From NCBI RefSeq assembly GCF_028288185.1, contig NZ_JAQBOF010000004.1, positions 177,187 through 241,186 of the forward strand: a stretch of 64,000 nt of DNA, written 5' to 3'. The translations under genes were made by a program, and so were the position numbers. The stretch is from Mucilaginibacter sp. (GTDB lineage: Bacteria > Bacteroidota > Bacteroidia > Sphingobacteriales > Sphingobacteriaceae). The notes beneath the pieces were generated by a model. It was not told the origin of the DNA and made no database searches. It saw nothing but the letters and a program-made list of their open reading frames with translations. This document shows, one piece after another, positions 1-64,000 of the stretch (position 1 is the stretch's first letter; the number at the start of each line of letters is the position of its first letter).

Positions 1-467
1 TCAACTATTTCATCGTCATTGGTCGTCCATCTGAACCGTCCTGCACTACCTCCCAGTGTAGCCGTAATAAATCGCTCTGGGTGCAAAATAAGTAATTGCG
101 CGACAATATTTGCACCGAGCGAATAGCCAATAATATGCGCTTTTTCAATACCGAGATGATCCATCAGACGTACTATGTCCAATGCCATTTCTTTTCCGTA
201 CTGCTGTTGGGTATGAGGTTTGGCACTCAAGCCGTGGCCTCGCAGATCAAAGGCTACCACCCTGTAGTCTTTAGTAAGGTTTGGGAGTACGCCATTGGCT
301 ATCCAACCTTGAAGAGAACCCCCACGACCATGTACCAAAACTATCGGGACACCGGCACCTTGATCAATATAATGAATGTTAACACCGTTCGAATCAAAGT
401 ATTTGCCCTGGGCTACTATCGACTGGGTAATTACCAAGCCAAGCATTAAAAAAAATAGTCTTTTCAT
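1..467 (-). CDS. alpha/beta-fold hydrolase, secreted (runs off left edge; not in ORF track)
   Basis: Manual translation from ATG at 467: MKRLFFLMLGLVITQSIVAQGKYFDSNGVNIHYIDQGAGVPIVLVHGRGG...FDLRGHGLS...HIIGYSLGA; signal peptide, HG oxyanion motif, G-Y-S-L-G nucleophile elbow. Confidence 0.85.
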   Translation of the reverse strand, partial: MKRLFFLMLGLVITQSIVAQGKYFDSNGVNIHYIDQGAGVPIVLVHGRGGSLQGWIANGVLPNLTKDYRVVAFDLRGHGLSAKPHTQQQYGKEMALDIVRLMDHLGIEKAHIIGYSLGANIVAQLLILHPERFITATLGGSAGRFRWTTNDDEIV

Positions 468-602
468 AAGATTCAATTAGATAGGTCGGTAGCCGGTGCT
501 GTCACCGTGTCGCTAACATACAAAAAAGACTTTCAGATTCCAACCTATAGTGTAATATCTTAGAACGCGAACCTTATCTTTTTGCTCAAGCCTTCACCAA
601 CG

Positions 603-633
603 AAAAAAGCCCTTAGATCATCTCTAAGGGCTT
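603..633 (-). terminator. intrinsic terminator downstream of tRNA-fMet
   Basis: 11-bp stem AAGCCCTTAGA/TCTAAGGGCTT followed by U-run on minus strand. Confidence 0.8.
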
Positions 634-648
634 CTTAATCGTCTGAGG

Positions 649-721
<73 letters not shown>

Positions 722-805
722 CTGTTTTTGTTGGTATTACATAACGGACATAATCCCGAAATGTTTGTTCCAATTAGTAAAAAAGCGTTTTATGCCTCCT
801 TTTAA

Positions 806-844
806 TTGGACTGCAAAGATATAATTCGTTTCTTTGCAGTCCAA
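806..844. promoter_or_regulatory. overlapping divergent Bacteroidota sigma-A promoters (tRNA-fMet / era)
   Basis: TATCTTTG -7 box on minus (821-814), TTTCTTTG on plus (829-836), TTG -33 boxes 20 nt upstream of each. Confidence 0.55.
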
Positions 845-866
845 ATATTATTTTAATTATTTTTCA

Positions 867-1742
867 ATGGGTCATAAAGCAGGTTTTGTAAGCATAATTG
901 GTAAGCCAAACGCGGGTAAGTCAACCCTGATGAACGCGCTTGTTGGCGAAAAAATGTCTATCATCACCCCTAAGGCACAAACTACCCGTCACCGTATTTT
1001 GGGTATTGTTAATACAGACGAGTATCAAATTGTATTCTCTGATACCCCCGGTATTATTAAGCCACATTATGAGCTGCATGAGCGCATGATGCACCAGGTA
1101 GAAGGTTCTATTGTTGATGCCGACCTGATATTGTTGGTAACTGATATATACGAGGAGTACGATGAAGAGGATGTAATTAAAAAACTGGCCGGATCGCAGG
1201 CACCGCTATTGGTATTAGTTAACAAGATAGACCAAAGCGATGAGGAGGCAGTTAAGAAAAAGATAGAGTACTGGCAGGAAAAGCTGAATCCTAAAGCGGT
1301 TTTCGCTATTTCGGCCCTGCATGATCATAACGTTATCTCGGTAATGAACTTTGTTATAGAGCATTTGCCCGAGCATCCGCCTTATTACGAAAAGGATCAG
1401 TTAACAGACCGTAACGACAGGTTCTTCGCGTCAGAAATGATCCGTGCACAGATATTAAAACAATACAAAAAAGAAATCCCTTACAGTGCCGAGGTTATTG
1501 TGACCGCGTTTGTTGAGGGCGAAAAGCTGCACCGCATTAGCGCCGAGATAATTGTGGAGCGCGACAGCCAAAAGAACATTATTATTGGGGAGGGTGGTAA
1601 AATGCTGAAGATAGTAGGTACCTATGCCCGCCGCGATATGGAAGATTTTTTCCAAAAGAAAGTTTTCCTGGAGATGTTTGTTAAAGTAATACCCGATTGG
1701 CGCAGCAAAAAAAACTACCTGAAAAAATTTGGGTACGAATAA
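867..1742 (+). CDS. era: GTPase Era
   Basis: GKPNAGKS P-loop, QTTR, DTPG, NKID, C-terminal KH domain; ATG 867 preferred to TTG 834. Confidence 0.97.
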   Translation: MGHKAGFVSIIGKPNAGKSTLMNALVGEKMSIITPKAQTTRHRILGIVNTDEYQIVFSDTPGIIKPHYELHERMMHQVEGSIVDADLILLVTDIYEEYDEEDVIKKLAGSQAPLLVLVNKIDQSDEEAVKKKIEYWQEKLNPKAVFAISALHDHNVISVMNFVIEHLPEHPPYYEKDQLTDRNDRFFASEMIRAQILKQYKKEIPYSAEVIVTAFVEGEKLHRISAEIIVERDSQKNIIIGEGGKMLKIVGTYARRDMEDFFQKKVFLEMFVKVIPDWRSKKNYLKKFGYE

Positions 1743-1743
1743 A

Positions 1744-1858
1744 TAGTTATGAGTTGTGGGTTATGAGTTTTGAGTATTCGTAATTTTGCAACTGATATTA
1801 CTGAGTGGTAAAGTTTTTGAGTAGATACTCATAACTCACTACTCAAAACTTACAACTT
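1744..1858. repeat. inverted heptamer arrays (GAGTTNT / ANAACTC family)
   Basis: Five 7-mers 1744-1778 and five complementary 7-mers 1824-1858. Confidence 0.85.
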
Positions 1859-1862
1859 AAAA

Positions 1863-3164
1863 ATGAGTAACATAGTAGCCATAGTTGGCCGCCCCAATGT
1901 AGGCAAGTCAACCTTATATAACCGTTTAACCGAAACCCGCAAAGCTATTGTGGATGACTTTAGCGGCGTAACCCGCGACAGGCATTACGGTACATCCGAG
2001 TGGACACACCACGAGTTTACCGTTATTGATACCGGCGGCTACGTAGCCAACTCGAACGATGTGTTTGAGGCCGCTATCCGCGAGCAGGTAGTTATAGCTA
2101 TCGAAGAAGCATCGGTTATTTTGTTTTTGGTGGACGTTACCACCGGTATTACCGATCTGGATGATGAGATAGCAACCATATTGCGTAAAGGCAATAAGCC
2201 AACATTTGTGGTAGTTAACAAGGTTGATAACAATAACCAGCAATCAGACGCTACAGTATTTTACAGCCTAGGTTTAGGCGAGATCTACAATATCTCCTCC
2301 ATGACCGGCTCGGGCACCGGCGAATTGCTTGACGAAGTGGTTAAGCATTTTGATGAAGAAAAATTAGAAGAAAACACCCGCCCTAAATATGCTATTGTTG
2401 GCCGTCCTAACGTGGGTAAATCATCTATCATCAATTCATTGATCGGTAAGGACCGTAACATAGTTACCCCGATTGCCGGCACCACGCGCGATTCTATCCA
2501 CATACATTATAACCAATACGGTCATGATTTTATGCTGATAGATACTGCCGGTATGCGTAAAAAAACCAAGGTAAAAGAGAATATCGAATTTTACTCGGTT
2601 ATGCGTACCATTAAGGCTTTAGAAGAAGCGGATGTAGTGATACTGATGATAGATGCTGTTGAAGGTATCGAGTCGCAGGATGTCAACATCTTCCACCTGG
2701 CCGAGAAGAATAAGAAAGGCATAATGATTGTGGTAAACAAGTGGGATTTGATTGAAAAGAACAATAAAACCACAAAGGTTTTTGAGGACATGATCAAAGA
2801 AAAACTGCAGCCGTTTACCGATGTGCCTATTGTATTTACATCAGTTACCGAAAAACAACGTGTTTTAAAGGTGATTGACGTAGCTAACCAGGTTTACGAA
2901 AATCGCGCCCGCAAAATATCAACCTCAAAACTTAACGAAGTAATGCTGCCGATAATTGAACACTATCCGCCGCCATCATTAAAAGGCAAATACGTTAAAA
3001 TTAAATATATCACCCAGATAGCCGGTACATCGCCCATGTTTGCATTCTTTTGCAACCTGCCGCAATATGTTAAGGAACCGTATTACCGTTTCATCGAAAA
3101 TAAGATAAGAGAAAACTTTGAGTTTAGCGGCGCGCCTATACAGGTGTGGTTTAGACAGAAGTAG
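1863..3164 (+). CDS. der: ribosome biogenesis GTPase Der (EngA)
   Basis: Two tandem GRPNVGKS G-domains plus KH-like C-terminus. Confidence 0.97.
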
Positions 3165-3229
3165 ATGTGTAGATAGGTAAATGACGAATGTGCTCATCAA
3201 ATATCTGCACATCTGCATATCCCCACATT
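3163..3229. repeat. inverted 8-nt-period repeat hairpin between convergent genes
   Basis: AGATGTGT AGATAGGT ... ATCTGCAC ATCTGCAT ATCCCCAC. Confidence 0.6.
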
Positions 3230-4808
3230 ACAAAATTTCCACGGCTTTTTGCACCGCGGGATCATCCGCATTGATAGTCTTAAAATAGGCTTCATCGCCC
3301 CATTTAAAGCGGGCCGCGAAAGCTTTAAGCAGGACTTTTATATTTTGTTTGGAGGTAACCACCTCTCGCGGGTCTATGTTCTTTACTGTTTGTGAAGCAT
3401 ACAATATAAAATTACCCAGGTCGGCATCCGTAACAGTGTATTGCTTGAAAAAATCATCGGCAGTGTACTTGTTTAACACTGGTTGCATATGGTCAATCAC
3501 ATAAGCCGAGAAAAGCTGCTTGTTGCTTAGCACACGTATCAGGTAAGTATTTTGTGTGGTATCGGCAGGTACAAAAATATCCGGCATAATACCACCGCCG
3601 CTAAATACCTTTCGGCCTGTGGATGTATGGTAATTAGTAGGCTTAATAAAAGCGCTATCCTTTAAATTACTTTCTTCCGAAAATAACTCGCCTTTGCGCA
3701 TCCGCTGCGCCAGTTCGTTGCGATAGCTCTCAACCCCGTTGCTATACGATTTTTGGATAGAACGCCCTGATGGCGTGTAATACCTTGCGATAGTTAAATT
3801 AACTGCCGAGCCATCGCCAAACGGAAATTGCTCCTGCACTAAGCCTTTGCCAAACGAGCGGCGGCCTATAATTACGGCACGGTCCAAATCTTGTAAGGCC
3901 CCTGCCAATATCTCACTGGCTGATGCCGAATATTCATCTATCAATACCGCTAGTTTTCCGTGCTGGAAATTGCCCGAGTCTGTAGCGAAATAATCGGTAC
4001 GCGGGTCATGCACGCCTTTGGTAAAAACTATGAGTTGTTTTTTGGTTAAAAATTCATCAGCCAATGCAGTTGCGGTATTGAGGTAGCCGCCGCCATTACC
4101 GCGTATATCCAGTACTAGTTTTTGCATGCCGTCAATTTTTAATTTGATCAGCGCCTTGCGGAAATCAGCATCGGTAGTTGAGGCAAATTTGCTTATTTTG
4201 ATATAGCCGGTTGTTGCATTAAGCATATAGGCGGCATCCATGCTGCTTAGGTTAACATGAGCGCGTTTTATATTGCAAAACTTAATAGTTTTGCTACCGG
4301 CCGGGATTATTGCCATCAGTAATTGCGAATCTTTAACACCTCTGAAAGCTTTTGAAACTTTAGGCACCGTTAACAGCGTGCCCGAAAAATTTTGATGATC
4401 TACTTCAATAACCCTGTCGCCGGGCCTAACGCCCGCTTTAGCCGCGGGGCCATTAACGCTAACCTGGGTTATAACCAGGGTGTCGCGCAGCAAAAGATAT
4501 TCGACACCGATGCCTGTAAAACCGCCCTCCAATCGTTCGTTAATGGATGTAGCTTGTTGCGGGGGTAGATAAAGCGAATGAGGATCAAGGTTTTGCAGTA
4601 AGTTATTTACGGTCGATCCCTCAATGCTATCCACATTTACAGAGTCGACATAATTATGCCTAACCAGCTCCAAAACTTTGGATACCTTGTCTTTACTATC
4701 GAACGAAATGCCGGTATTAAGGTCGCGATTGGTCATTAATATGCCAATAATAGCACCCAGCAAAAGCAGGATAACCGATCTGAAAATAATACCCGCTGCT
4801 TTTTTCAT
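3228..4808 (-). CDS. S41 family C-terminal processing peptidase (CtpA-like, PDZ)
   Basis: LDPHS, PDZ, DIRGNGGG, SASASEI, GKGLVQ motifs. Confidence 0.92.
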   Translation of the reverse strand: MKKAAGIIFRSVILLLLGAIIGILMTNRDLNTGISFDSKDKVSKVLELVRHNYVDSVNVDSIEGSTVNNLLQNLDPHSLYLPPQQATSINERLEGGFTGIGVEYLLLRDTLVITQVSVNGPAAKAGVRPGDRVIEVDHQNFSGTLLTVPKVSKAFRGVKDSQLLMAIIPAGSKTIKFCNIKRAHVNLSSMDAAYMLNATTGYIKISKFASTTDADFRKALIKLKIDGMQKLVLDIRGNGGGYLNTATALADEFLTKKQLIVFTKGVHDPRTDYFATDSGNFQHGKLAVLIDEYSASASEILAGALQDLDRAVIIGRRSFGKGLVQEQFPFGDGSAVNLTIARYYTPSGRSIQKSYSNGVESYRNELAQRMRKGELFSEESNLKDSAFIKPTNYHTSTGRKVFSGGGIMPDIFVPADTTQNTYLIRVLSNKQLFSAYVIDHMQPVLNKYTADDFFKQYTVTDADLGNFILYASQTVKNIDPREVVTSKQNIKVLLKAFAARFKWGDEAYFKTINADDPAVQKAVEIL

Positions 4809-4920
4809 AATTATACTGATACAAAACTACTGATTTGTGTTGATAGCCTGTGTATTTAGTAAATCAATAATTAAACCATATCAGTAATTTTACCGAATTT
4901 TGGCAAATAAACATCAAAAA

Positions 4921-5754
4921 ATGCAAACTACAACCGAAAGAGACTCGCACTACAACAACCTTGAACAGATGACCGTAGCCGAGATCCTTCAAAATATAAA
5001 TAAGGAGGACCAGACTGTTGCCCTATCAGTAAGCAAAGCCATACCGCAAATTGAAAAACTAGCTACGGTTGTAACCGAACGTATGAAAGCCGGCGGCCGG
5101 TTATTTTACATAGGCGCAGGTACCAGCGGGCGGTTAGGTGTGGTTGACGCTTCGGAATGTCCGCCAACGTTCGGTGTTCCGTTTGATATGGTGGTAGGTA
5201 TTATTGCCGGTGGCGATGGCGCTATACGCAAAGCCGTTGAGTTTGCCGAAGATGATGCAGAGCAAGCCTGGAAAGACCTGTCGGCTTTTAATATTACAGA
5301 TAAAGATGTTGTGGTAGGCATAGCCGCATCGGGCACTACGCCCTATGTTATAGGCGGATTAAAAACTGCTAATCAAAATAAAATTGCTACCGGTTGCGTT
5401 GTTTGTAACAGTGGCAGCCCGGTGGCTGCCATAGCCAATTACCCAGTAGAAGTTGTTACCGGCCCCGAGTTTTTAACAGGCAGTACCCGCATGAAAGCAG
5501 GCACCGCCCAAAAGTTGGTTTTGAATATGCTAACCACTACGGTTATGATACAATTGGGCAGGGTAAGGGGTAATAAAATGGTGGACATGCAACTATCAAA
5601 CCATAAACTGGTAGACCGTGCCGCTAAAATGGTAATGGCCGAAACAGGGGTAGACGAAACCACTGCCGCGGACCTGCTAAAGAAAAACGGAAGCGTACGT
5701 AAAGCGGTAGATTTTTATAGAAATAATAAGCCCCACCCAAACCCTCCCCGGTAG
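4921..5754 (+). CDS. murQ: N-acetylmuramic acid 6-phosphate etherase
   Basis: GAGTSGRLG..DASECPPTFG, GSTRMKAGTAQK, GNKMVD; ATG 4921 preferred. Confidence 0.95.
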   Translation: MQTTTERDSHYNNLEQMTVAEILQNINKEDQTVALSVSKAIPQIEKLATVVTERMKAGGRLFYIGAGTSGRLGVVDASECPPTFGVPFDMVVGIIAGGDGAIRKAVEFAEDDAEQAWKDLSAFNITDKDVVVGIAASGTTPYVIGGLKTANQNKIATGCVVCNSGSPVAAIANYPVEVVTGPEFLTGSTRMKAGTAQKLVLNMLTTTVMIQLGRVRGNKMVDMQLSNHKLVDRAAKMVMAETGVDETTAADLLKKNGSVRKAVDFYRNNKPHPNPPR

Positions 5755-5833
5755 GGAGGGCTTTAAATGAGGCTTTTAAATAAAACATAGAATAAAACAA
5801 AAGTCTCCCCTACCGGGGGAGATTTAGAGGGGC
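5730..5833. repeat. REP-like doublet, family A (two inverted CCCTCCCC..GGGGAGGG palindromes)
   Basis: End segments match the reverse complement of 22078-22174; spacer differs. Confidence 0.85.
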
Positions 5834-5843
5834 TGAGGGCTAA

Positions 5844-6410
5844 ATGCACGAAATAGAACCATATTATAAATGGAGGGATGACTACATAGCATCAGAAGAC
5901 GAGTATTCGCCTTTTTATGCTACGCAGTATAATGAGTTTGAATTTGATAAGCAGATCTACAATTACTTGCTGCATCCGCAATGGGATTCGTTTGGGTCAA
6001 ATACTTTGTATATGAAAGTACTGTATGCCGATTATGACCGTTCTTATGCCATAATAGAGTTTATAGGCGAGTGGAATGATGCCATTAACAATGACATTAT
6101 GATGCTTAAACGCGAGATCATTGAGTTGATGATTGATAATGGCATCAATCAATTTATATTGATAGGCGAGAATGTACTGAATTTTCATTCGTCTGACGAT
6201 TGTTATTACGAAGAATGGTTCCAGGATGTAGAGGATGGCTGGATAGCCGGTATCAACTTCAGAGATCATGTAATACAGGAATTTAAACGTAATAATATCG
6301 ACTACTATATTAACTTTGGCGGTGAGTTGGATGATCTGAACTGGCGCGCATTAAAGCCATTACAACTGTTTAAGAAAGTGGAAGAACAGCTTACTAAAAG
6401 ACTGAATTAG
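5844..6410 (+). CDS. hypothetical protein (acidic, aromatic-rich)
   Basis: 188-aa ORF with host-like composition; no motif recognised. Confidence 0.8.
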   Translation: MHEIEPYYKWRDDYIASEDEYSPFYATQYNEFEFDKQIYNYLLHPQWDSFGSNTLYMKVLYADYDRSYAIIEFIGEWNDAINNDIMMLKREIIELMIDNGINQFILIGENVLNFHSSDDCYYEEWFQDVEDGWIAGINFRDHVIQEFKRNNIDYYINFGGELDDLNWRALKPLQLFKKVEEQLTKRLN

Positions 6411-6482
6411 AGAATCAAGAAATAAGAGCCAAGAATCAAGACAAAGTAAAATCTTGTTTCCTGATTATTAATTCTTGATTCT
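6411..6482. repeat. inverted heptamer arrays (AGAATCA family)
   Basis: AGAATCA AGAAATA AGAGCCA AGAATCA AGACAAA ... TGTTTCC TGATTAT TAATTCT TGATTCT. Confidence 0.8.
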
Positions 6483-6525
6483 ATTTAAGTAAATTTGTAT
6501 ATCAATTAAAAACAATAATTTAAAA

Positions 6526-7257
6526 ATGGAAAGTAATAATCCAAACTACGTTTACGAAAACGTAACCCAAATAAACGATACTGACGCATCGCGTAAGTTT
6601 TTAGCAAATGTTTTTTTATGGATGTTTGTAGCTTTAGGCGTATCAACATTTGCCGCCTATTCTTTTGCAAACACCCCTTCATTGTTGCAACTATTGGTTG
6701 ATGAATCAACACATCAATTAACCATATTTGCTTATATAGCTATGTTTTCGCCGTTAGCGTTTGTGCTTTTAATTCGTTTTGGTTTAAACAGTATATCTTA
6801 TCCAATTTTAGGATTGCTATTTATTGCTTATGCGGCTTTAACTGGTATTAGTTTAAGCTTTATATTGCTGGTTTATACAGCAAGCTCTGTTATCAGTGTA
6901 TTTTTAACTGCATCACTATTGTTCGGTGTAATGGCTGTTGCAGGTTATACCACGAACCAGGATCTAACTAAATTTGGTTCGATCATGATCATGCTGCTAT
7001 TTGGCATCATCATAGCCAGTTTGGTAAACTTCTTTTTACATAGCACTGGTCTAGATTTAATTATTTCTTACGTAGGTGTAGCCGTGTTTGTTGGCTTAAC
7101 TGCTTATGATGTACAAAAGCTAAAACGTATTGGTGCCGGTTTAGAATATGGCGATGCGTCTGCAAAGAAATATGCTTTAATGGGCGGCTTAACCCTGTAT
7201 CTTGATTTTATCAATCTTTTCCTGATGCTATTGCGCGTTTTCGGCAGAAGAAGATAA
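6526..7257 (+). CDS. Bax inhibitor-1/YccA family membrane protein
   Basis: About 7 TM helices; AYDVQKLK and ALxxxxxLYLDFINLF signature. Confidence 0.92.
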   Translation: MESNNPNYVYENVTQINDTDASRKFLANVFLWMFVALGVSTFAAYSFANTPSLLQLLVDESTHQLTIFAYIAMFSPLAFVLLIRFGLNSISYPILGLLFIAYAALTGISLSFILLVYTASSVISVFLTASLLFGVMAVAGYTTNQDLTKFGSIMIMLLFGIIIASLVNFFLHSTGLDLIISYVGVAVFVGLTAYDVQKLKRIGAGLEYGDASAKKYALMGGLTLYLDFINLFLMLLRVFGRRR

Positions 7258-7276
7258 TCAGCTAAAAAAGTTGATC

Positions 7277-7318
7277 AAAAGAAAAGCCGCCTCAAGTACT
7301 TGAGGCGGCTTTTCTTTT
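7277..7318. terminator. bidirectional intrinsic terminator
   Basis: AAAAGAAAAGCCGCCTCAAG-TA-CTTGAGGCGGCTTTTCTTTT between convergent genes. Confidence 0.9.
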
Positions 7319-7335
7319 GAAGGTATTTATCGAGC

Positions 7336-8760
7336 CTAATTCATCCCCACATGCCCTTTAACCGAATCAAATATTTGCTGCGAATCAAAACCTACTCCGT
7401 TTTTAAACACCAATTCGGTTTTGCGGATATTTTTTATGTTGCTGGTAATGTCACCGCCAATTAAAACCATATCGGCATTTTTGCCTGTGGCTAGGGTGCC
7501 TATTTCATTTTGCCGGTTAAGGTAAATAGCGCCATTAAGCGTGCATATTTTTATAGCCTGCTCAGGCGTAAAACCAGCCTCGGCAAGCAATTCAATTTCG
7601 CGGTGATTGGAATAGCCCGCTATAACACGGCCGTATCCGGTAGGATCACTACCGGCCAGAAGTAAGCCGCCCATATCATAAAACTGTTTTTCCCATACCA
7701 GCTCTTTTTTAAATAAGGCTACCGCATTGCCATCCTTGCCTTGTTGCGCCTGGCAAAGCTTTTCAAGCGGTTCTCTTATTTCTGTTATCAACGCACTTCC
7801 TGCATCACCCGGAAAAGCCTCGCGACCGGTAAACGGCTCAAATACAGGTAGGGTTGAAGTAAGGGCTACGTGTTTACTGATAAGATATTGCATTAAATCC
7901 TTCATTTTTGCGCTTTTTATCGACAGTTTCAATAAAGATAATTTTTGATTGTAGTCGTTTATTTTATCGGGCACCTTCAAACTATCAAAGTCTGAACTGG
8001 GTTCAAAACCATGCTCCAGGTTATCAATGCCCATAGCGGCCGCCTCACGATAGGTAACCGCACCAATATGCCCCGTTACTTTTAAATTTCGTTTATGAGC
8101 TTCGGCTATTACAGCCGCCATATCGGCACGTGTGGCATGTACATATACTTTAAAAGAGGTACAGCCACGATCAGCCCAAAAGTTGGCGGTTGTTGCGGCA
8201 TCCTTAGGTCCATTTATGATATTTAACGAAGGAATGTCATAGTTAGAAGCCTCTTCAAAATACGGAGCAGTAACATCCATATTAGGGCCTATCATTTTCC
8301 CTTCATTTATCATTCTTTTTAAATTAAGATCTGTTTGCGGTTCAATACTACCACCGGTTCTGATGGTAGTTGCCCCACCAGCAAAATACAGGCGTGGAAA
8401 AGACCATGGCATTTCTGCAATATTAAAATGGCTGCCGGCCATTACTGTATAAAATAGATGTTCATGCAGCATTACTAGTCCTGGGATAAGGGTTTTACCT
8501 GTACCATCAATAACCTGTATCCCGGCAGTTAATTTAACCTTATTATAAATACCTACACGCTCAATTTTGCCATTAGTTACAATAACTGTTTGATCGGGCA
8601 TGGCCGGGTTTCCTGTTCCATCTACAATTTTAACATGGGTAATTGCAAAAGTGGGCGTGTTGATTTTGATATATGCCGCCACATCAGATGCAAACTGTTG
8701 CGGGAAACATTTGAACCACAAGCATAAAAATATAACAGTAAGTATGCAGGATTTTTTCAT
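7336..8760 (-). CDS. secreted amidohydrolase family protein
   Basis: IDGTGKTLIPGL..HEH metal motif, GSD, GTLATGKNADMV; signal peptide. Confidence 0.88.
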   Translation of the reverse strand: MKKSCILTVIFLCLWFKCFPQQFASDVAAYIKINTPTFAITHVKIVDGTGNPAMPDQTVIVTNGKIERVGIYNKVKLTAGIQVIDGTGKTLIPGLVMLHEHLFYTVMAGSHFNIAEMPWSFPRLYFAGGATTIRTGGSIEPQTDLNLKRMINEGKMIGPNMDVTAPYFEEASNYDIPSLNIINGPKDAATTANFWADRGCTSFKVYVHATRADMAAVIAEAHKRNLKVTGHIGAVTYREAAAMGIDNLEHGFEPSSDFDSLKVPDKINDYNQKLSLLKLSIKSAKMKDLMQYLISKHVALTSTLPVFEPFTGREAFPGDAGSALITEIREPLEKLCQAQQGKDGNAVALFKKELVWEKQFYDMGGLLLAGSDPTGYGRVIAGYSNHREIELLAEAGFTPEQAIKICTLNGAIYLNRQNEIGTLATGKNADMVLIGGDITSNIKNIRKTELVFKNGVGFDSQQIFDSVKGHVGMN

Positions 8761-8883
8761 GGTTACAATTTAGTTATTTATAAATAATATTTGATAATAA
8801 CTTAAATGTCAATTTATTAAATGATGACTAATCACAACAGAAGTGGGCTTGCACTTTACCAAATAATTACGCATCTTTGCGTT

Positions 8884-9031
8884 GCTTATAGAGAAAGACG
8901 GAGGGATTAGACCCTGCGATGTCTTAGCAACCTGTGCTTCACAAGGTGCTACATTCTACTTATCAAGCCAAAAGGCAGATAGGACAGATAAGCGAAAGTC
9001 AATTTACTACCCGACTTTTCGATATAAGCAC
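8884..9031 (+). ncRNA. SAM riboswitch, SAM-I/IV-type architecture, upstream of metH
   Basis: P1 GCTTAT/ATAAGC, GAGGGA..CCCT P2, GCAACC..GGTGC P3 core, P4, 3' P5 hairpin (GAAAGTC/GACTTTTC), and L3 GTGCTT (8934-8939) complementary to tail AAGCAC (9026-9031) = PK-2; CATCTTTG promoter box at 8872-8879. Confidence 0.85.
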
Positions 9032-9036
9032 TTTTT

Positions 9037-9137
9037 AGTATCAAGTAATTAGTATCAAGTAGCAAGATGTTTTTTATTGCGAAGGGATAACTAATAACAA
9101 GGAAATACTTGCTACTTGATACTAATTACTTGATACC
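9037..9137. repeat. inverted heptamer arrays (AGTATCA family), 29-bp perfect IR
   Basis: 9038-9066 is the exact reverse complement of 9108-9136. Confidence 0.9.
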
Positions 9138-9142
9138 AACAC

Positions 9143-12100
9143 ATGAATATAAAAGAAGAACTAAAAAAACGCATCCTCATCATTGACGGCGCAATGGGTA
9201 CCATGATACAACGGTACCAATTGACGGAAAAGGATTTTCGTGGAGAAAGATTTAAAGATCATCCGTCAGACTTGCAGGGGAATAATGACCTGCTGAATAT
9301 TACGCGCCCGGATATAATTAAAGCTATCCATACTGAATACATGGATGCCGGCGCGGATATCATCGAAACAAATACATTTAGTACACAAGTAATTTCGCTT
9401 GCGGATTATCACCTGGAAGAGTTGGCTTATGAGCTGAGCTATGAAGGTGCACGTATAGCCCGCGAAGCTGCCGATGCATATACTTTAAAAACACCCAACA
9501 AACCACGCTTTGTGGCAGGTGCTGTTGGGCCAACCAATCGTACTGCGTCATTATCGCCTGATGTAAACGACCCCGGTTATCGTGCCGTTACGTTTGATGA
9601 TTTGGCAAATGCTTATTACGACCAGGTACGTGGTTTGGTTGACGGCGGATCTGATGTTCTTTTGGTTGAAACCATATTTGATACTTTAAACGCCAAAGCT
9701 GCATTATTCGCGATAGATCGTTATGCTAACGAAAGCGGTAAACATTTGCCGGTAATGATATCAGGCACTATTACTGATGCTTCGGGCCGTACCCTTTCCG
9801 GGCAAACAGTCGAAGCTTTCTGGAACTCTGTAAGCCATGCTAATTTATTATCCGTTGGATTAAATTGCGCGTTGGGTGCTAAAGAGATGAGGCCACATAT
9901 ACAAGAGCTGTCAGAAAAAGCGGATGTTTTTATTTCAGCCTACCCTAATGCGGGCTTACCAAACGAGTTTGGCCAATATGATGAAACCGCGCACGAAACC
10001 GCGCACCAGGTTGATGATTTTATGAAAGCCGGGCTGGTAAACATTGTTGGTGGCTGCTGCGGTACAACGCCCGATCATATTAAATGTATTGCTGATAGGG
10101 CCGCTAAATACCCACCCCGTCCTATACCCGAAATTGAACCTTTTATGCGTTTAAGCGGACTAGAAGCCGTTACCATTACCCCCGAAAGTATTTTTGTTAA
10201 CGTGGGTGAACGTACCAATATTACAGGTTCGCCAAAATTCTCTAAACTGATATTAGCCGAGAATTATGAGGAAGCCCTAACCGTTGCCCGTCAGCAAGTA
10301 GAAGGCGGTGCGCAGGTTATCGATATCAACATGGACGAGGGCATGATCGACTCGGAAGCGGTGATGGTTAAGTTTTTGAACCTGGTAGCGTCCGAGCCCG
10401 ATATATCCAAACTGCCCATCATGATCGATTCATCTAAATGGACGGTTATTGAGGCTGGTTTAAAATGTATACAGGGCAAGGGTATTGTAAACTCTATCTC
10501 TCTGAAAGAAGGCGAGGAAAACTTTAAAGCATACGCCCGTAAAATATTAAGCTACGGCGCTGCCGCGGTAGTTATGGCATTTGATGAAACCGGCCAGGCC
10601 GATTCATTAGAACGCCGTAAAGAAATTTGCCAGCGATCATATAATATCCTGATTAATGAAGTGGGCTTCCCGCCGCAGGATATTATATTCGACCCCAATA
10701 TTTTAACCGTAGCCACGGGATTAGAAGAACATAACAACTACGCGGTTGATTTTATTGAAGCAACCCGTTGGATAAAACAAAATCTGCCTTACGCTAAAGT
10801 GAGTGGTGGGGTAAGTAATATTTCGTTCTCTTTTAGAGGAAATAACGTAGTACGTGAGGCTATGCACTCGGCATTTTTATATCATGCTATACAGGCTGGT
10901 ATGGATATGGGGATTGTTAATGCCGGTATGCTGGAAGTTTACCAGGAAATTGATAAAGAATTATTAGTGCTGGTTGAAGATGTGTTGCTTAACCGCCGTG
11001 ACGATGCTACCGAGCGACTGGTTGAATATGCCGATACCGTAAAAAGCAAAGGCAAAGAGATAGTACGTGATGAAGAATGGCGCAAAGGCACTGTTGCCGA
11101 GCGTTTATCGCATGCGTTGGTAAAAGGTATCATTGAATATTTAGATGATGACGTAGAGGAAGCCAGGCAGGCCTACGCCAAACCCCTTGAAGTGATAGAG
11201 GGCCCGTTAATGGATGGGATGAATATTGTAGGCGATCTGTTTGGCGCGGGTAAAATGTTTTTACCGCAGGTTGTAAAATCGGCCCGGGTAATGAAAAAGG
11301 CCGTGGCTTATTTATTGCCATTTATCGAGCTGGAAAAACAACGGGTTATTGACGCCGGCGAAGATTCAAGCCAAAGCCGTGCTAACGCCGGTAAGGTTTT
11401 AATGGCTACCGTAAAAGGCGATGTACATGATATTGGCAAAAATATTGTAGGCGTAGTGTTGGCCTGTAATAACTTCGAGGTGATTGACCTTGGGGTAATG
11501 GTTCCCGCGCAGCGGATAATTGAAGAGGCCATAAAACAAGAGGTTGATATAATAGGTCTAAGCGGATTAATTACACCATCGCTGGATGAAATGGTGCATT
11601 TCGCCAAAGAGATGGAGCGCCAAAACTTTACCATTCCGTTAATAATCGGCGGGGCTACAACATCGCGTATACATGCGGCAGTTAAAGTGGCGCCAAATTA
11701 TTCGGGTGCTGCTATCCATGTGTTGGATGCTTCAAGGAGTGTGACGGTTTGCAGCAGCCTGATGAACCGCGATACCCGCGATGGTTATATACAAGGCATA
11801 AAAGACGAGTACGAAAAAGCCCGCGAAGCGCACGCCAATAAAAAATCTGACAAACGTTTTGTAACGTTGGAGCAAGCGCGTGCAGACAAGTTCCAGATAG
11901 ACCTGGACAAGGTTGCCCCAAAACCCGCCTTTACCGGCACCAAGGTTTTCGAAGCTTATCCGTTGGCTGATCTGGTACCTTATATCGACTGGACGCCGTT
12001 TTTCCATACTTGGGAATTGCGTGGCAGCTATCCAAAGATATTTGATGATAAGTTTGTAGGTGTTGAAGCTAAGAAGCTGTATGACGATGCGCAGGTGTTG

Positions 12101-12829
12101 TTAAAAGAAATAGTAGACAATAACTTGCTACAAGCAAATGGTGTTATCGGTTTTTGGCCGGCTAACGCGGTTGGTGATGATATTGAGTTGTTTACTGACG
12201 AAAGCCGTACACAGCAATTATCGAGAATTCATACCCTTCGCCAGCAATCAGAAAAAGTAAAAGGCGAGCCTTACTATGCGCTGTCTGACTTTGTAGCACC
12301 AAAAGAAAGCGGTGTGGCCGATTATTTTGGCGGCTTCGCGGTTACAACCGGGATTGGTTGCGATGAATTGGTTGCCAAATTCGAGAAGGATTATGACGAT
12401 TATAACAGCATTATGGCCAAGGCCCTTGCTGATAGATTAGCCGAAGCCTTTGCCGAAAAAATGCATGAGCTGGTACGTAAAGAATACTGGGGTTATTCTG
12501 CCAGCGAAGAGCTGACAGTTGAAGAACTGGTTAAAGAAGAATACCAGGGTATCCGTCCGGCACCGGGATATCCCGCTTGCCCCGAGCATACCGAGAAGAG
12601 AACACTGTTTGATCTGCTAAAAGCCGAGGATAACGCACACATGCACTTAACAGAAAGCTTAGCCATGACACCGGCGGCATCTGTAAGCGGGTTTTATTTC
12701 GCGCATCCGCAGTCGAGATATTTTGGTTTGAATAAGATCAGTAAAGATCAGATAGAGGATTATGCGGTTAGAAAAAATATGTCTGTAGAAACTGTAGAAC
12801 GTTGGTTGGGGCCGAATCTTAATTATTAG
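9143..12829 (+). CDS. metH: cobalamin-dependent methionine synthase
   Basis: Homocysteine-binding GGCCG, pterin domain, DVHDIG B12 motif, activation domain [10 protein letters not shown]. Confidence 0.98.
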
Positions 12830-12871
12830 CCCCCGACCCTCTAAAGGGGGAGGACAAAAGAAAAATAAAGA

Positions 12872-12904
12872 AGACTTACGAAGTTTTTAAAACTTCGTAA
12901 GTCT
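12872..12904. repeat. 33-nt palindrome (REP-like)
   Basis: AGACTTACGAAGTTTT-T-AAAACTTCGTAAGTCT. Confidence 0.75.
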
Positions 12905-12914
12905 AATAATAAAG

Positions 12915-13046
12915 CGTCATTGCGAGGAACGAAGCAATTTCTACACTTGCTAATCAATGTGCAGGAAGTTTGTAGCATTACGCAATAAATGAAATTTGTC
13001 TTATTGATTGTCTATTGCAGAGATTGCTTCGTTCCTCGCAATGACG
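12915..13046. repeat. REP/MITE-like element, family B (GTCATTGCGAGGAACGAAGCAAT)
   Basis: 24-bp perfect inverted repeat 12915-12938 / 13023-13046. Confidence 0.85.
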
Positions 13047-13086
13047 GCGGTAAAAAAAGAATAGAAAATAGTATACTTGTCACAAC

Positions 13087-14040
13087 ATGAAGATTACGCA
13101 ACATATAGAGAACGCTAAAGGCAAAACGCTTTTCTCTTTTGAATTATTACCGCCAATAAAGGGCCAAAGTATACAAGGCATTTACAATGCTATTGATCCT
13201 TTAATGGAATTTAAACCGCCGTTTATTGACGTTACCTCATCGCGCGAGGATCATGTTTATAAAGAGCATGCCAATGGTTTGTTAGAGAAAATAAGCTACC
13301 GTAAGCGCCCCGGTACAGTGGCGGTATGCGCGGCTATCATGAACAAGTATAAGGTTGATGCTGTTCCGCATTTAATTTGCGGTGGATTTACCAAGGAAGA
13401 GACCGAATACGCGCTGATTGATCTGCAATTTTTAGGCATAGAGAATGTACTGGTTTTGCGTGGTGATGCTCGTAAAACAGAGTCATCATTTATACCAACC
13501 CCAGGCGGCCATAATTTTGCTACCGATTTGTTAGAGCAGGTTACTAACATGAACAAAGGCAAGTATCTGCACGAAGATCATGAAGCGGTAAAATCCGACT
13601 TTTGTATCGGCGTAGCCGGATATCCCGAAAAGCACTTTGAGGCGCCAAACCTTAAAACCGATTTTAAATATCTAAAGCAAAAAATAGACAATGGCGCTAC
13701 TTTTATAGTAACCCAAATGTTTTATGATAACAGCAAGTATATCGAGTTTGTAAAAAGCTGCCGCGATAATGGTATTAATGTGCCTATTATTCCGGGATTG
13801 AAACCCATCACTTCGTCAAAACAACTCATCAATCTGCCAAAGATCTTTCATATTGATATACCCGAAGACCTGAGTGACGCGGTGCACGCCTGCAAATCAG
13901 AAGCCGAAGTAAAAGAGGTGGGTATCGAGTTTATGATTAACCAATGTAAGGAGTTGATAAAAGTTGGCGCGCCGGTACTGCATTTTTATACCATGGGAAA
14001 TCCCGGCCCTACAAAGCGCATAGCGGAAGCGATATTTTAG
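13087..14040 (+). CDS. metF: 5,10-methylenetetrahydrofolate reductase
   Basis: SFELLPP, PHLIC, VLRGD, VAGYPEKH, TQMFYD, LHFYT. Confidence 0.95.
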   Translation: MKITQHIENAKGKTLFSFELLPPIKGQSIQGIYNAIDPLMEFKPPFIDVTSSREDHVYKEHANGLLEKISYRKRPGTVAVCAAIMNKYKVDAVPHLICGGFTKEETEYALIDLQFLGIENVLVLRGDARKTESSFIPTPGGHNFATDLLEQVTNMNKGKYLHEDHEAVKSDFCIGVAGYPEKHFEAPNLKTDFKYLKQKIDNGATFIVTQMFYDNSKYIEFVKSCRDNGINVPIIPGLKPITSSKQLINLPKIFHIDIPEDLSDAVHACKSEAEVKEVGIEFMINQCKELIKVGAPVLHFYTMGNPGPTKRIAEAIF

Positions 14041-14049
14041 AAACAATAT

Positions 14050-14680
14050 AATTTGTCATTCCATACCACCACGTCATTTCGAACGAGGAATGAGTGTGGC
14101 AATCGCACGCGTTCAAATAAGCATCGCACCTTTCGCTTGGTGACGCTCATGGCCGCTAAGGCCTAGTTACTTTCCCTTAGATGGAAAGTAACCAAAGATC
14201 AAGTCAGACGGAATGCTTCTTTGCGCTCTTGGCCTTTGCCCGGCAGATCAGTTAAAACCACGGGCTGCATAATTTTGCTCCATATCGCTCTTGGCCATTG
14301 CCCGGGCAAAAAGACGCTATGCCCTTGCCCCCGCACGGCCCAACTTGTTTTACCTGATCTCACCCGAAGCTGTCCGTCTGACGGAGTTGGACGGCACCAG
14401 CACCTTTCCCTACCCGTCATCGCGAGGAACAGCCTGTCCCGATTTTTCGGGAAAGCAATCTCTACATAAGCTAATCAAATGTGCAAAAATGCGTCACGAG
14501 TACGCCACGCTTAGGCCTGCGCTCAATGTCATAAAGTTAAGCGATAATATTTTGCGGGATAGCGCCGTTAGGTGCTAAAGCTCGGTAGCAAGACATTATA
14601 AAATATTTTAGGCGTGCCATAGGTACGCAACTTCGTTAAGGTCTGTACCAATGGTCATTCTTAACTTAATGACATTGACC
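14050..14680. repeat. mosaic of palindromic repeats / long structured element
   Basis: Family-B-like arms at about 14072, 14415 and 14500; nested stems 14166-14382; further short palindromes to 14680. Confidence 0.65.
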
Positions 14681-14697
14681 TTGCGCCAGCTTTGCAC

Positions 14698-15483
14698 TTA
14701 AACAGTAAAAGCGTTAGGCAGCATTAATAAAAAAGGAATGGCTTGGTTATAATTTAACTCGTTGTAAAATATCCCCAGTCTGTTCAAGTTTTTATAATAG
14801 TGGTTAACGTTGGTATAATAATTGAGTTCGGTTTGCAGGTACCAGGCTTTGGGGCCAAGTTTTTGGGCTATGAACCATTTCTCTAACAAGCGCGCGGCGC
14901 GTCCGTTACCGTCTTCAAAAGGGTGGATGCACACAAACAACAAGTGAATAAATGCTGCGAAATAAAAAACCTCGGCGTGGGTAAGTTGCAGCGTTTTTAG
15001 TGTTTCTATATCGGCCCAAAGCAAGTCGAGCTGTGTTGCTACCTCCCCGGGCATTGCAGCCTCAAATTGGATCCGGCCGGTATTATGTTCCATAACCACC
15101 ATATTGCCCGTACGCAAAGCGCCCTGCTTATTTGCAGGTAACAGGTGTGCGGAAATTAGTTTGTGTGCGGCTAAAAAATTAGCGGCTGTAAATTGGTTTT
15201 GCTGTGCAAACAGGTAGGCCTGGTACAGGTCGTCAGGCTTTTGTACCAGGTCGGGCTGATACTCCAGGTTAAGCATTTTATGTTTCAGGTAGCTATCTAC
15301 CTCCATTCGCTCGCCCTCAATCCGTGACGAGGTTATGGCCGATACCGCTATATAATAACTAAATGTCGCCGTTGATATTTCGGCATCTTTCAAATTATTA
15401 AAAGCTGCCTCTAAATTGCTACGGGCCTGTTGCAGGTATTGGGCAAACAGGGTAACGGGTATTATATTTAGTTGTGCTGCCAT
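14698..15483 (-). CDS. Fic domain protein (class II, N-terminal inhibitory motif)
   Basis: HPFEDGNGRAAR catalytic motif; SSRIEG matches (S/T)xxxE(G/N). Confidence 0.92.
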   Translation of the reverse strand: MAAQLNIIPVTLFAQYLQQARSNLEAAFNNLKDAEISTATFSYYIAVSAITSSRIEGERMEVDSYLKHKMLNLEYQPDLVQKPDDLYQAYLFAQQNQFTAANFLAAHKLISAHLLPANKQGALRTGNMVVMEHNTGRIQFEAAMPGEVATQLDLLWADIETLKTLQLTHAEVFYFAAFIHLLFVCIHPFEDGNGRAARLLEKWFIAQKLGPKAWYLQTELNYYTNVNHYYKNLNRLGIFYNELNYNQAIPFLLMLPNAFTV

Positions 15484-15576
15484 ATACAGGATATGTTAAA
15501 GCTAACTAAAGTTTGGAAGTATTAAGGTGGATAGGCTAAAGGGTATAAAGCGGCTGTACCTGGTAAACATCCCGGC

Positions 15577-15628
15577 CCTGTAGTTATAAACTACAGGCAT
15601 AATCGTTCGAAGTCGGGAGACTTCGAAC
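15577..15628. repeat. two short REP-like palindromes
   Basis: CCTGTAGTT-ATA-AACTACAGG and GTTCGAAGTC-GGGA-GACTTCGAAC. Confidence 0.7.
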
Positions 15629-15682
15629 AGCAGGGGAATTAAATAGTAATTTTTATATATAGTTTAGTGTACCAAAATGGAT

Positions 15683-16324
15683 TTATACAGGATATACTTC
15701 ATGATCGGGGTCTATCCAAAGCAATTGCAAAAAACCGAATTGGCGAATACCCCAAATTCTAAAGGTTCCACTTAATCTAAGTGAAAATAATTCATCGCAA
15801 TCGTCCAGCTTTAATTCTTCTAATCTTTTTTGAGCATCTTTGCATATTTTCGAAACAGACACATTATGATGTTTTGTTTTATTTTGTTTACCAAATTGTT
15901 GTCTTTCCAATTCATGCCAATTAAACCCTTCTAGTGATTTTAATTTAGGAATAACTTCAGACCAAAAAATACTCTCGCCTATTGAATTTATGACAATTTT
16001 TTGTTCGGTAGCAGATATTTTATTATTAGATTCTTCAATCAAGATGTTTAGAAGGTCATTCAAAGATTTGAATCTTCTTCCTGAAAGCTTATCTATGGCT
16101 TTATAAACATCATTATCTAGATTATGGGGTAATTCTTTTAAGAGATCATCATTAAAATCAAATTCTATCTCATTTATAATTTTTTCCAAACCCCATTTTC
16201 CATTCATATCAATTTTATTAAATTGCCATGAAGCATAATGGTCTTTTACCAAACTTGGTGAATATTCTTTATTTGGTGATTTTTGTTTAGAAGGTATTAT
16301 AGATGATTTTGGAATTTTGTTCAT
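15683..16324 (-). CDS. putative toxin (PanT-type partner; RelE-like C-terminal fold inferred)
   Basis: C-terminus LFSLRLSGTFRIWGIR..LLWIDPDHEVYP; 4-nt overlap with Panacea gene; AT-rich. Confidence 0.65.
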   Translation of the reverse strand: MNKIPKSSIIPSKQKSPNKEYSPSLVKDHYASWQFNKIDMNGKWGLEKIINEIEFDFNDDLLKELPHNLDNDVYKAIDKLSGRRFKSLNDLLNILIEESNNKISATEQKIVINSIGESIFWSEVIPKLKSLEGFNWHELERQQFGKQNKTKHHNVSVSKICKDAQKRLEELKLDDCDELFSLRLSGTFRIWGIRQFGFLQLLWIDPDHEVYPV

Positions 16325-16911
16325 AGAGAGCTATAATATTCTGCCATGGATTCATGTGAAATAGCATTACTACCACGCTCCGTTAATGACAATCCGTTTC
16401 TTGCATTTCTCCAAGGGGTTTCTAAATGAGTTAACTCAATCAACCACTGTGAAGGCTTATCTCCATAATAGTTTAATACAGAATTAATTGTTTCTTTTTG
16501 ATTTTCATCTAATAAGTCAGGATTTCCAATGGATATATTACTAATAGTATATAATCCTCTATGATAAGAAAATAAATCTTTTACGACTGGGCCATTAGCC
16601 CAAGCCTCTATTTTCTCCGTAAACAAAGGACGTTCATCCCAAACCAATGACCAAGCTTGACAGTAATATAATAGTTTATGCAGCTTCATGGTGGTCATCG
16701 CCCCTTTCATTTTAATAATTAAAGCTGCTACGTCAAAAACTGAAACCTTTAAATTAGGTGTAAAAGGTACTTCTTCTTTCCAAAGGACTTTTGGGGCAAA
16801 ACTATCAACATCAAAATTTAAAGTATTTGTTTTCTCAACATCGTAGTAAACACTAATATTCTTCGAATACGAAACATCTTGTTCAATTTTGTTTTCAGTA
16901 TTATTATTCAT
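16321..16911 (-). CDS. Panacea (DUF4065/SocA-like) antitoxin with about 55-aa N-terminal extension
   Basis: MKLHKLLYYCQ, LFxExIEAWxNGPVV, LIELTHxExPW signatures. Confidence 0.9.
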   Translation of the reverse strand: MNNNTENKIEQDVSYSKNISVYYDVEKTNTLNFDVDSFAPKVLWKEEVPFTPNLKVSVFDVAALIIKMKGAMTTMKLHKLLYYCQAWSLVWDERPLFTEKIEAWANGPVVKDLFSYHRGLYTISNISIGNPDLLDENQKETINSVLNYYGDKPSQWLIELTHLETPWRNARNGLSLTERGSNAISHESMAEYYSSL

Positions 16912-17524
16912 TTTCTAATTCGATATTATATAGTTTATTCAATAGCTCTAAACTGTCGTTTTTAAATTTTACAATTATTCCAGAAGTAAAAATTTCTTTA
17001 AACTGCAATAGTGACACAATCTTATAGGTATTATTTATATCCAAAGTGTAAGAATTTGTGTTTTTTATAATTTGAATATTCAGTTCGTAATCATCTTTTT
17101 TAAATTTTCTGATTAAGCTACATTGCGCTTCTTCAAAATTTAATTCATTATATGCTTCAATATCTTTAAGCGGAAATAAGTTTGAAAGTTCATCACATGT
17201 TTTAGATTCGAAAACAAAGTTTATTCCAAGATCGCTTACCGGTGTATGTTCTAAGTATTGTGAAATTTTTAAAGCCAAATCTTCTATAAGATTAAAAGAA
17301 CTATCCGTAGAATCTAAAACTGAAAATTGAAGTCTGTTTCCAAATACAGAAACACGAATGTTTTTATATGAGAATCTTGGAGAAGCTCCGGAAGAATTTG
17401 TAGGATATTCAACAGTAACAGTTTCACCATCAAATAAATATTTGGATACCCATTCATTAGTAAAAATTGCCAAGTTCCAATTGCCAACGATTACTAATGC
17501 AAAATATTCTTCTTTATATTTCAT
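16904..17524 (-). CDS. hypothetical protein, first gene of the Panacea operon
   Basis: 206-aa AT-rich ORF (VIVGNWNLAIF...TPVSDLGINF); 8-nt overlap with next gene; TATATTTG promoter box at about 17567-17574 on minus. Confidence 0.75.
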   Translation of the reverse strand: MKYKEEYFALVIVGNWNLAIFTNEWVSKYLFDGETVTVEYPTNSSGASPRFSYKNIRVSVFGNRLQFSVLDSTDSSFNLIEDLALKISQYLEHTPVSDLGINFVFESKTCDELSNLFPLKDIEAYNELNFEEAQCSLIRKFKKDDYELNIQIIKNTNSYTLDINNTYKIVSLLQFKEIFTSGIIVKFKNDSLELLNKLYNIELENE

Positions 17525-18385
17525 GGTTTTATAGAAAAGACCTTTGTTGTGATAAAAATAGGTTTTTGCAAATATATAGTTAAAGGTTGAAACTATATAT
17601 CAGTTTTTTCTTAGCCTATCAGAAACGATCCGTTTTATTGAGGGGTAATTATCTAAAGGTTTTTCAAGCACTTTAGGCAGGTTTACAGCCCCTGCATTGT
17701 ACTTTTCTACAAGTTGCCTATCTGTAGCCCTTTGTTTTCTTTCATGCTTTATAGACACTAAAATAGTATAAAAAGTTTAGTTAGCAATAGGTTTGTTGAA
17801 GTTAATCTTTTTCAGCATGTAATAAATCATCCTCTGGCGCGAGGTACTGTCATAAAAGGCAACGCCCTAATCATTCTACCACTTCGCCTGCCATTACAAA
17901 GTACCGCAATCTAACCCAATAAAATGGTGGCGCTACTTTGTCACTACATTTTAAGTTAAGTTTTTTAACCGGTGGGGTGGTTGCCGTTATAGCATCAATG
18001 AGTATGCATAAAAGGTGGTAAAAATTGGCGGGTTTTAGCAGTTATACGCACACAAAACTTGCGCAAATGGTGGTTACAGGTGTATAAACGGTGGCAATGT
18101 CAAGCGTACAAAACCATCCGGTACCCGGTCCGTAAAACTCCTTTGGAGGGTATATACAACTAAATCTGATAACTTTGGTGACAATATTTCGTCACTAAAC
18201 AGGTGCGTCAAAACTTACTTAAAAGTCAGTAAAAGTGTGCCAAACTGTATAATGAAACCGGATTTATAAAATTAATTTTTTGATTATCAATTAGATGCGA
18301 AAACAGGTGTGCCAAAGTGTATCACCGGGAGACATTCAATGCGGTACAGCAATAATAGCCAACGTCAAACGTACAACGTAAACAG

Positions 18386-18769
18386 CTATTTCTTCTTCTC
18401 TTTATCGGTATGCTCGTAGATCTCGGCTTTTACAGCAACCGAATCTTTGCTGAAAGATATCACCAGGTTCTTTTTGTGAATAGGCTTCTTTCGGGCAAAC
18501 TCAAAGCTATTATCTAAAATCTGGTAGGATAGTTGCAGCGTATCCCAATGTTGCGGGCGCCCCAACGAATCAAGTATCTGCCTAAACGTTAACCCCTTTA
18601 ACTGGTGATTCTTTACCAGATCGTTAACTATTTCATCGCGAAGCGGATATTCAAGCCCATCGCCATAAATCCATTTTTTACGGTCAAACTTGCTTGCATT
18701 ACTGCAACCGGTAATAGCCATAAATGCCAATAAACAGATGGGGATTTGAAGAAAGGATCTTTTTATCAT
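18386..18769 (-). CDS. lipoprotein, BamE/SmpA-like
   Basis: Lipobox ITGC; FDRKKW, ILDSLGRP pattern. Confidence 0.7.
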   Translation of the reverse strand: MIKRSFLQIPICLLAFMAITGCSNASKFDRKKWIYGDGLEYPLRDEIVNDLVKNHQLKGLTFRQILDSLGRPQHWDTLQLSYQILDNSFEFARKKPIHKKNLVISFSKDSVAVKAEIYEHTDKEKKK

Positions 18770-18840
18770 CGCGCTAATTTACAAGCAAAACTAATAAAGC
18801 CATTAGGTAAATTCATATATTCGTTAAAATCAAAATTAAC

Positions 18841-20484
18841 ATGGTCAAAATTATTCCACGCTTGCTATTAGCCGGTACCGCTATACTGGCTTTTTCCTGT
18901 AATCAAAATAAACCCGTTGATGAGCAGGATGGACTGTCAGCATTTAGCAAAGACAGTCTTATTAAACATATCGTAACGCTTTCTTCGGACGAGTTTAAGG
19001 GCCGCAGGCCATTTACCGTAGGCGAGGAGAAATCTATCGCCTTTTTGCAAAATACCTACAAAGGGATGGGTTTGGAGCCGGGCAATGGCAGCAGTTACTT
19101 ACAGGATGTGCCCATGGTTGAGATCAGCCCGAAATCTGTTTCGCCGCTTAAAGTACAAGCAGCAAAAGGAAGTTTCGACTTAAAAAACATGGACGACTTT
19201 GTATTATGGACTGAAAGAACAGATACAGTACAAACCCTAAACAATGATGATATTGTATTTGCAGGTTTCGGCGTAGTAGCACCCGAGTATAAATGGGATG
19301 ATTACGCAGGCCTTAATGTAAAAGGCAAAGTAGTAATGGTAATGGTAAACGATCCCGGCTTTGAAACCGGCGATACCACCATGTTTAAAGGCAAAGCCAT
19401 GACCTATTATGGCCGCTGGACCTATAAGTTTGAAGAAGCTGCCCGCCAGGGTGCTAAAGGTTGTATCATAGTGCATAACACGGCTGCGGCATCTTATCCG
19501 TTCCATGTTGTACAAAACTCTAATGGAGGCGTTAAGCTGCACTTAGATAAAAGGGCAAGCCATGCTTACCAGTTAGCGCTACAAGGTTGGGTAACGCACG
19601 AAAGCGCGGTTAAAATATTGCACGCAGGTGGTAAAGATACCAGTGTGCTGCATACGGCAAACAACCGTGGTTTTAAAGGTTTTGATATGGGCATTAAGCT
19701 ATCAGCAACGCTTAAAGCTAAGGTGGTTTTTAATAAATCGCATAATGTTATTGCAAAAATTACAGGTACCAAGCGCCCTGATGAATATATTGTTTTCAGC
19801 GCACATTGGGATCATTTAGGCGTGGGCAAACCAGACGCAAAAGGTGATACCATATATAACGGCGCGTTGGATAATGCCAGCGGTACTGCCGCCATATTGG
19901 AGATTGCCCGTGCATTTAAAAGCATGAAAACCCCACCCGAAAGAACAATTATATTCCTATCGGTAACTGCAGAAGAGCAGGGTTTGTTAGGGTCAGAATA
20001 TTATGGTGAGAACCCTATTTACCCATTGGATAAAACGGTTGCCAATATCAATATTGACGGCATTAACGCTATAGGTAAAACTAAAGATGTTACCATATCA
20101 GGCAGCGGCCAATCTGAATTGGAGGATTATTTAAAAGCCCAGTTAGCAAAGGATGGCCGGACCTTGACACCAGAGGCTCATCCGGAAGCAGGTCATTATT
20201 TTAGATCAGATCACTTTAGCTTTGCAAAAGTTGGTGTACCGTCTATAACTATTGGTGGGGGTAATGATGTAATTGGTAAAGGCAAAGAATATGGTAAGAA
20301 AATGGATGACGACTATACCGCCAATCGATACCACCAACCAGCCGACCAATACAATGCTACATGGAATCTTGATGGCGGTTTAGAAGATATTGAGCTGATA
20401 TTTAAAATAGGCAAACGCCTTGCTTTTGAAACCACTTTCCCACAATGGAACGCTGACTCGGAATTTAAGAAGTTGAGGAAATAG
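18841..20484 (+). CDS. M28 family metallopeptidase lipoprotein with PA domain
   Basis: Lipobox FSC; SAHWDHLG, GALDNASG, TAEEQGLLGS, RSDHFSF, YHQPAD. Confidence 0.92.
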   Translation: MVKIIPRLLLAGTAILAFSCNQNKPVDEQDGLSAFSKDSLIKHIVTLSSDEFKGRRPFTVGEEKSIAFLQNTYKGMGLEPGNGSSYLQDVPMVEISPKSVSPLKVQAAKGSFDLKNMDDFVLWTERTDTVQTLNNDDIVFAGFGVVAPEYKWDDYAGLNVKGKVVMVMVNDPGFETGDTTMFKGKAMTYYGRWTYKFEEAARQGAKGCIIVHNTAAASYPFHVVQNSNGGVKLHLDKRASHAYQLALQGWVTHESAVKILHAGGKDTSVLHTANNRGFKGFDMGIKLSATLKAKVVFNKSHNVIAKITGTKRPDEYIVFSAHWDHLGVGKPDAKGDTIYNGALDNASGTAAILEIARAFKSMKTPPERTIIFLSVTAEEQGLLGSEYYGENPIYPLDKTVANINIDGINAIGKTKDVTISGSGQSELEDYLKAQLAKDGRTLTPEAHPEAGHYFRSDHFSFAKVGVPSITIGGGNDVIGKGKEYGKKMDDDYTANRYHQPADQYNATWNLDGGLEDIELIFKIGKRLAFETTFPQWNADSEFKKLRK

Positions 20485-20491
20485 GAAAATA

Positions 20492-20725
20492 TTATTTGGA
20501 TAATATCTGCTCGTGAAAGATTTTCTTTAGATCAGCATTTCCTTCAATTATTGGTTTTTCTAAACCTTCGATCAGAGAAATAATATTTGATTTTTTAGAA
20601 GAATTAACAACTTTATTGAAATACTCTTCAACCAAACCAGAGACACTGGTTTGGTTTTTTTTTGCATAACTTTTTGTTTGTTTAACTAAGTCTGAATCTA
20701 TAGATAAACTTATGCGAGCCTTCAT
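20492..20725 (-). CDS. DUF6364-like ribbon-helix-helix small protein (antitoxin-like)
   Basis: ISLSIDSDLVKQTKSYAKKNQTSVSGLVEEYF pattern. Confidence 0.7.
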   Translation of the reverse strand: MKARISLSIDSDLVKQTKSYAKKNQTSVSGLVEEYFNKVVNSSKKSNIISLIEGLEKPIIEGNADLKKIFHEQILSK

Positions 20726-20763
20726 TTCTATATTATTGTTCGTTTTTGTAAGTAGGGGATAAT

Positions 20764-22074
20764 TTACGCATTCTTCAACAAATAATCCTTAAACCCTTCA
20801 AAGTCTTTACCCAAGGGCACTGATTTTTTATCTTTCGACTGCAGCTTTTTTACCTGTGCCGGAGTATCAATGTGACTGGCAATTTCATCCGAAAATACAT
20901 CAGGGAATTTGCATGGATGGGCAGTTGATAAAAATATCCCTGCGACTTCATTGGTAGGTACATCTTGCTGATAATCTTTTAAAGCCTGCCAGGCAATGGC
21001 GGTATGCGGGCAAACCACATATTTATAATGATCATAAACCGCGTTAATGGCTTTAGTAGTTTCTTCATCATCAAAGCTGTAGCCTGTGATCAACTTATTA
21101 AGTTGACTCATGTCTTCTTTAAATAGATCAGCAATGCGTACCCAGTTGCTTGGGTTGCCCACATCCATAGCATTTGATAATGTGGCTACAGATGGTTTAG
21201 GCTGATAAACGCCACTCTTTAAAAACTGCGGAACAGTATCATTAGCGTTAGTGGCTGCAATAAATTGCTCAACCGGTAAACCCATTTTCCATGCCAATAA
21301 GCCTGCGCCTATATTGCCAAAGTTGCCGCTGGGTACCGAGAATATTATTTTGGTTTTACCTTGTTTTAATGCCTGCGCATAGGCATTGAAATAATAAAAA
21401 GTTTGTGGAATTAGCCTTGCGATATTAATAGAGTTGGCTGATGTTAAACGATATGTCTCATTTAATTCCGCATCGGTAAACGCTTGTTTAACTAATGCCT
21501 GGCAATCATCAAATGTGCCGTTGATCTCTAACGCGCGGATGTTTTGCCCGTTGGTGGTTAATTGTAACTCTTGTATATCGCTTACCTTGCCCTTTGGGTA
21601 TAATATAGTAACACGGGTGTTAGGTACGCCTAAAAAGCCTAAAGCTACTGCGCCACCGGTATCGCCTGATGTTGCTACCAATACGTCTAATTGCTTTTCG
21701 CCCTCTTCTAAAAAATAGCTCATTATGCGGCTCATAAACCTGGCGCCAAAATCTTTAAATGCTAGTGATGGTCCGTGGAAAAGCTCCAGCACATAAACAT
21801 CTTCCTCCAGTTTAACTATTGGCGCGTAGAAATTGATTGCATCATCAATTATTGCTTTCAGATCCTCAGCCGGGATGTCATCACCTAATAAATTTTGCGC
21901 TACATGAAAAGCAATCTCGGGCAGCGTATAGCTATCCAGGTTATTAATGAATTTATCATCTAACCGCGGGATAGTTACCGGCATATAAAGCCCTTTATCC
22001 TGCGGCATACTGTTAAATACCGCGTCTTTAAAACTTACGCGGCTTGATGTATTATTGGTACTGTAGAATTTCAT
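20764..22074 (-). CDS. thrC: threonine synthase
   Basis: LELFHGPSLAFKDFG PLP lysine, ATSGDTG, SANSINIAR, PSGNFGN. Confidence 0.97.
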   Translation of the reverse strand: MKFYSTNNTSSRVSFKDAVFNSMPQDKGLYMPVTIPRLDDKFINNLDSYTLPEIAFHVAQNLLGDDIPAEDLKAIIDDAINFYAPIVKLEEDVYVLELFHGPSLAFKDFGARFMSRIMSYFLEEGEKQLDVLVATSGDTGGAVALGFLGVPNTRVTILYPKGKVSDIQELQLTTNGQNIRALEINGTFDDCQALVKQAFTDAELNETYRLTSANSINIARLIPQTFYYFNAYAQALKQGKTKIIFSVPSGNFGNIGAGLLAWKMGLPVEQFIAATNANDTVPQFLKSGVYQPKPSVATLSNAMDVGNPSNWVRIADLFKEDMSQLNKLITGYSFDDEETTKAINAVYDHYKYVVCPHTAIAWQALKDYQQDVPTNEVAGIFLSTAHPCKFPDVFSDEIASHIDTPAQVKKLQSKDKKSVPLGKDFEGFKDYLLKNA

Positions 22075-22077
22075 TTG

Positions 22078-22174
22078 GCCCCCTCTAAATCTCCCCCGGT
22101 AGGGGAGACTTTATTATTATTTATAATTAATATTTAGTTAAGCCCTCCCTACCGGGGAGGGTTTGGGTGGGGCT
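22078..22174. repeat. REP-like doublet, family A
   Basis: Fills the thrB-thrC gap; ends are the reverse complement of those at 5730-5833. Confidence 0.85.
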
Positions 22175-23151
22175 TATATCACCTTTGGTCCCACATCATT
22201 AATTGGCGATACATACCCGTTAGATCCTATTTTAATTGCTGTTAAATGGTTCTGTAATTTTTGGGTGATGGCATGTGCCGTTGCTTCATCTTTTGTAAAC
22301 GCAAAAACAGAGGGCCCAGAGCCTGATATGCCAAAGCTTATGGCACCCAGTTCCATCGCCATTTCGCGCATCTTGTAAAAATCTGGTATCAGCATGGAAC
22401 GCACCGGTTCAACCAATACATCCTGCATACTGCGGCCTATCAGGTCCAGATCGCCCATAAACAGACCGCTTACCAAACCGGCTATATTACCCCATTGGGT
22501 AACCGCGTCTTTCATGTTTATTTTTTGGCGGATGATCTGCCTGGCTTCGCGGGTTGGTACATCAACATCAGGGAACACAATGGCGCAATACAAACCCTTT
22601 GGATGTGGTAAGCGCACCACATCAAGTGGCGCATAACTACGTATCAATACAAAGCCACCAAATAAAGCAGGCGCAACGTTATCGGCGTGCCCATGTCCAC
22701 AAGCCATTTCCTCGCCCTTCATGGCGAAGGGTAGTTGGTGTATCGGGTCGCTGGTATCGCCTAATAGAGTTTTGGCGGCAAACAACCCCGCAACGGTACT
22801 TGCCGAGCTTGAGCCAAGTCCACTACCTATTGGCATTTTTTTATGCAGCTCAATATCCAAACCTAAATCGGTACGGCCAATACTTTCTAAATAATGTTTA
22901 ACGCTTACGCTTACCGTATTTTTAGCCGGATCCATTGGCAGGCGACCGTCATCGCCGGTAATTTTACTTATGGTGATACCCGGTTTATTGGTGACACGCA
23001 TGATCACTTCATCGCCCGGCGCATTAACCGCAAAACCAAGTACATCAAATCCGCATACCACGTTGGCAACAGTTGCCGGGGCAAAAACCTGTATGCTGGT
23101 ACCAACTTTTATATCTTCAACCATCGGTTTTAATTCTTGTATATTCTCGTT
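22174..23151 (-). CDS. thrB: homoserine kinase
   Basis: PATVANVVCGFD, GHMP motif PIGSGLGSSSAS, HADNVAP, ISGSGPS; start MNENIQ preferred. Confidence 0.95.
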   Translation of the reverse strand, partial: NENIQELKPMVEDIKVGTSIQVFAPATVANVVCGFDVLGFAVNAPGDEVIMRVTNKPGITISKITGDDGRLPMDPAKNTVSVSVKHYLESIGRTDLGLDIELHKKMPIGSGLGSSSASTVAGLFAAKTLLGDTSDPIHQLPFAMKGEEMACGHGHADNVAPALFGGFVLIRSYAPLDVVRLPHPKGLYCAIVFPDVDVPTREARQIIRQKINMKDAVTQWGNIAGLVSGLFMGDLDLIGRSMQDVLVEPVRSMLIPDFYKMREMAMELGAISFGISGSGPSVFAFTKDEATAHAITQKLQNHLTAIKIGSNGYVSPINDVGPKVI

Positions 23152-23161
23152 CATAGAAATC

Positions 23162-25618
23162 TTAATTTGCGCCCACATTAATCAAATCAGCAAATACGCC
23201 AGCAGCGGTAACTTCGGCACCTGCGCCGGGGCCTTTAACAACCAACGGGCGCTCTTTGTATCTATCGGTAGTGAACGATATAATATTATCACTGCCCGAT
23301 AGCATATAGAAAGGGTGGTTCTCATCCACCATTTCTAAGGTGATGGATGCTTTGCCATCTTCTAGTTTGCCTATATATCTTAACACTTTTCCATCAGCTT
23401 CCGCGCGATTTTTAATATCGGCAAAGTAGGCATCTTCGGCTATTAAAGTTTGGTAAAAATCATCAACACTGGTCGCATCTAAACTGGCTTGTGGCAACAT
23501 GCTTTGTATAGATACATCTGATGCTTCTAATGCATACCCTGCATCCCGGGCCAGGATTAACATCTTGCGCATAAAGTCGGTACCGCGCAGGTCATCGCGA
23601 GGGTCGGGTTCTGTATAGCCTTTTTCCTGTGCCAGTTTTACGGTGTCATGGAAATTGGCATCGCCCTTAAAATTGTTGAAAAGGAAAGAAATAGTACCCG
23701 ATAATATAGCTTCTATCTTTTGTACCCTGTCGCCGCTATTCATCAAATCTTTTAATGTGCGGATAATAGGCAGGCCTGCACCTACGTTGGTCTCGTAAAA
23801 GAAATCAACCCCATGCTGGCGTGCGCTGTCCCTGAAAGTTTTATACTGTTGGTACGACCCCGAGTTGCCGATCTTATTACAGGTAACTATAGATATGGTC
23901 GACTTTAAAATCTCCTCATAAAAAGTAATGGGTTTAGGGCTGGCAGTGTTATCAATAAAAACGCAGTTAGGCAAATTCAGGTCTTTCATTTTGGCAATGA
24001 AGGTCGAAAGATCGGCTTGCTCGTTTGATTGATTAAGTGTTTCCTCCCAATTATCTAACGATATGCCATCTTCATTAAAAACCATTTTGCGGGTATTGCT
24101 TATGCCGGCTATTTTAACCTGTATGCCGTTGTTATCATGCAAAAACTGGGTGTGGCCGTTTAATTGTTTAAATAATGTTTTGCCGATGTTGCCGGTACCC
24201 AAACAAAAGGCATAAAGTGTCTTAGTTAACTGCACAAAGAATGCGTCATGCACCGCATTTAACGCTTTAGCCAGATCATGCGATGAAACGATAACGGATA
24301 TATTATATTCTGACGATCCCTGCGCGATTGCCCTAACATTAACACCGTTACGGCCCAGCGAATGAAATAGTTTGCCCGATACACCCGGAGTTTCCTTCAT
24401 ATTCTCGCCAACTACGGCTAGTATGGCCAGATCCTTTTCTATATCTACATGCTCCAGTTTTTTGGCGAGTAGCTCTAATTCAAATTCCTGTTCAATTACC
24501 CGGCGGGCACGCTCGGTATCGCCCGGCGATACGGCGAAGGTTATGCTATGTTCTGATGATGATTGGGTGATTAATATCACGTTGATCTGCTCTCGCGCCA
24601 GCAAAGAAAACAATCGGCCACTAAAGCCCGATTTACCAACCATCCCGCTACCCTCAACATTTAATATGCTGATGTTATTGATAGATGATATCCCTTTTAT
24701 AGCCAGGTTTGATGGCTTGCAAACATGCTGAATGATAGTCCCCTCAAAACCCGGCTCGAAAGTATTTTTTATCACGATAGGGATCTTTTTTAAAAAGGCT
24801 GGTATCATGGTTGGCGGGTAAATAACCTTGGCACCGAAGTAGGATAATTCCATCGCTTCGGTATAAGTAAGCTCGGTTAATGAGAATGCTTTTTTAACCA
24901 TACGCGGGTCGGCGGTCATCATGCCGTTAACGTCTGTCCATATCTGTATCTCGCTTGCGTTAAGTGCCGCGCCAAATATTGCTGCTGTATAATCACTGCC
25001 GCCACGGCCAAGGGTAGTTATCTGCCCTTCGTCATTACTGGCTATAAAGCCGGTAACAAACAATACTTTGCCTTTATTTTCCTGGTACAGTCCGCGAATT
25101 AATTGTTCGGTTAATTCGGTATTTACTTTAGCCTGCCCGAATGAGCTATCAGTTTTTATAACTTCTGATGCATCCACAAAAACAGCCGGCATGTACTGCG
25201 CCGCAATTTTGCTGATCATTAGGGCTGAGCAACGTTCGCCATAACTTAAAACCAGGTCGCGGGTTTTTGGAGTAAGCTCGCGCAGGGTTAATATGCCTTG
25301 TAGTAATTCTTCTAAATGGTTAAAGTTGATCTTTAAGCGGGTTAGCGCCGGGTTTTGGTCGCGTATTTCGAGTAAAGCTTTTACAATCTCAAAATGGCGT
25401 TTTTCCAGATCGGCTAGTTGCGGGGTAAAGTCATTGCCTTTGGCGGCATCTTCTGCCATAGCTATAAGCAGGTTGGTTACGCCGCTCATGGCCGATAATA
25501 CAACTACCGGCTGGTCTGCACCGGCTTTAACTTCACCCTCTTTTTTAAGAATGTTTAGCAGGGTTTGAATGCTTTGAGCCGAACCTACGGATGTTCCGCC
25601 AAATTTTAAGATCTTCAT
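23162..25618 (-). CDS. thrA: bifunctional aspartokinase/homoserine dehydrogenase I
   Basis: KFGGTSVG, LGRGGSDY, ACT domains, YETNVGAGLP, EPDPRDDL, GPGAG; start MKILK at 25618. Confidence 0.97.
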   Translation of the reverse strand: MKILKFGGTSVGSAQSIQTLLNILKKEGEVKAGADQPVVVLSAMSGVTNLLIAMAEDAAKGNDFTPQLADLEKRHFEIVKALLEIRDQNPALTRLKINFNHLEELLQGILTLRELTPKTRDLVLSYGERCSALMISKIAAQYMPAVFVDASEVIKTDSSFGQAKVNTELTEQLIRGLYQENKGKVLFVTGFIASNDEGQITTLGRGGSDYTAAIFGAALNASEIQIWTDVNGMMTADPRMVKKAFSLTELTYTEAMELSYFGAKVIYPPTMIPAFLKKIPIVIKNTFEPGFEGTIIQHVCKPSNLAIKGISSINNISILNVEGSGMVGKSGFSGRLFSLLAREQINVILITQSSSEHSITFAVSPGDTERARRVIEQEFELELLAKKLEHVDIEKDLAILAVVGENMKETPGVSGKLFHSLGRNGVNVRAIAQGSSEYNISVIVSSHDLAKALNAVHDAFFVQLTKTLYAFCLGTGNIGKTLFKQLNGHTQFLHDNNGIQVKIAGISNTRKMVFNEDGISLDNWEETLNQSNEQADLSTFIAKMKDLNLPNCVFIDNTASPKPITFYEEILKSTISIVTCNKIGNSGSYQQYKTFRDSARQHGVDFFYETNVGAGLPIIRTLKDLMNSGDRVQKIEAILSGTISFLFNNFKGDANFHDTVKLAQEKGYTEPDPRDDLRGTDFMRKMLILARDAGYALEASDVSIQSMLPQASLDATSVDDFYQTLIAEDAYFADIKNRAEADGKVLRYIGKLEDGKASITLEMVDENHPFYMLSGSDNIISFTTDRYKERPLVVKGPGAGAEVTAAGVFADLINVGAN

Positions 25619-25631
25619 TACAGGGTTATTT

Positions 25632-25669
25632 AAAATAAAAACGCCTTCCTCTGTGTGGAGGAAGGCGTT
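25632..25669 (-). terminator. attenuator terminator of the thr operon
   Basis: 12-bp stem AACGCCTTCCTC/GAGGAAGGCGTT plus U-run, just upstream of thrA. Confidence 0.85.
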
Positions 25670-25705
25670 CATGTGGTTTTTATTTTTATGTTTTATACCA
25701 TACGA

Positions 25706-25771
25706 TTATCTTCCTCCTGGGCTTTTGCCGGTGGTTGTAGTCGTTGTTGGTGTTGTGTTTATCAGTTTCAT
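25706..25771 (-). CDS. thrL: thr operon leader peptide MKLINTTPTTTTTTGKSPGGR
   Basis: 21 codons, 8 Thr; its 3' end GGAGGAAG is complementary to CTTCCTCC in the terminator 5' arm. Confidence 0.85.
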   Translation of the reverse strand: MKLINTTPTTTTTTGKSPGGR

Positions 25772-25877
25772 ATAATGTCTGTAAAGTAAGTAGATATTTT
25801 TTAAATAAGCAAGGATAAAATAAAAAAAGTATGATTTGGGATAAAACGATACGTATTTGCTCTATTTTTGTAGGATA

Positions 25878-26051
25878 ATGAAGGATAAGCTTTTAAAGTC
25901 AGATAATGCCTTGCTTGAAAAAAAGAAAGCATTAGAAAAGCAATTAATAAAAGAGGTAAAACTATTAAAGAAGTTTAATCCGGATAAAGAATTGAATGCT
26001 GATTTTGAATATGCTTCACTAGTTGATCTGCAAAAACATTTGGATGACTAA
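25878..26051 (+). CDS. small hypothetical protein (57 aa, Lys/Leu-rich)
   Basis: ORF upstream of rsgA behind a TATTTTTG promoter-like box; no motif. Confidence 0.4.
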   Translation: MKDKLLKSDNALLEKKKALEKQLIKEVKLLKKFNPDKELNADFEYASLVDLQKHLDD

Positions 26052-26078
26052 TCTAAAAGATGATATTCTAACACTTTA

Positions 26079-26999
26079 ATGCAGGGGCTAATAACAAAAT
26101 CAACCGGAAGCTGGTACCAGGTGCAAACGCCTGATGGGGAAAGATACGATTGCCGTATAAAAGGCAAGTTCCGCATAAAGGGTATTACCACTACCAATCC
26201 ATTAGCCGTGGGTGATGTGGTTGATTTTGATTTGGAGCCCGAGCAGCAAACCGGCGTCATAACCAATTTACATCAGCGTAAAAATTATATCATTCGCAAA
26301 TCCATTAATCTGTCCAAGCAGGGGCAGATAATTGCCGCTAATTTAGACCAGGCTTTATTGGTGGTAACATTGGCTTCGCCACGTACTTCGTTAGGTTTTA
26401 TTGATCGTTTTTTAGTTACTGCCGAGGCTTATGATATCCCTGCAAGATTGATCTATAATAAGCTTGACCTGTTTAGCGATGAAGGCTTAGACATACTGGC
26501 AGATTATAAAGCTGTTTATGAAAACATTGGCTATCCCTGCTTTGAAGTATCCGCGTTAGAGGGTACTAATATCAGCCAGGTGCAAGATTTGCTGAAAGAT
26601 AAAGTAACCTTGTTTTCCGGCCACTCGGGTGTTGGCAAATCCAGCCTGATCAACGCCTTATTACCTGATCTGGAACTACGCACCAGCGAGGTGTCCGAAT
26701 GGAGCGACAAAGGCACCCACACCACCACCTTCGCCGAAATGTTTGAACTGCCACAAGGCGGCTTTATTATTGACACCCCCGGTATACGCGAGCTGGGCGT
26801 AATAGATATCGAAAAACATGAACTGGGCCGCTACTTCCCCGAAATGCGATCGCGCATGCATAATTGTCGCTTTAATAATTGCCGCCATATAAATGAGCCT
26901 GGTTGCGCAGTGCTTGCTGCTTTAGAAAACGGCGAGATCGAAGTATCCCGCTATGAAAGCTATCTAAGCATTTATAATGGGAATGATACCAGGGCGTAA
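26079..26999 (+). CDS. rsgA: ribosome small subunit-dependent GTPase A
   Basis: OB fold, NKLDL, GHSGVGKSS, GTHTTT, IDTPG, CRFNNCRHINEPGC zinc finger. Confidence 0.97.
   Translation: MQGLITKSTGSWYQVQTPDGERYDCRIKGKFRIKGITTTNPLAVGDVVDFDLEPEQQTGVITNLHQRKNYIIRKSINLSKQGQIIAANLDQALLVVTLASPRTSLGFIDRFLVTAEAYDIPARLIYNKLDLFSDEGLDILADYKAVYENIGYPCFEVSALEGTNISQVQDLLKDKVTLFSGHSGVGKSSLINALLPDLELRTSEVSEWSDKGTHTTTFAEMFELPQGGFIIDTPGIRELGVIDIEKHELGRYFPEMRSRMHNCRFNNCRHINEPGCAVLAALENGEIEVSRYESYLSIYNGNDTRA
26935..26998 (+). repeat. direct repeat copy 1 (rsgA 3' end; attL-like)
   Basis: 62/64 identical to 27970-28033. Confidence 0.95.
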
Positions 27000-27030
27000 G
27001 TTATTTGGATTTAAGCTGAATTAATACTAG

Positions 27031-27942
27031 ATGAATAAATTGAAACCAATTTTAGATATTGATAAGTTCAATTTATTAGTTGAACAACTAAATGTTGTTG
27101 AGATGAAAAATGCAACCGTAGAAGATTTGGCAGTTTGCATCGATAAGATGGCAATTGGCTACGGAGTAGAGGCGTGTGACTTTAATCCTGGTCTTTTGTT
27201 ATATCGAGGGGTCTTTTATTCCGAACAGCCTAAATTATATAAAGATATTATATATCCACCAGAGGACAAAGCTAAACGTAATCGAGCTAGTGCAGAGGGG
27301 GAACAAATGTTTTATGCTGCAAGTTCTAGGAAAGCAGTTTTTTATGAATTAAATATTAAGCCGGGTGATAAACTGGTTCTTTCAAGTTGGATTACTAATA
27401 ATAGTTTACTATTTAATAATGTTGGTTACACAAGATCAAATTTTGAGAGATTATCATCTTCTAGATTGCCATTAAACGATGATGTCCGATTTGGAGAAGT
27501 CAATTACATTGTAGCAGATTTCTTGGCGAAAACTTTCTGCCAACCTATTTCAGAAATAAATGATTATTTATATAAATTGACGATAGCAATTGCTAAAGTT
27601 CATTTAAAAGACATAACTGGTAATAAATTTTCTGGATTGTTTTATCCTACTGTTAGATTCAACGGCGACGAAGAAAACTTTGCTATCATCAAAGATACTA
27701 TTGACAAAGGACTATTAGATTTTGATCGAGCGGAATTCATTGAAGTGCTTGATAAATGTGAAAACAGATATAAATACAGAATAATAAATGTAGCAGGCAC
27801 TATTATCGATGAGAGTATTATTTGGAATAATCCTACTGATAAATGGACTGTTTATGACGACTCTGATGAATTAGTTTTTGTGGAAGAACATGGACATATT
27901 AGAGCGTACAATAACAGCGGAGATATTATAAATCCAGATTGA
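27031..27942 (+). CDS. RES-domain protein (AT-rich, standalone)
   Basis: LYRG, NRAS..GEQMFYAA, AVFYE, GLFYPT pattern typical of RES domains. Confidence 0.75.
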   Translation: MNKLKPILDIDKFNLLVEQLNVVEMKNATVEDLAVCIDKMAIGYGVEACDFNPGLLLYRGVFYSEQPKLYKDIIYPPEDKAKRNRASAEGEQMFYAASSRKAVFYELNIKPGDKLVLSSWITNNSLLFNNVGYTRSNFERLSSSRLPLNDDVRFGEVNYIVADFLAKTFCQPISEINDYLYKLTIAIAKVHLKDITGNKFSGLFYPTVRFNGDEENFAIIKDTIDKGLLDFDRAEFIEVLDKCENRYKYRIINVAGTIIDESIIWNNPTDKWTVYDDSDELVFVEEHGHIRAYNNSGDIINPD

Positions 27943-27969
27943 TAATAAGAGAATTATGCCATTTACTAA

Positions 27970-28033
27970 AGATCAAAGTATCCCGCTATGAAAGCTATCT
28001 AAGCATTTATAATGGGAATGATACCAGAGCGTA
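27970..28033 (+). repeat. direct repeat copy 2 (duplicated rsgA 3' end; attR-like)
   Basis: Re-encodes VSRYESYLSIYNGNDTRA followed by TAG. Confidence 0.95.
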
Positions 28034-28202
28034 GATAACTCTAACAAGGTAGTATTACAATACCATATCTACTTCCGAATAACTTTCTCCGAAAATTTTA
28101 TATTAAAAAGATGTGCAATACTTTACTGTAGCAAAATAGTTGCTCACGCATAAATTTATTTATGTTTGTATATAACCAATAGGGACCTAATCCCCAAACT
28201 TT

Positions 28203-29426
28203 ATGAGAAGAATACTATTTATCGGAATGATGCTGTTCCCTTTTTTGGCTATGGCGCAAGGTTTCCAGGTTAATTTGCACGGACAAAAGCAAATTGGCAT
28301 GGGCCATACTGGCACAGGATTATTGCAGGACGGAGCTTCGGTACTATTTAACCCCGGTGCGGTTGCCATGCTGCCCGAAAATTATGTGCAAGGCGGCATA
28401 AGCCCCTTATTTTTTAATTCGGCTTTTTTAGCTGCAGGTGCAAATCAACAAGAAAATAATAAGAACCAGGTTGCTACACCATTTAACGTGTATGCGGTAT
28501 GGGGCCCTAAAAATGCACCATGGAAAGTGGGCTTAGGCGTATATACACCATTTGGTGGTTTAACTGATTGGGGTACTTCATGGACAGGCAAATACTCTTT
28601 AGAGAGTCTGAATTTGAAAGCTATTTATTTTCAGCCTACTATAAGCTATAAATTAAGCAATATAGTAAGCATTGGCGCAGGTTTTGTTTATAACCATGCC
28701 AGTGTTGATCTTACCCGTGGCATCCCGGTATCAAGCAGCACGGCGTCAAGTGGCCAAGCCGAGTTAAAAGGCAACGGTAAAGGTTACGGTTTTAACGCGG
28801 GCATATTTGTTAAGCCCAGCCAAAAAGTTAGCTTAGGTTTAACTTATCGTTCTAAAGTTAATACTACTATTGATGGTGGTACGGCTACTTTTGCCGTTCC
28901 AAATGCTTTGGCAGCTAATTTTCCGTCGCCTAATACATTTTCGTCATCAATTCCCTTACCATCTACTACATCGTTAGGTATAGGTTATTATCCAACTAAT
29001 AAATGGACGGTGGCTTTGGATCTGGAATATGTAAACTGGGATGTTTATAAATCGTTAGATTTTAATTACGGACAAACTACTGCTACGCTGCAAAACACAC
29101 ATTCGCCACGTAACTATAAAAACGCTTACGATTTTAGGGGTGGTGCCGAATATAAAGCCTGCACTAATGTTGCTTTGCGTTTTGGCGGTGGTTATGCCAC
29201 AACCCCGGTTCAGGATGGTTATGTAACGCCAGAGGCGCCTGATGCTAATCGGATATATGGTACGTTAGGGTTTGGCTACAAACTGGCCAAAAAGCTTGAT
29301 CTTGATGTTTCACTGGAGTTTGAGCACTTAATGAGCCGTACCCAAACCAATATAGAAACCAACCTGGCAGGCACATTTAAAACAGATGTAACCATACCGG
29401 GCGTAGCCCTTGTTTATCACTGGTAA
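28203..29426 (+). CDS. OmpP1/FadL/TodX family outer-membrane transporter
   Basis: AQGFQVN..GMG, NPGA hatch motif, beta-barrel pattern, C-terminal W. Confidence 0.9.
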   Translation: MRRILFIGMMLFPFLAMAQGFQVNLHGQKQIGMGHTGTGLLQDGASVLFNPGAVAMLPENYVQGGISPLFFNSAFLAAGANQQENNKNQVATPFNVYAVWGPKNAPWKVGLGVYTPFGGLTDWGTSWTGKYSLESLNLKAIYFQPTISYKLSNIVSIGAGFVYNHASVDLTRGIPVSSSTASSGQAELKGNGKGYGFNAGIFVKPSQKVSLGLTYRSKVNTTIDGGTATFAVPNALAANFPSPNTFSSSIPLPSTTSLGIGYYPTNKWTVALDLEYVNWDVYKSLDFNYGQTTATLQNTHSPRNYKNAYDFRGGAEYKACTNVALRFGGGYATTPVQDGYVTPEAPDANRIYGTLGFGYKLAKKLDLDVSLEFEHLMSRTQTNIETNLAGTFKTDVTIPGVALVYHW

Positions 29427-29437
29427 TTTAATTAACA

Positions 29438-30733
29438 ATGAAGATGAAGAATTTTAAATACATATTTATACTGGGTGTATTTGGCTTTTTAGGAGCCTGC
29501 AAACCCACCATTACTGCGCCGACAGCGACAGGTTCGGTAGATTTTACAAGATACATCGCCGTTGGTAACTCTTTAACCGCGGGCTATGCTGATGGTGGTT
29601 TATACCTAACCGGCCAGTTAAACTCGTACCCCAGCATTATTGCCAAACAAATGGCAACTGTTGGCGGCGGCAGTTTTGCCCAACCGTTATTTACTACCGA
29701 CCAGGCAAGCGGTACAGGCTATCAAACCTTAACCGGCTTTAGCAGCACCGGGTCGCCTGTACTTACCCCTGTTGTGGCTACTGCGGTGCGGGGCAGTATT
29801 CCCTTACCGGGTTTAGGTACAATCCCATTGTTTACAAAATACAGTGGCGCGTTAGAGAATTATGGCGTACCGGGTATAAAATTGAATGATATATTAAACC
29901 CTGCTTATGGTAATGGCAACCCCTATTATGAGCGTTTATTGCCTGGGGCCAGCCCGACCAATACCACACCATATCTGGACTTTGTTACCGCTAAATCATT
30001 TACCTTTTTTACCAATTGGTTGGGTAATAACGATGCACTTAGCTATGCAACAAGCGGCGGGGCTAGTAATGACTTGACTGACAAGGCTGCTTTCGCCACC
30101 ACCTACAATACACTAATAACACGCTTAACGGCTACCGGCGCAAAAGGCGCATGCGCAACCATCCCTGATGTTACTACCATACCTTATTTTAATACGGTTA
30201 CTATAGGTGCTATTTTAGCGGGTGTACAAAAAGTTGCTCCTACAATTACTGCATTATATATTAGTGCACGTAATACAGATGGTACCTACAGCACACGTGC
30301 TGCTACGACCGCCGATTTGATAGTACTAACTTTCCCCACAAGTAAAATAAGTGCGACAACAGGGTATGGCTTAGATCCACGCAATCCTATTGAAACCCAG
30401 TATGTATTAGACGCTAACGAGGTTGCTTTGGTAAAAGATTATGTAAGCGCTTATAACACTACTATAAAAGCGACAGCGGCTGCAAAAGGTTTGGCGGTGT
30501 TTGATTCGTTTAATTTCTTAACCAATTTAAAAAATAACGGCTTGCTAATAAATGGAATAGGCCTTAACTCAAATTATATAAGCGGTGGCATATTCTCATT
30601 AGATGGGGTGCATTTAACGCCGCGCGGTTATGCTATTGTGGCTAACCAGTTTATTATAGCTATTAATAGCCAGTATGGTTCTAACATTCCATTGGCAAAT
30701 GTTTCTGCATACAATGGGGTATTGTTACCATAA
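29438..30733 (+). CDS. SGNH/GDSL lipase-like lipoprotein
   Basis: Lipobox LGAC; VGNSLTAG, WLGNND, FSLDGVH. Confidence 0.88.
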   Translation: MKMKNFKYIFILGVFGFLGACKPTITAPTATGSVDFTRYIAVGNSLTAGYADGGLYLTGQLNSYPSIIAKQMATVGGGSFAQPLFTTDQASGTGYQTLTGFSSTGSPVLTPVVATAVRGSIPLPGLGTIPLFTKYSGALENYGVPGIKLNDILNPAYGNGNPYYERLLPGASPTNTTPYLDFVTAKSFTFFTNWLGNNDALSYATSGGASNDLTDKAAFATTYNTLITRLTATGAKGACATIPDVTTIPYFNTVTIGAILAGVQKVAPTITALYISARNTDGTYSTRAATTADLIVLTFPTSKISATTGYGLDPRNPIETQYVLDANEVALVKDYVSAYNTTIKATAAAKGLAVFDSFNFLTNLKNNGLLINGIGLNSNYISGGIFSLDGVHLTPRGYAIVANQFIIAINSQYGSNIPLANVSAYNGVLLP

Positions 30734-30759
30734 TGTCGATTCAATAAAGCTATAGATAG

Positions 30760-30791
30760 AGCCGCGTCAGTTTTTTTGACGCGGCTTTTTT
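30760..30791 (+). terminator. intrinsic terminator
   Basis: AGCCGCGTCA/TGACGCGGCT stem plus T-run. Confidence 0.85.
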
Positions 30792-30878
30792 GTGGGCGAT
30801 ATATGCTGATTAATAATTAATTTTATAAAACCGCTTATACCCTAACGGGTTCTATATACATAATTAAACCAAATTATC

Positions 30879-31868
30879 ATGAAAAAGTGGATCATAGTAT
30901 TACCTGTATTGCTTTTAATATGCGTAGGGTTTTATAGCGTAAAAGAAGGCGAATGGACACTGATGAATTCAACCAATGCACCCGGCTCGCGTAACGAATG
31001 TGGGTTTGCCGCGGTTAACGGTAAGTTGTACTTGGTGGGTGGCGATGCCCCGGCAATGGCTGTTCAGATCTATGACCCTGCAACTTCAAGCTGGACGAAG
31101 GGTGCGATGGCTCTGTCCATTATGCACCATTTCCAGGCGGTAGGTTTGGGCGATAAGGTTTATGTGCTGGATGCTTTTTCGGATAGGAATTATCCAAATC
31201 AAATTCCGTTAGCTAATACCTACAGCTATGATACCAAAGCTGATACCTGGCAGCAATTAGCCGCATTACCCGAAAACCGCAGACGAGGTGGCGCAGGTGC
31301 CGCCGTTTATAAGGGCAAACTTTACCTGGTATGCGGCATATTGCACGGCCACAATACCGGCACCAGCGGCCTGTTTGATGTTTATGACCCTGCAACAAAC
31401 ACCTGGGCAAGTTTGCCTGATGCCCCCCATATACGCGACCATAGTATGGCTGTGGTGGTTAAGGATAAACTGTATGCCGTTGGTGGACGAAATACCAGTT
31501 TACATGATGCCAATAATTTTATGTCGTTTTTTGATAAGGTGGTATTGGATGTGGATTGCTATGATTTTAAAACAGGTAAGTGGAATACCCTCGCCGCAAA
31601 ACTACCTATGGGCACCGGCGGTGCAACCTGCGTAAACCTTGATAATAAAATATTTTACATAGGCGGTGAGCGTGCAACTGCTACCAAACCCAATGGCCCT
31701 CAAAAGGATGTCTATTATTTAGATCCTGAAACTGGTAAAGAATGGCAGGTTGCCCCAAGTTTAAACAAAGCCCGTAATGGTGTTGGCGGCGCGGTACTTG
31801 ATGATAAAATATATATTGCCGGCGGGGCGGGCGATGATATTGGGTTAGAGGTTTTTGGATGGAAATGA
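30879..31868 (+). CDS. secreted Kelch-repeat beta-propeller protein
   Basis: Six GG..Y...W Kelch repeats; signal peptide. Confidence 0.88.
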   Translation: MKKWIIVLPVLLLICVGFYSVKEGEWTLMNSTNAPGSRNECGFAAVNGKLYLVGGDAPAMAVQIYDPATSSWTKGAMALSIMHHFQAVGLGDKVYVLDAFSDRNYPNQIPLANTYSYDTKADTWQQLAALPENRRRGGAGAAVYKGKLYLVCGILHGHNTGTSGLFDVYDPATNTWASLPDAPHIRDHSMAVVVKDKLYAVGGRNTSLHDANNFMSFFDKVVLDVDCYDFKTGKWNTLAAKLPMGTGGATCVNLDNKIFYIGGERATATKPNGPQKDVYYLDPETGKEWQVAPSLNKARNGVGGAVLDDKIYIAGGAGDDIGLEVFGWK

Positions 31869-31995
31869 TAATTAATATTTGATAGGTGATTCACAAAAAA
31901 GTGAATCACTTGAATCACTTTTTGCTTGCAAGTTATTGTAAATGAGAATATTGACAGAGCCGAGTGAATCACCACTTCTACGAGTAAAAAATTGT

Positions 31996-32024
31996 GTAGG
32001 AAACGCAAAATATTGCGTCTCTAC
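31996..32024. repeat. GTAG-type REP palindrome
   Basis: Reverse complement GTAGAGACGCAATATTTTGCGTTTCCTAC. Confidence 0.7.
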
Positions 32025-32028
32025 GGGA

Positions 32029-33648
32029 TTAATCTCCTAACAAAGCCCTCAAATTATCCAACGTATCTGCTTCCTCTTTAGGCTTATCATGCCGCCAGCG
32101 CAGGATACGGGGGAAACGCAGCGCAATGCCCGATTTATGCCGGGTAGATCTGTTTATCCCTTCAAAACCTATCTCAAAAACTAATTCTGGTTTTACGGTG
32201 CGTACCGGGCCAAATTTTTCGAGAGTGTTACGTTTTACAAAATAATCAACTTTGTTTATTTCGGCATCAGTAAGGCCGGAGTAGGCTTTGGCAAATGGTA
32301 CAAGCTTATCGCCATCCCAAACGGCGAAGGTATAATCGGTATACAGATCGGCGCGGCGGCCATGTCCCTTTTGGGCGTAGATCATTACCGCATCTACCGA
32401 TAACGGGTCTATCTTCCATTTCCACCAGTCGCCACGTTTGCGGCCAACCTGGTAAGTGGCGCTTTTACGTTTCAGCATTATGCCTTCGGCTATCATGGCT
32501 CTTGATTGTTCGCGGAATGTCCCCAGTTCATCCCAGCTAGTAAATTTTATTAATGCCGATATGCGGAATATTTCAGGGAACGCAGTTGCCACTTGTAAGT
32601 TCTCCAGTATTTCCCGTCTTTCGCTTTGTGTTTTAGTACGGATATCCTCGCCGGCATATTCCAGGCAATCATAAGCGATCAAGGCAATGGGGCTTTCTTC
32701 CAATATTTTTTTGCTGAGATTTTTACGGCCTATGCGGGTTTGCAACACATTAAAAGACATGGGCAAACCGTTTTTAAAACTTAGTATTTCGCCATCTAAC
32801 ACGGTGCCATCAGGCAAGGCATTTAAGAACGGATGCAATTCCGGAAATTTTTCCGTAGCCAAATCTTCGCCACGGCTCCAGATAAATATTTTGCCATCGC
32901 GCTTTATTAATTGCGCGCGTATGCCGTCCCATTTCCATTCGGCCTGCCATTCATTAGCATCGCCCAATGCTGTTTTTAAGTCATCTGCTGATTTTTGTTT
33001 TTCCGAGGTCTCTTGTATGGGATAAGCCAAAAAGAACGGATAGGGTCGGGATATATCATCGGCAGCACCTTGCTCTTGTATTAGCCGCTCGTATGTATAA
33101 GTTTCGGGCATCCAGTTACCCATTATCCGGTGAGTTAGAGTAGGTGCATCTAGTTTAGTGATATCCGCCAGAGCCTTAATGACCAGGCTTTGAGATACCC
33201 CTACACGAAAACTACCCGTTAATAATTTATTAAATACAAACCGTTCCTGCGTGTCCAGCATTGCCCATGAGTCTATGAGCCATAACTTGCGTTCTACTTC
33301 GGTTTTTGTGCCAAGCTCATTTAGTTCGCCGATCCAGTCGGTTAAGGTTTTGCTACTGGTGACGGTAGTGTTTTGCGGCATTAACAGGGCCATGGTTTCG
33401 GCAAGATCGCCTACTACCTGATAGCTTTCTTCAAATAGCCATATAGGTATGTTGGTTATCTCGGTAGCCCAGGTACGTATTTGTGTAGCATTAATAACCC
33501 GTTTAGGTTTGCGGCCGGTAAACAGGGCCAGCATATGCATTTTATCGGTATCGGGTACGCAATTAAAATAGTCTTTTACAACCTTTACCTTTTCGTTGGT
33601 TTTATTGGTTTCGTCTAAGGAAAGGAAGAGTTGGGCAAAGGCTTTCAT
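32029..33648 (-). CDS. ATP-dependent DNA ligase
   Basis: EWKWDGIR adenylation motif, LDGE, EGIMLK, W.KWK, LRFPRI..WR.DK. Confidence 0.95.
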   Translation of the reverse strand: MKAFAQLFLSLDETNKTNEKVKVVKDYFNCVPDTDKMHMLALFTGRKPKRVINATQIRTWATEITNIPIWLFEESYQVVGDLAETMALLMPQNTTVTSSKTLTDWIGELNELGTKTEVERKLWLIDSWAMLDTQERFVFNKLLTGSFRVGVSQSLVIKALADITKLDAPTLTHRIMGNWMPETYTYERLIQEQGAADDISRPYPFFLAYPIQETSEKQKSADDLKTALGDANEWQAEWKWDGIRAQLIKRDGKIFIWSRGEDLATEKFPELHPFLNALPDGTVLDGEILSFKNGLPMSFNVLQTRIGRKNLSKKILEESPIALIAYDCLEYAGEDIRTKTQSERREILENLQVATAFPEIFRISALIKFTSWDELGTFREQSRAMIAEGIMLKRKSATYQVGRKRGDWWKWKIDPLSVDAVMIYAQKGHGRRADLYTDYTFAVWDGDKLVPFAKAYSGLTDAEINKVDYFVKRNTLEKFGPVRTVKPELVFEIGFEGINRSTRHKSGIALRFPRILRWRHDKPKEEADTLDNLRALLGD

Positions 33649-34748
33649 GTTACACCAACCCTCTCTAAATCTTCCCCGGAAGGGGAGGCTTTTTGATTAG
33701 TATCAGAACCATACTCTTCAAACTCTTCCCCTTCGGGAGGAGGCTGGGTGGGGGCTCCTTCATCATCGCCATATAAAGTATGCACCTCATGCGCGTCAAA
33801 ACCTATCTCGTTTAAGTAACGGGTAAAACTGGCGGTATAGCCGTGGGTTAGATATACCTTTTCGCAGCCGGTGGCGTCAATAGCGCTTATTAAACCGTCC
33901 CAATCAGCATGGTCAGACAGGATAAAACCACGGTCTGCAGCACGGCGCCTTTTCGCTCCGCGGATAGCCATCCAACCCGAACAATACCCGAAGCTATAAG
34001 GCTGAAACTTGCGCATCCACGGCGTGCCTACGGATGATGGCGGGGCCAGGATGATCCCTTTACGTATTTCTTCTTTAGGGGTATCCGGCGTTATTCTTTC
34101 GGTTGGATTAAGGATAACACCATTGCGTCGCAAAGCCTCGTTAGTATTTTCAATAACCCCGTGCGTATATACTTTGCCAATGGATAGGTCAAGGTTTTGC
34201 AGAATGCGTTGGGCCTTACCTAATGAGTAGCCCACAATTACAGTAGATACGCCATTTCTGGCGTTATTGCGCCACCAGTTATTTACTTCGTCAAATATCT
34301 GTACCTGTGGTTTCCATTGGTAAACGGGCATACCGAATGTACACTCGGATATAAAGTGATGACACTTAACCGGCTCGAAAGCTGTTGATATGCCATCATC
34401 TTCCGTTTTATAATCGCCTGATACTACCCAAACCTCGCCCTGGTACTCAACTCTTATTTGAGCCGAGCCTATCACATGCCCTGCGGGATAAAGTGAAATA
34501 GCTACACCGTTCTTTATAACCGTTTCGCCATATTTAACAGTTTGCAGTTGTATATCGCCCAAGCGATAAAGCAGTACTTCTTTAGATAGATAATGGGCCA
34601 GGTAATGCTTATGCCCCACGTAAGCATGGTCGGCATGGGCATGGGTAATTACCGCATCGTTAACTGGTTCCCAAGGGTCAATGTAGAATTTGCCTTTGGC
34701 GCAATATATTCCTTTGTCGGTAAACTCAAGCAGCGGTTTTTTAGCCAT
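33645..34748 (-). CDS. ligase-associated DNA damage response exonuclease (MBL/beta-CASP)
   Basis: THAHADH, AGHVIGSAQ, SGDYK, ECTFG, SDHADW; ATGA overlap with ligase. Confidence 0.92.
   Translation of the reverse strand: MAKKPLLEFTDKGIYCAKGKFYIDPWEPVNDAVITHAHADHAYVGHKHYLAHYLSKEVLLYRLGDIQLQTVKYGETVIKNGVAISLYPAGHVIGSAQIRVEYQGEVWVVSGDYKTEDDGISTAFEPVKCHHFISECTFGMPVYQWKPQVQIFDEVNNWWRNNARNGVSTVIVGYSLGKAQRILQNLDLSIGKVYTHGVIENTNEALRRNGVILNPTERITPDTPKEEIRKGIILAPPSSVGTPWMRKFQPYSFGYCSGWMAIRGAKRRRAADRGFILSDHADWDGLISAIDATGCEKVYLTHGYTASFTRYLNEIGFDAHEVHTLYGDDEGAPTQPPPEGEEFEEYGSDTNQKASPSGEDLERVGVT
33655..33754. repeat. family A REP doublet inside the exonuclease C-terminal coding region
   Basis: CCCTCTCTAAATCTTCCCCGGAAGGGGAGGCTTT ... 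AAACTCTTCCCCTTCGGGAGGAGGCTGGGTGGGGG, same layout as 22078-22174. Confidence 0.8.
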
Positions 34749-34786
34749 GTAAAATAAACCATTACAAGCCTAATTGGTTTTAAACC

Positions 34787-34818
34787 AAAAAAATCCCGGT
34801 TTATGGCCGGGATCTTTT
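34787..34818 (-). terminator. intrinsic terminator
   Basis: ATCCCGG/CCGGGAT stem with A/T runs on both sides. Confidence 0.75.
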
Positions 34819-34837
34819 AATATATCAATACTATAAT

Positions 34838-36982
34838 TTACTTTTTAATAACCGCACCAACCCGGGTAACTTTACCATCCAGGTTAATATAATCTATTAA
34901 TATCTGGCCTGCTTCAATTTTTAAAGGATCAAGATCCTCTTTTTTAGGTTTTGCTTCGCCTTTCTTTAAAGGTTTAAATCCTAATGCTACGCGCAGGTCA
35001 TTGTCACGGTTCAATGTTCTTTGCTCATCATCACTGCGTTGTTTTTTAAGCTGCTCTTCGTTAAGCGATACAGATTTTTCTTTTTCGCTTTTTCTGTAAT
35101 CAGCAATTGTTTGTGTAAACGCTTTGTAGCTTGCGCTGGTGCTTACACGTTGCTCATGCATTTTGTTTAATTGCGGGATAGCAGCAGATAAATCACCTGC
35201 TTTAACATAATCGCTCTTAGGGATAACATCGAAAGGTAAAGCTGATGGATCAGTATCTTCGCCATATTTATCCATCGGAATTAATGACGGGAACTGGATA
35301 TCAGGTATAACGCCTTTATGTTGGGTTGAGTTGCCACTAATGCGATAGAACTTAGCTATAGTCAGGTTTAACTGGCCGAAGTTGTTTTCGCTGCCTGTTG
35401 ATACCGGTTTTTTACCGCTGCTTGCAGTTAAGCCTAGTTTCTCGGCAATAGATGGCGTAATTACTTTATCCAGGTCTATCTCATTTTGTACAGTACCTTT
35501 ACCATAAGTTTGGGTGCCGATGATTAAACCACGACCGTAATCTTGTATCGCGCCTGCAAAAATTTCGGATGCTGACGCGCTAAAACGATCAACCAATACA
35601 GCCATTGGGCCAGCGTATGCTATTGATGGGTCTTCGTCTTTGTTAACATCTATTTGTTCCTGGCTATCTCTAACTTGTACTACCGGACCGGTTTTTATAA
35701 ATAGGCCGGTTAATGATATGGCTTCGTTTAATGAACCGCCACCATTTTCACGTAAGTCTACAACAATTCCATCCACATTTGCACGCTTTAGGGTATCCAA
35801 TATCAGCTTCATATCGCGGGTGGTACTTTGGTAGTTAGGGTCGCCTGCACGATAAGCTGCAAAATCAGCATAAAAAGCAGGGACGTTAATTATACCGATT
35901 TTATAGGTTTTACCATTACTGTTGTAGGTTTTTATTTCCTGCTTAACCAATGCATCCTTTAAAACAATTTTCTCACGAACCAACTCTAAAATTTTTGGCT
36001 GATCTGATATTGTTTTGCCTTGAGGTAATATTTTAAGCCTAACTACAGTGCCTTTTGTGCCGCGAATTAGTTTAATGGCATTATCTAATCGCCAGCCAAT
36101 AATGTCCTGGAACTCGCCGTCTTTACCTTGTGCGACAGCTAATATTCTATCACCTGTATTTATTTGATGGCTTTTATCGGCAGGGCCGCCGGCAACAATT
36201 GATTCTATGGTTACATATTCGTTTTTACTTTGTAACGTTGCGCCAATACCTTGTAATGATCTTGACATCTCCATGTTAAACTGCGCTGCATGGAATGGAT
36301 CGAAATAGTTGGTATGCGGATCGATCGATTCGGTAAAATCATCCATAAATATCTGGAAAACATCATTTGTATTTAACTTGCCGTTTTGCAGCAACAAATC
36401 TTCATAACGTTTTTTTAGCTTCTCTTTATTTTTAGCCATGTCAGTACTGGCTATAGACAGGTTAAGCAGATCGTACTTTACGCGTTTGGTCCACTCAACA
36501 TTCATCGCGCTTTCAGAAGCAACCCATGGCAGGTCTGCACGATCATAAGTAAATGATTCATTTTGAGTGAAATCAAAGTTCTTATCTAATTGCGCTATCG
36601 AATATTTTATACGCTCTTCGTATCTTTTTTGAAACACATTGAACATATAATATATATCATTTAGATTGCCATTTTTGATATCATCGCTCAACGAATTTTT
36701 GTATTTATCAAAGTCCTTAATATCCGTACCCAGTAAATAATTGTGGCCCTCGTCTAAACTTTTAATATAGCGGGTATAGATCACTGCCGATAAAGAATCA
36801 TTTAACTCAACCTTTTTATAGTTGTATTGTGATATAAATTTAGCTACAGTTTTACAAACCATGCTTTGCTGCTCGGTTGGTTGTAAATTGTTTGATCCGG
36901 GTACGTCAACCGGTCTGACAGGAGCTGCCTTGCAAGCTAGTGCGGCGCCAATGGCCAGCACAAAATAAAATCTCTTGAACAT
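34838..36982 (-). CDS. prc: tail-specific (Prc-like) S41 carboxy-terminal protease
   Basis: DPHTNYF, PDZ, DLRENGGGSL, SASASEIFAGAIQDYGR, GKGTVQ; start MFKRF at 36982 preferred. Confidence 0.9.
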   Translation of the reverse strand: MFKRFYFVLAIGAALACKAAPVRPVDVPGSNNLQPTEQQSMVCKTVAKFISQYNYKKVELNDSLSAVIYTRYIKSLDEGHNYLLGTDIKDFDKYKNSLSDDIKNGNLNDIYYMFNVFQKRYEERIKYSIAQLDKNFDFTQNESFTYDRADLPWVASESAMNVEWTKRVKYDLLNLSIASTDMAKNKEKLKKRYEDLLLQNGKLNTNDVFQIFMDDFTESIDPHTNYFDPFHAAQFNMEMSRSLQGIGATLQSKNEYVTIESIVAGGPADKSHQINTGDRILAVAQGKDGEFQDIIGWRLDNAIKLIRGTKGTVVRLKILPQGKTISDQPKILELVREKIVLKDALVKQEIKTYNSNGKTYKIGIINVPAFYADFAAYRAGDPNYQSTTRDMKLILDTLKRANVDGIVVDLRENGGGSLNEAISLTGLFIKTGPVVQVRDSQEQIDVNKDEDPSIAYAGPMAVLVDRFSASASEIFAGAIQDYGRGLIIGTQTYGKGTVQNEIDLDKVITPSIAEKLGLTASSGKKPVSTGSENNFGQLNLTIAKFYRISGNSTQHKGVIPDIQFPSLIPMDKYGEDTDPSALPFDVIPKSDYVKAGDLSAAIPQLNKMHEQRVSTSASYKAFTQTIADYRKSEKEKSVSLNEEQLKKQRSDDEQRTLNRDNDLRVALGFKPLKKGEAKPKKEDLDPLKIEAGQILIDYINLDGKVTRVGAVIKK

Positions 36983-37181
36983 ATCTTTTACTAACGTTAA
37001 TTTCGGTATTATTATTTGGTACATCAATACTTGTGCCTATTATTTAATTGCTAAATGTAAAAAAAGAGATGATAAAACCTCATCCCTTACTATAAGACTA
37101 ATAACAAGTAACAATATTACAATAATGTTTTACTGTTTTGCTATTCCCCTAAGTATTTTACTTAATTGTTATAAACGGAGT

Positions 37182-37811
37182 TTAGTTTATTGGGGTTTTG
37201 CTGTTAGCAATTTCTACAGCTTCGGCATAGCGTAACTCTGCTTTTACAGCCGCTATTTTGTTGGTTTGTAAATACTTTATTTTTTTATTTATTGCGGTAA
37301 GATCAGTTTGCATGCCTTTTGCCACAGCTATATCATGTGCTTCCTGCAAATCAACCATTGCCAATGGTACTTCGCCGATAGTGGTTTTTATATCAGCTAA
37401 AACTAATAGGTTATCCAGTAAATGCCTGATGTTTTCGGCCTGGCGGGCAATGGCGTTACTTTGTAATAAATACCATTTAGCTTCAGAGAAACGGTTTTGC
37501 TGCAAATACAAGGCAGCCAGATCACTAAAATTATAGCTGGCTAAATTGTATTGCCTGAAACGCATATTGTGTTTCGCTTCTTTTAAAACCACCTCTTCGG
37601 CAAGCTCAAGGTTGTATACAGTGCGCGGCAAATCTACTCCATGTATATTTTGGGCCGATGTATTAATAGTAGTGTTAAATATTATTACCAGTTGTGTTTG
37701 TACGGCGGTTAATACTACTGGAGCTACCGGTTTTGGTTTTTTACGCCAAAATTGGGCGGATGCTGTTAAACCTGATGCACAAAATAAAAGGAGTAATATG
37801 TATTTCCTCAA
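37182..37811 (-). CDS. secreted hypothetical protein, TPR-like helices
   Basis: Signal peptide; helical repeats (LAALYLQQNRFSEAKWYL); TTG start. Confidence 0.7.
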   Translation of the reverse strand: MRKYILLLLFCASGLTASAQFWRKKPKPVAPVVLTAVQTQLVIIFNTTINTSAQNIHGVDLPRTVYNLELAEEVVLKEAKHNMRFRQYNLASYNFSDLAALYLQQNRFSEAKWYLLQSNAIARQAENIRHLLDNLLVLADIKTTIGEVPLAMVDLQEAHDIAVAKGMQTDLTAINKKIKYLQTNKIAAVKAELRYAEAVEIANSKTPIN

Positions 37812-37910
37812 GATTTGCTGTTTTAATTAATTAAGTCAAATATAACGATATTTTTTGCCGAATATTATATAGGCAATTTACGTAATTGTCTGTAAGTTAA
37901 CAATAATAAT

Positions 37911-40900
37911 TTAAATAGCAGCAGGCAGGCTCAGGAAGAATGTTGTGCCTTTTCCCTGTTCGGTTTCAAACCAAACTTTTCCGCCGGCATTTTCGATAGA
38001 GTTTTTTACAAAGGCCAGTCCAAGCCCTGTGCCCGAGCTTTTTGTGGTAAAATTAGGCTCAAATATTTTTTCGCTCATGTTTTGAGGGATGCCGTTGCCA
38101 TTGTCTTTAACGGTAAGCAGTATGTTTCTGTCAGTTATTTCATGGTTGATCTCTAATAGTCCAAACCTTTCTGGCGGGGTAGCTTCAATAGCATTTTTAA
38201 ACAGGTTATTAAAACAGCGCAATAACTGGTCTCTATCCGCATTAACAAAAAATGGTGTTTCGGGGGCTCTGTATATGAATTTAAAATTGTCCATTTGTTT
38301 AAAAATGGTAACCGCCTGGCTTATCACATCAAATACATTAAATCGTTCCATGCGGGTATCCGGCATTTTGGCAAAAGCCGAAAACTCTGATGCTATTTGC
38401 GATAGGCTCTCAATTTGCTCAACAAATGATTTGCTGAAACGCTCAAACTTTTGGTCAAACTTAGGGTCTTTTTCGCGCCATGATTTTTCCAATAACTGTA
38501 AACCTAATTTTAGCGGTGTTAACGGGTTCTTAATTTCATGGGCAACTTGTTTTGCCATTTCACGCCAGGCACTCTCTCTTTCTGATTGAGCAAGCCTGGC
38601 CGCGCTGACTTCCAGTGCAGCTATCATGGTATTGTACTCTTTTACCAGCGCACCAATCTCATCATCCCTGTCCCATTGTATTGGTTCATTCTTTTTACCG
38701 TAAATGGTCTTGCTTAAGCTTTGCTGTATAAAACTCAAGGGATTGGTAATTTGGCGGGCAATAATTACGGCAAATAAACCAATGGCTATAAATATCAGAG
38801 CGTAAATATTGATCATTATATTAAGTAATGAGCCAATACGTTCTTTGTAATCAGCCTCGTTTGAGAAATAAGGCAATTGTAAAAATGCTACGGTTTCGCC
38901 TTTAACATTTCTTAAGGGGGCGTATACTGTTTTATAGCTTAATCCGCCTATTACCTCGTCATCAATATACTCAGACTTAAACTGTTTATGTAAATTAATA
39001 AAAGCCTTGGCATTCATATGATTTGCAATTAGCCCGTACTCGTATATCCGGGGTTGCGTAGTAATACGAAGCACGCCGAGGCTGTCAAACAAAACCAGGT
39101 CTGACGAGTAGGAGCTGGCTAAAGCATCGAACGCTATTTGGCTTTCCTCGTTTATTTTGGTCATGTACTTATCAAAGAACCCATTCTCAAAAGCAGCGGT
39201 TATCCTGGCAATTTTATCGCGTATCATGTTGTCCTGCTGCGTTTGATACTGAGTACTTATAGACATGTAGGTAATTATACCTACCAGTATTAAAGTTATT
39301 ACTACCGTAAACACCATTGAAAATTGTATACGGGTTTTATAAAGTATCTTATCAAACGTTACTTTAAAGCCCCACTTAATTTTGTTATTGGTAATAGTTA
39401 ATATTTTAATCCTCAGCCAGGCCCAGCTCATTACAATAACTATGAGGCTAAACATTAGTAGTATTACAAAAAAGAAAGTAACCGAGGTGATAATAAAAAA
39501 CACTTTGTTCTTTTCTTTACTTACAACTATAAGGTTGCGTTCGTTAGGTTTATATATTAAGTGGCTATAGGTAGTAAATGGATCATACCAGGGTTGTTTA
39601 ACATTGCTGGTATCTTTAAAAATAAAAGTTTTTACAGGATGTTTAGTAGGTTTTGCCAGCAGGTTATAAACAAAGCTTCCGCTTTGCGATAATAACTTAC
39701 GATCTGAATAAAACGCGTATGAGTAATCTTTAAAATCGTCATTGTTTTCTATTTGTCGGTCTATCAGCAACTCGGGGAAATAGTTTGATGTTTGCAGCGC
39801 TTTAGATTTTAGCTCGACAACAATAGATCCCAGCGTTTTCTCATTCTGTACAACCGGAAGTATGGCAAAGTAATTTTGATATCCAAATGACAAATTTTGG
39901 CGATAAAAATAATTTGATACTTTAAATGAGCTGTACAGCACCATATCTTTAAAATCATCTATCGAATAATTTTTATCGGCAGACAGTGATTGCCCCGCCT
40001 CACTAAACTCATGGATCTTAAACTCGTATTTTGATAGGTAGCCATCAAAGTAAAGTTTCTGAAAACGATTTTTCAGGTAATCGCTATTGTGTACAGTATC
40101 ATTAAAATATTTAACAATGAAAGGGTCTATAATGATGTGTTTTTCTATCTTTTTAAAAAGATACTCAGCAGTTACATCATTGGGGTTTTCCAATTTTCGT
40201 ACTAAACCTTTGCGTATTTCTTTTTCTTTGATTGATTCGAAGTGATTAAGGCTTAATGATGATATAATTGAGCATATAAATACCACCCCTGCAAAAGCAA
40301 GCGAAGTGATCCTTCCATTGCCATAATAGTAGGCACGCGCCCGTATAAGTACTATTAATGCCCAAAGGATGTAAAACGATGTAAATTCTTTATAATGAAA
40401 AAAGAGCCCTATTGTAGTTAATATTATACCGAGGCAAAATATAATTAGCTGGTTTTTTACCGGTATAGTAAGCTTGCTGCAAACAGTTAAAAAAACCTCG
40501 CCTAACAGGTAAAATATAAAAAAACTAAAGCATAACATTAACAAACCACATAGGCTATATACAGAAAGGTTAAGAACATTATTTACATCAAAACTTATTT
40601 TTGAGTTTATAACCAGGTCATGAAATATATTTAATAATGCAGTTGATGTTACGATAAGGACGATTATACAACCAATAAGTATCAGGTGGCTGGTAAAATT
40701 CCCCGGCCTATATTTTAAAAATTTAAAGCGTTGCCTATGTAAAAAGGCACTGAACCAGCTTATCATTAAAATATTTATGCACAGATCGCCCAGGGTAGGG
40801 TATAGTTTACCACCCGAATAAAAATCAGGGTTAAAAAGATCAAGCTTATAAGTAAAGTTGGGCCAGTTATAATACAGGTTAATAAACCTAAGAGCTATTA

Positions 40901-41651
40901 TAAAAAATACGAGTATGAAAAATGATAAGAACCAATACCCCTTATTTGCCAGGTAGGTGCATATATTTTGTACAAGTGTGCAAACTACAATAAAAGCTAA
41001 CAACCAAATAACCAGTTCGAAGTAAAAAAAGCGATAATTTATTTCGTTGTATTTTACTTTAACAGAGAACAGGTATGTGTTGCTGGTGCTATGTATCGCA
41101 TAGGTGTTCTTATCGGTAAAATCTGCTATGTCAATGTTGTTATCTTTAAGCAGGTCCTTTGCAAATGAGTTTTGCAGATATTGGTTCTGTACAGCGTAAT
41201 TTACTTTTACCGGGATCAAAAATATCACCGAAAAATTGCCTTCTGTTTTTTTGATTGCCTCATAATAGCCATTTACTACGTGCAAAAACGAGATGCTGTC
41301 TCTTATACTGGCCGCATTTTGCGGTATAAATTTAATGCCGCTCCAAAATTCAAGGTTATTATTATTGAATGTTAGTACATAAATATCACGTTGAGTGGTA
41401 AATTGCTGTATGCATTGTAATGCTTCATCGCCGCTATTGTTATTTAGGGTTTTAAAGCGATTAAAGTTTTCGGGAGTTTGAATGGCTTTGTAAATGTAAT
41501 CTTCCTTTTTATGAAGATTATCTTCCAGCATCCGGGCTGTTTGTATTAAATTGATGGCAGGAGTGTAAGTTACGCGGACAATAATTGCCGTTAACAACAA
41601 ACTGGCACCTAACAGGGCCAGCATTAAACGTATTTTTCCCGCGTAACTCAA
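37911..41651 (-). CDS. large multi-TM sensor histidine kinase (NtrY-like C-terminus)
   Basis: HAMP, WREMAKQVAHEIKNPL H-box, NLFKNAIEA, DNGNG, FTTKSSGTGLGL. Confidence 0.93.
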   Translation of the reverse strand: MSYAGKIRLMLALLGASLLLTAIIVRVTYTPAINLIQTARMLEDNLHKKEDYIYKAIQTPENFNRFKTLNNNSGDEALQCIQQFTTQRDIYVLTFNNNNLEFWSGIKFIPQNAASIRDSISFLHVVNGYYEAIKKTEGNFSVIFLIPVKVNYAVQNQYLQNSFAKDLLKDNNIDIADFTDKNTYAIHSTSNTYLFSVKVKYNEINYRFFYFELVIWLLAFIVVCTLVQNICTYLANKGYWFLSFFILVFFIIALRFINLYYNWPNFTYKLDLFNPDFYSGGKLYPTLGDLCINILMISWFSAFLHRQRFKFLKYRPGNFTSHLILIGCIIVLIVTSTALLNIFHDLVINSKISFDVNNVLNLSVYSLCGLLMLCFSFFIFYLLGEVFLTVCSKLTIPVKNQLIIFCLGIILTTIGLFFHYKEFTSFYILWALIVLIRARAYYYGNGRITSLAFAGVVFICSIISSLSLNHFESIKEKEIRKGLVRKLENPNDVTAEYLFKKIEKHIIIDPFIVKYFNDTVHNSDYLKNRFQKLYFDGYLSKYEFKIHEFSEAGQSLSADKNYSIDDFKDMVLYSSFKVSNYFYRQNLSFGYQNYFAILPVVQNEKTLGSIVVELKSKALQTSNYFPELLIDRQIENNDDFKDYSYAFYSDRKLLSQSGSFVYNLLAKPTKHPVKTFIFKDTSNVKQPWYDPFTTYSHLIYKPNERNLIVVSKEKNKVFFIITSVTFFFVILLMFSLIVIVMSWAWLRIKILTITNNKIKWGFKVTFDKILYKTRIQFSMVFTVVITLILVGIITYMSISTQYQTQQDNMIRDKIARITAAFENGFFDKYMTKINEESQIAFDALASSYSSDLVLFDSLGVLRITTQPRIYEYGLIANHMNAKAFINLHKQFKSEYIDDEVIGGLSYKTVYAPLRNVKGETVAFLQLPYFSNEADYKERIGSLLNIMINIYALIFIAIGLFAVIIARQITNPLSFIQQSLSKTIYGKKNEPIQWDRDDEIGALVKEYNTMIAALEVSAARLAQSERESAWREMAKQVAHEIKNPLTPLKLGLQLLEKSWREKDPKFDQKFERFSKSFVEQIESLSQIASEFSAFAKMPDTRMERFNVFDVISQAVTIFKQMDNFKFIYRAPETPFFVNADRDQLLRCFNNLFKNAIEATPPERFGLLEINHEITDRNILLTVKDNGNGIPQNMSEKIFEPNFTTKSSGTGLGLAFVKNSIENAGGKVWFETEQGKGTTFFLSLPAAI

Positions 41652-41685
41652 ATGCTTGTAACTAGACTTATGTAAACTTACAAAT

Positions 41686-41713
41686 AAAAAAAAGCCGCTT
41701 TAGTTTGCGGCTT
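41686..41713 (-). terminator. terminator after fabD
   Basis: AAGCCGC/GCGGCTT stem with U-run on minus. Confidence 0.75.
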
Positions 41714-41723
41714 ATAAAAATTA

Positions 41724-42605
41724 TTATTGTAATGAGGCACTCGATGTAGGCATTGCCCGGTCTGCTTTTTTAACAAGACCTTGTAAAACATTGCCCGGAC
41801 CAACTTCGGTGAATGACGTTGCGCCATCTTCCATCATATGTAATACGGTTTGTGTCCATCTAACCGGGCCGGTAAGCTGTGCTATTAAATTATGTTTTAT
41901 CAGTGCCGGATCAATGTAGGGCTTAGCATCAATATTTTGATAAATGCGGCAAATAGGTTCATTGATAACGGTATTTACAATAGCATGCTCCAGCTCAACC
42001 CTTGCAGCCTCCATTAAAGGCGAATGGAACGCGCCACCCACATTTAATTTCAACGCTCTTTTTGCACCGGCCGCGGTCATTAACTCGCAAGCTTTGTCAA
42101 TGCCCGATATGGTACCCGATATTACCAGCTGGCCCGGGCAATTATAATTAGCCGGTACAACCACATCGCTAATGCGGTGGCAAATATCTTCAACAGTAAA
42201 ATCATCCAATCCTAAAATAGCGGCCATTGTTGATGGCTGTATCTCGCAGGCCTTTTGCATAGCGTTGGCGCGTGCCGCAACTAAACGTAAGCCATCTTCG
42301 AACGATAAAGCGCCTGCGGCAGTTAAAGCAGAAAACTCGCCTAATGAATGACCTGCCGCCATATCCGGTGCAAAATCAGGCAATACTTTAGCCAATATAA
42401 CCGAGTGCAAAAATATAGCCGGTTGCGTAACGTTGGTTTGTTTAAGGCCCTCATCCGTTCCGTTAAACATAATATCCGTAATGCGGAAACCTAATATATC
42501 ATTAGCGTGCTCAAATAGTTCGCGCGCTTTGTCAGATTGTTCATACAGGTCTTTGCCCATACCTACAAACTGTGCACCTTGTCCTGGAAAAATGTATGCT
42601 TTCAT
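41724..42605 (-). CDS. fabD: malonyl-CoA:ACP transacylase
   Basis: FPGQGAQ, GHSLGEF, AFHSPLM, EVGPG. Confidence 0.97.
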   Translation of the reverse strand: MKAYIFPGQGAQFVGMGKDLYEQSDKARELFEHANDILGFRITDIMFNGTDEGLKQTNVTQPAIFLHSVILAKVLPDFAPDMAAGHSLGEFSALTAAGALSFEDGLRLVAARANAMQKACEIQPSTMAAILGLDDFTVEDICHRISDVVVPANYNCPGQLVISGTISGIDKACELMTAAGAKRALKLNVGGAFHSPLMEAARVELEHAIVNTVINEPICRIYQNIDAKPYIDPALIKHNLIAQLTGPVRWTQTVLHMMEDGATSFTEVGPGNVLQGLVKKADRAMPTSSASLQ

Positions 42606-42607
42606 AA

Positions 42608-42738
42608 GAAAGATTGGTGATTGAAGATTAAAGATTAGTTTATGTTGGTTAAATTTTAGTTGGTATTAATTAATAATTAAAGATCAAGGATTCCGTTTGC
42701 TATTCAACCAATCTTTAATCTTCAATCACCAATCTTTC
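42608..42738. repeat. inverted heptamer arrays (AGATTGG family), 29-bp perfect IR
   Basis: 42608-42636 is the exact reverse complement of 42710-42738. Confidence 0.9.
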
Positions 42739-42742
42739 CACC

Positions 42743-43381
42743 CTAACTTAATTTCGACGATATCAAATGTAAAAACTCTGCCCTTGTTTTTTCGTGATAA
42801 AACCCGCCCGAAAAGGCTGATGTTGTTGTAACCGAGTTTTGTTTTTGTACGCCGCGCATACACATACACAAGTGGCGGCACTCAATAACCACGCCTACGC
42901 CAACGGGCTGTAGGGCCTCTTGTATACAATCACGTATTTCGTTAGTTAAACGTTCCTGTACTTGTAACCGGCGTGCATAGGCATCAACCACACGTGGTAT
43001 TTTACTTAATCCTACTACGTATCCGTTAGGGATATAAGCGATATGTGCCTTGCCAAAAAACGGCAGCATGTGGTGCTCGCACATAGAATAAACTTCTATG
43101 TCCTTAACTACAACCATTTGGCTATACTCCTCTTTAAATAAAGCCGAGTTTAGTATTTCTTTTGGATTCAAGTCATAACCATGTGTTAAATAGAGCATGG
43201 CTTTGGCAATACGCTCAGGGGTTTTTAATAAACCTTCGCGTTCAGGATTCTCGCCCAATTGCTTTAGTACTTGTTTATAATGGCCCGATAGGCTTTCAAT
43301 AAGCTCGGGGTTATAGCGGTCAACTTTTTCGTAACCGTTAATGTCATCATCCCTATCGGGGATATCGTGGTCGTCAATCAT
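42743..43381 (-). CDS. folE: GTP cyclohydrolase I
   Basis: [44 protein letters not shown]. Confidence 0.97.
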
Positions 43382-43390
43382 TGTGCAGGT

Positions 43391-43810
43391 TTAATCACCA
43401 AAATACTCTGCCGAGTTGTTTTCGGTTTCATGTAATCTTACCGAGTGTAAAAACACGCCATCGTAAGCTTCAATCGGTGCTTTAAGCTGGTTAAATATCT
43501 CAATACAAAGCAATTCGGTCGATGCCATTTTGCCTTTCATAAAATCAACATCAAGGTTAATGTTTTTGTGGTCAAGTTTCTCAATTACGTAGTCGTTTAT
43601 AATTATTTTTAGCTCTTTCAGGTCTATTAAGTAACCTGTTGCATGTGTAACGTCACCCTTAACAGTTACAAATAAATTATAGTTATGACCATGCCAATTT
43701 GGATTAGCGCATTTGCCAAATACTTCAGCGTTTTTTTCTGCGCTCCATTCATCACGGTACATTTTATGGGCTGCATTAAAATGTTCCTTACGCGTAATAT
43801 GTATCATCAT
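43391..43810 (-). CDS. 6-pyruvoyl-tetrahydropterin synthase family (COG0720), C-X5-HGH type
   Basis: FNAAH, KCANPNWHGHNY, LDHKNIN, ETENN. Confidence 0.9.
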   Translation of the reverse strand: MMIHITRKEHFNAAHKMYRDEWSAEKNAEVFGKCANPNWHGHNYNLFVTVKGDVTHATGYLIDLKELKIIINDYVIEKLDHKNINLDVDFMKGKMASTELLCIEIFNQLKAPIEAYDGVFLHSVRLHETENNSAEYFGD

Positions 43811-43844
43811 AATATTTAATGGGTGCAAATATACAAAACTTTTA

Positions 43845-43953
43845 AGTTGACAGTTGTTAGTTTACAGTTGTTAGTTGGCGGTTGGTTTAATATATTTCGT
43901 AATAAGCTTCTACAAACCATTAACTGCAAACCGCCAACTAACAACTGCCAACT
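43845..43953. repeat. inverted heptamer arrays (AGTTGNN family)
   Basis: Six 7-mers 43845-43886; five complementary 7-mers 43919-43953. Confidence 0.85.
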
Positions 43954-43984
43954 AAATTTAATTATATTAGCATAAAAAGATAAC

Positions 43985-44650
43985 ATGCGGATATTAATTG
44001 TTGCTGCAACCCAGCCAGAGGTTGACCCTTTAATGCAATCGCTAGGCATGCAAAAGTCAGACGAAGAAGAAAATTTGTTTGTTACCCGCCATACTTCGGT
44101 AGCCAATTGCTCGGTACTAATAACCGGCGCTGGCATGGTGCCAACCGCTTTTGCTTTAGGCAGGCATTTGCCGCATAACGTATATAACCTGATAATAAAC
44201 CTGGGTATAGCGGGCAGCTTTGATCGTAATATTAAATTGGGCGATGTGTTGGAAATAACCCAGGATACCCAAGCAGAGCTAGGCGCAGAAGACGATACCC
44301 GATTTATAAGCATTGAACAATTGGGACTGGGCGCAGGTATTTTTAACCCTACCAGCAGCCTAAGTCATTTTACTAAAACCATCAATCCCCAAAAAGCTAC
44401 TGCAATAACGGTAAATACCGTACATGGCAATGAAACTACTATAACAGCAGTTACCGCCCGACTTAACCCACAATTGGAAAGCATGGAAGGCGCTGCTTTT
44501 TTTTACGCGTGCCGCGAATTAAAGGTGCCTTGCGTACAGATCAGGGCAGTGTCAAATTATGTAGAAAAACGTAACCGCGACAACTGGCAGATAGGGCTTG
44601 CTGTTAAAAATCTGAATACCTTTGCGCTAGACTTGATTAAGGCTTTGTAG
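43985..44650 (+). CDS. mqnB: futalosine hydrolase
   Basis: PNP/MTAN fold: GAGMV, NLGIAGS, TVNTVHG, ESMEGAA, IRAVSNYV..RNR..W. Confidence 0.88.
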   Translation: MRILIVAATQPEVDPLMQSLGMQKSDEEENLFVTRHTSVANCSVLITGAGMVPTAFALGRHLPHNVYNLIINLGIAGSFDRNIKLGDVLEITQDTQAELGAEDDTRFISIEQLGLGAGIFNPTSSLSHFTKTINPQKATAITVNTVHGNETTITAVTARLNPQLESMEGAAFFYACRELKVPCVQIRAVSNYVEKRNRDNWQIGLAVKNLNTFALDLIKAL

Positions 44651-44656
44651 GTGGTG

Positions 44657-44736
44657 AGGTTATACGTTTGACGTTATAAGTTATACGTTTTTTAATTACC
44701 CTTCACGTACAACGTCCAATGTAAAACGTACAACAT
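44657..44736. repeat. inverted heptamer arrays (ACGTTNN family)
   Basis: AGGTTAT ACGTTTG ACGTTAT AAGTTAT ACGTTTT ... TTCACGT ACAACGT CCAATGT AAAACGT ACAACAT. Confidence 0.75.
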
Positions 44737-45583
44737 GAAACTAACCCTCGGCTTTTCGCCTTGCCCTAATGATACTTTTATTTTCGATGCGCTTATCCAC
44801 CATAAAATTGATATGGAGGGGTTGGAGTTCGAGGTGTTTTATGATGATGTGGAAACGCTTAATCAAAAAGCCTTTCGCGGCGAACTGGATATTACCAAAC
44901 TAAGCTACCATGCTTTCGCTTACGTTGCTAGTCAATATGTTTTGCTGGATGCCGGCAGCGCTCTGGGCTACGGTGTCGGGCCGATGCTGATCTGTAAAGG
45001 TAATCCCGAAAAGCTTCACTCACAACTCACCACTCACAACTCACCACTCAAAATTGGTATCCCCGGCAAATACACCACCGCTAATTTTTTGTTGGGACTG
45101 GCTTTCCCTAACGCTACTAATAAAGTAGAGCTGGTATTCTCTGATATTGAGAACGCGGTTTTAGAAGGTAGGGTAGATGTGGGCTTAATCATCCACGAAA
45201 ACCGTTTTACTTACCAGGATAAAGGTTTAAAAAAGATCATCGACCTGGGTGATTACTGGGAAAAGAAAACAGGATGTGCTATACCGCTTGGCGGCATTGT
45301 AGCTAACCGAAATTTGCCTTTAGACGTTCAGCATAAAATCAATAGGGTGTTGCGTAAATCGGTTGAGTTTGCTTTTGCTAACCCAAAATCCGGATTAGAT
45401 TTTATCCGCCAGCACGCGCAGGAAATGAGCGAGGAGGTAATGTATAAGCATATTGAGCTTTATGTAAATAAATACTCGGTTGATTTGGGTGAGGAGGGTA
45501 GGAAAGCTATTAAATTATTGTTTGATACGGCGCTGGAAAAGGGGATAATACCTTCTATAAAAAACGACATTTTTTTAACCTGA
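44735..45583 (+). CDS. mqnD: 1,4-dihydroxy-6-naphthoate synthase
   Basis: GFSPCPNDTFIF, DVETLN, GSALG.GVGP, IPGKYTTA, IHENRFTY, PLGG. Confidence 0.95.
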   Translation: MKLTLGFSPCPNDTFIFDALIHHKIDMEGLEFEVFYDDVETLNQKAFRGELDITKLSYHAFAYVASQYVLLDAGSALGYGVGPMLICKGNPEKLHSQLTTHNSPLKIGIPGKYTTANFLLGLAFPNATNKVELVFSDIENAVLEGRVDVGLIIHENRFTYQDKGLKKIIDLGDYWEKKTGCAIPLGGIVANRNLPLDVQHKINRVLRKSVEFAFANPKSGLDFIRQHAQEMSEEVMYKHIELYVNKYSVDLGEEGRKAIKLLFDTALEKGIIPSIKNDIFLT

Positions 45584-45646
45584 TTTTTTGGCATTGCTGC
45601 GTAGCGCGGCAATCGCGAAAGATGTAGCCAATTCGTTCAATAAATG

Positions 45647-47020
45647 TTACTCTTTTGTAGTCTGCACTCTAAACATAAATCCAAATTCTTTTTCTTGGGA
45701 TAAGGAGAGTGCTAATTCACCTATAAACCATTTCCTTCCAATCCAAATATCGTTCTCTGGAAATTCAACTGTATGATTAATAAACCCCGCATTGTTATTT
45801 AAATCAGGGCCTAGCCATTCTACAAAATTTTTTAATAATGATTTCAATTCTTTAAAGTAATACCAGTTTGAGAGTGTATTATTTTGTTTAATAAAACTGA
45901 TAAAATTAATCCCATCCATGGATGATAGCCAAATTGCGTAGTTAAAATAGCCTGCAAAAAAAGTGTTTATATAATATTCTGCTATTGTAGCTTTACTAGC
46001 TACATCACTATAGTAGTATTCAAACTCTAGCGTATTAATGTAATTTATTAAGTTAGAAAGAGATTTGGAGTCTTTAATTTTGGATATTAAGCTATCAACT
46101 TGGTCGCAAAATTCATTCTCTGATAAAATTAACGTATCAAATCTACCATCCTCATATAAGACCCTTGCCTTATCTCTAAGTCTTTTATCTTCAGTTAAAA
46201 AGATATCACAATGTGCTGCATAATACGCATGAAATGCATCGGTAACTATATTAGACGTGCTGCTATTGTTATCGGCTTTATATCCAAAAAGATCTAAAGT
46301 ATTATATGCTGTTATGAACCAGTCGAAGTGTGAATACGGTTTGTCATTAAAGCGAATTTTGAGGGAATCAATCACTAATTCATCAAAAGTTTTATTGTAA
46401 GCTGTTTTTGGCAGTTCCCTATTTAAATAGTCAATAATATTACCCTTGACATTTGCTATGGCCTTTCTTGATAATTGACCATCAATATTTTTCCTTGTCG
46501 TTTTTAAAGGAGTGTTAGAAATTAATGATTCTTTAACGAACCCTGTAATGTCTTCTAATAAGGATTTAAAGTTTTTTTCACGTTTAAATGCTTCAAAAGG
46601 AAAATTATCTAATTCAGGTAAACTTGTATCAACGTCTAGTAAGTGATTTAAATTATTTAGCCTATCCAAAGGGTTTTCAATCCCTAGTTTTTCGCACTCT
46701 TGAGCGAACATATCGAAAGGATTACTAATCTCTACGGCTGTTTCTTTACAGGTGTCAAAAAATTCGAAAGGATCTCTAATATCATACCTTAATTTTTCCT
46801 CGCCCCAATACTTTGCTAAACACTGATCTTCAGTATAGTCTTTGATTTGTTTTAAATCCTGTTTTATCAATTCATCATTAGAACTTCTACTTAGGTCATC
46901 TATATGAGCTGAGGAATAGACAAGGTTTAAATAGTCAGAATGTTCTGATAGTTTTTCTTTTAACTGAGGGAATTTATCAATCTTAGTTAGCAGATTAGTA
47001 TCTAAATAAATTCTCAGCAT
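45647..47020 (-). CDS. AT-rich hypothetical protein with PIN-like nuclease motifs
   Basis: IYLDTN at N-terminus, S.AHIDD, DAFHAYYAAHCDIFLTED. Confidence 0.6.
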   Translation of the reverse strand: MLRIYLDTNLLTKIDKFPQLKEKLSEHSDYLNLVYSSAHIDDLSRSSNDELIKQDLKQIKDYTEDQCLAKYWGEEKLRYDIRDPFEFFDTCKETAVEISNPFDMFAQECEKLGIENPLDRLNNLNHLLDVDTSLPELDNFPFEAFKREKNFKSLLEDITGFVKESLISNTPLKTTRKNIDGQLSRKAIANVKGNIIDYLNRELPKTAYNKTFDELVIDSLKIRFNDKPYSHFDWFITAYNTLDLFGYKADNNSSTSNIVTDAFHAYYAAHCDIFLTEDKRLRDKARVLYEDGRFDTLILSENEFCDQVDSLISKIKDSKSLSNLINYINTLEFEYYYSDVASKATIAEYYINTFFAGYFNYAIWLSSMDGINFISFIKQNNTLSNWYYFKELKSLLKNFVEWLGPDLNNNAGFINHTVEFPENDIWIGRKWFIGELALSLSQEKEFGFMFRVQTTKE

Positions 47021-47039
47021 TACGTTTGCTATTTATTTT

Positions 47040-48224
47040 TTAATACAACAAATGATCATACGGATATCTATCTACATGAATCTGCTTTACATAATCATAT
47101 AATAAGCTCCTAAACTCATCAATATTTTCTTTTTTTGTGGCTGATATAAATATGGCCGGGCTGTTGTTTTTGGCCATCCAGCTATGTTTAAAATCATCCA
47201 GCGTTAACGGCTCCACTTCCTCATCCGGATTCATTTGGATGGGTTGGTAAGCGTCTATCTTATTAAATACAGTGATGGTTTGTTTATCGCTTGCACCCAA
47301 GTCTTTTAACGTTTCATTTACAGCACGTATCTGGTCCTCAAAGCTGGGGTGCGATACGTCAACAACGTGTATCAATATATCCGCTTCGCGCACTTCGTCT
47401 AACGTAGATTTAAAACACTCTACCAAATGGTGAGGTAACTTGCGGATAAAACCAACAGTGTCCGATAACAGGAACGGCACATTCTCAATCACCACTTTTC
47501 TAACTGTAGTATCCAGGGTAGCAAATAATTTATTCTCTGCAAACACATCCGATTTGGATATCATATTCATGATGGTTGATTTGCCAACGTTGGTATAACC
47601 TACTAACGCGACCCTAACCATTGCCGTACGGTTTTTACGTTGTGTCGCGTTTTGCTTATCTATTAGTTTTAGCTTGTCTTTAAGCAGGTCAATTTTATTC
47701 AGGATCAACCTACGGTCAGTCTCAATTTGGCTTTCACCTGGTCCACGCATACCGATACCACCTTTTTGGCGCTCTAAGTGGGTCCATAAACGGGTAAGAC
47801 GTGGAAGTAGATATTGTAACTGTGCCAGTTCCACCTGGGCTTTAGCCTGCGCGGTTTGCGCACGATTAGCAAAAATATCCAATATCAGGTTGTTGCGATC
47901 TAATATTTTAACCTGCAACTCATTCTCAATATTACGCAGTTGCGATGGCGTAAGCTCATCATCAAAAACAACAATATCTATTTCTTCTTCTTTTACAAAT
48001 GCTTTAATATCCTCTAACCGGCCCGAGCCAACAAAGGTTGCCCTGTCCGGTTTCTGTAGTTTTTGGGTAAATATCTTAACGGTTTCGGCTCCGGCAGTAT
48101 CCACCAAAAATTGTAGTTCTTCTAAATATTCTTTCGCTCGCTCATCCGTTTCGTTGGCGGTAATAACGCCAACCAATACAGCTCGTTCCTGCTTCACAGC
48201 AGTATCATAAAATTTTTGTTTCAT
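47040..48224 (-). CDS. hflX: GTPase HflX
   Basis: QVELAQL.Y.LPRL, GPGE..IE.DRR, GYTNVGKS, LFATLDTT, DTVGFI; start MKQKF preferred. Confidence 0.97.
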   Translation of the reverse strand: MKQKFYDTAVKQERAVLVGVITANETDERAKEYLEELQFLVDTAGAETVKIFTQKLQKPDRATFVGSGRLEDIKAFVKEEEIDIVVFDDELTPSQLRNIENELQVKILDRNNLILDIFANRAQTAQAKAQVELAQLQYLLPRLTRLWTHLERQKGGIGMRGPGESQIETDRRLILNKIDLLKDKLKLIDKQNATQRKNRTAMVRVALVGYTNVGKSTIMNMISKSDVFAENKLFATLDTTVRKVVIENVPFLLSDTVGFIRKLPHHLVECFKSTLDEVREADILIHVVDVSHPSFEDQIRAVNETLKDLGASDKQTITVFNKIDAYQPIQMNPDEEVEPLTLDDFKHSWMAKNNSPAIFISATKKENIDEFRSLLYDYVKQIHVDRYPYDHLLY

Positions 48225-48333
48225 TAATAATGATTTAACAATCAAAGTGCCAAGTTACGAAAACTGGTATAAGTGTTGATTAACTAAGTTTTTTATGACA
48301 GAATATCAGGTAAAAAATATTTAACTTTATAAT

Positions 48334-48564
48334 ATGACATTATTAGAGCTCAAAAAATCAATTCATGAGAAGGTCGATAGTTTAGATGATCCAAAGTATT
48401 TAGAGAGATTAGGATCAATAATCGACAAAAGGGAGGATTTATTATTTATTATTCCTGAACATATGCTTGAAGGAATTAGGCAAGGCGAGCAGGATATTAA
48501 AAACGGCGACGTTTATACAATAGAAGATTTTGAGAAAAAGTATGAGAAATGGCTAAAAAAATAG
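48334..48564 (+). CDS. putative antitoxin of a RelE/ParE TA pair
   Basis: 76 aa, acidic C-terminus (IRQGEQDIKNG), overlaps toxin start. Confidence 0.7.
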   Translation: MTLLELKKSIHEKVDSLDDPKYLERLGSIIDKREDLLFIIPEHMLEGIRQGEQDIKNGDVYTIEDFEKKYEKWLKK

Positions 48565-48836
48565 CCTTTTCTAAAAGAGCTTTTATTGATATAGAACGAA
48601 TTACAGATTTTAATAACAATAGAAATCAATCAGACACCTATTCAAGAAAATTCTTGACGGGGCTTAATAAAAGATTATTGTTGTTACCATTACAACCGGA
48701 GAGCGGTATTGCAACTCAAAGAGACAATACTCGATTACTAATTTGGGATCAGTTCTACATATTTTATGGTGAGGATGATAATAGCATTGAAATTAAATCT
48801 ATCTATCACCAAAAAGAAAACGTAGTCACTCGTTAA
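48549..48836 (+). CDS. RelE/ParE family toxin
   Basis: IAFSKRAFIDIERI, P.SG, YIFY, IKSIYH pattern; 95 aa. Confidence 0.75.
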   Translation: MAKKIAFSKRAFIDIERITDFNNNRNQSDTYSRKFLTGLNKRLLLLPLQPESGIATQRDNTRLLIWDQFYIFYGEDDNSIEIKSIYHQKENVVTR

Positions 48837-48850
48837 ATTCATAAGCCAAC

Positions 48851-48885
48851 AAAAAGAGCGACAAGTCTAAACTCATCGCTCTTTT
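48851..48885. terminator. terminator between the TA pair and pdhC
   Basis: AAAAGAGCGA/TCGCTCTTTT stem. Confidence 0.7.
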
Positions 48886-48916
48886 AAATCCGAAATCTAA
48901 AATCCGATATCCGAAA

Positions 48917-50584
48917 TTATATCAATAGCCTTACCGGCTCTTCTAATAATGATTTAAGGGTTTGCAAAAAAGCAGCGCCACTAGCGCCATCAACCACACG
49001 GTGATCGCAACTTAGGGTTACCTTCATAACGTTGCCCGGTACAACCGCACCATTTTTAACTACAGGTATTGCTTGTATGCCGCTAACTGCAAGGATACAG
49101 GCATCAGGCGAGTTAATAATAGCGGTAAACTCATCAACACCAAACATACCTAAGTTTGATATGGTGAAGGTTGAGCCTTCCCAATCTGCAGGTTGTAGTT
49201 TTTTAGCTTTTGCACGTTGCGCGAAGTCTTTAACCTCGACAGATATATGGCTTAATGATTTACCATCAGCAAAACGGATAACATGTACTAACAAACCTTC
49301 GTCACCCGCAACGGCAACACCATTGTGGATATGCTCGTTAGTGCGGATCTTATCGCCTAACCATGATGAATTAATGGTTGGGTGTTGTTTTAACGCGATA
49401 GCGCAAGCTTTCAACACAAAATCATTAAATGATATTTTAACCGGCGCAACCTCATTTATTTTATTACGTGCAGCAATTGCCTGGTCCATGTCTATTGACA
49501 TGGTAACGTAGAAATGCGGCGCGGTAAATAAACTTTCAGACAAGCGTTTGGCAATAACCTTACGCATTTGGCTAACAGGTTTCTCGGTAAATTTCTCTTC
49601 GCCGGTAAAGGTTGGGATGGTTACCGGTGCTTTTGCCGGAGCGGTACTAGCAGCAGTCGCAGGTGCAGCGGCAGTACTTGCAGGTGTAGCACCCGGTTTA
49701 AAGTCTTCAATATCCTTTTTAACAATACGGCCACCTTCGGCAGTGCCTTTAACAGCATTGATGTCGATGCCTTTGTCTTTAGCAATTTTGCGTGCCAGCG
49801 GCGACGCTTTTATGCGGCTGTCGCTATGTGAAGTTTCGGTTTCAGTCTCAGCAGCAGGGGCGCTTTCTGCGGCAGGTGCTGGTGTATTCTGGGCAGTTGG
49901 GGCCGCTTCTGCAGGAGCATCCTGTAATAACGCAGTAATATCAGTTCCTTCTTTACCAACAATGGCAATAATGCCATTTACCGGCGCCGCTTCACCTTCT
50001 TTAGGGCCAATGTATAACAGTGTGCCGGCTTCGTAACCTACTACTTCCATAGTAGCTTTATCAGTTTCAACATCAGCAAGTGAGTCGTCTGATTTTACTT
50101 TATCGCCAACTTTAAAGTTCCATTTATTAATAATGCCTTCGGTCATGGTATCGCTCAAGGCAGGCATACGGATAACCGTTGCCGAGATACTTGAAAGATC
50201 AACCTTTGGCGCAGCTGGTTTTTCAGGTGCAGCTGCAGTAGCAGTTGCAGGAGCTTTATCTTCAGTAGGAGCAGGAGCTTTTTCAGTTTTGGCAGCTTCA
50301 GTGCTACTGCTACCGCCATTTTCAAGCGCTGACTTATAATCTTCGCCCTCTTTACCTAAAACGGCAATCACTTCGTCAACCGGGACAGATTTTCCTTCTT
50401 CCACACCAATGAATAATAATACACCATCCTGGTACGATTCAAAATCCATGGTGGCTTTATCGGTTTCTATCTCGGCCAGTACATCGCCGGATTTTACTTT
50501 ATCCCCAACTTTTTTATGCCATTTAGCTACTACACCATCAGTCATGGTATCGCTCATTTTTGGCATTTTAACTACTTCGGCCAT
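48917..50584 (-). CDS. pdhC: pyruvate dehydrogenase E2 (two lipoyl domains)
   Basis: Two ETDKA lipoyl motifs, ASPLARK E3-binding domain, DHRVVDG. Confidence 0.95.
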   Translation of the reverse strand: MAEVVKMPKMSDTMTDGVVAKWHKKVGDKVKSGDVLAEIETDKATMDFESYQDGVLLFIGVEEGKSVPVDEVIAVLGKEGEDYKSALENGGSSSTEAAKTEKAPAPTEDKAPATATAAAPEKPAAPKVDLSSISATVIRMPALSDTMTEGIINKWNFKVGDKVKSDDSLADVETDKATMEVVGYEAGTLLYIGPKEGEAAPVNGIIAIVGKEGTDITALLQDAPAEAAPTAQNTPAPAAESAPAAETETETSHSDSRIKASPLARKIAKDKGIDINAVKGTAEGGRIVKKDIEDFKPGATPASTAAAPATAASTAPAKAPVTIPTFTGEEKFTEKPVSQMRKVIAKRLSESLFTAPHFYVTMSIDMDQAIAARNKINEVAPVKISFNDFVLKACAIALKQHPTINSSWLGDKIRTNEHIHNGVAVAGDEGLLVHVIRFADGKSLSHISVEVKDFAQRAKAKKLQPADWEGSTFTISNLGMFGVDEFTAIINSPDACILAVSGIQAIPVVKNGAVVPGNVMKVTLSCDHRVVDGASGAAFLQTLKSLLEEPVRLLI

Positions 50585-50632
50585 ATTTATAGGATGAATA
50601 GGATATTTTTAAATTTAGTAATATTATAAAGA

Positions 50633-51628
50633 TTAGTCCATTATATATGGGTAATCTTTTTGCACATAAACATCAGTATATAATTCTGACGCTTCCGGAT
50701 ATGGCGATTCCTCTGCAAACTGTACCGCTTCATCAACCTCGGCTTTTATTTTAGCATCGATCTCTTCAAACCATTTCTCATCAGCATAGCCATTTTTTTC
50801 AATAGCGAGTCTTATGGCTTCAATCGGGTCCTTTGCTTTATAGCTTTCCAACTCTTCTTTGGTGCGATATTTCTGCGGATCAGACATTGAGTGGCCCTTA
50901 TAACGATAAGTGCGCATTTCCAGGAAGGTTGGTCCTTCGCCGTTACGGGCACGTTGTACCGCTTCGTCCATAGCGTTATGTACCGCAACCGGGTCCATGC
51001 CATCAACAGGCGATGAAGGGATGCCGTAAGGCAAGCCTAATTTATAAATATCGGTTTGTATAGTAGTACGCTCAACAGATGTACCCATGGCGTAGCCGTT
51101 GTTCTCGCAAATAAATATTACCGGCAGTTTCCAAAGCGCGGCCATGTTAAATGTTTCGTTTAATGCACCCTGGCGCACCGCACCATCGCCCATATAGGCT
51201 ACGTTTACAAACTCGGTTCCTTTAAATTTCTCGGCAAAAGCAATACCTGCACCCAAAGGGATCTGGCCGCCTACTATACCATGGCCACCATAAAAGTGGT
51301 GCTCTTTACTAAACATGTGCATGGAGCCACCTTTGCCTTTTGAGCATCCGGTTGCTTTGCCATAAAGCTCTGCCATGATAGAATTTGAGGTTACACCTTG
51401 AGCAATAGCATGTGCGTGATCGCGATAAGCAGTGATCATGCTATCTCCCTTTTTTAATACAGACATGGCGCCGGCTAGTACCGCCTCCTGGCCAATATAC
51501 AAGTGACAAAAGCCCCTTATTTTTTGCTGACCATATAATTGTCCTGCCTTCTCCTCAAACTTGCGCATCAGGAGCATGGACTCGTACCACTTTAAATAAG
51601 TGTCTTTATTTATTTCGATTGAACTCAT
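50633..51628 (-). CDS. pdhA: pyruvate dehydrogenase E1 alpha
   Basis: GFCHLYIGQEA, YRDH, GDGA..QG..NE..N TPP motif, YRYKGHSMSD. Confidence 0.97.
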   Translation of the reverse strand: MSSIEINKDTYLKWYESMLLMRKFEEKAGQLYGQQKIRGFCHLYIGQEAVLAGAMSVLKKGDSMITAYRDHAHAIAQGVTSNSIMAELYGKATGCSKGKGGSMHMFSKEHHFYGGHGIVGGQIPLGAGIAFAEKFKGTEFVNVAYMGDGAVRQGALNETFNMAALWKLPVIFICENNGYAMGTSVERTTIQTDIYKLGLPYGIPSSPVDGMDPVAVHNAMDEAVQRARNGEGPTFLEMRTYRYKGHSMSDPQKYRTKEELESYKAKDPIEAIRLAIEKNGYADEKWFEEIDAKIKAEVDEAVQFAEESPYPEASELYTDVYVQKDYPYIMD

Positions 51629-52007
51629 TTGTCAAACAACCAGTTTACGTATAATGCGCAAATCTAATTATATCTTGCAAATTATCGAAACCTGAACAGA
51701 TTTGTTATGAAGTTTTATTTTGGTGATTAGAGCCCCAATAGCTATCGGGAGGAGGTAGAGTTAGATTTATACAATTGCAAGCATGAAAAGATTGAAAAAT
51801 TATGACATTCAAAAGCTAATTACTAATCACCCATCCCTGCCCCCTGAACCGAAGGTTATTAAGAAAGGTGGAAAAATAAAAAATGTTAATAAAAACAGCT
51901 TTTTGCTTGTGTTTTACAAATAATTGGATAGTTTTGTATTCAGCCTTATCGAATATGTGCAACAAAATGGACACTTTGTCCGTTTAACAAGAACGAAACA
52001 AGGAATA

Positions 52008-52589
52008 ATGAAGAAAACGATACTGGCAATTGCCTTATTTTTCAGCGTTTTAGCCGTTCAGGCCCAAACAAAAACTGTTCCAAATCAGCCGGCTGATAAA
52101 CCTGCTGATGAACAAGAAAGCTTAGCAAAGGATTATTTGTCGCAAATTATGCATGTCGCAGTTTCTGCAACATCAAACTTGAAACTTTTTAATTTTGTTT
52201 ATGATTGGATAGGCACACCTTACCGTTTTGGCGGTAATACAAAAAAAGGTGTTGATTGCTCGGCATTTACCAAACAGTTATACGATCAGGTATTTAATTT
52301 AGATATTAAACGTAATTCGCGCGATATCTTCAGCATGGTTAGCCCGGTTAGTAAGGACGACTTGAAAGAAGGCGATCTGGTTTTCTTTAAAATACATAGC
52401 CGTAGCATATCACACATTGGCATTTATTTAGGTAATAGCCGTTTTGCGCATGCCTCATTAAAAGGTGTTGCCATAAGCAGCCTTGACGATGCTTATTACA
52501 GCCGTTATTTTTACAAAGGTGGCCGTGTACTGGCAGCGTTTAAAAATGAATTAGGCTCATTGCCTGATGATAGTAAAGACAATAATTAA
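52008..52589 (+). CDS. NlpC/P60 (C40) cell-wall peptidase
   Basis: WIGTPYRFGG, GVDCSAF, GDLVFF, HIGIY, FAHAS; start MKKTI at 52008. Confidence 0.93.
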   Translation: MKKTILAIALFFSVLAVQAQTKTVPNQPADKPADEQESLAKDYLSQIMHVAVSATSNLKLFNFVYDWIGTPYRFGGNTKKGVDCSAFTKQLYDQVFNLDIKRNSRDIFSMVSPVSKDDLKEGDLVFFKIHSRSISHIGIYLGNSRFAHASLKGVAISSLDDAYYSRYFYKGGRVLAAFKNELGSLPDDSKDNN

Positions 52590-52608
52590 TCAAGATATTT
52601 AGCTGTTG

Positions 52609-52641
52609 AAAATCCTTTCAGAAATTGAGGGATTTTTTTTT
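52609..52641 (+). terminator. intrinsic terminator
   Basis: Imperfect ATCCTTTCA/TGAGGGAT stem plus T-run. Confidence 0.65.
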
Positions 52642-52733
52642 GACTGATTTTTAATTTTTATAACGAAGTATTATATCACAAAAAGCTCATCTACCTTAGA
52701 TAGATGAGCCCTGGAAACTTTTAGCGAAACTTT

Positions 52734-52928
52734 TTAGTTGTTTATTTTACGATTTAGTTGATCGCACAGTAAGGTCACACCTGCAAAAAACAGTATGCAA
52801 CCTAATAAAGTTAGGCCCGCAAACAAGCTCCGGGTAATGTAGCTGGTTAATACGCCTATTATAGCAAAGGTTAGCCCGGTAATTCCTAATAAAGTTAATA
52901 CGGTGCCTAAAGGTGATTTTGTTTCCAT
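52734..52928 (-). CDS. small two-TM membrane protein
   Basis: 64 aa from METKSPLG; hairpin terminator 52685-52709 downstream. Confidence 0.6.
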   Translation of the reverse strand: METKSPLGTVLTLLGITGLTFAIIGVLTSYITRSLFAGLTLLGCILFFAGVTLLCDQLNRKINN

Positions 52929-53123
52929 AATCTGTTTATTTAATTGGGGTATACAATAAATAAACAAATAACGCACCAATGAAATTAGGGCGCCTAACCA
53001 GGTTCAAAGCCTTTGTGGATTTGATTTTAGTGGGGAATTGGGATAGGATTTATATCCACACTTCCCCACATTTTATGGATTTATTGTAACACGCGGGTTG
53101 CAATAATGTCTAACCATAAATAA

Positions 53124-53309
53124 TCAGGCTTCATCCTTTGTAGTACGAACAAGACTTATGCCCGTCAAAAAGAAAATTATTGCAATAATGCCCACAACTG
53201 TTAATGTGGTAAAATTGGCATCGTGTTGTATTATGCCAATCCCTGTGTATATTAATCCAATAATTCCCAATATGGTTAGTATGGTGCCGAAGGTTCTTTT
53301 TACATTCAT
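53124..53309 (-). CDS. small two-TM membrane protein (paralog of preceding)
   Basis: 61 aa; GTILTILGIIGL pattern. Confidence 0.7.
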   Translation of the reverse strand: MNVKRTFGTILTILGIIGLIYTGIGIIQHDANFTTLTVVGIIAIIFFLTGISLVRTTKDEA

Positions 53310-53390
53310 TTTGTTGCTGATTTTTATATGAAAAACAAATAATACACTTTAATAAATAACACTATATTTATTTCAATTAACTTATAAACC

Positions 53391-54335
53391 ATGACAAGCC
53401 AAATAGTTTCATTATTAGTAATATTTATTTTGCTGATAATAGTATTTTCATCATTTGTAACCGTTAAACAAGGCACAATAGCTGTAATTACTGTGTTTGG
53501 CAAATTCCGGCGAATATTAACCCCCGGATTAAACTTTAAAATACCGTTGGTTGAGGCCATATACTCTAAAATATCTATTCAAAACCGTTCTGTCGAACTG
53601 GAGTTTCAGGCAGTAACGTTTGACCAGGCTAATGTGTATTTTAAAGCTATGTTACTTTATTCTGTACTGGATCAGCAGGAAGAAACTATAAAAAATGTCG
53701 CTTTTAAATTTGTTGATGAGCGTAACCTCATGCAAGCGTTGATACGTACGGTAGAAGGCTCTATCCGGGCTTTTGTGGCTACCAAGCGCCAATCAGAAGT
53801 ATTGATATTAAGACGCGATATTGTAGACCATGTAAAAGAGCAATTAGACCAGATATTAGAAACGTGGGGATACCATTTACAGGATCTGCAATTAAATGAT
53901 ATTACGTTTGATGAAGTGATTATGAAATCAATGAGCCAGGTGGTAGCATCAAACAACTTAAAAGCCGCTGCCGAAAACGAGGGCCAGGCTTTATTGATCA
54001 CCAAAACAAAAGCTGCCGAAGCGGAAGGTAATGCCATCAAAATATCAGCCGAGGCCGAACGCCAGGCATCGCAACTACGTGGACAGGGTGTGGCGCTGTT
54101 TCGCCAGGAAGTGGCCAAGGGTATGACCGTAGCTGCTAAAGAAATGGAAACCGCACACATGGACACCTCTGTAATTTTATTCACCATGTGGACAGAGTCT
54201 ATTAAACACTTTGCCGAAAACTCTCAAGGCAACGTAATATTCCTTGATGGCTCAACCGATGCTATGCATCAAACCATGAAAGAAATGATGAGCCTCAACA
54301 TTTTACAATCTGATAAAATAAAGAAAACAAAATAA
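53391..54335 (+). CDS. SPFH/band 7 domain protein
   Basis: N-terminal TM, FGKFRRILTPGL, AE/AAE-rich coiled coil. Confidence 0.92.
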   Translation: MTSQIVSLLVIFILLIIVFSSFVTVKQGTIAVITVFGKFRRILTPGLNFKIPLVEAIYSKISIQNRSVELEFQAVTFDQANVYFKAMLLYSVLDQQEETIKNVAFKFVDERNLMQALIRTVEGSIRAFVATKRQSEVLILRRDIVDHVKEQLDQILETWGYHLQDLQLNDITFDEVIMKSMSQVVASNNLKAAAENEGQALLITKTKAAEAEGNAIKISAEAERQASQLRGQGVALFRQEVAKGMTVAAKEMETAHMDTSVILFTMWTESIKHFAENSQGNVIFLDGSTDAMHQTMKEMMSLNILQSDKIKKTK

Positions 54336-54397
54336 TAATAGGATAAACCTTTACCTTTGGATTCAGTCTTAAAGGCAAAGTTTTAAACTATTAATTA

Positions 54398-54964
54398 ATG
54401 AGATTGAGATTTGTGCGGGTGCTTTGCGCAGCGGGCTTATGGCTAAGCATAAATAATTTGGCTTCGGCCCAGGATGGCTACCATCAATTAACGGTTGAGG
54501 ATTTTAGAGGCTCCCCGCGCCCAGGTGATAATAACGCTATAGCACACACTAAATGCTCTATTAATTTCCATTATGAAGGGGCGGGACAGGGCGATAACTT
54601 TAAATTGAACTTTGATGTGCGCCTAACGGTTGACCGCGACCGCTCATGGATTGATAGGAAACGGGTAACAGACAATAAACAACTTGCCCGTATACTTAGC
54701 CACGAGCAGGGACACTATACCATATCCTATATGGAGCAGCAAGAACTGATGCGTATGATTAACCGCACACGGTTTGATGAAAATTATTACAGATCGCAAG
54801 CAAGCGACCTGTTTAGCCGCATCCACGCCAAATACCAGCAGCTAAACGCTAACTACGATCTTGACACCCAAAATATGCGCGATAAAATCCAACAGCATAG
54901 CTGGGACGTGTATTTTCAAAAACGCGTAGAGTATATGCCGCCGATAGCGAAGGTGGGGTATTAA
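54398..54964 (+). CDS. DUF922-like putative zinc-dependent protease, secreted
   Basis: LT.EDFRG, ILSHEQGHY (HExxH). Confidence 0.75.
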   Translation: MRLRFVRVLCAAGLWLSINNLASAQDGYHQLTVEDFRGSPRPGDNNAIAHTKCSINFHYEGAGQGDNFKLNFDVRLTVDRDRSWIDRKRVTDNKQLARILSHEQGHYTISYMEQQELMRMINRTRFDENYYRSQASDLFSRIHAKYQQLNANYDLDTQNMRDKIQQHSWDVYFQKRVEYMPPIAKVGY

Positions 54965-54966
54965 TC

Positions 54967-55041
54967 AGTTTGCAGTGGGTAGTTTGCAGTGCGCAGAGAA
55001 TAACTTAGAAACTAAAAACTGCAAACCGCCCACTGCCAACT
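54967..55041. repeat. inverted heptamer arrays (AGTTTGC family)
   Basis: AGTTTGC AGTGGGT AGTTTGC AGTGCGC ... AAAAACT GCAAACC GCCCACT GCCAACT. Confidence 0.8.
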
Positions 55042-57613
55042 AAAAACCCTTCTTCCTGGTAACTCCCGGTTTACGCACCTTTTTATTTTCATTAACAGCA
55101 AAGCCATCGGCACCATATTGGCGGGCCATTTTGGCTATGCGGTCTTCCAGGCTTTCGGTGGTTAGGCGTTCGCGGCCCAGGCTGTCAACCATTATGGGGA
55201 AGGCAAATGGTGTTGGTTGCTCAATGGTTTTAAGGATGATGTTTTGAGTGACGATACGCTGCAAAGCTGCGCGTAACCTAAATTCTTCCAGTTGGAAAGC
55301 TAAAGCCTCATTATAAGCCTGGCGTACTAACAAGTTATCCGGCTCGTACTCACTAAATACGTCAAACAATAACGATGAGGATGCTTGCAAATGTTTGTTC
55401 TTAACCATTTGCCCGGGAAAGCCGTTAAATACTAATCCGCCAATACTGGCTATATCTCTAAAACGGCGCCGGGCCATTTCATTTGCATTTAGGCTATGCT
55501 GTATATCTTCCAGTAAATTATTAATTGAGAAAAAGTCGGCATCTTCCAGTACCTGCTCAATAGGCACATCTTCATCGGTTAATAGCTCAAACCCATAATC
55601 ATTCATCGCTATGGAGAAACTGGCGGGCCTTATGCGCGATATGCGGTAAGCCAGCAAAGATGCCATACCCTCATGCACTAATCGCCCCTCGAACGGATAA
55701 AATAGTAAGTGGTGCCCCTCGCGCGATTTAAACGATTCAATTAAAAACTCATTGCTTTGCGGCAAGTGCGATAATTCTTGCTGTAAATTAAACAACGGTT
55801 TTAAGGCTATTACCTCTTCATCCTTTTCAATGCCATGTGCCACCTCGTCCAGTTTATCCCTAAACACTGCGGATAACTGTGACGATAACGGCATACGCCC
55901 GCCGTTCCAGCTAGGTATCATCCCTTTTTTTGCTGTCGATTTTCTAACGTATGCACTCATTTCTTTTATCCGCACAAACTCTAAACTTCGCCCTGCAAAC
56001 CAAAAGGTATTGCCAGGTTTTAATTTGGAGATAAACGACTCTTCAACCGTGCCTAAACTGCCGCCGCTTAACCATTTAACCCGGATATTCATATCACTGG
56101 TTATGGTGCCGATGCTAAGCCTGTGGCGCATGGCTACCCGGCGGTTAAATACTTTATAAACGCCATTCTCAATCTCCACCTTTAAAAACTCATCATACTG
56201 CGCCAGTGTTTTGCCGCCATTGGTGATGAAATCAAGCAGCTGGTTAAATTCGCCCCGGCTCAGATCGGCAAAAGCATAGGTGGTTTTTACTTCTTTAAAC
56301 AACTCCTCGGCCCTGAATCCGTCCGATACAGCCAATGTTACCATATACTGTATCAACACATCCATGGTAAGCAGCATTGGGTCGCGGCTTTCAAATATGC
56401 CTTGTTTGATGCCTTGCTTTAACGCGGCACCCTCTAATAATTCTAACGAGTGCGTGGGCACAAAATAAGCTTTTGATACAGCCCCGGGATGGTGCCCGCT
56501 TCGCCCGGCGCGCTGCATAAAACGGGAAACACCTTTAGGGCTACCTACCTGTATAACGGTATCAACCGGCCTAAAATCGACCCCAAGATCAAGACTTGAA
56601 GTGCATACCACCACCTTTAACGCTTCGGCATGCAAAGCAGCCTCTACCCAATTACGCAACTCATTGTCCAACGAGCCGTGGTGCATAGCCATAATACCGG
56701 CATACTCGGGGTAATTATCTAATATGGCATGGTACCAGATCTCGGACTGTGACCGAGTATTGGTAAATATCAGCGTGGTTTTGCTTTTGCCCACTATCTC
56801 CATCACCTGTGGCAGCAGTTTTAAACCAATATGCCCGGCCCACGAGTAATTCTCAATATTGTCTGGGATGATGGATTGTATAACCAGTTTCTTAGCTAGA
56901 TTGGCCCGTATCATTTTTACCTTATCCCGTGGGAAATCATTACCCAGCAATACATCCGCGGCTTGTTCTAAATTGCCGATGGTTGCTGAAATGCCCCAGA
57001 TTCTAAGTGGTGAGTATTGAGTTTTGGGTGATGAGTCTTTGCTTCCGGCTTCCGCCTCTCGGCTCAAAGTTTTTAGCTTGGACAACCCTAGCTCTACCTG
57101 CACTCCCCGCTTAGTACCCAGCAACTCATGCCATTCGTCAACAACCAAAACCTGCAGGCTTTGAAATATTTTGGGATATTCTTTTTGGGCCAACATCAGG
57201 TGCAGGCTTTCGGGGGTGGTAAGTAGTACCTCGGGTAGTTTTTTCTTTAGCGCGGCTTTTTCAGCAGCGGGTGTGTCGCCGGTGCGGGTAGCAATTTTCC
57301 AGGGGATCTGTAGGTCATCACAAACCTCTTGCATAGCTTTCTTAATGTCGTTGGTTAGTGCCCGTAAAGGCGTGATCCACAACATTTGCAGGCCGTTGTT
57401 TTGGCGCGTTTTATAGTCGGGATGGTGGTTAATAAAATCGGCCAGGAAAGGCAAAAACAAAGCAAATGTTTTACCACTACCCGTAGGTGCGTTCAACAAA
57501 CCCGAATAACCACCCAAATAAGCAGCCTCCATCTCTTTCTGAAACGGAAACTGGTGCCAGTTTTTTTGCTGATACCATTGCTGTATAATTTTTTGCCCGG
57601 GGGTAATCATCAA
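55040..57613 (-). CDS. ligase-associated DEXH-box helicase (Lhr-core)
   Basis: APTGSGKT, TPLRAL, VDEWHE, SAT, HHGSL, TSSLDLGVD, QRAGRSGH. Confidence 0.93.
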   Translation of the reverse strand: MMITPGQKIIQQWYQQKNWHQFPFQKEMEAAYLGGYSGLLNAPTGSGKTFALFLPFLADFINHHPDYKTRQNNGLQMLWITPLRALTNDIKKAMQEVCDDLQIPWKIATRTGDTPAAEKAALKKKLPEVLLTTPESLHLMLAQKEYPKIFQSLQVLVVDEWHELLGTKRGVQVELGLSKLKTLSREAEAGSKDSSPKTQYSPLRIWGISATIGNLEQAADVLLGNDFPRDKVKMIRANLAKKLVIQSIIPDNIENYSWAGHIGLKLLPQVMEIVGKSKTTLIFTNTRSQSEIWYHAILDNYPEYAGIMAMHHGSLDNELRNWVEAALHAEALKVVVCTSSLDLGVDFRPVDTVIQVGSPKGVSRFMQRAGRSGHHPGAVSKAYFVPTHSLELLEGAALKQGIKQGIFESRDPMLLTMDVLIQYMVTLAVSDGFRAEELFKEVKTTYAFADLSRGEFNQLLDFITNGGKTLAQYDEFLKVEIENGVYKVFNRRVAMRHRLSIGTITSDMNIRVKWLSGGSLGTVEESFISKLKPGNTFWFAGRSLEFVRIKEMSAYVRKSTAKKGMIPSWNGGRMPLSSQLSAVFRDKLDEVAHGIEKDEEVIALKPLFNLQQELSHLPQSNEFLIESFKSREGHHLLFYPFEGRLVHEGMASLLAYRISRIRPASFSIAMNDYGFELLTDEDVPIEQVLEDADFFSINNLLEDIQHSLNANEMARRRFRDIASIGGLVFNGFPGQMVKNKHLQASSSLLFDVFSEYEPDNLLVRQAYNEALAFQLEEFRLRAALQRIVTQNIILKTIEQPTPFAFPIMVDSLGRERLTTESLEDRIAKMARQYGADGFAVNENKKVRKPGVTRKKGF

Positions 57614-57651
57614 TCAACTAACAAAATAGTAAATATTTTGTGATAGGTAAT

Positions 57652-57683
57652 AAAAAAGTCCTGCCGATGTATCAGCAGGACTT
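57652..57683 (-). terminator. terminator after the M16-like gene
   Basis: AAGTCCTGC/GCAGGACTT stem plus U-run on minus. Confidence 0.75.
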
Positions 57684-57708
57684 AATTTTAGTGTTGTTTA
57701 TTTCCGGA

Positions 57709-60561
57709 TTATTTCTTTTCGGGCAACAATATGATCTTAATTAAATTACCGGTATTTAAATAACGACCGGCCGCATATTTTACGCTTTGGATTGTTACTT
57801 GTTCCAGGTCCTGCACGTGACTAATTATCTTGTGTGGGTTCTGTTGGTTTTGCGCTGCCGAGCTAAGTGCTGCCTGCCAAAAGGTGTTTTGTTTAAACTG
57901 CGCTTGTATGGTGCGGGCTTCGCGTGTTACAAACAGGTTAACATCATCGGCGGTAGGGCCGCTTTGTTTTAATTTATCTATTTGGCTAAGCATATAAGCT
58001 ATGGCCTTGTCGGTATTGCTAGCGTCCGCTAAAAATGCCAGCGTAACTTTATACCTGCCTTCGGGGTTTTTAACATAGCTTATCCTGATGCTGGGCGAAT
58101 ATATGCTATTGCCATCTTTAAGTGAATCAACCAACCTGATGTTTAAGATCTCTTCCAAAGCGTCCATCTGTATATTGTTGCCATCGTTATACTCATAATC
58201 GCCATTAAAAACCAGTTGTACGGTTGATTTATCGCTTGTGCCTTTATATACGTTTTTGGTTATCTGCCCTGCAGGTGGATGGATACCCAGGTTTTTAAAG
58301 GTTTCTTTACTGTTGGTTGATGGCAGGCTACCTAAGTAGGTTGCCAAATACGGTATCATATCATTCACCGTAAAATCGCCGGTAAAGGTGAAGGTAAAGT
58401 TACTGGCATCCGCAAAGCGAGCTTTATAAAAGGTATAAGCTTTATCCAAACTGGCCGCGTCTAGTTTTTCCGCGGTAACCGGTATAGCCCTTGGGTTGTA
58501 GCTGCCTAAAACAGATAACATGGTATCCTGGTAGGCAGTACCCGGGTCATTTGCATTTTTAACTAATGCAGATTTGGCTTGGTCTATATAGGTTTTCCAC
58601 ACCTCTGTATCCTTACGCGGGCTGGTAAAATACAAATACAATAACTGCATAGCCGAATCGAAGTTATTAGCAGCCGTATACCCAGATATGCCTTGCGAAA
58701 TATCACCAATATAAGGCGTAAGGCTAAGGCTCTTATCGCGCAGCATTTTGGTTAATTGTGTTTGATTAAAACCGGCGATGCCACTAATACCAATTACTTG
58801 TGCTGCCATATTTGCTGATGTAAAGTCCTGGTCAGAAGCCAATGATGTACCGCCAAGACTATTCGCGCTGATCAGTATTTGATTGGCTGCAAATGCTGTT
58901 GGTTTTAATATAACTTTTACACCATTGGTTAAGGTAACTCTTACAATTGACAGCACACTGTCAATCTTCATATCTGCAACTTTGCCTGGTGTTGGCTGCT
59001 GCTCCATTAAAGGCGTAGCGCTATCATCAATATATGGTGTAAGCTCGCTGCCGGCTTCGGTTATCCATTTTAATAATGTTTGCTCGGTAGGCAGTTTGTC
59101 TTTTTGTGCATCGTTAGCTTCAATTAAGATAACACGATTTTGGTCGGTTATAAATTTAGCCGCCAAAGCGTTCATTTCTTCAACGCTTATTTTACCGATA
59201 TTACTAATGTAGTAACTGTATTCATAATCAATACCAGGTGTGGCTTGTTTGTTTAAAAAGCTGCGTTCATACTCACCTGCAAAATTTGCCGATGGCGTAT
59301 TGTCTTTTGCCGAATAACTGGCAGTAACCTGCGCCAATGCATTTTGTTTAGCGCGTTCTAACTCGGTTAAGGTAAATCCAAATTTGCGCACACGCTCGGT
59401 TTCGCCCACTACAGCCTTAACAGCGGCCTCTAACTTTAGCGGATTGTTTACTGCCGCGATGGTCGAGAATGCATCCTGCTTACCTATAAAATCAGCATAG
59501 GCCGATTGACCGTACACTATAGGTGGCGAAGGTATTTTTGTCAAATCAGATACGCGGATGTTTAACAACTGGTTAAACAGGTTTATCCGCATATTTTGTA
59601 AAACATCGGCAGGTGTTTTAATTATCATCTGCGGATGCTTAACTATTATTTGAAACAGGGTATACGGGTAAGCTTTATCTGTAGCCAGTTTTACAACGGT
59701 GCCGGGTGTCGGCGGCGCGCCAAATTGAGGTTGTGGTTTCTCTGGCACAGGGTTTCTTAATGGTGAAAAATTAAATTTTATTAGCTCCAGTATTTGTTTA
59801 GGGTCAAAATCGCCAACGGCTATTACTGCCTGCATATCGGGGCGGTACCAATCGGCATAAAAACTTTTTAGCGAGGCCGCGGTAAATGTATTAATGGTAG
59901 CCTCAGTACCTATTGGCAAACGTTGCGCATAGCGCGAATTGTTTAATACCACAGGCAGGGTTTGTTGCTGTAACCTATCTTCGGTAGTTTTACCGCCCAG
60001 GGCAACTTTTGCAGCTAATAATGTTTTTTCGGTGTTGACATCTGCCTCATTAAAAGTTATTCGAGAGGCCCAATTAGCCAATAAGCTAAACCCGCTTGCC
60101 AATACCTTTGGGGTGTCGGTTGGTAAGGCTAACTGGTAAACAGTTTCATCATACGATGTAAATGCACTGGTATCGGGGCCATATTTATTGCCCAGTTTGG
60201 TAAGATAATTGTTAAGCTGCGCTTTAGAGAAATCGCGCGTGCCTTTAAAGGCCATGTGCTGTACAAAGTTAGCCATGCCGCGCTGCGCGTCTGTTTCAAT
60301 TACAGAGCCGGCTTTGCTTACCAGCAGCAATTGTGCCTTGCCTTTAGGCTGGCTGTTTGCACGGATGTAATAAGTTAAGCCATTAGGTAATTTACCGGTA
60401 AGCACATTAGGATCAACCGGTAACACTGTTGATACCGATGGTTTGACAGCAGTAGTAGCTTTATGTGGAGTTGTTGGCTTCTTTTTAACCTGGGCAAACG
60501 CGCCGCCTGCTGTAACAAGCAAGGCTACAGCCCATAAAAGAATAGTCTTTCTAAAATTCAT
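57709..60561 (-). CDS. M16 (PqqL/insulinase-like) family protein, zinc motif degenerate
   Basis: LPNGLTYYIR, TSYDETVY, WYRPD, four-domain M16 layout; HxxEH appears as NFVQH. Confidence 0.9.
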   Translation of the reverse strand: MNFRKTILLWAVALLVTAGGAFAQVKKKPTTPHKATTAVKPSVSTVLPVDPNVLTGKLPNGLTYYIRANSQPKGKAQLLLVSKAGSVIETDAQRGMANFVQHMAFKGTRDFSKAQLNNYLTKLGNKYGPDTSAFTSYDETVYQLALPTDTPKVLASGFSLLANWASRITFNEADVNTEKTLLAAKVALGGKTTEDRLQQQTLPVVLNNSRYAQRLPIGTEATINTFTAASLKSFYADWYRPDMQAVIAVGDFDPKQILELIKFNFSPLRNPVPEKPQPQFGAPPTPGTVVKLATDKAYPYTLFQIIVKHPQMIIKTPADVLQNMRINLFNQLLNIRVSDLTKIPSPPIVYGQSAYADFIGKQDAFSTIAAVNNPLKLEAAVKAVVGETERVRKFGFTLTELERAKQNALAQVTASYSAKDNTPSANFAGEYERSFLNKQATPGIDYEYSYYISNIGKISVEEMNALAAKFITDQNRVILIEANDAQKDKLPTEQTLLKWITEAGSELTPYIDDSATPLMEQQPTPGKVADMKIDSVLSIVRVTLTNGVKVILKPTAFAANQILISANSLGGTSLASDQDFTSANMAAQVIGISGIAGFNQTQLTKMLRDKSLSLTPYIGDISQGISGYTAANNFDSAMQLLYLYFTSPRKDTEVWKTYIDQAKSALVKNANDPGTAYQDTMLSVLGSYNPRAIPVTAEKLDAASLDKAYTFYKARFADASNFTFTFTGDFTVNDMIPYLATYLGSLPSTNSKETFKNLGIHPPAGQITKNVYKGTSDKSTVQLVFNGDYEYNDGNNIQMDALEEILNIRLVDSLKDGNSIYSPSIRISYVKNPEGRYKVTLAFLADASNTDKAIAYMLSQIDKLKQSGPTADDVNLFVTREARTIQAQFKQNTFWQAALSSAAQNQQNPHKIISHVQDLEQVTIQSVKYAAGRYLNTGNLIKIILLPEKK

Positions 60562-60651
60562 GTTTAGTATTGAAAAAATATTTCTGCTAAGATGCAAAAA
60601 CGCAAAGGATAGTTAAAAAGTATTTTAATGCTGTTTTATGATTTAGGGGCA

Positions 60652-61767
60652 CTATACTTTAATATATATCTTCCTAATATACAGTATCCACATTAAAATC
60701 CAAATTAGCAGCATCATCACAATAGCGCAGAAAAGCGAGGCATTATAAGCCGAAAAATGCGGCTCGAAAAGTATCTGGTAAATAGACGAACCACCAATGC
60801 GGATCTTATTAATATAATGCGGAACAAAATCTGATAGCACATAAGCCGTAATTGCATTTGCACCAAACGGCAAAAAGAAGGATGTGAACCCCTTATATCC
60901 CTGCACATCTATCAGCCAATAAGAAAATGCTAACGCGATGGTCGACCATCCGCCTGCGTATAACACAAACGAGCTTGTCCATAATGCTTTGTTGATAGGG
61001 AAAAACAAATCCCATATCAAACCCAAAACAACTGCCGCTACACCATAGGTAAACATCCAGCTTACTTTCACGCTGTCATCGCGGTCCCTACGTTTTAGCC
61101 AGGTACCTACACGTATGCCGAATAACCCGGTTGCAATAGCCGGCAAAGTGCCCAATAAACCTTCCGGGTCCCAGGTATGCGATTCGACCCATAGGTGGTT
61201 AGGGGTAAAAATAATTCTATCTAACCATGCACCCATATTAGTTTCGGGGTTAAGGCTGGCGATGCCGGTATCAGGCACCGGTACAAAATTCATTAACAAG
61301 TAATAACCGATTAATAGGATAACAAATAGCCAGTCGCGTACCCGTTGCGAGGCCTTGATATACAACAATGCACAGATAAAAAACACAACCCCAATGCGCT
61401 GCAATACGCCTGGGAAACGTAAATGCTCAAAACTTGGATGAAGGATCAGTTGTATAATTAAACTTATCGCAATTAAAATCACCCCGCGCCTTAAAGCACC
61501 CCACAACATTTTACCATGGTTGGACGGACTAGCCACCTTACGCTCCATCGAGTAAACTATAGATACCCCAACAATGAACAGAAACGCCGGAAATATCAGA
61601 TCGGCCAATGTACAGCCGTTCCATTTAGAATGTTCAATAGGCGTATAGATATGTCCCCAATCGCCGGGATTGTTAACCAGGATCATGGCGGCGACAGTAA
61701 TGCCTCTAAAAACATCGAGCGATAATAGCCTTGAGTTTTGAGTTGTGGGTTTTGAGTTTTTTGCCAT
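60652..61767 (-). CDS. NagX/HGSNAT-like membrane acyltransferase (DUF5009-type)
   Basis: RLLSLDVFRG, MILVNNPG, HSKWNG.TLADLIFP.F, PGVLQRIG, DPEG, PINK.LWTSS. Confidence 0.88.
   Translation of the reverse strand: MAKNSKPTTQNSRLLSLDVFRGITVAAMILVNNPGDWGHIYTPIEHSKWNGCTLADLIFPAFLFIVGVSIVYSMERKVASPSNHGKMLWGALRRGVILIAISLIIQLILHPSFEHLRFPGVLQRIGVVFFICALLYIKASQRVRDWLFVILLIGYYLLMNFVPVPDTGIASLNPETNMGAWLDRIIFTPNHLWVESHTWDPEGLLGTLPAIATGLFGIRVGTWLKRRDRDDSVKVSWMFTYGVAAVVLGLIWDLFFPINKALWTSSFVLYAGGWSTIALAFSYWLIDVQGYKGFTSFFLPFGANAITAYVLSDFVPHYINKIRIGGSSIYQILFEPHFSAYNASLFCAIVMMLLIWILMWILYIRKIYIKV
61733..61760. repeat. heptamer array, left arm of four-helix-bundle cassette (in nagX codons about 3-12)
   Basis: GAGTTTT GAGTTGT GGGTTTT GAGTTTT. 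Confidence 0.85.
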
Positions 61768-61779
61768 TTCGATAGAATG

Positions 61780-62139
61780 TTATTTCTCTTTTCTGATTTT
61801 TTCAATTAGAGAAATCAGCATTTTTCTAACTTCAGTGTTTTGTGAATTTAGGTTATTGAACACTTCTTCTGCCATAAAGTCTAAAGCCTGGCTTATAATT
61901 AAACAATTTTCAATTTCGTTAGTTGACCCAAGTGACACCTGGAGGAAATGAACTAAATCTTTTTGAGAAAATCTTCCGCATCCTTCAGCAATATTATTTG
62001 AAATAGATATGACTGCCCTTCTTATTTGGTTAGTTAAGCCAAACCTTTCTTCGGATGGAAATGTTGAAGTTGCTTTGTAAGTATTAATTACCAGTTGAAT
62101 TGATTTTTGCCAAACCAATAACTTTTTAAAATCTTGCAT
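61780..62139 (-). CDS. four-helix-bundle protein (23S rRNA IVP / TIGR02436 family)
   Basis: FKKL.VWQKS, FP.EERFGL..Q.RRA..SI..NIAEG..R, FL..S.GS..E. Confidence 0.93.
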   Translation of the reverse strand: MQDFKKLLVWQKSIQLVINTYKATSTFPSEERFGLTNQIRRAVISISNNIAEGCGRFSQKDLVHFLQVSLGSTNEIENCLIISQALDFMAEEVFNNLNSQNTEVRKMLISLIEKIRKEK

Positions 62140-62155
62140 GAATAAATTTAAACAA

Positions 62156-62197
62156 AAAACTCAACACTCATAACTCACTACTCAAAACTCAAAAATA
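62156..62197. repeat. heptamer array, right arm of four-helix-bundle cassette (contains nagB stop)
   Basis: AAAACTC AACACTC ATAACTC ACTACTC AAAACTC AAAAATA. Confidence 0.85.
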
Positions 62198-64000
62198 ATA
62201 CCGCTTAAACGCTTCCATAGCCGCATATTCCGCAAAGCCTAATTGGTCATAGCTTTCGGCAGTTTCTCTGTTACGATCTTCTGCTCTAACCCAAAACTCT
62301 CTTGCATCTTCGCCGGGGAAAACTGCCGGGTCCTTTTGCGATTGGTGCTTAAATATCGCCATGCGTTTGCGCATCACTTCATCGGGCGATAGGGGTACAG
62401 ACATTTCAATTTCGTGCGTGGCAAATTCAAACCAGGCACCGCGGTACATCCATAGCCAACAATCTTTTACCCAATCTTCGGTTTTTTTAAGCTGATTTAG
62501 GGCAGCTAAAATGATATTAAAACATACAATATGCGTACCATGCGGATCGGCAAAATCGCCTGCGGCGAAAATTTGATGCGGTTTAATTTTTTGTAATAGG
62601 TCGACAGTCATTTGTACATCAACCTGGCTAACCGAGTTTTTGGTGACCTTGCCCGTTTCATAAAAAGGTAATGCCATAAAGTGAATATGGTCGTCATGCA
62701 AGCCTGCGTAACGCGCACCTGCAATAGCCTCGCTTTTACGGATAAAACCTTTTACATCCCTAACCTCGGGCGTATCAATCTGGTTAGGCTGTTTTTTAGC
62801 GAAGAACGTGCGCATATCATTATGAATGCGTTTCAGCTTAGCAATATCATCGCCACGGCTTTTGTTAAAGTCGATAGCAAATTCCATGTAACGCAACACA
62901 TCATCATCCCAAACGGCCGTATTGCCCGATGTTTGGTAGGCTACATGTACATCATGTCCCTGGTCAACCAATCTGATAAACGTACCACCCATTGATATCA
63001 CATCATCATCCGGGTGTGGCGAAAATATAACCGAACGCTTTTTAGCAGGCTGCGCACGCTCCGGCCGCTGGCTGTCGTCCGCATCAGGCTTGCCACCCGG
63101 CCAGCCGGTTATGGTATGTTGTATCTGGTTAAATATGTCAATGTTTATTTCGTACACGGGGCCTTGCTCGGTAGCTAATTGCGCCATACCGTTGTTGTTG
63201 TAATCTTCGTCTATCAGCTTTAATATGGGCTTGTTAACCTTGCGCGATAACCATATTACGGCCTTCTTTTTAATCTCATTATCCCAAACACAATCTTTAA
63301 CCAGCCATGGGGTATCAAAGCGCGTTAATTCAGATGCGGCGGGCTCATCCAATACAAACTCTACATGCTCTGATAGTTGCAGGTAGGTAGCCGGTACCTC
63401 GCTTGATAATTCACCCTCTACCGCTTTTTTAATAATAGTGGCCTTCTTTTTACTCCAGGCCATCAATATTATTTCGCGCGCCTTAAATATGGTGCCTACC
63501 CCCATAGTGATAGCTTTTGTCGGTACACCCTGCTTGCCGCCAAAATCACGCGAAGCATCGGTACGGGTAAGGTCATCTAAGGTAACCAAACGCGTCCCCG
63601 AGTTTGGTGCCGACCCCGGCTCATTAAAACCGATGTGACCGGTTCGGCCTATACCTAGAATCTGCAAATCTAGTCCACCCAGGTCTTCAATCTTTTTTTC
63701 GTAATTAAGGCAAAAGGCGGCAATGGCATCCTCGGCTAGTGTGCCGTCAGGTATGTGGATGTTGGCGCGGTCAATATCAATATGGTCAAATAAATTCTCA
63801 TTCATGAAACGCACGTAGCTTTGTATAGCTGTGGGTTGCATGGGATAGTATTCGTCCAGGTTAAAGGTGATTACATTTTTAAAACTCAAATCTTCCTGTT
63901 TGTGCAGGCGTATCAACTCGGTATAAACCGCAATTGGGGTTACGCCGGTTGCAAGGCCGATGACCGTTTTTTCATTATTTGCTTGTTTACTGCGGATAAG
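62189..64000 (-). CDS. nagB: glucosamine-6-phosphate deaminase, long Bacteroidota form with PIG-L-like C-terminal domain (5' end beyond window)
   Basis: Frame open to the window edge (IGLATGVTP), FNLDEY, LGIGRTGHIGFNEPGS, FSPHPDDDVISMGG, HQSQ. Confidence 0.93.
   Translation of the reverse strand, partial: LIRSKQANNEKTVIGLATGVTPIAVYTELIRLHKQEDLSFKNVITFNLDEYYPMQPTAIQSYVRFMNENLFDHIDIDRANIHIPDGTLAEDAIAAFCLNYEKKIEDLGGLDLQILGIGRTGHIGFNEPGSAPNSGTRLVTLDDLTRTDASRDFGGKQGVPTKAITMGVGTIFKAREIILMAWSKKKATIIKKAVEGELSSEVPATYLQLSEHVEFVLDEPAASELTRFDTPWLVKDCVWDNEIKKKAVIWLSRKVNKPILKLIDEDYNNNGMAQLATEQGPVYEINIDIFNQIQHTITGWPGGKPDADDSQRPERAQPAKKRSVIFSPHPDDDVISMGGTFIRLVDQGHDVHVAYQTSGNTAVWDDDVLRYMEFAIDFNKSRGDDIAKLKRIHNDMRTFFAKKQPNQIDTPEVRDVKGFIRKSEAIAGARYAGLHDDHIHFMALPFYETGKVTKNSVSQVDVQMTVDLLQKIKPHQIFAAGDFADPHGTHIVCFNIILAALNQLKKTEDWVKDCWLWMYRGAWFEFATHEIEMSVPLSPDEVMRKRMAIFKHQSQKDPAVFPGEDAREFWVRAEDRNRETAESYDQLGFAEYAAMEAFKRYYF

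What the first reader, a model, noticed from the sequence alone, without database searches (positions are those of the whole stretch)
26935..28033. 1,035-bp integrase-free cassette inserted at the rsgA 3' end with a 64-bp duplication
Seen: 26935-26998 and 27970-28033 are 62/64 identical (52-nt perfect core) and both encode the RsgA C-terminus plus stop (TAA versus TAG). Between them is one AT-rich RES-domain gene and no recombinase. Known: integrative elements that target 3' gene ends restore the gene and leave such att-like duplications. rsgA is not a target I recognise as commonly reported. Inference: a minimal islet mobilised in trans, or the remnant of a larger element; rsgA may be a variable defence-cargo slot.
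Basis: partly seen in the sequence, partly recalled or inferred. Interest (0 to 1): 0.7.

Follow-up and report, generated by a model that had tools for sequence, protein, structure and literature searches.

The report
Recombinase-free toxin-gene cassette in rsgA tail
A 1-kb, single-gene DNA cassette encoding a RES-type toxin-like protein sits inside the last 64 bases of the ribosome-assembly gene rsgA of a soil Mucilaginibacter. It is nearly identical in a second species whose surrounding genes are about 9% different, so it moves between species as a discrete unit without carrying any recombinase of its own.

Summary
In detail: 26935-26998 and 27970-28033 are 62/64 identical with a 52-nt exact core, the only repeated 30-mer in the 64-kb window. 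Each copy encodes the RsgA C-terminus plus a stop codon (TAA on the left, TAG on the right).

Between the copies lie 971 bp holding one 303-aa ORF and no recombinase. The ORF misses Pfam's RES cut-off on its own, but 36 of 102 relatives match RES, so it is a divergent RES-superfamily protein.

New evidence: a sister species has the same structure. Its flanking genes are 87-92% identical to the window, its cassette about 99% identical (P = 4e-18), and the high-identity tract stops at the repeats. The cassette is therefore a recently exchanged, discrete unit.

In each species the middle of both repeat copies is host-type, which a fixed-crossover att model does not predict. Only the last 9-17 nt of the left copy plus its TAA stop travel with the cassette.

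A third lineage carries different cargo at the same site with its own rsgA-tail remnant. No empty site, excised circle, integrase or vehicle was found.

Best reading: an integrase-free cassette that integrates by recombination within the conserved rsgA tail. The enzyme is unknown.

The parts
25863..25870 (+). Bacteroidota-type -7 promoter motif (TATTTTTG), with TTTG at -28, upstream of the pemI remnant and rsgA. It is the likely promoter from which rsgA and the cargo are read.
   Evidence: Regex scan. There is no such motif and no terminator between rsgA and the cargo. Co-transcription is inferred, not shown.
26079..26999 (+). rsgA (306 aa), a ribosome small-subunit GTPase. It is the target gene and is completed by cassette-borne codons.
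   Evidence: Pfam RsgA_GTPase 5e-56 and RsgA_N 3e-16. RsgA is 76-96% identical (aa) in 80 Mucilaginibacter and Pedobacter genomes.
26935..26998 (+). Left repeat (DR-L), the functional rsgA tail. Positions 1-47 are host-type.
   Evidence: It shares lineage-specific bases with DR-R at positions 5, 17, 30, 32 and 47, and the w-specific Val codon GTA at position 9.
26982..26999 (+). Cassette-borne replacement end of rsgA (AATGATACCAGGGCGTAA). It is identical in both species, while the native tails differ. At least the last 9 nt plus the TAA stop travel with the cassette.
   Evidence: Alignment A1 and pairwise differences. The left copies are identical from position 48. The native right copies read CCAGAGCGTAG (window) and CGCGGGCGTAG (sister).
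26999..27969 (+). Unique part of the cassette (971 bp): 32-nt leader, cargo ORF, 27-nt trailer. It is 960/971 identical to the sister species.
   Evidence: It is single-copy in the window and has no terminal inverted repeats. Its ends show no significant single-strand structure.
27031..27942 (+). Cargo gene: a 303-aa divergent RES-superfamily protein (ADP-ribosyltransferase-like fold). The core is roughly residues 55-225, with an N-terminal helical segment and a C-terminal beta-rich domain. No partner antitoxin gene is present.
   Evidence: Pfam RES E = 0.29 for this protein alone. The family has 2,152 representatives. 36/102 relatives hit RES, best 3.4e-11. R59, R85, Y95 and E106 are invariant. 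AF2 model pLDDT 83. The top PDB fold hit is the RES toxin VPA0770, 8gug_A, at E 0.14.
27970..28034 (+). Right repeat (DR-R): the displaced native rsgA tail with its TAG stop, now non-coding. It has one nonsynonymous change in the old frame (GAA to AAA).
   Evidence: An unrelated lineage in run X4 has an rsgA that ends with exactly this tail (28002-28034) and then continues into other DNA.
28035..28202 (+). Native intergenic region with the fadL promoter (-7 motif TATGTTTG at 28161). Homology to the third lineage (L109) resumes at 28151.
28203..29426 (+). fadL-family outer-membrane transporter. It marks the right-hand backbone, which is vertically inherited in the three lineages.
   Evidence: Pfam Toluene_X 3e-53. 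It is 91.9% identical to the sister lineage and is present in L109.

Best explanation
This is a real, discrete, recombinase-free integrative cassette. The mobile unit is about 1 kb. It holds a promoterless ORF for a RES-family toxin-like protein, short spacers, and at its left end its own copy of the last few codons and stop codon of rsgA. It is inserted within the last 64 nt of rsgA. As a result rsgA is finished by cassette-borne codons (TAA) and the native tail (TAG) is pushed 1,035 bp downstream as a dead repeat. The cargo is probably transcribed by read-through from the rsgA operon promoter. The cassette has recently passed between Mucilaginibacter species. The most likely mechanism is Campbell-type integration of a circular (repeat-bounded) intermediate. 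Recombination would occur inside the rsgA-tail homology, probably in the genus-invariant block GCATTTATAATGG.AATGATAC, and would be carried out by general homologous recombination rather than by a dedicated integrase. Recombination between the two repeats would excise the circle and restore an intact rsgA. The unit probably arose in a genome where the cargo lay natively next to rsgA, as in L001. rsgA is the last syntenic gene of the conserved thrABC-rsgA block, so its tail is the only homology a transferred fragment can use. Shown: the anatomy, the horizontal exchange, the sharp boundaries, the host-type repeats, and recurrent insertion at this tail. Inferred: the circular intermediate, the enzyme, the co-transcription and the toxin activity. 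The stated confidence is for the whole statement including the homology-driven mechanism. That it is a horizontally exchanged discrete cassette I hold at about 0.85.
For: Anatomy. Horizontal exchange as a unit: the cassette differs at 11/971 sites, against 171/2080 in flanking coding sequence (P = 4e-18). Synonymous codon differences are 3/304 in the cargo and 72/307 in rsgA (P = 5e-20). Identity drops within the repeats themselves, to 57/64 in DR-L and 54/64 in DR-R. The sister-lineage structure was assembled independently in several studies (19 contigs). Cassette-borne rsgA end: the left copies are identical from position 48 through the TAA stop and the spacer in both species, while the native right tails differ. 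Against a fixed crossover, and for homology-driven exchange: positions 5-47 are host-type in both copies in both species, including a w-specific Val codon. There are no terminal inverted repeats, no folded ends, and no recombinase in the cassette or among 20 window ORFs. Recurrence with variable repeat length: L109 has different cargo at the same tail, with a remnant of about 40 nt (22-nt exact block) and the same polarity. Source-like configuration: in L001 a 64%-identical cargo directly follows rsgA with no repeat. One-sided homology: thrA-rsgA is conserved across the genus while the downstream DNA is not syntenic. Expression: there is no promoter motif or terminator between rsgA and the cargo.
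Against: No excised circle and no empty rsgA-fadL site was seen in 12 public runs, although these are contigs and do not show rare forms. Only two carrier lineages are known. None of the 80 species representatives has the cassette, which sits uneasily with a highly mobile element. RecA-type recombination between 64-nt tails with 7 mismatches is inefficient. To obtain host-type bases in both copies, the model needs either donors with near-identical tails or a later gene conversion between the repeats. The sister lineage's repeats differ at 4 sites, somewhat more than expected if they are as young as the cassette (3 observed against about 1 expected at positions 1-47 over both lineages, P = 0.09). 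Identical junctions in both species are equally expected under a site-specific mechanism. Nothing here identifies the enzyme.
Confidence: 0.45

Rival explanations
1. CIME-type islet. The cassette is a non-autonomous element whose two repeats are attL and attR for a site-specific (tyrosine or serine) recombinase encoded elsewhere, on an ICE, IME or prophage that targets the rsgA 3' end. That recombinase would excise and integrate the cassette in trans, and gene conversion between the repeats would later make the arms host-like.
For: Elements that insert in the 3' end of a gene and carry a replacement end are the classic signature of integrase-mediated integration. CIMEs are defined as elements that have lost their integration and transfer genes but kept attL and attR (PMC5704250). 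The junctions and the 1,035-bp spacing are identical in the two species. The crossover limits fall in an invariant block, AATGATAC. There is a second independent insertion at the same tail with the same polarity in L109. In L103 a cargo homolog lies next to a tyrosine-recombinase gene fragment.
Against: A fixed crossover predicts that complementary parts of the two repeats, 64 nt in total, are element-borne and about 99% conserved between hosts. At most 21 nt are. No integrase-bearing element with a second rsgA tail was found within 5 kb in 78 relatives. There is no recombinase among 20 window ORFs. The cassette is absent from the phage, plasmid and viral collections. The repeat lengths differ between the two events (64 against about 40 nt).
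Confidence: 0.28
2. There is no cassette-level mobility. The insertion and duplication happened once in the common ancestor of the two species. The low divergence of the cargo reflects a later gene-specific sweep or allele replacement by ordinary homologous recombination between the species.
For: Both species share the same junctions and the same backbone. Gene conversion could keep the two repeats alike within each genome.
Against: Recombination tracts would have to end within 17 nt or less (left) and 4 nt or less (right) of the cassette edges, in DNA that is otherwise about 9% diverged. Identity falls from 99% to 84-89% exactly at the repeats. The flanks next to the cassette are not less diverged than average (26800-26999 is 87% identical).
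Confidence: 0.1
3. Transposition-like insertion with a very long target-site duplication. A trans-acting enzyme joins the cassette ends to staggered positions about 45-55 nt apart in the rsgA tail, and fill-in synthesis copies the host sequence on both sides.
For: It explains in a single step why the central 43 nt of both repeat copies are host-type in each species, and why the number of differences between copies is roughly compatible with the age of the cassette (P = 0.09).
Against: No known prokaryotic transposase makes such a stagger (from my own knowledge). There are no terminal inverted repeats or structured ends. The left end continues rsgA in frame with homologous codons, which points to homology-guided joining. 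The L109 event has a different repeat length.
Confidence: 0.06
4. The duplication is an assembly artefact or a chimeric contig.
For: The 52-nt exact core is longer than k = 31, so k-mer contigs of the window's lineage break inside the repeats (L090 covers 26963-28027).
Against: Depth is even across rsgA, cassette and fadL in X1. In the sister lineage the two copies differ enough for single contigs to cross both of them in several independent studies and assemblers.
Confidence: 0.02

Closest known systems
CIMEs (cis-mobilizable elements) left at ICE/IME attachment sites in the 3' ends of housekeeping genes (PMC5704250)
   Same: Bounded by direct repeats that contain the 3' end of the target gene. 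Has no integration or transfer genes. The target gene stays intact. The cargo is accessory.
   Different: No cognate ICE, IME or integrase is known for rsgA. The unit is far smaller (1 kb, one gene). The central part of both repeats is host-type, which a fixed-crossover att site does not predict. The same compact unit occurs in two species, rather than as a decayed relic.
SCC-like or pseudo-SCC elements lacking ccr at the 3' end of rlmH (orfX) in staphylococci (from my own knowledge; SCCmec excision is mentioned in PMC10434264)
   Same: Recombinase-less cassettes flanked by repeats of the end of a ribosome-related housekeeping gene, and movable as discrete units.
   Different: Those repeats are 15-18 bp and are recognised by Ccr serine recombinases supplied by other SCC elements. 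Here the repeat is 64 bp and no recombinase is known.
Integron gene cassettes (from my own knowledge)
   Same: About 1 kb, one promoterless ORF with minimal spacers, expressed from an upstream promoter, and thought to move as a circle.
   Different: There is no attC-like folded site and no IntI or attI. The flanking repeat is the tail of a host gene.
Campbell-type ('ends-in') integration of a circle through a single region of homology, and homology-facilitated illegitimate recombination during natural transformation (from my own knowledge; the latter is mentioned in PMC3410848)
   Same: A single stretch of homology is duplicated on both sides of the inserted DNA. The insert can be lost again by recombination between the repeats. 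No dedicated recombinase is needed.
   Different: This is usually a laboratory or one-off event. Here the same unit recurs in two species, and the homology is only 64 nt.
Xre-RES toxin-antitoxin modules such as MbcTA, P. putida Xre-RES and VPA0770/0769 (PMC12204516)
   Same: The cargo belongs to the RES superfamily. R, Y and E are invariant, the fold looks ART-like, and the top structural hit is the RES toxin VPA0770.
   Different: There is no Xre or DUF2384 antitoxin gene. The protein is twice as long, with N- and C-terminal extensions. The Ser of the R-E-S signature appears to be Thr. Pfam's RES cut-off is not reached by this protein.

Membership tests
RES domain superfamily (Pfam PF08808) | Match to the RES profile above the curated cut-off | tested here: inconclusive
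   The protein itself scores E = 0.29, 11.6 bits, against a cut-off of 23.2. Of 102 diverse relatives found with its family profile, 36 match RES at E <= 0.01, best 3.4e-11. One relative is above the cut-off (P0067, 23.8 bits), and its match maps to cargo residues of about 55-225.
RES domain superfamily (Pfam PF08808) | Conserved Arg, Glu and Ser (plus Tyr) catalytic signature | tested here: inconclusive
   R59, R85, Y95 and E106 are invariant in 102 sequences, and Y205, P206 and N216 are nearly so. The position expected for Ser is T207 in the close family. The residue mapping to RES was done by eye, because the direct Pfam alignment covers only residues 77-123.
RES domain superfamily (Pfam PF08808) | ADP-ribosyltransferase-like fold | tested here: inconclusive
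   The full-length AF2 model has pLDDT 83. The best PDB matches are a RES toxin (8gug_A, E 0.14, probability 0.54, TM 0.47 on the target), then diphtheria toxin, Tse6 and CARDS toxin. They are coherent but weak. The domain-only model failed (pLDDT 45). No PDB hit was found by sequence profile.
Xre-RES type II toxin-antitoxin module | Adjacent Xre/DUF2384 antitoxin gene in a two-gene operon | tested here: not met
   The cassette has spacers of only 32 and 27 nt. The neighbours are rsgA and fadL. Other family loci show no constant partner gene.
Xre-RES type II toxin-antitoxin module | NAD+ degradation or ADP-ribosylation activity, and toxicity | not testable with these tools
   Needs expression and an NAD+ assay.
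CIME (cis-mobilizable element) | Flanked by attL and attR direct repeats that include the 3' end of the target gene | tested here: met
   64-nt repeats, both encoding the RsgA C-terminus.
CIME (cis-mobilizable element) | Lacks integration and transfer genes | tested here: met
   There is one ORF and it is not a recombinase.
CIME (cis-mobilizable element) | Derived from, or sharing att sites with, an ICE or IME whose integrase targets the same gene | tested here: inconclusive
   None was found. 78 relatives have no second rsgA tail within 5 kb. There is no recombinase among 20 window ORFs. There were no phage, plasmid or viral-contig matches. Elements longer than 5 kb and the rest of the carrier genomes were not searched.
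CIME (cis-mobilizable element) | Repeat composition expected from a fixed crossover (one arm of each repeat element-borne and conserved between hosts) | tested here: not met
   Positions 5-47 are host-type in both copies in both species. Only positions 48-64 of the left copy are shared.
Integron gene cassette | attC recombination site (an imperfect palindrome that folds as a single strand) and a nearby IntI/attI | tested here: not met
   The junction regions fold no better than shuffles (z from -0.4 to +0.9). No integrase was found.
Insertion sequence or MITE | Terminal inverted repeats and a short (2-15 bp) target-site duplication | tested here: not met
   There are no terminal inverted repeats. 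The duplication is 64 nt and is partly supplied by the element.

The most novel reading that the evidence does not exclude
The cassette represents an undescribed mode of integration. Both ends are joined to the rsgA tail about 45-55 nt apart, and the gap is filled from the host template, giving a very long target-site duplication or an obligatory gap repair. The element supplies only the last codons of the gene. On this reading it would be a new class of minimal, non-autonomous mobile element that spreads single toxin or defence genes between species by using a conserved gene tail as its landing pad.
Probability: 0.08. Interest if true: 0.85.

Novelty: new variant of a known kind. Interest (0 to 1): 0.55.

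Why it matters
It shows, with sequence-level resolution, that a single accessory gene can cross a species boundary (about 9% divergence) as a 1-kb unit with razor-sharp edges and no recombinase of its own. It does so by landing in the tail of a conserved ribosome-assembly gene and repairing that gene as it inserts.

It adds rsgA to the list of gene-end integration sites. I found no report of it in the searchable literature. The site is used recurrently, by two different cargos in three related lineages.

The host-type repeats are not what textbook att recombination predicts. The locus is therefore a compact, experimentally tractable case for asking whether general recombination alone can run an excision and integration cycle.

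The cargo also defines a large subfamily of RES-superfamily proteins (more than 2,000 representatives). In the dozen or so loci examined they had no constant partner gene and no recognisable Xre-type antitoxin. This raises the question of how their presumed NAD+-directed toxicity is held in check.

Tried and rejected
1. Empty site or circle in public reads: 12 runs were laid on the region in three calls and none showed a joint. All runs are held as contigs, so absence is not shown.
2. Metagenome scan for the native flank downstream of DR-R: 0 hits. The collection lacks the JGI samples already known to hold the pattern, so the result is uninformative.
3. Exact look-up of the window's FadL: not on record.
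4. 'Cargo is a pseudogene in L097': rejected. The apparent frameshift is a scaffold gap of Ns.
5. Flanking repeats around other family members: none in L001, L002, L004, L007, L009, L098, L099 or L102. L103 and L106 have repeats of a different nature.
6. Plain tandem duplication in L109: rejected. The two lipoprotein genes are 32-44% identical at protein level, while the tail remnant keeps a 22-nt exact block.
7. Domain-only structure model: pLDDT 45, not usable.
8. PDB sequence-profile searches: no hits.
9. BFVD fold hits: only uncharacterised giant-virus proteins at TM of about 0.3.
10. PADLOC and NCBIfam: no hit.
11. Rfam over 25400-28400: nothing.
12. attC-like or IS200/605-like folded ends: not structured.
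13. Source lineage of the spacers: no match in any fetched locus.
14. Homologous-recombination import of cassette plus flanks from the sister species: rejected, because the flanks are fully diverged right up to the repeats.
Full report
OBSERVATION. 26935-26998 and 27970-28033 are 62/64 identical and 1,035 bp apart. The 52-nt exact core is the only repeated 30-mer in the whole 64-kb window, and shuffled sequence gives at most 16 nt. rsgA (26079-26999) matches Pfam RsgA_GTPase at 5e-56, and the gene after the second repeat (28203-29426) is a FadL/Toluene_X transporter. In the rsgA frame the left copy ends TRA-TAA and the right copy ends TRA-TAG. Between them is one ORF (27031-27942, 303 aa) with spacers of 32 and 27 nt, so nothing else fits. 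The cassette is 30-36% G+C, against 39-51% in the flanks.

ORGANISM AND NEIGHBOURHOOD. The 80 closest RsgA loci are Mucilaginibacter, then Pedobacter. None of them has the cargo, or fadL, within 5 kb of rsgA. thrA-rsgA adjacency is conserved across the genus, but the DNA after rsgA is almost never syntenic. The rsgA 3' end is therefore a general synteny breakpoint. The closest genome, L010, matches the window on both sides. Between rsgA and the Kelch-repeat gene it has an unrelated convergent lipoprotein gene, where the window has cargo, fadL and GDSL.

NOT AN ARTEFACT. Run X1 covers rsgA, cassette and fadL at even depth (19.6-21.1). In other studies, single contigs of a diverged lineage run from rsgA through both repeats into fadL. 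In the window's own lineage, k = 31 contigs break in the 52-nt core (L090). The integrated state there rests on the original assembly and on the equal depth.

THE KEY RESULT: A SISTER SPECIES WITH THE SAME CASSETTE. The 90% cluster of the cargo contains a variant (P0012) found on 19 contigs from ENA, JGI, NCBI MAGs and Logan. These loci (L091-L097) have the same order, rsgA, cargo, fadL, GDSL, Kelch, with both repeats 1,035 bp apart. Identity to the window, segment by segment, is as follows:
- thrA 90.8%
- rsgA 91.6%
- DR-L 57/64
- leader 31/32
- cargo 903/912
- trailer 26/27
- DR-R 54/64
- intergenic region 86.7%
- fadL 91.9%
- GDSL 87.3%
- Kelch 89.4%

The unique 971 bp differ at 11 sites, against 171/2080 in flanking coding sequence (P = 4e-18). 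Synonymous codon differences are 3/304 in the cargo against 72/307 in rsgA (P = 5e-20). Each repeat is significantly more diverged than the cassette interior (P = 5e-5 and 8e-8). The cassette's common ancestor is therefore roughly ten- to twenty-fold younger than the two host lineages, and the young tract ends at the repeats. That is horizontal exchange of a discrete unit. The cargo's few changes are mostly nonsynonymous (6 against 3), which suggests relaxed or diversifying selection. An apparent frameshift in L097 turned out to be a scaffold gap.

WHAT THE REPEATS SAY ABOUT MECHANISM. Writing w for the window and s for the sister, the pairwise differences over 64 nt are wL/wR 2, sL/sR 4, wL/sL 7 and wR/sR 10. 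At positions 5, 17, 30, 32 and 47, both copies in a genome carry that genome's own base. Both w copies also carry a w-specific Val codon at position 9. From position 48 to the stop codon and on into the leader, the two left copies are identical (ACC AGG GCG TAA). The right copies instead end in lineage-specific native tails (ACC AGA GCG TAG and ACG CGG GCG TAG). Another lineage in run X4 has an rsgA ending in exactly the w-type right tail.

Three conclusions follow:
- The cassette brings its own last codons and stop for rsgA.
- The right copy is the displaced native tail.
- The central 43 nt of both copies come from the host.

A single crossover at a fixed point, as in attP x attB, predicts that complementary parts adding up to 64 nt are element-borne and about 99% conserved between hosts. 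At most 21 nt are. Import of the cassette with its flanks by ordinary homologous recombination is excluded, because the flanks are fully diverged up to the repeats.

The remaining options are:
- Campbell-type integration through the tail homology, with variable crossover points and/or donors whose tails were near-identical to the recipient's.
- A fixed crossover followed by gene conversion between the repeats.
- Fill-in of a gap from the host template.

The number of differences between copies at positions 1-47 (3 over both lineages) is not far from what the cassette's age predicts (about 1; P = 0.09). The ends have no inverted repeats and no unusual single-strand structure.

A SECOND, INDEPENDENT EVENT AT THE SAME TAIL. 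I searched with FadL for the nearest lineages that share the backbone and looked up P0165. L109 has thrC, thrB, thrA, rsgA, slot, fadL, GDSL, Kelch, ligase. Its slot has no RES cassette. It contains, in order:
- a reverse-strand YWKNG-repeat lipoprotein gene, split into two ORFs;
- an rsgA-tail remnant (TTATTTAGGCATTTATAATGGGAATGATACTCGTGTTTAA), with a 22-nt exact block equal to repeat positions 34-55 and a stop codon in the equivalent place;
- a second lipoprotein gene;
- the fadL promoter, where homology to the window resumes at 28151.

The remnant's end resembles the native tail of L010 more than L109's present tail. So the polarity is the same as in the window: incoming DNA supplies a new tail on the left, and the native tail is displaced to the right. 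The two lipoprotein genes are only 32-44% identical at protein level, so this is not a recent tandem duplication. The repeat here is about 40 nt rather than 64. The 78 other testable relatives have no second tail within 5 kb. In L001, a relative whose RsgA is 94% identical, a 64%-identical cargo follows the rsgA stop after 5 nt. It has no downstream repeat and is followed by a Y1 transposase with REP-like hairpins. This looks like the kind of native rsgA-cargo adjacency from which a tail-carrying fragment could have been captured.

NO VEHICLE AND NO RECOMBINASE FOUND. Twenty other ORFs of the window include no integrase or transposase. The cargo has no match in the phage collection, and only a 26% homolog on a Paraburkholderia megaplasmid. 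The cassette's right end is absent from viral contigs. rsgA does not appear as an integration site in the searchable literature. Low-depth cassette fragments occur in three more studies, one of them 95.6% identical, so further variants exist.

THE CARGO. The word-indexed search found 11 clusters. The exhaustive profile search found 2,152 representatives, 299 of them at E <= 1e-30. The protein itself misses Pfam RES (11.6 bits against a cut-off of 23.2), but 36 of 102 diverse relatives match it (best 3.4e-11). The matches map to residues of about 55-225. R59, R85, Y95 and E106 are invariant. The full-length model is confident (pLDDT 83). Its best PDB matches, though weak, are the RES toxin VPA0770, then diphtheria toxin, Tse6 and CARDS toxin. 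RES toxins have an ADP-ribosyltransferase fold and deplete NAD+, or ADP-ribosylate Prs, and they are normally paired with an Xre antitoxin (PMC12204516). Here there is no antitoxin gene and no constant partner in other loci. The protein also has N- and C-terminal extensions, without which the core is not predicted to fold. I infer an NAD+-directed toxin-like effector that is restrained in cis or by an unlinked factor. This is not shown.

EXPRESSION. Bacteroidota-type -7 motifs on the plus strand occur only at 25863, before the pemI remnant and rsgA, and at 28161, before fadL. No terminator lies between rsgA and the cargo. The cargo is probably read through from the rsgA operon promoter, much as an integron cassette is expressed.

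VERDICT. It is an integrase-free, horizontally exchanged cassette at a gene end that is used recurrently. It is not a relic of a larger element. Mobilisation in trans is unproven, and the repeat pattern fits homology-driven integration better than a fixed att crossover. I rate it a new variant of a known kind, closest to a CIME or a Campbell-type insertion. It has a new target, minimal size, an unexplained repeat pattern and an uncharacterised RES subfamily as cargo.

Noticed in passing
window 25857-26078: The 64-aa ORF upstream of rsgA is a truncated PemI-like antitoxin (67% identity over 45 aa to the sister's 85-aa protein). The pemK toxin gene that abuts the rsgA start in the sister lineage and in L010, L017, L019, L046, L062, L071 and L076 has been deleted here. 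This is a decayed toxin-antitoxin pair on the 5' side of rsgA.
   Followed up: yes
window 25771-25706 (minus strand) and hairpin 25639-25670: A Thr-rich leader peptide (MKLINTTPTTTTTTGKSPGGR) followed by a 13-bp terminator-like hairpin lies just upstream of the probable true start of thrA. It looks like a threonine attenuator. The stretch 25600-25799 is 99% identical to the sister species, where the flanks are about 91%. No Rfam family matches.
   Followed up: partly
window 14698-17524 (minus strand): A small islet with a Fic/DOC protein (14698-15483), a SocA/Panacea-domain antitoxin-like protein (16321-16911) and two ORFs without Pfam matches.
   Followed up: no
L106 1-117, 695-884, 2727-2907: A distant cargo homolog (35% identity) lies in what looks like an array of small gene sets separated by at least three direct copies of a roughly 190-nt intergenic repeat. 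L107 and L108 share the cargo side at 99% but have different upstream DNA.
   Followed up: partly
L103 564-767 and 475-524 / 2915-2964: A 51%-identical cargo homolog lies just downstream of the C-terminal fragment of a tyrosine recombinase gene (..GHNDIKTTLRYLHV..). A 50-nt direct repeat (86%) brackets the homolog plus a 265-aa ORF.
   Followed up: no
L001 1417-2140: Next to the 64%-identical cargo there is a Y1 (IS200/RAYT-like) transposase gene flanked by inverted pairs of REP-like hairpins (GGTAGCCCCTATGGGG / CCCCGTAGGGGCTACC).
   Followed up: no
L109 5527-6605: The inserted YWKNG-repeat lipoprotein gene in the third lineage is split into two overlapping ORFs (201 and 180 aa), so it may be a pseudogene.
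   Followed up: no
P0012 (cluster of the cargo): One NCBI record names the sister-lineage cargo protein as coming from a 'Hanamia sp.' MAG (Chitinophagaceae). All contexts shown are Mucilaginibacter-like. This is either a mis-binned contig or a wider host range.
   Followed up: no
window 834-3164 and 47040-48245: The window also encodes Era, Der (EngA) and HflX GTPases in addition to RsgA. They are ordinary housekeeping genes, noted only because several ribosome-associated GTPases lie within one 64-kb window.
   Followed up: no
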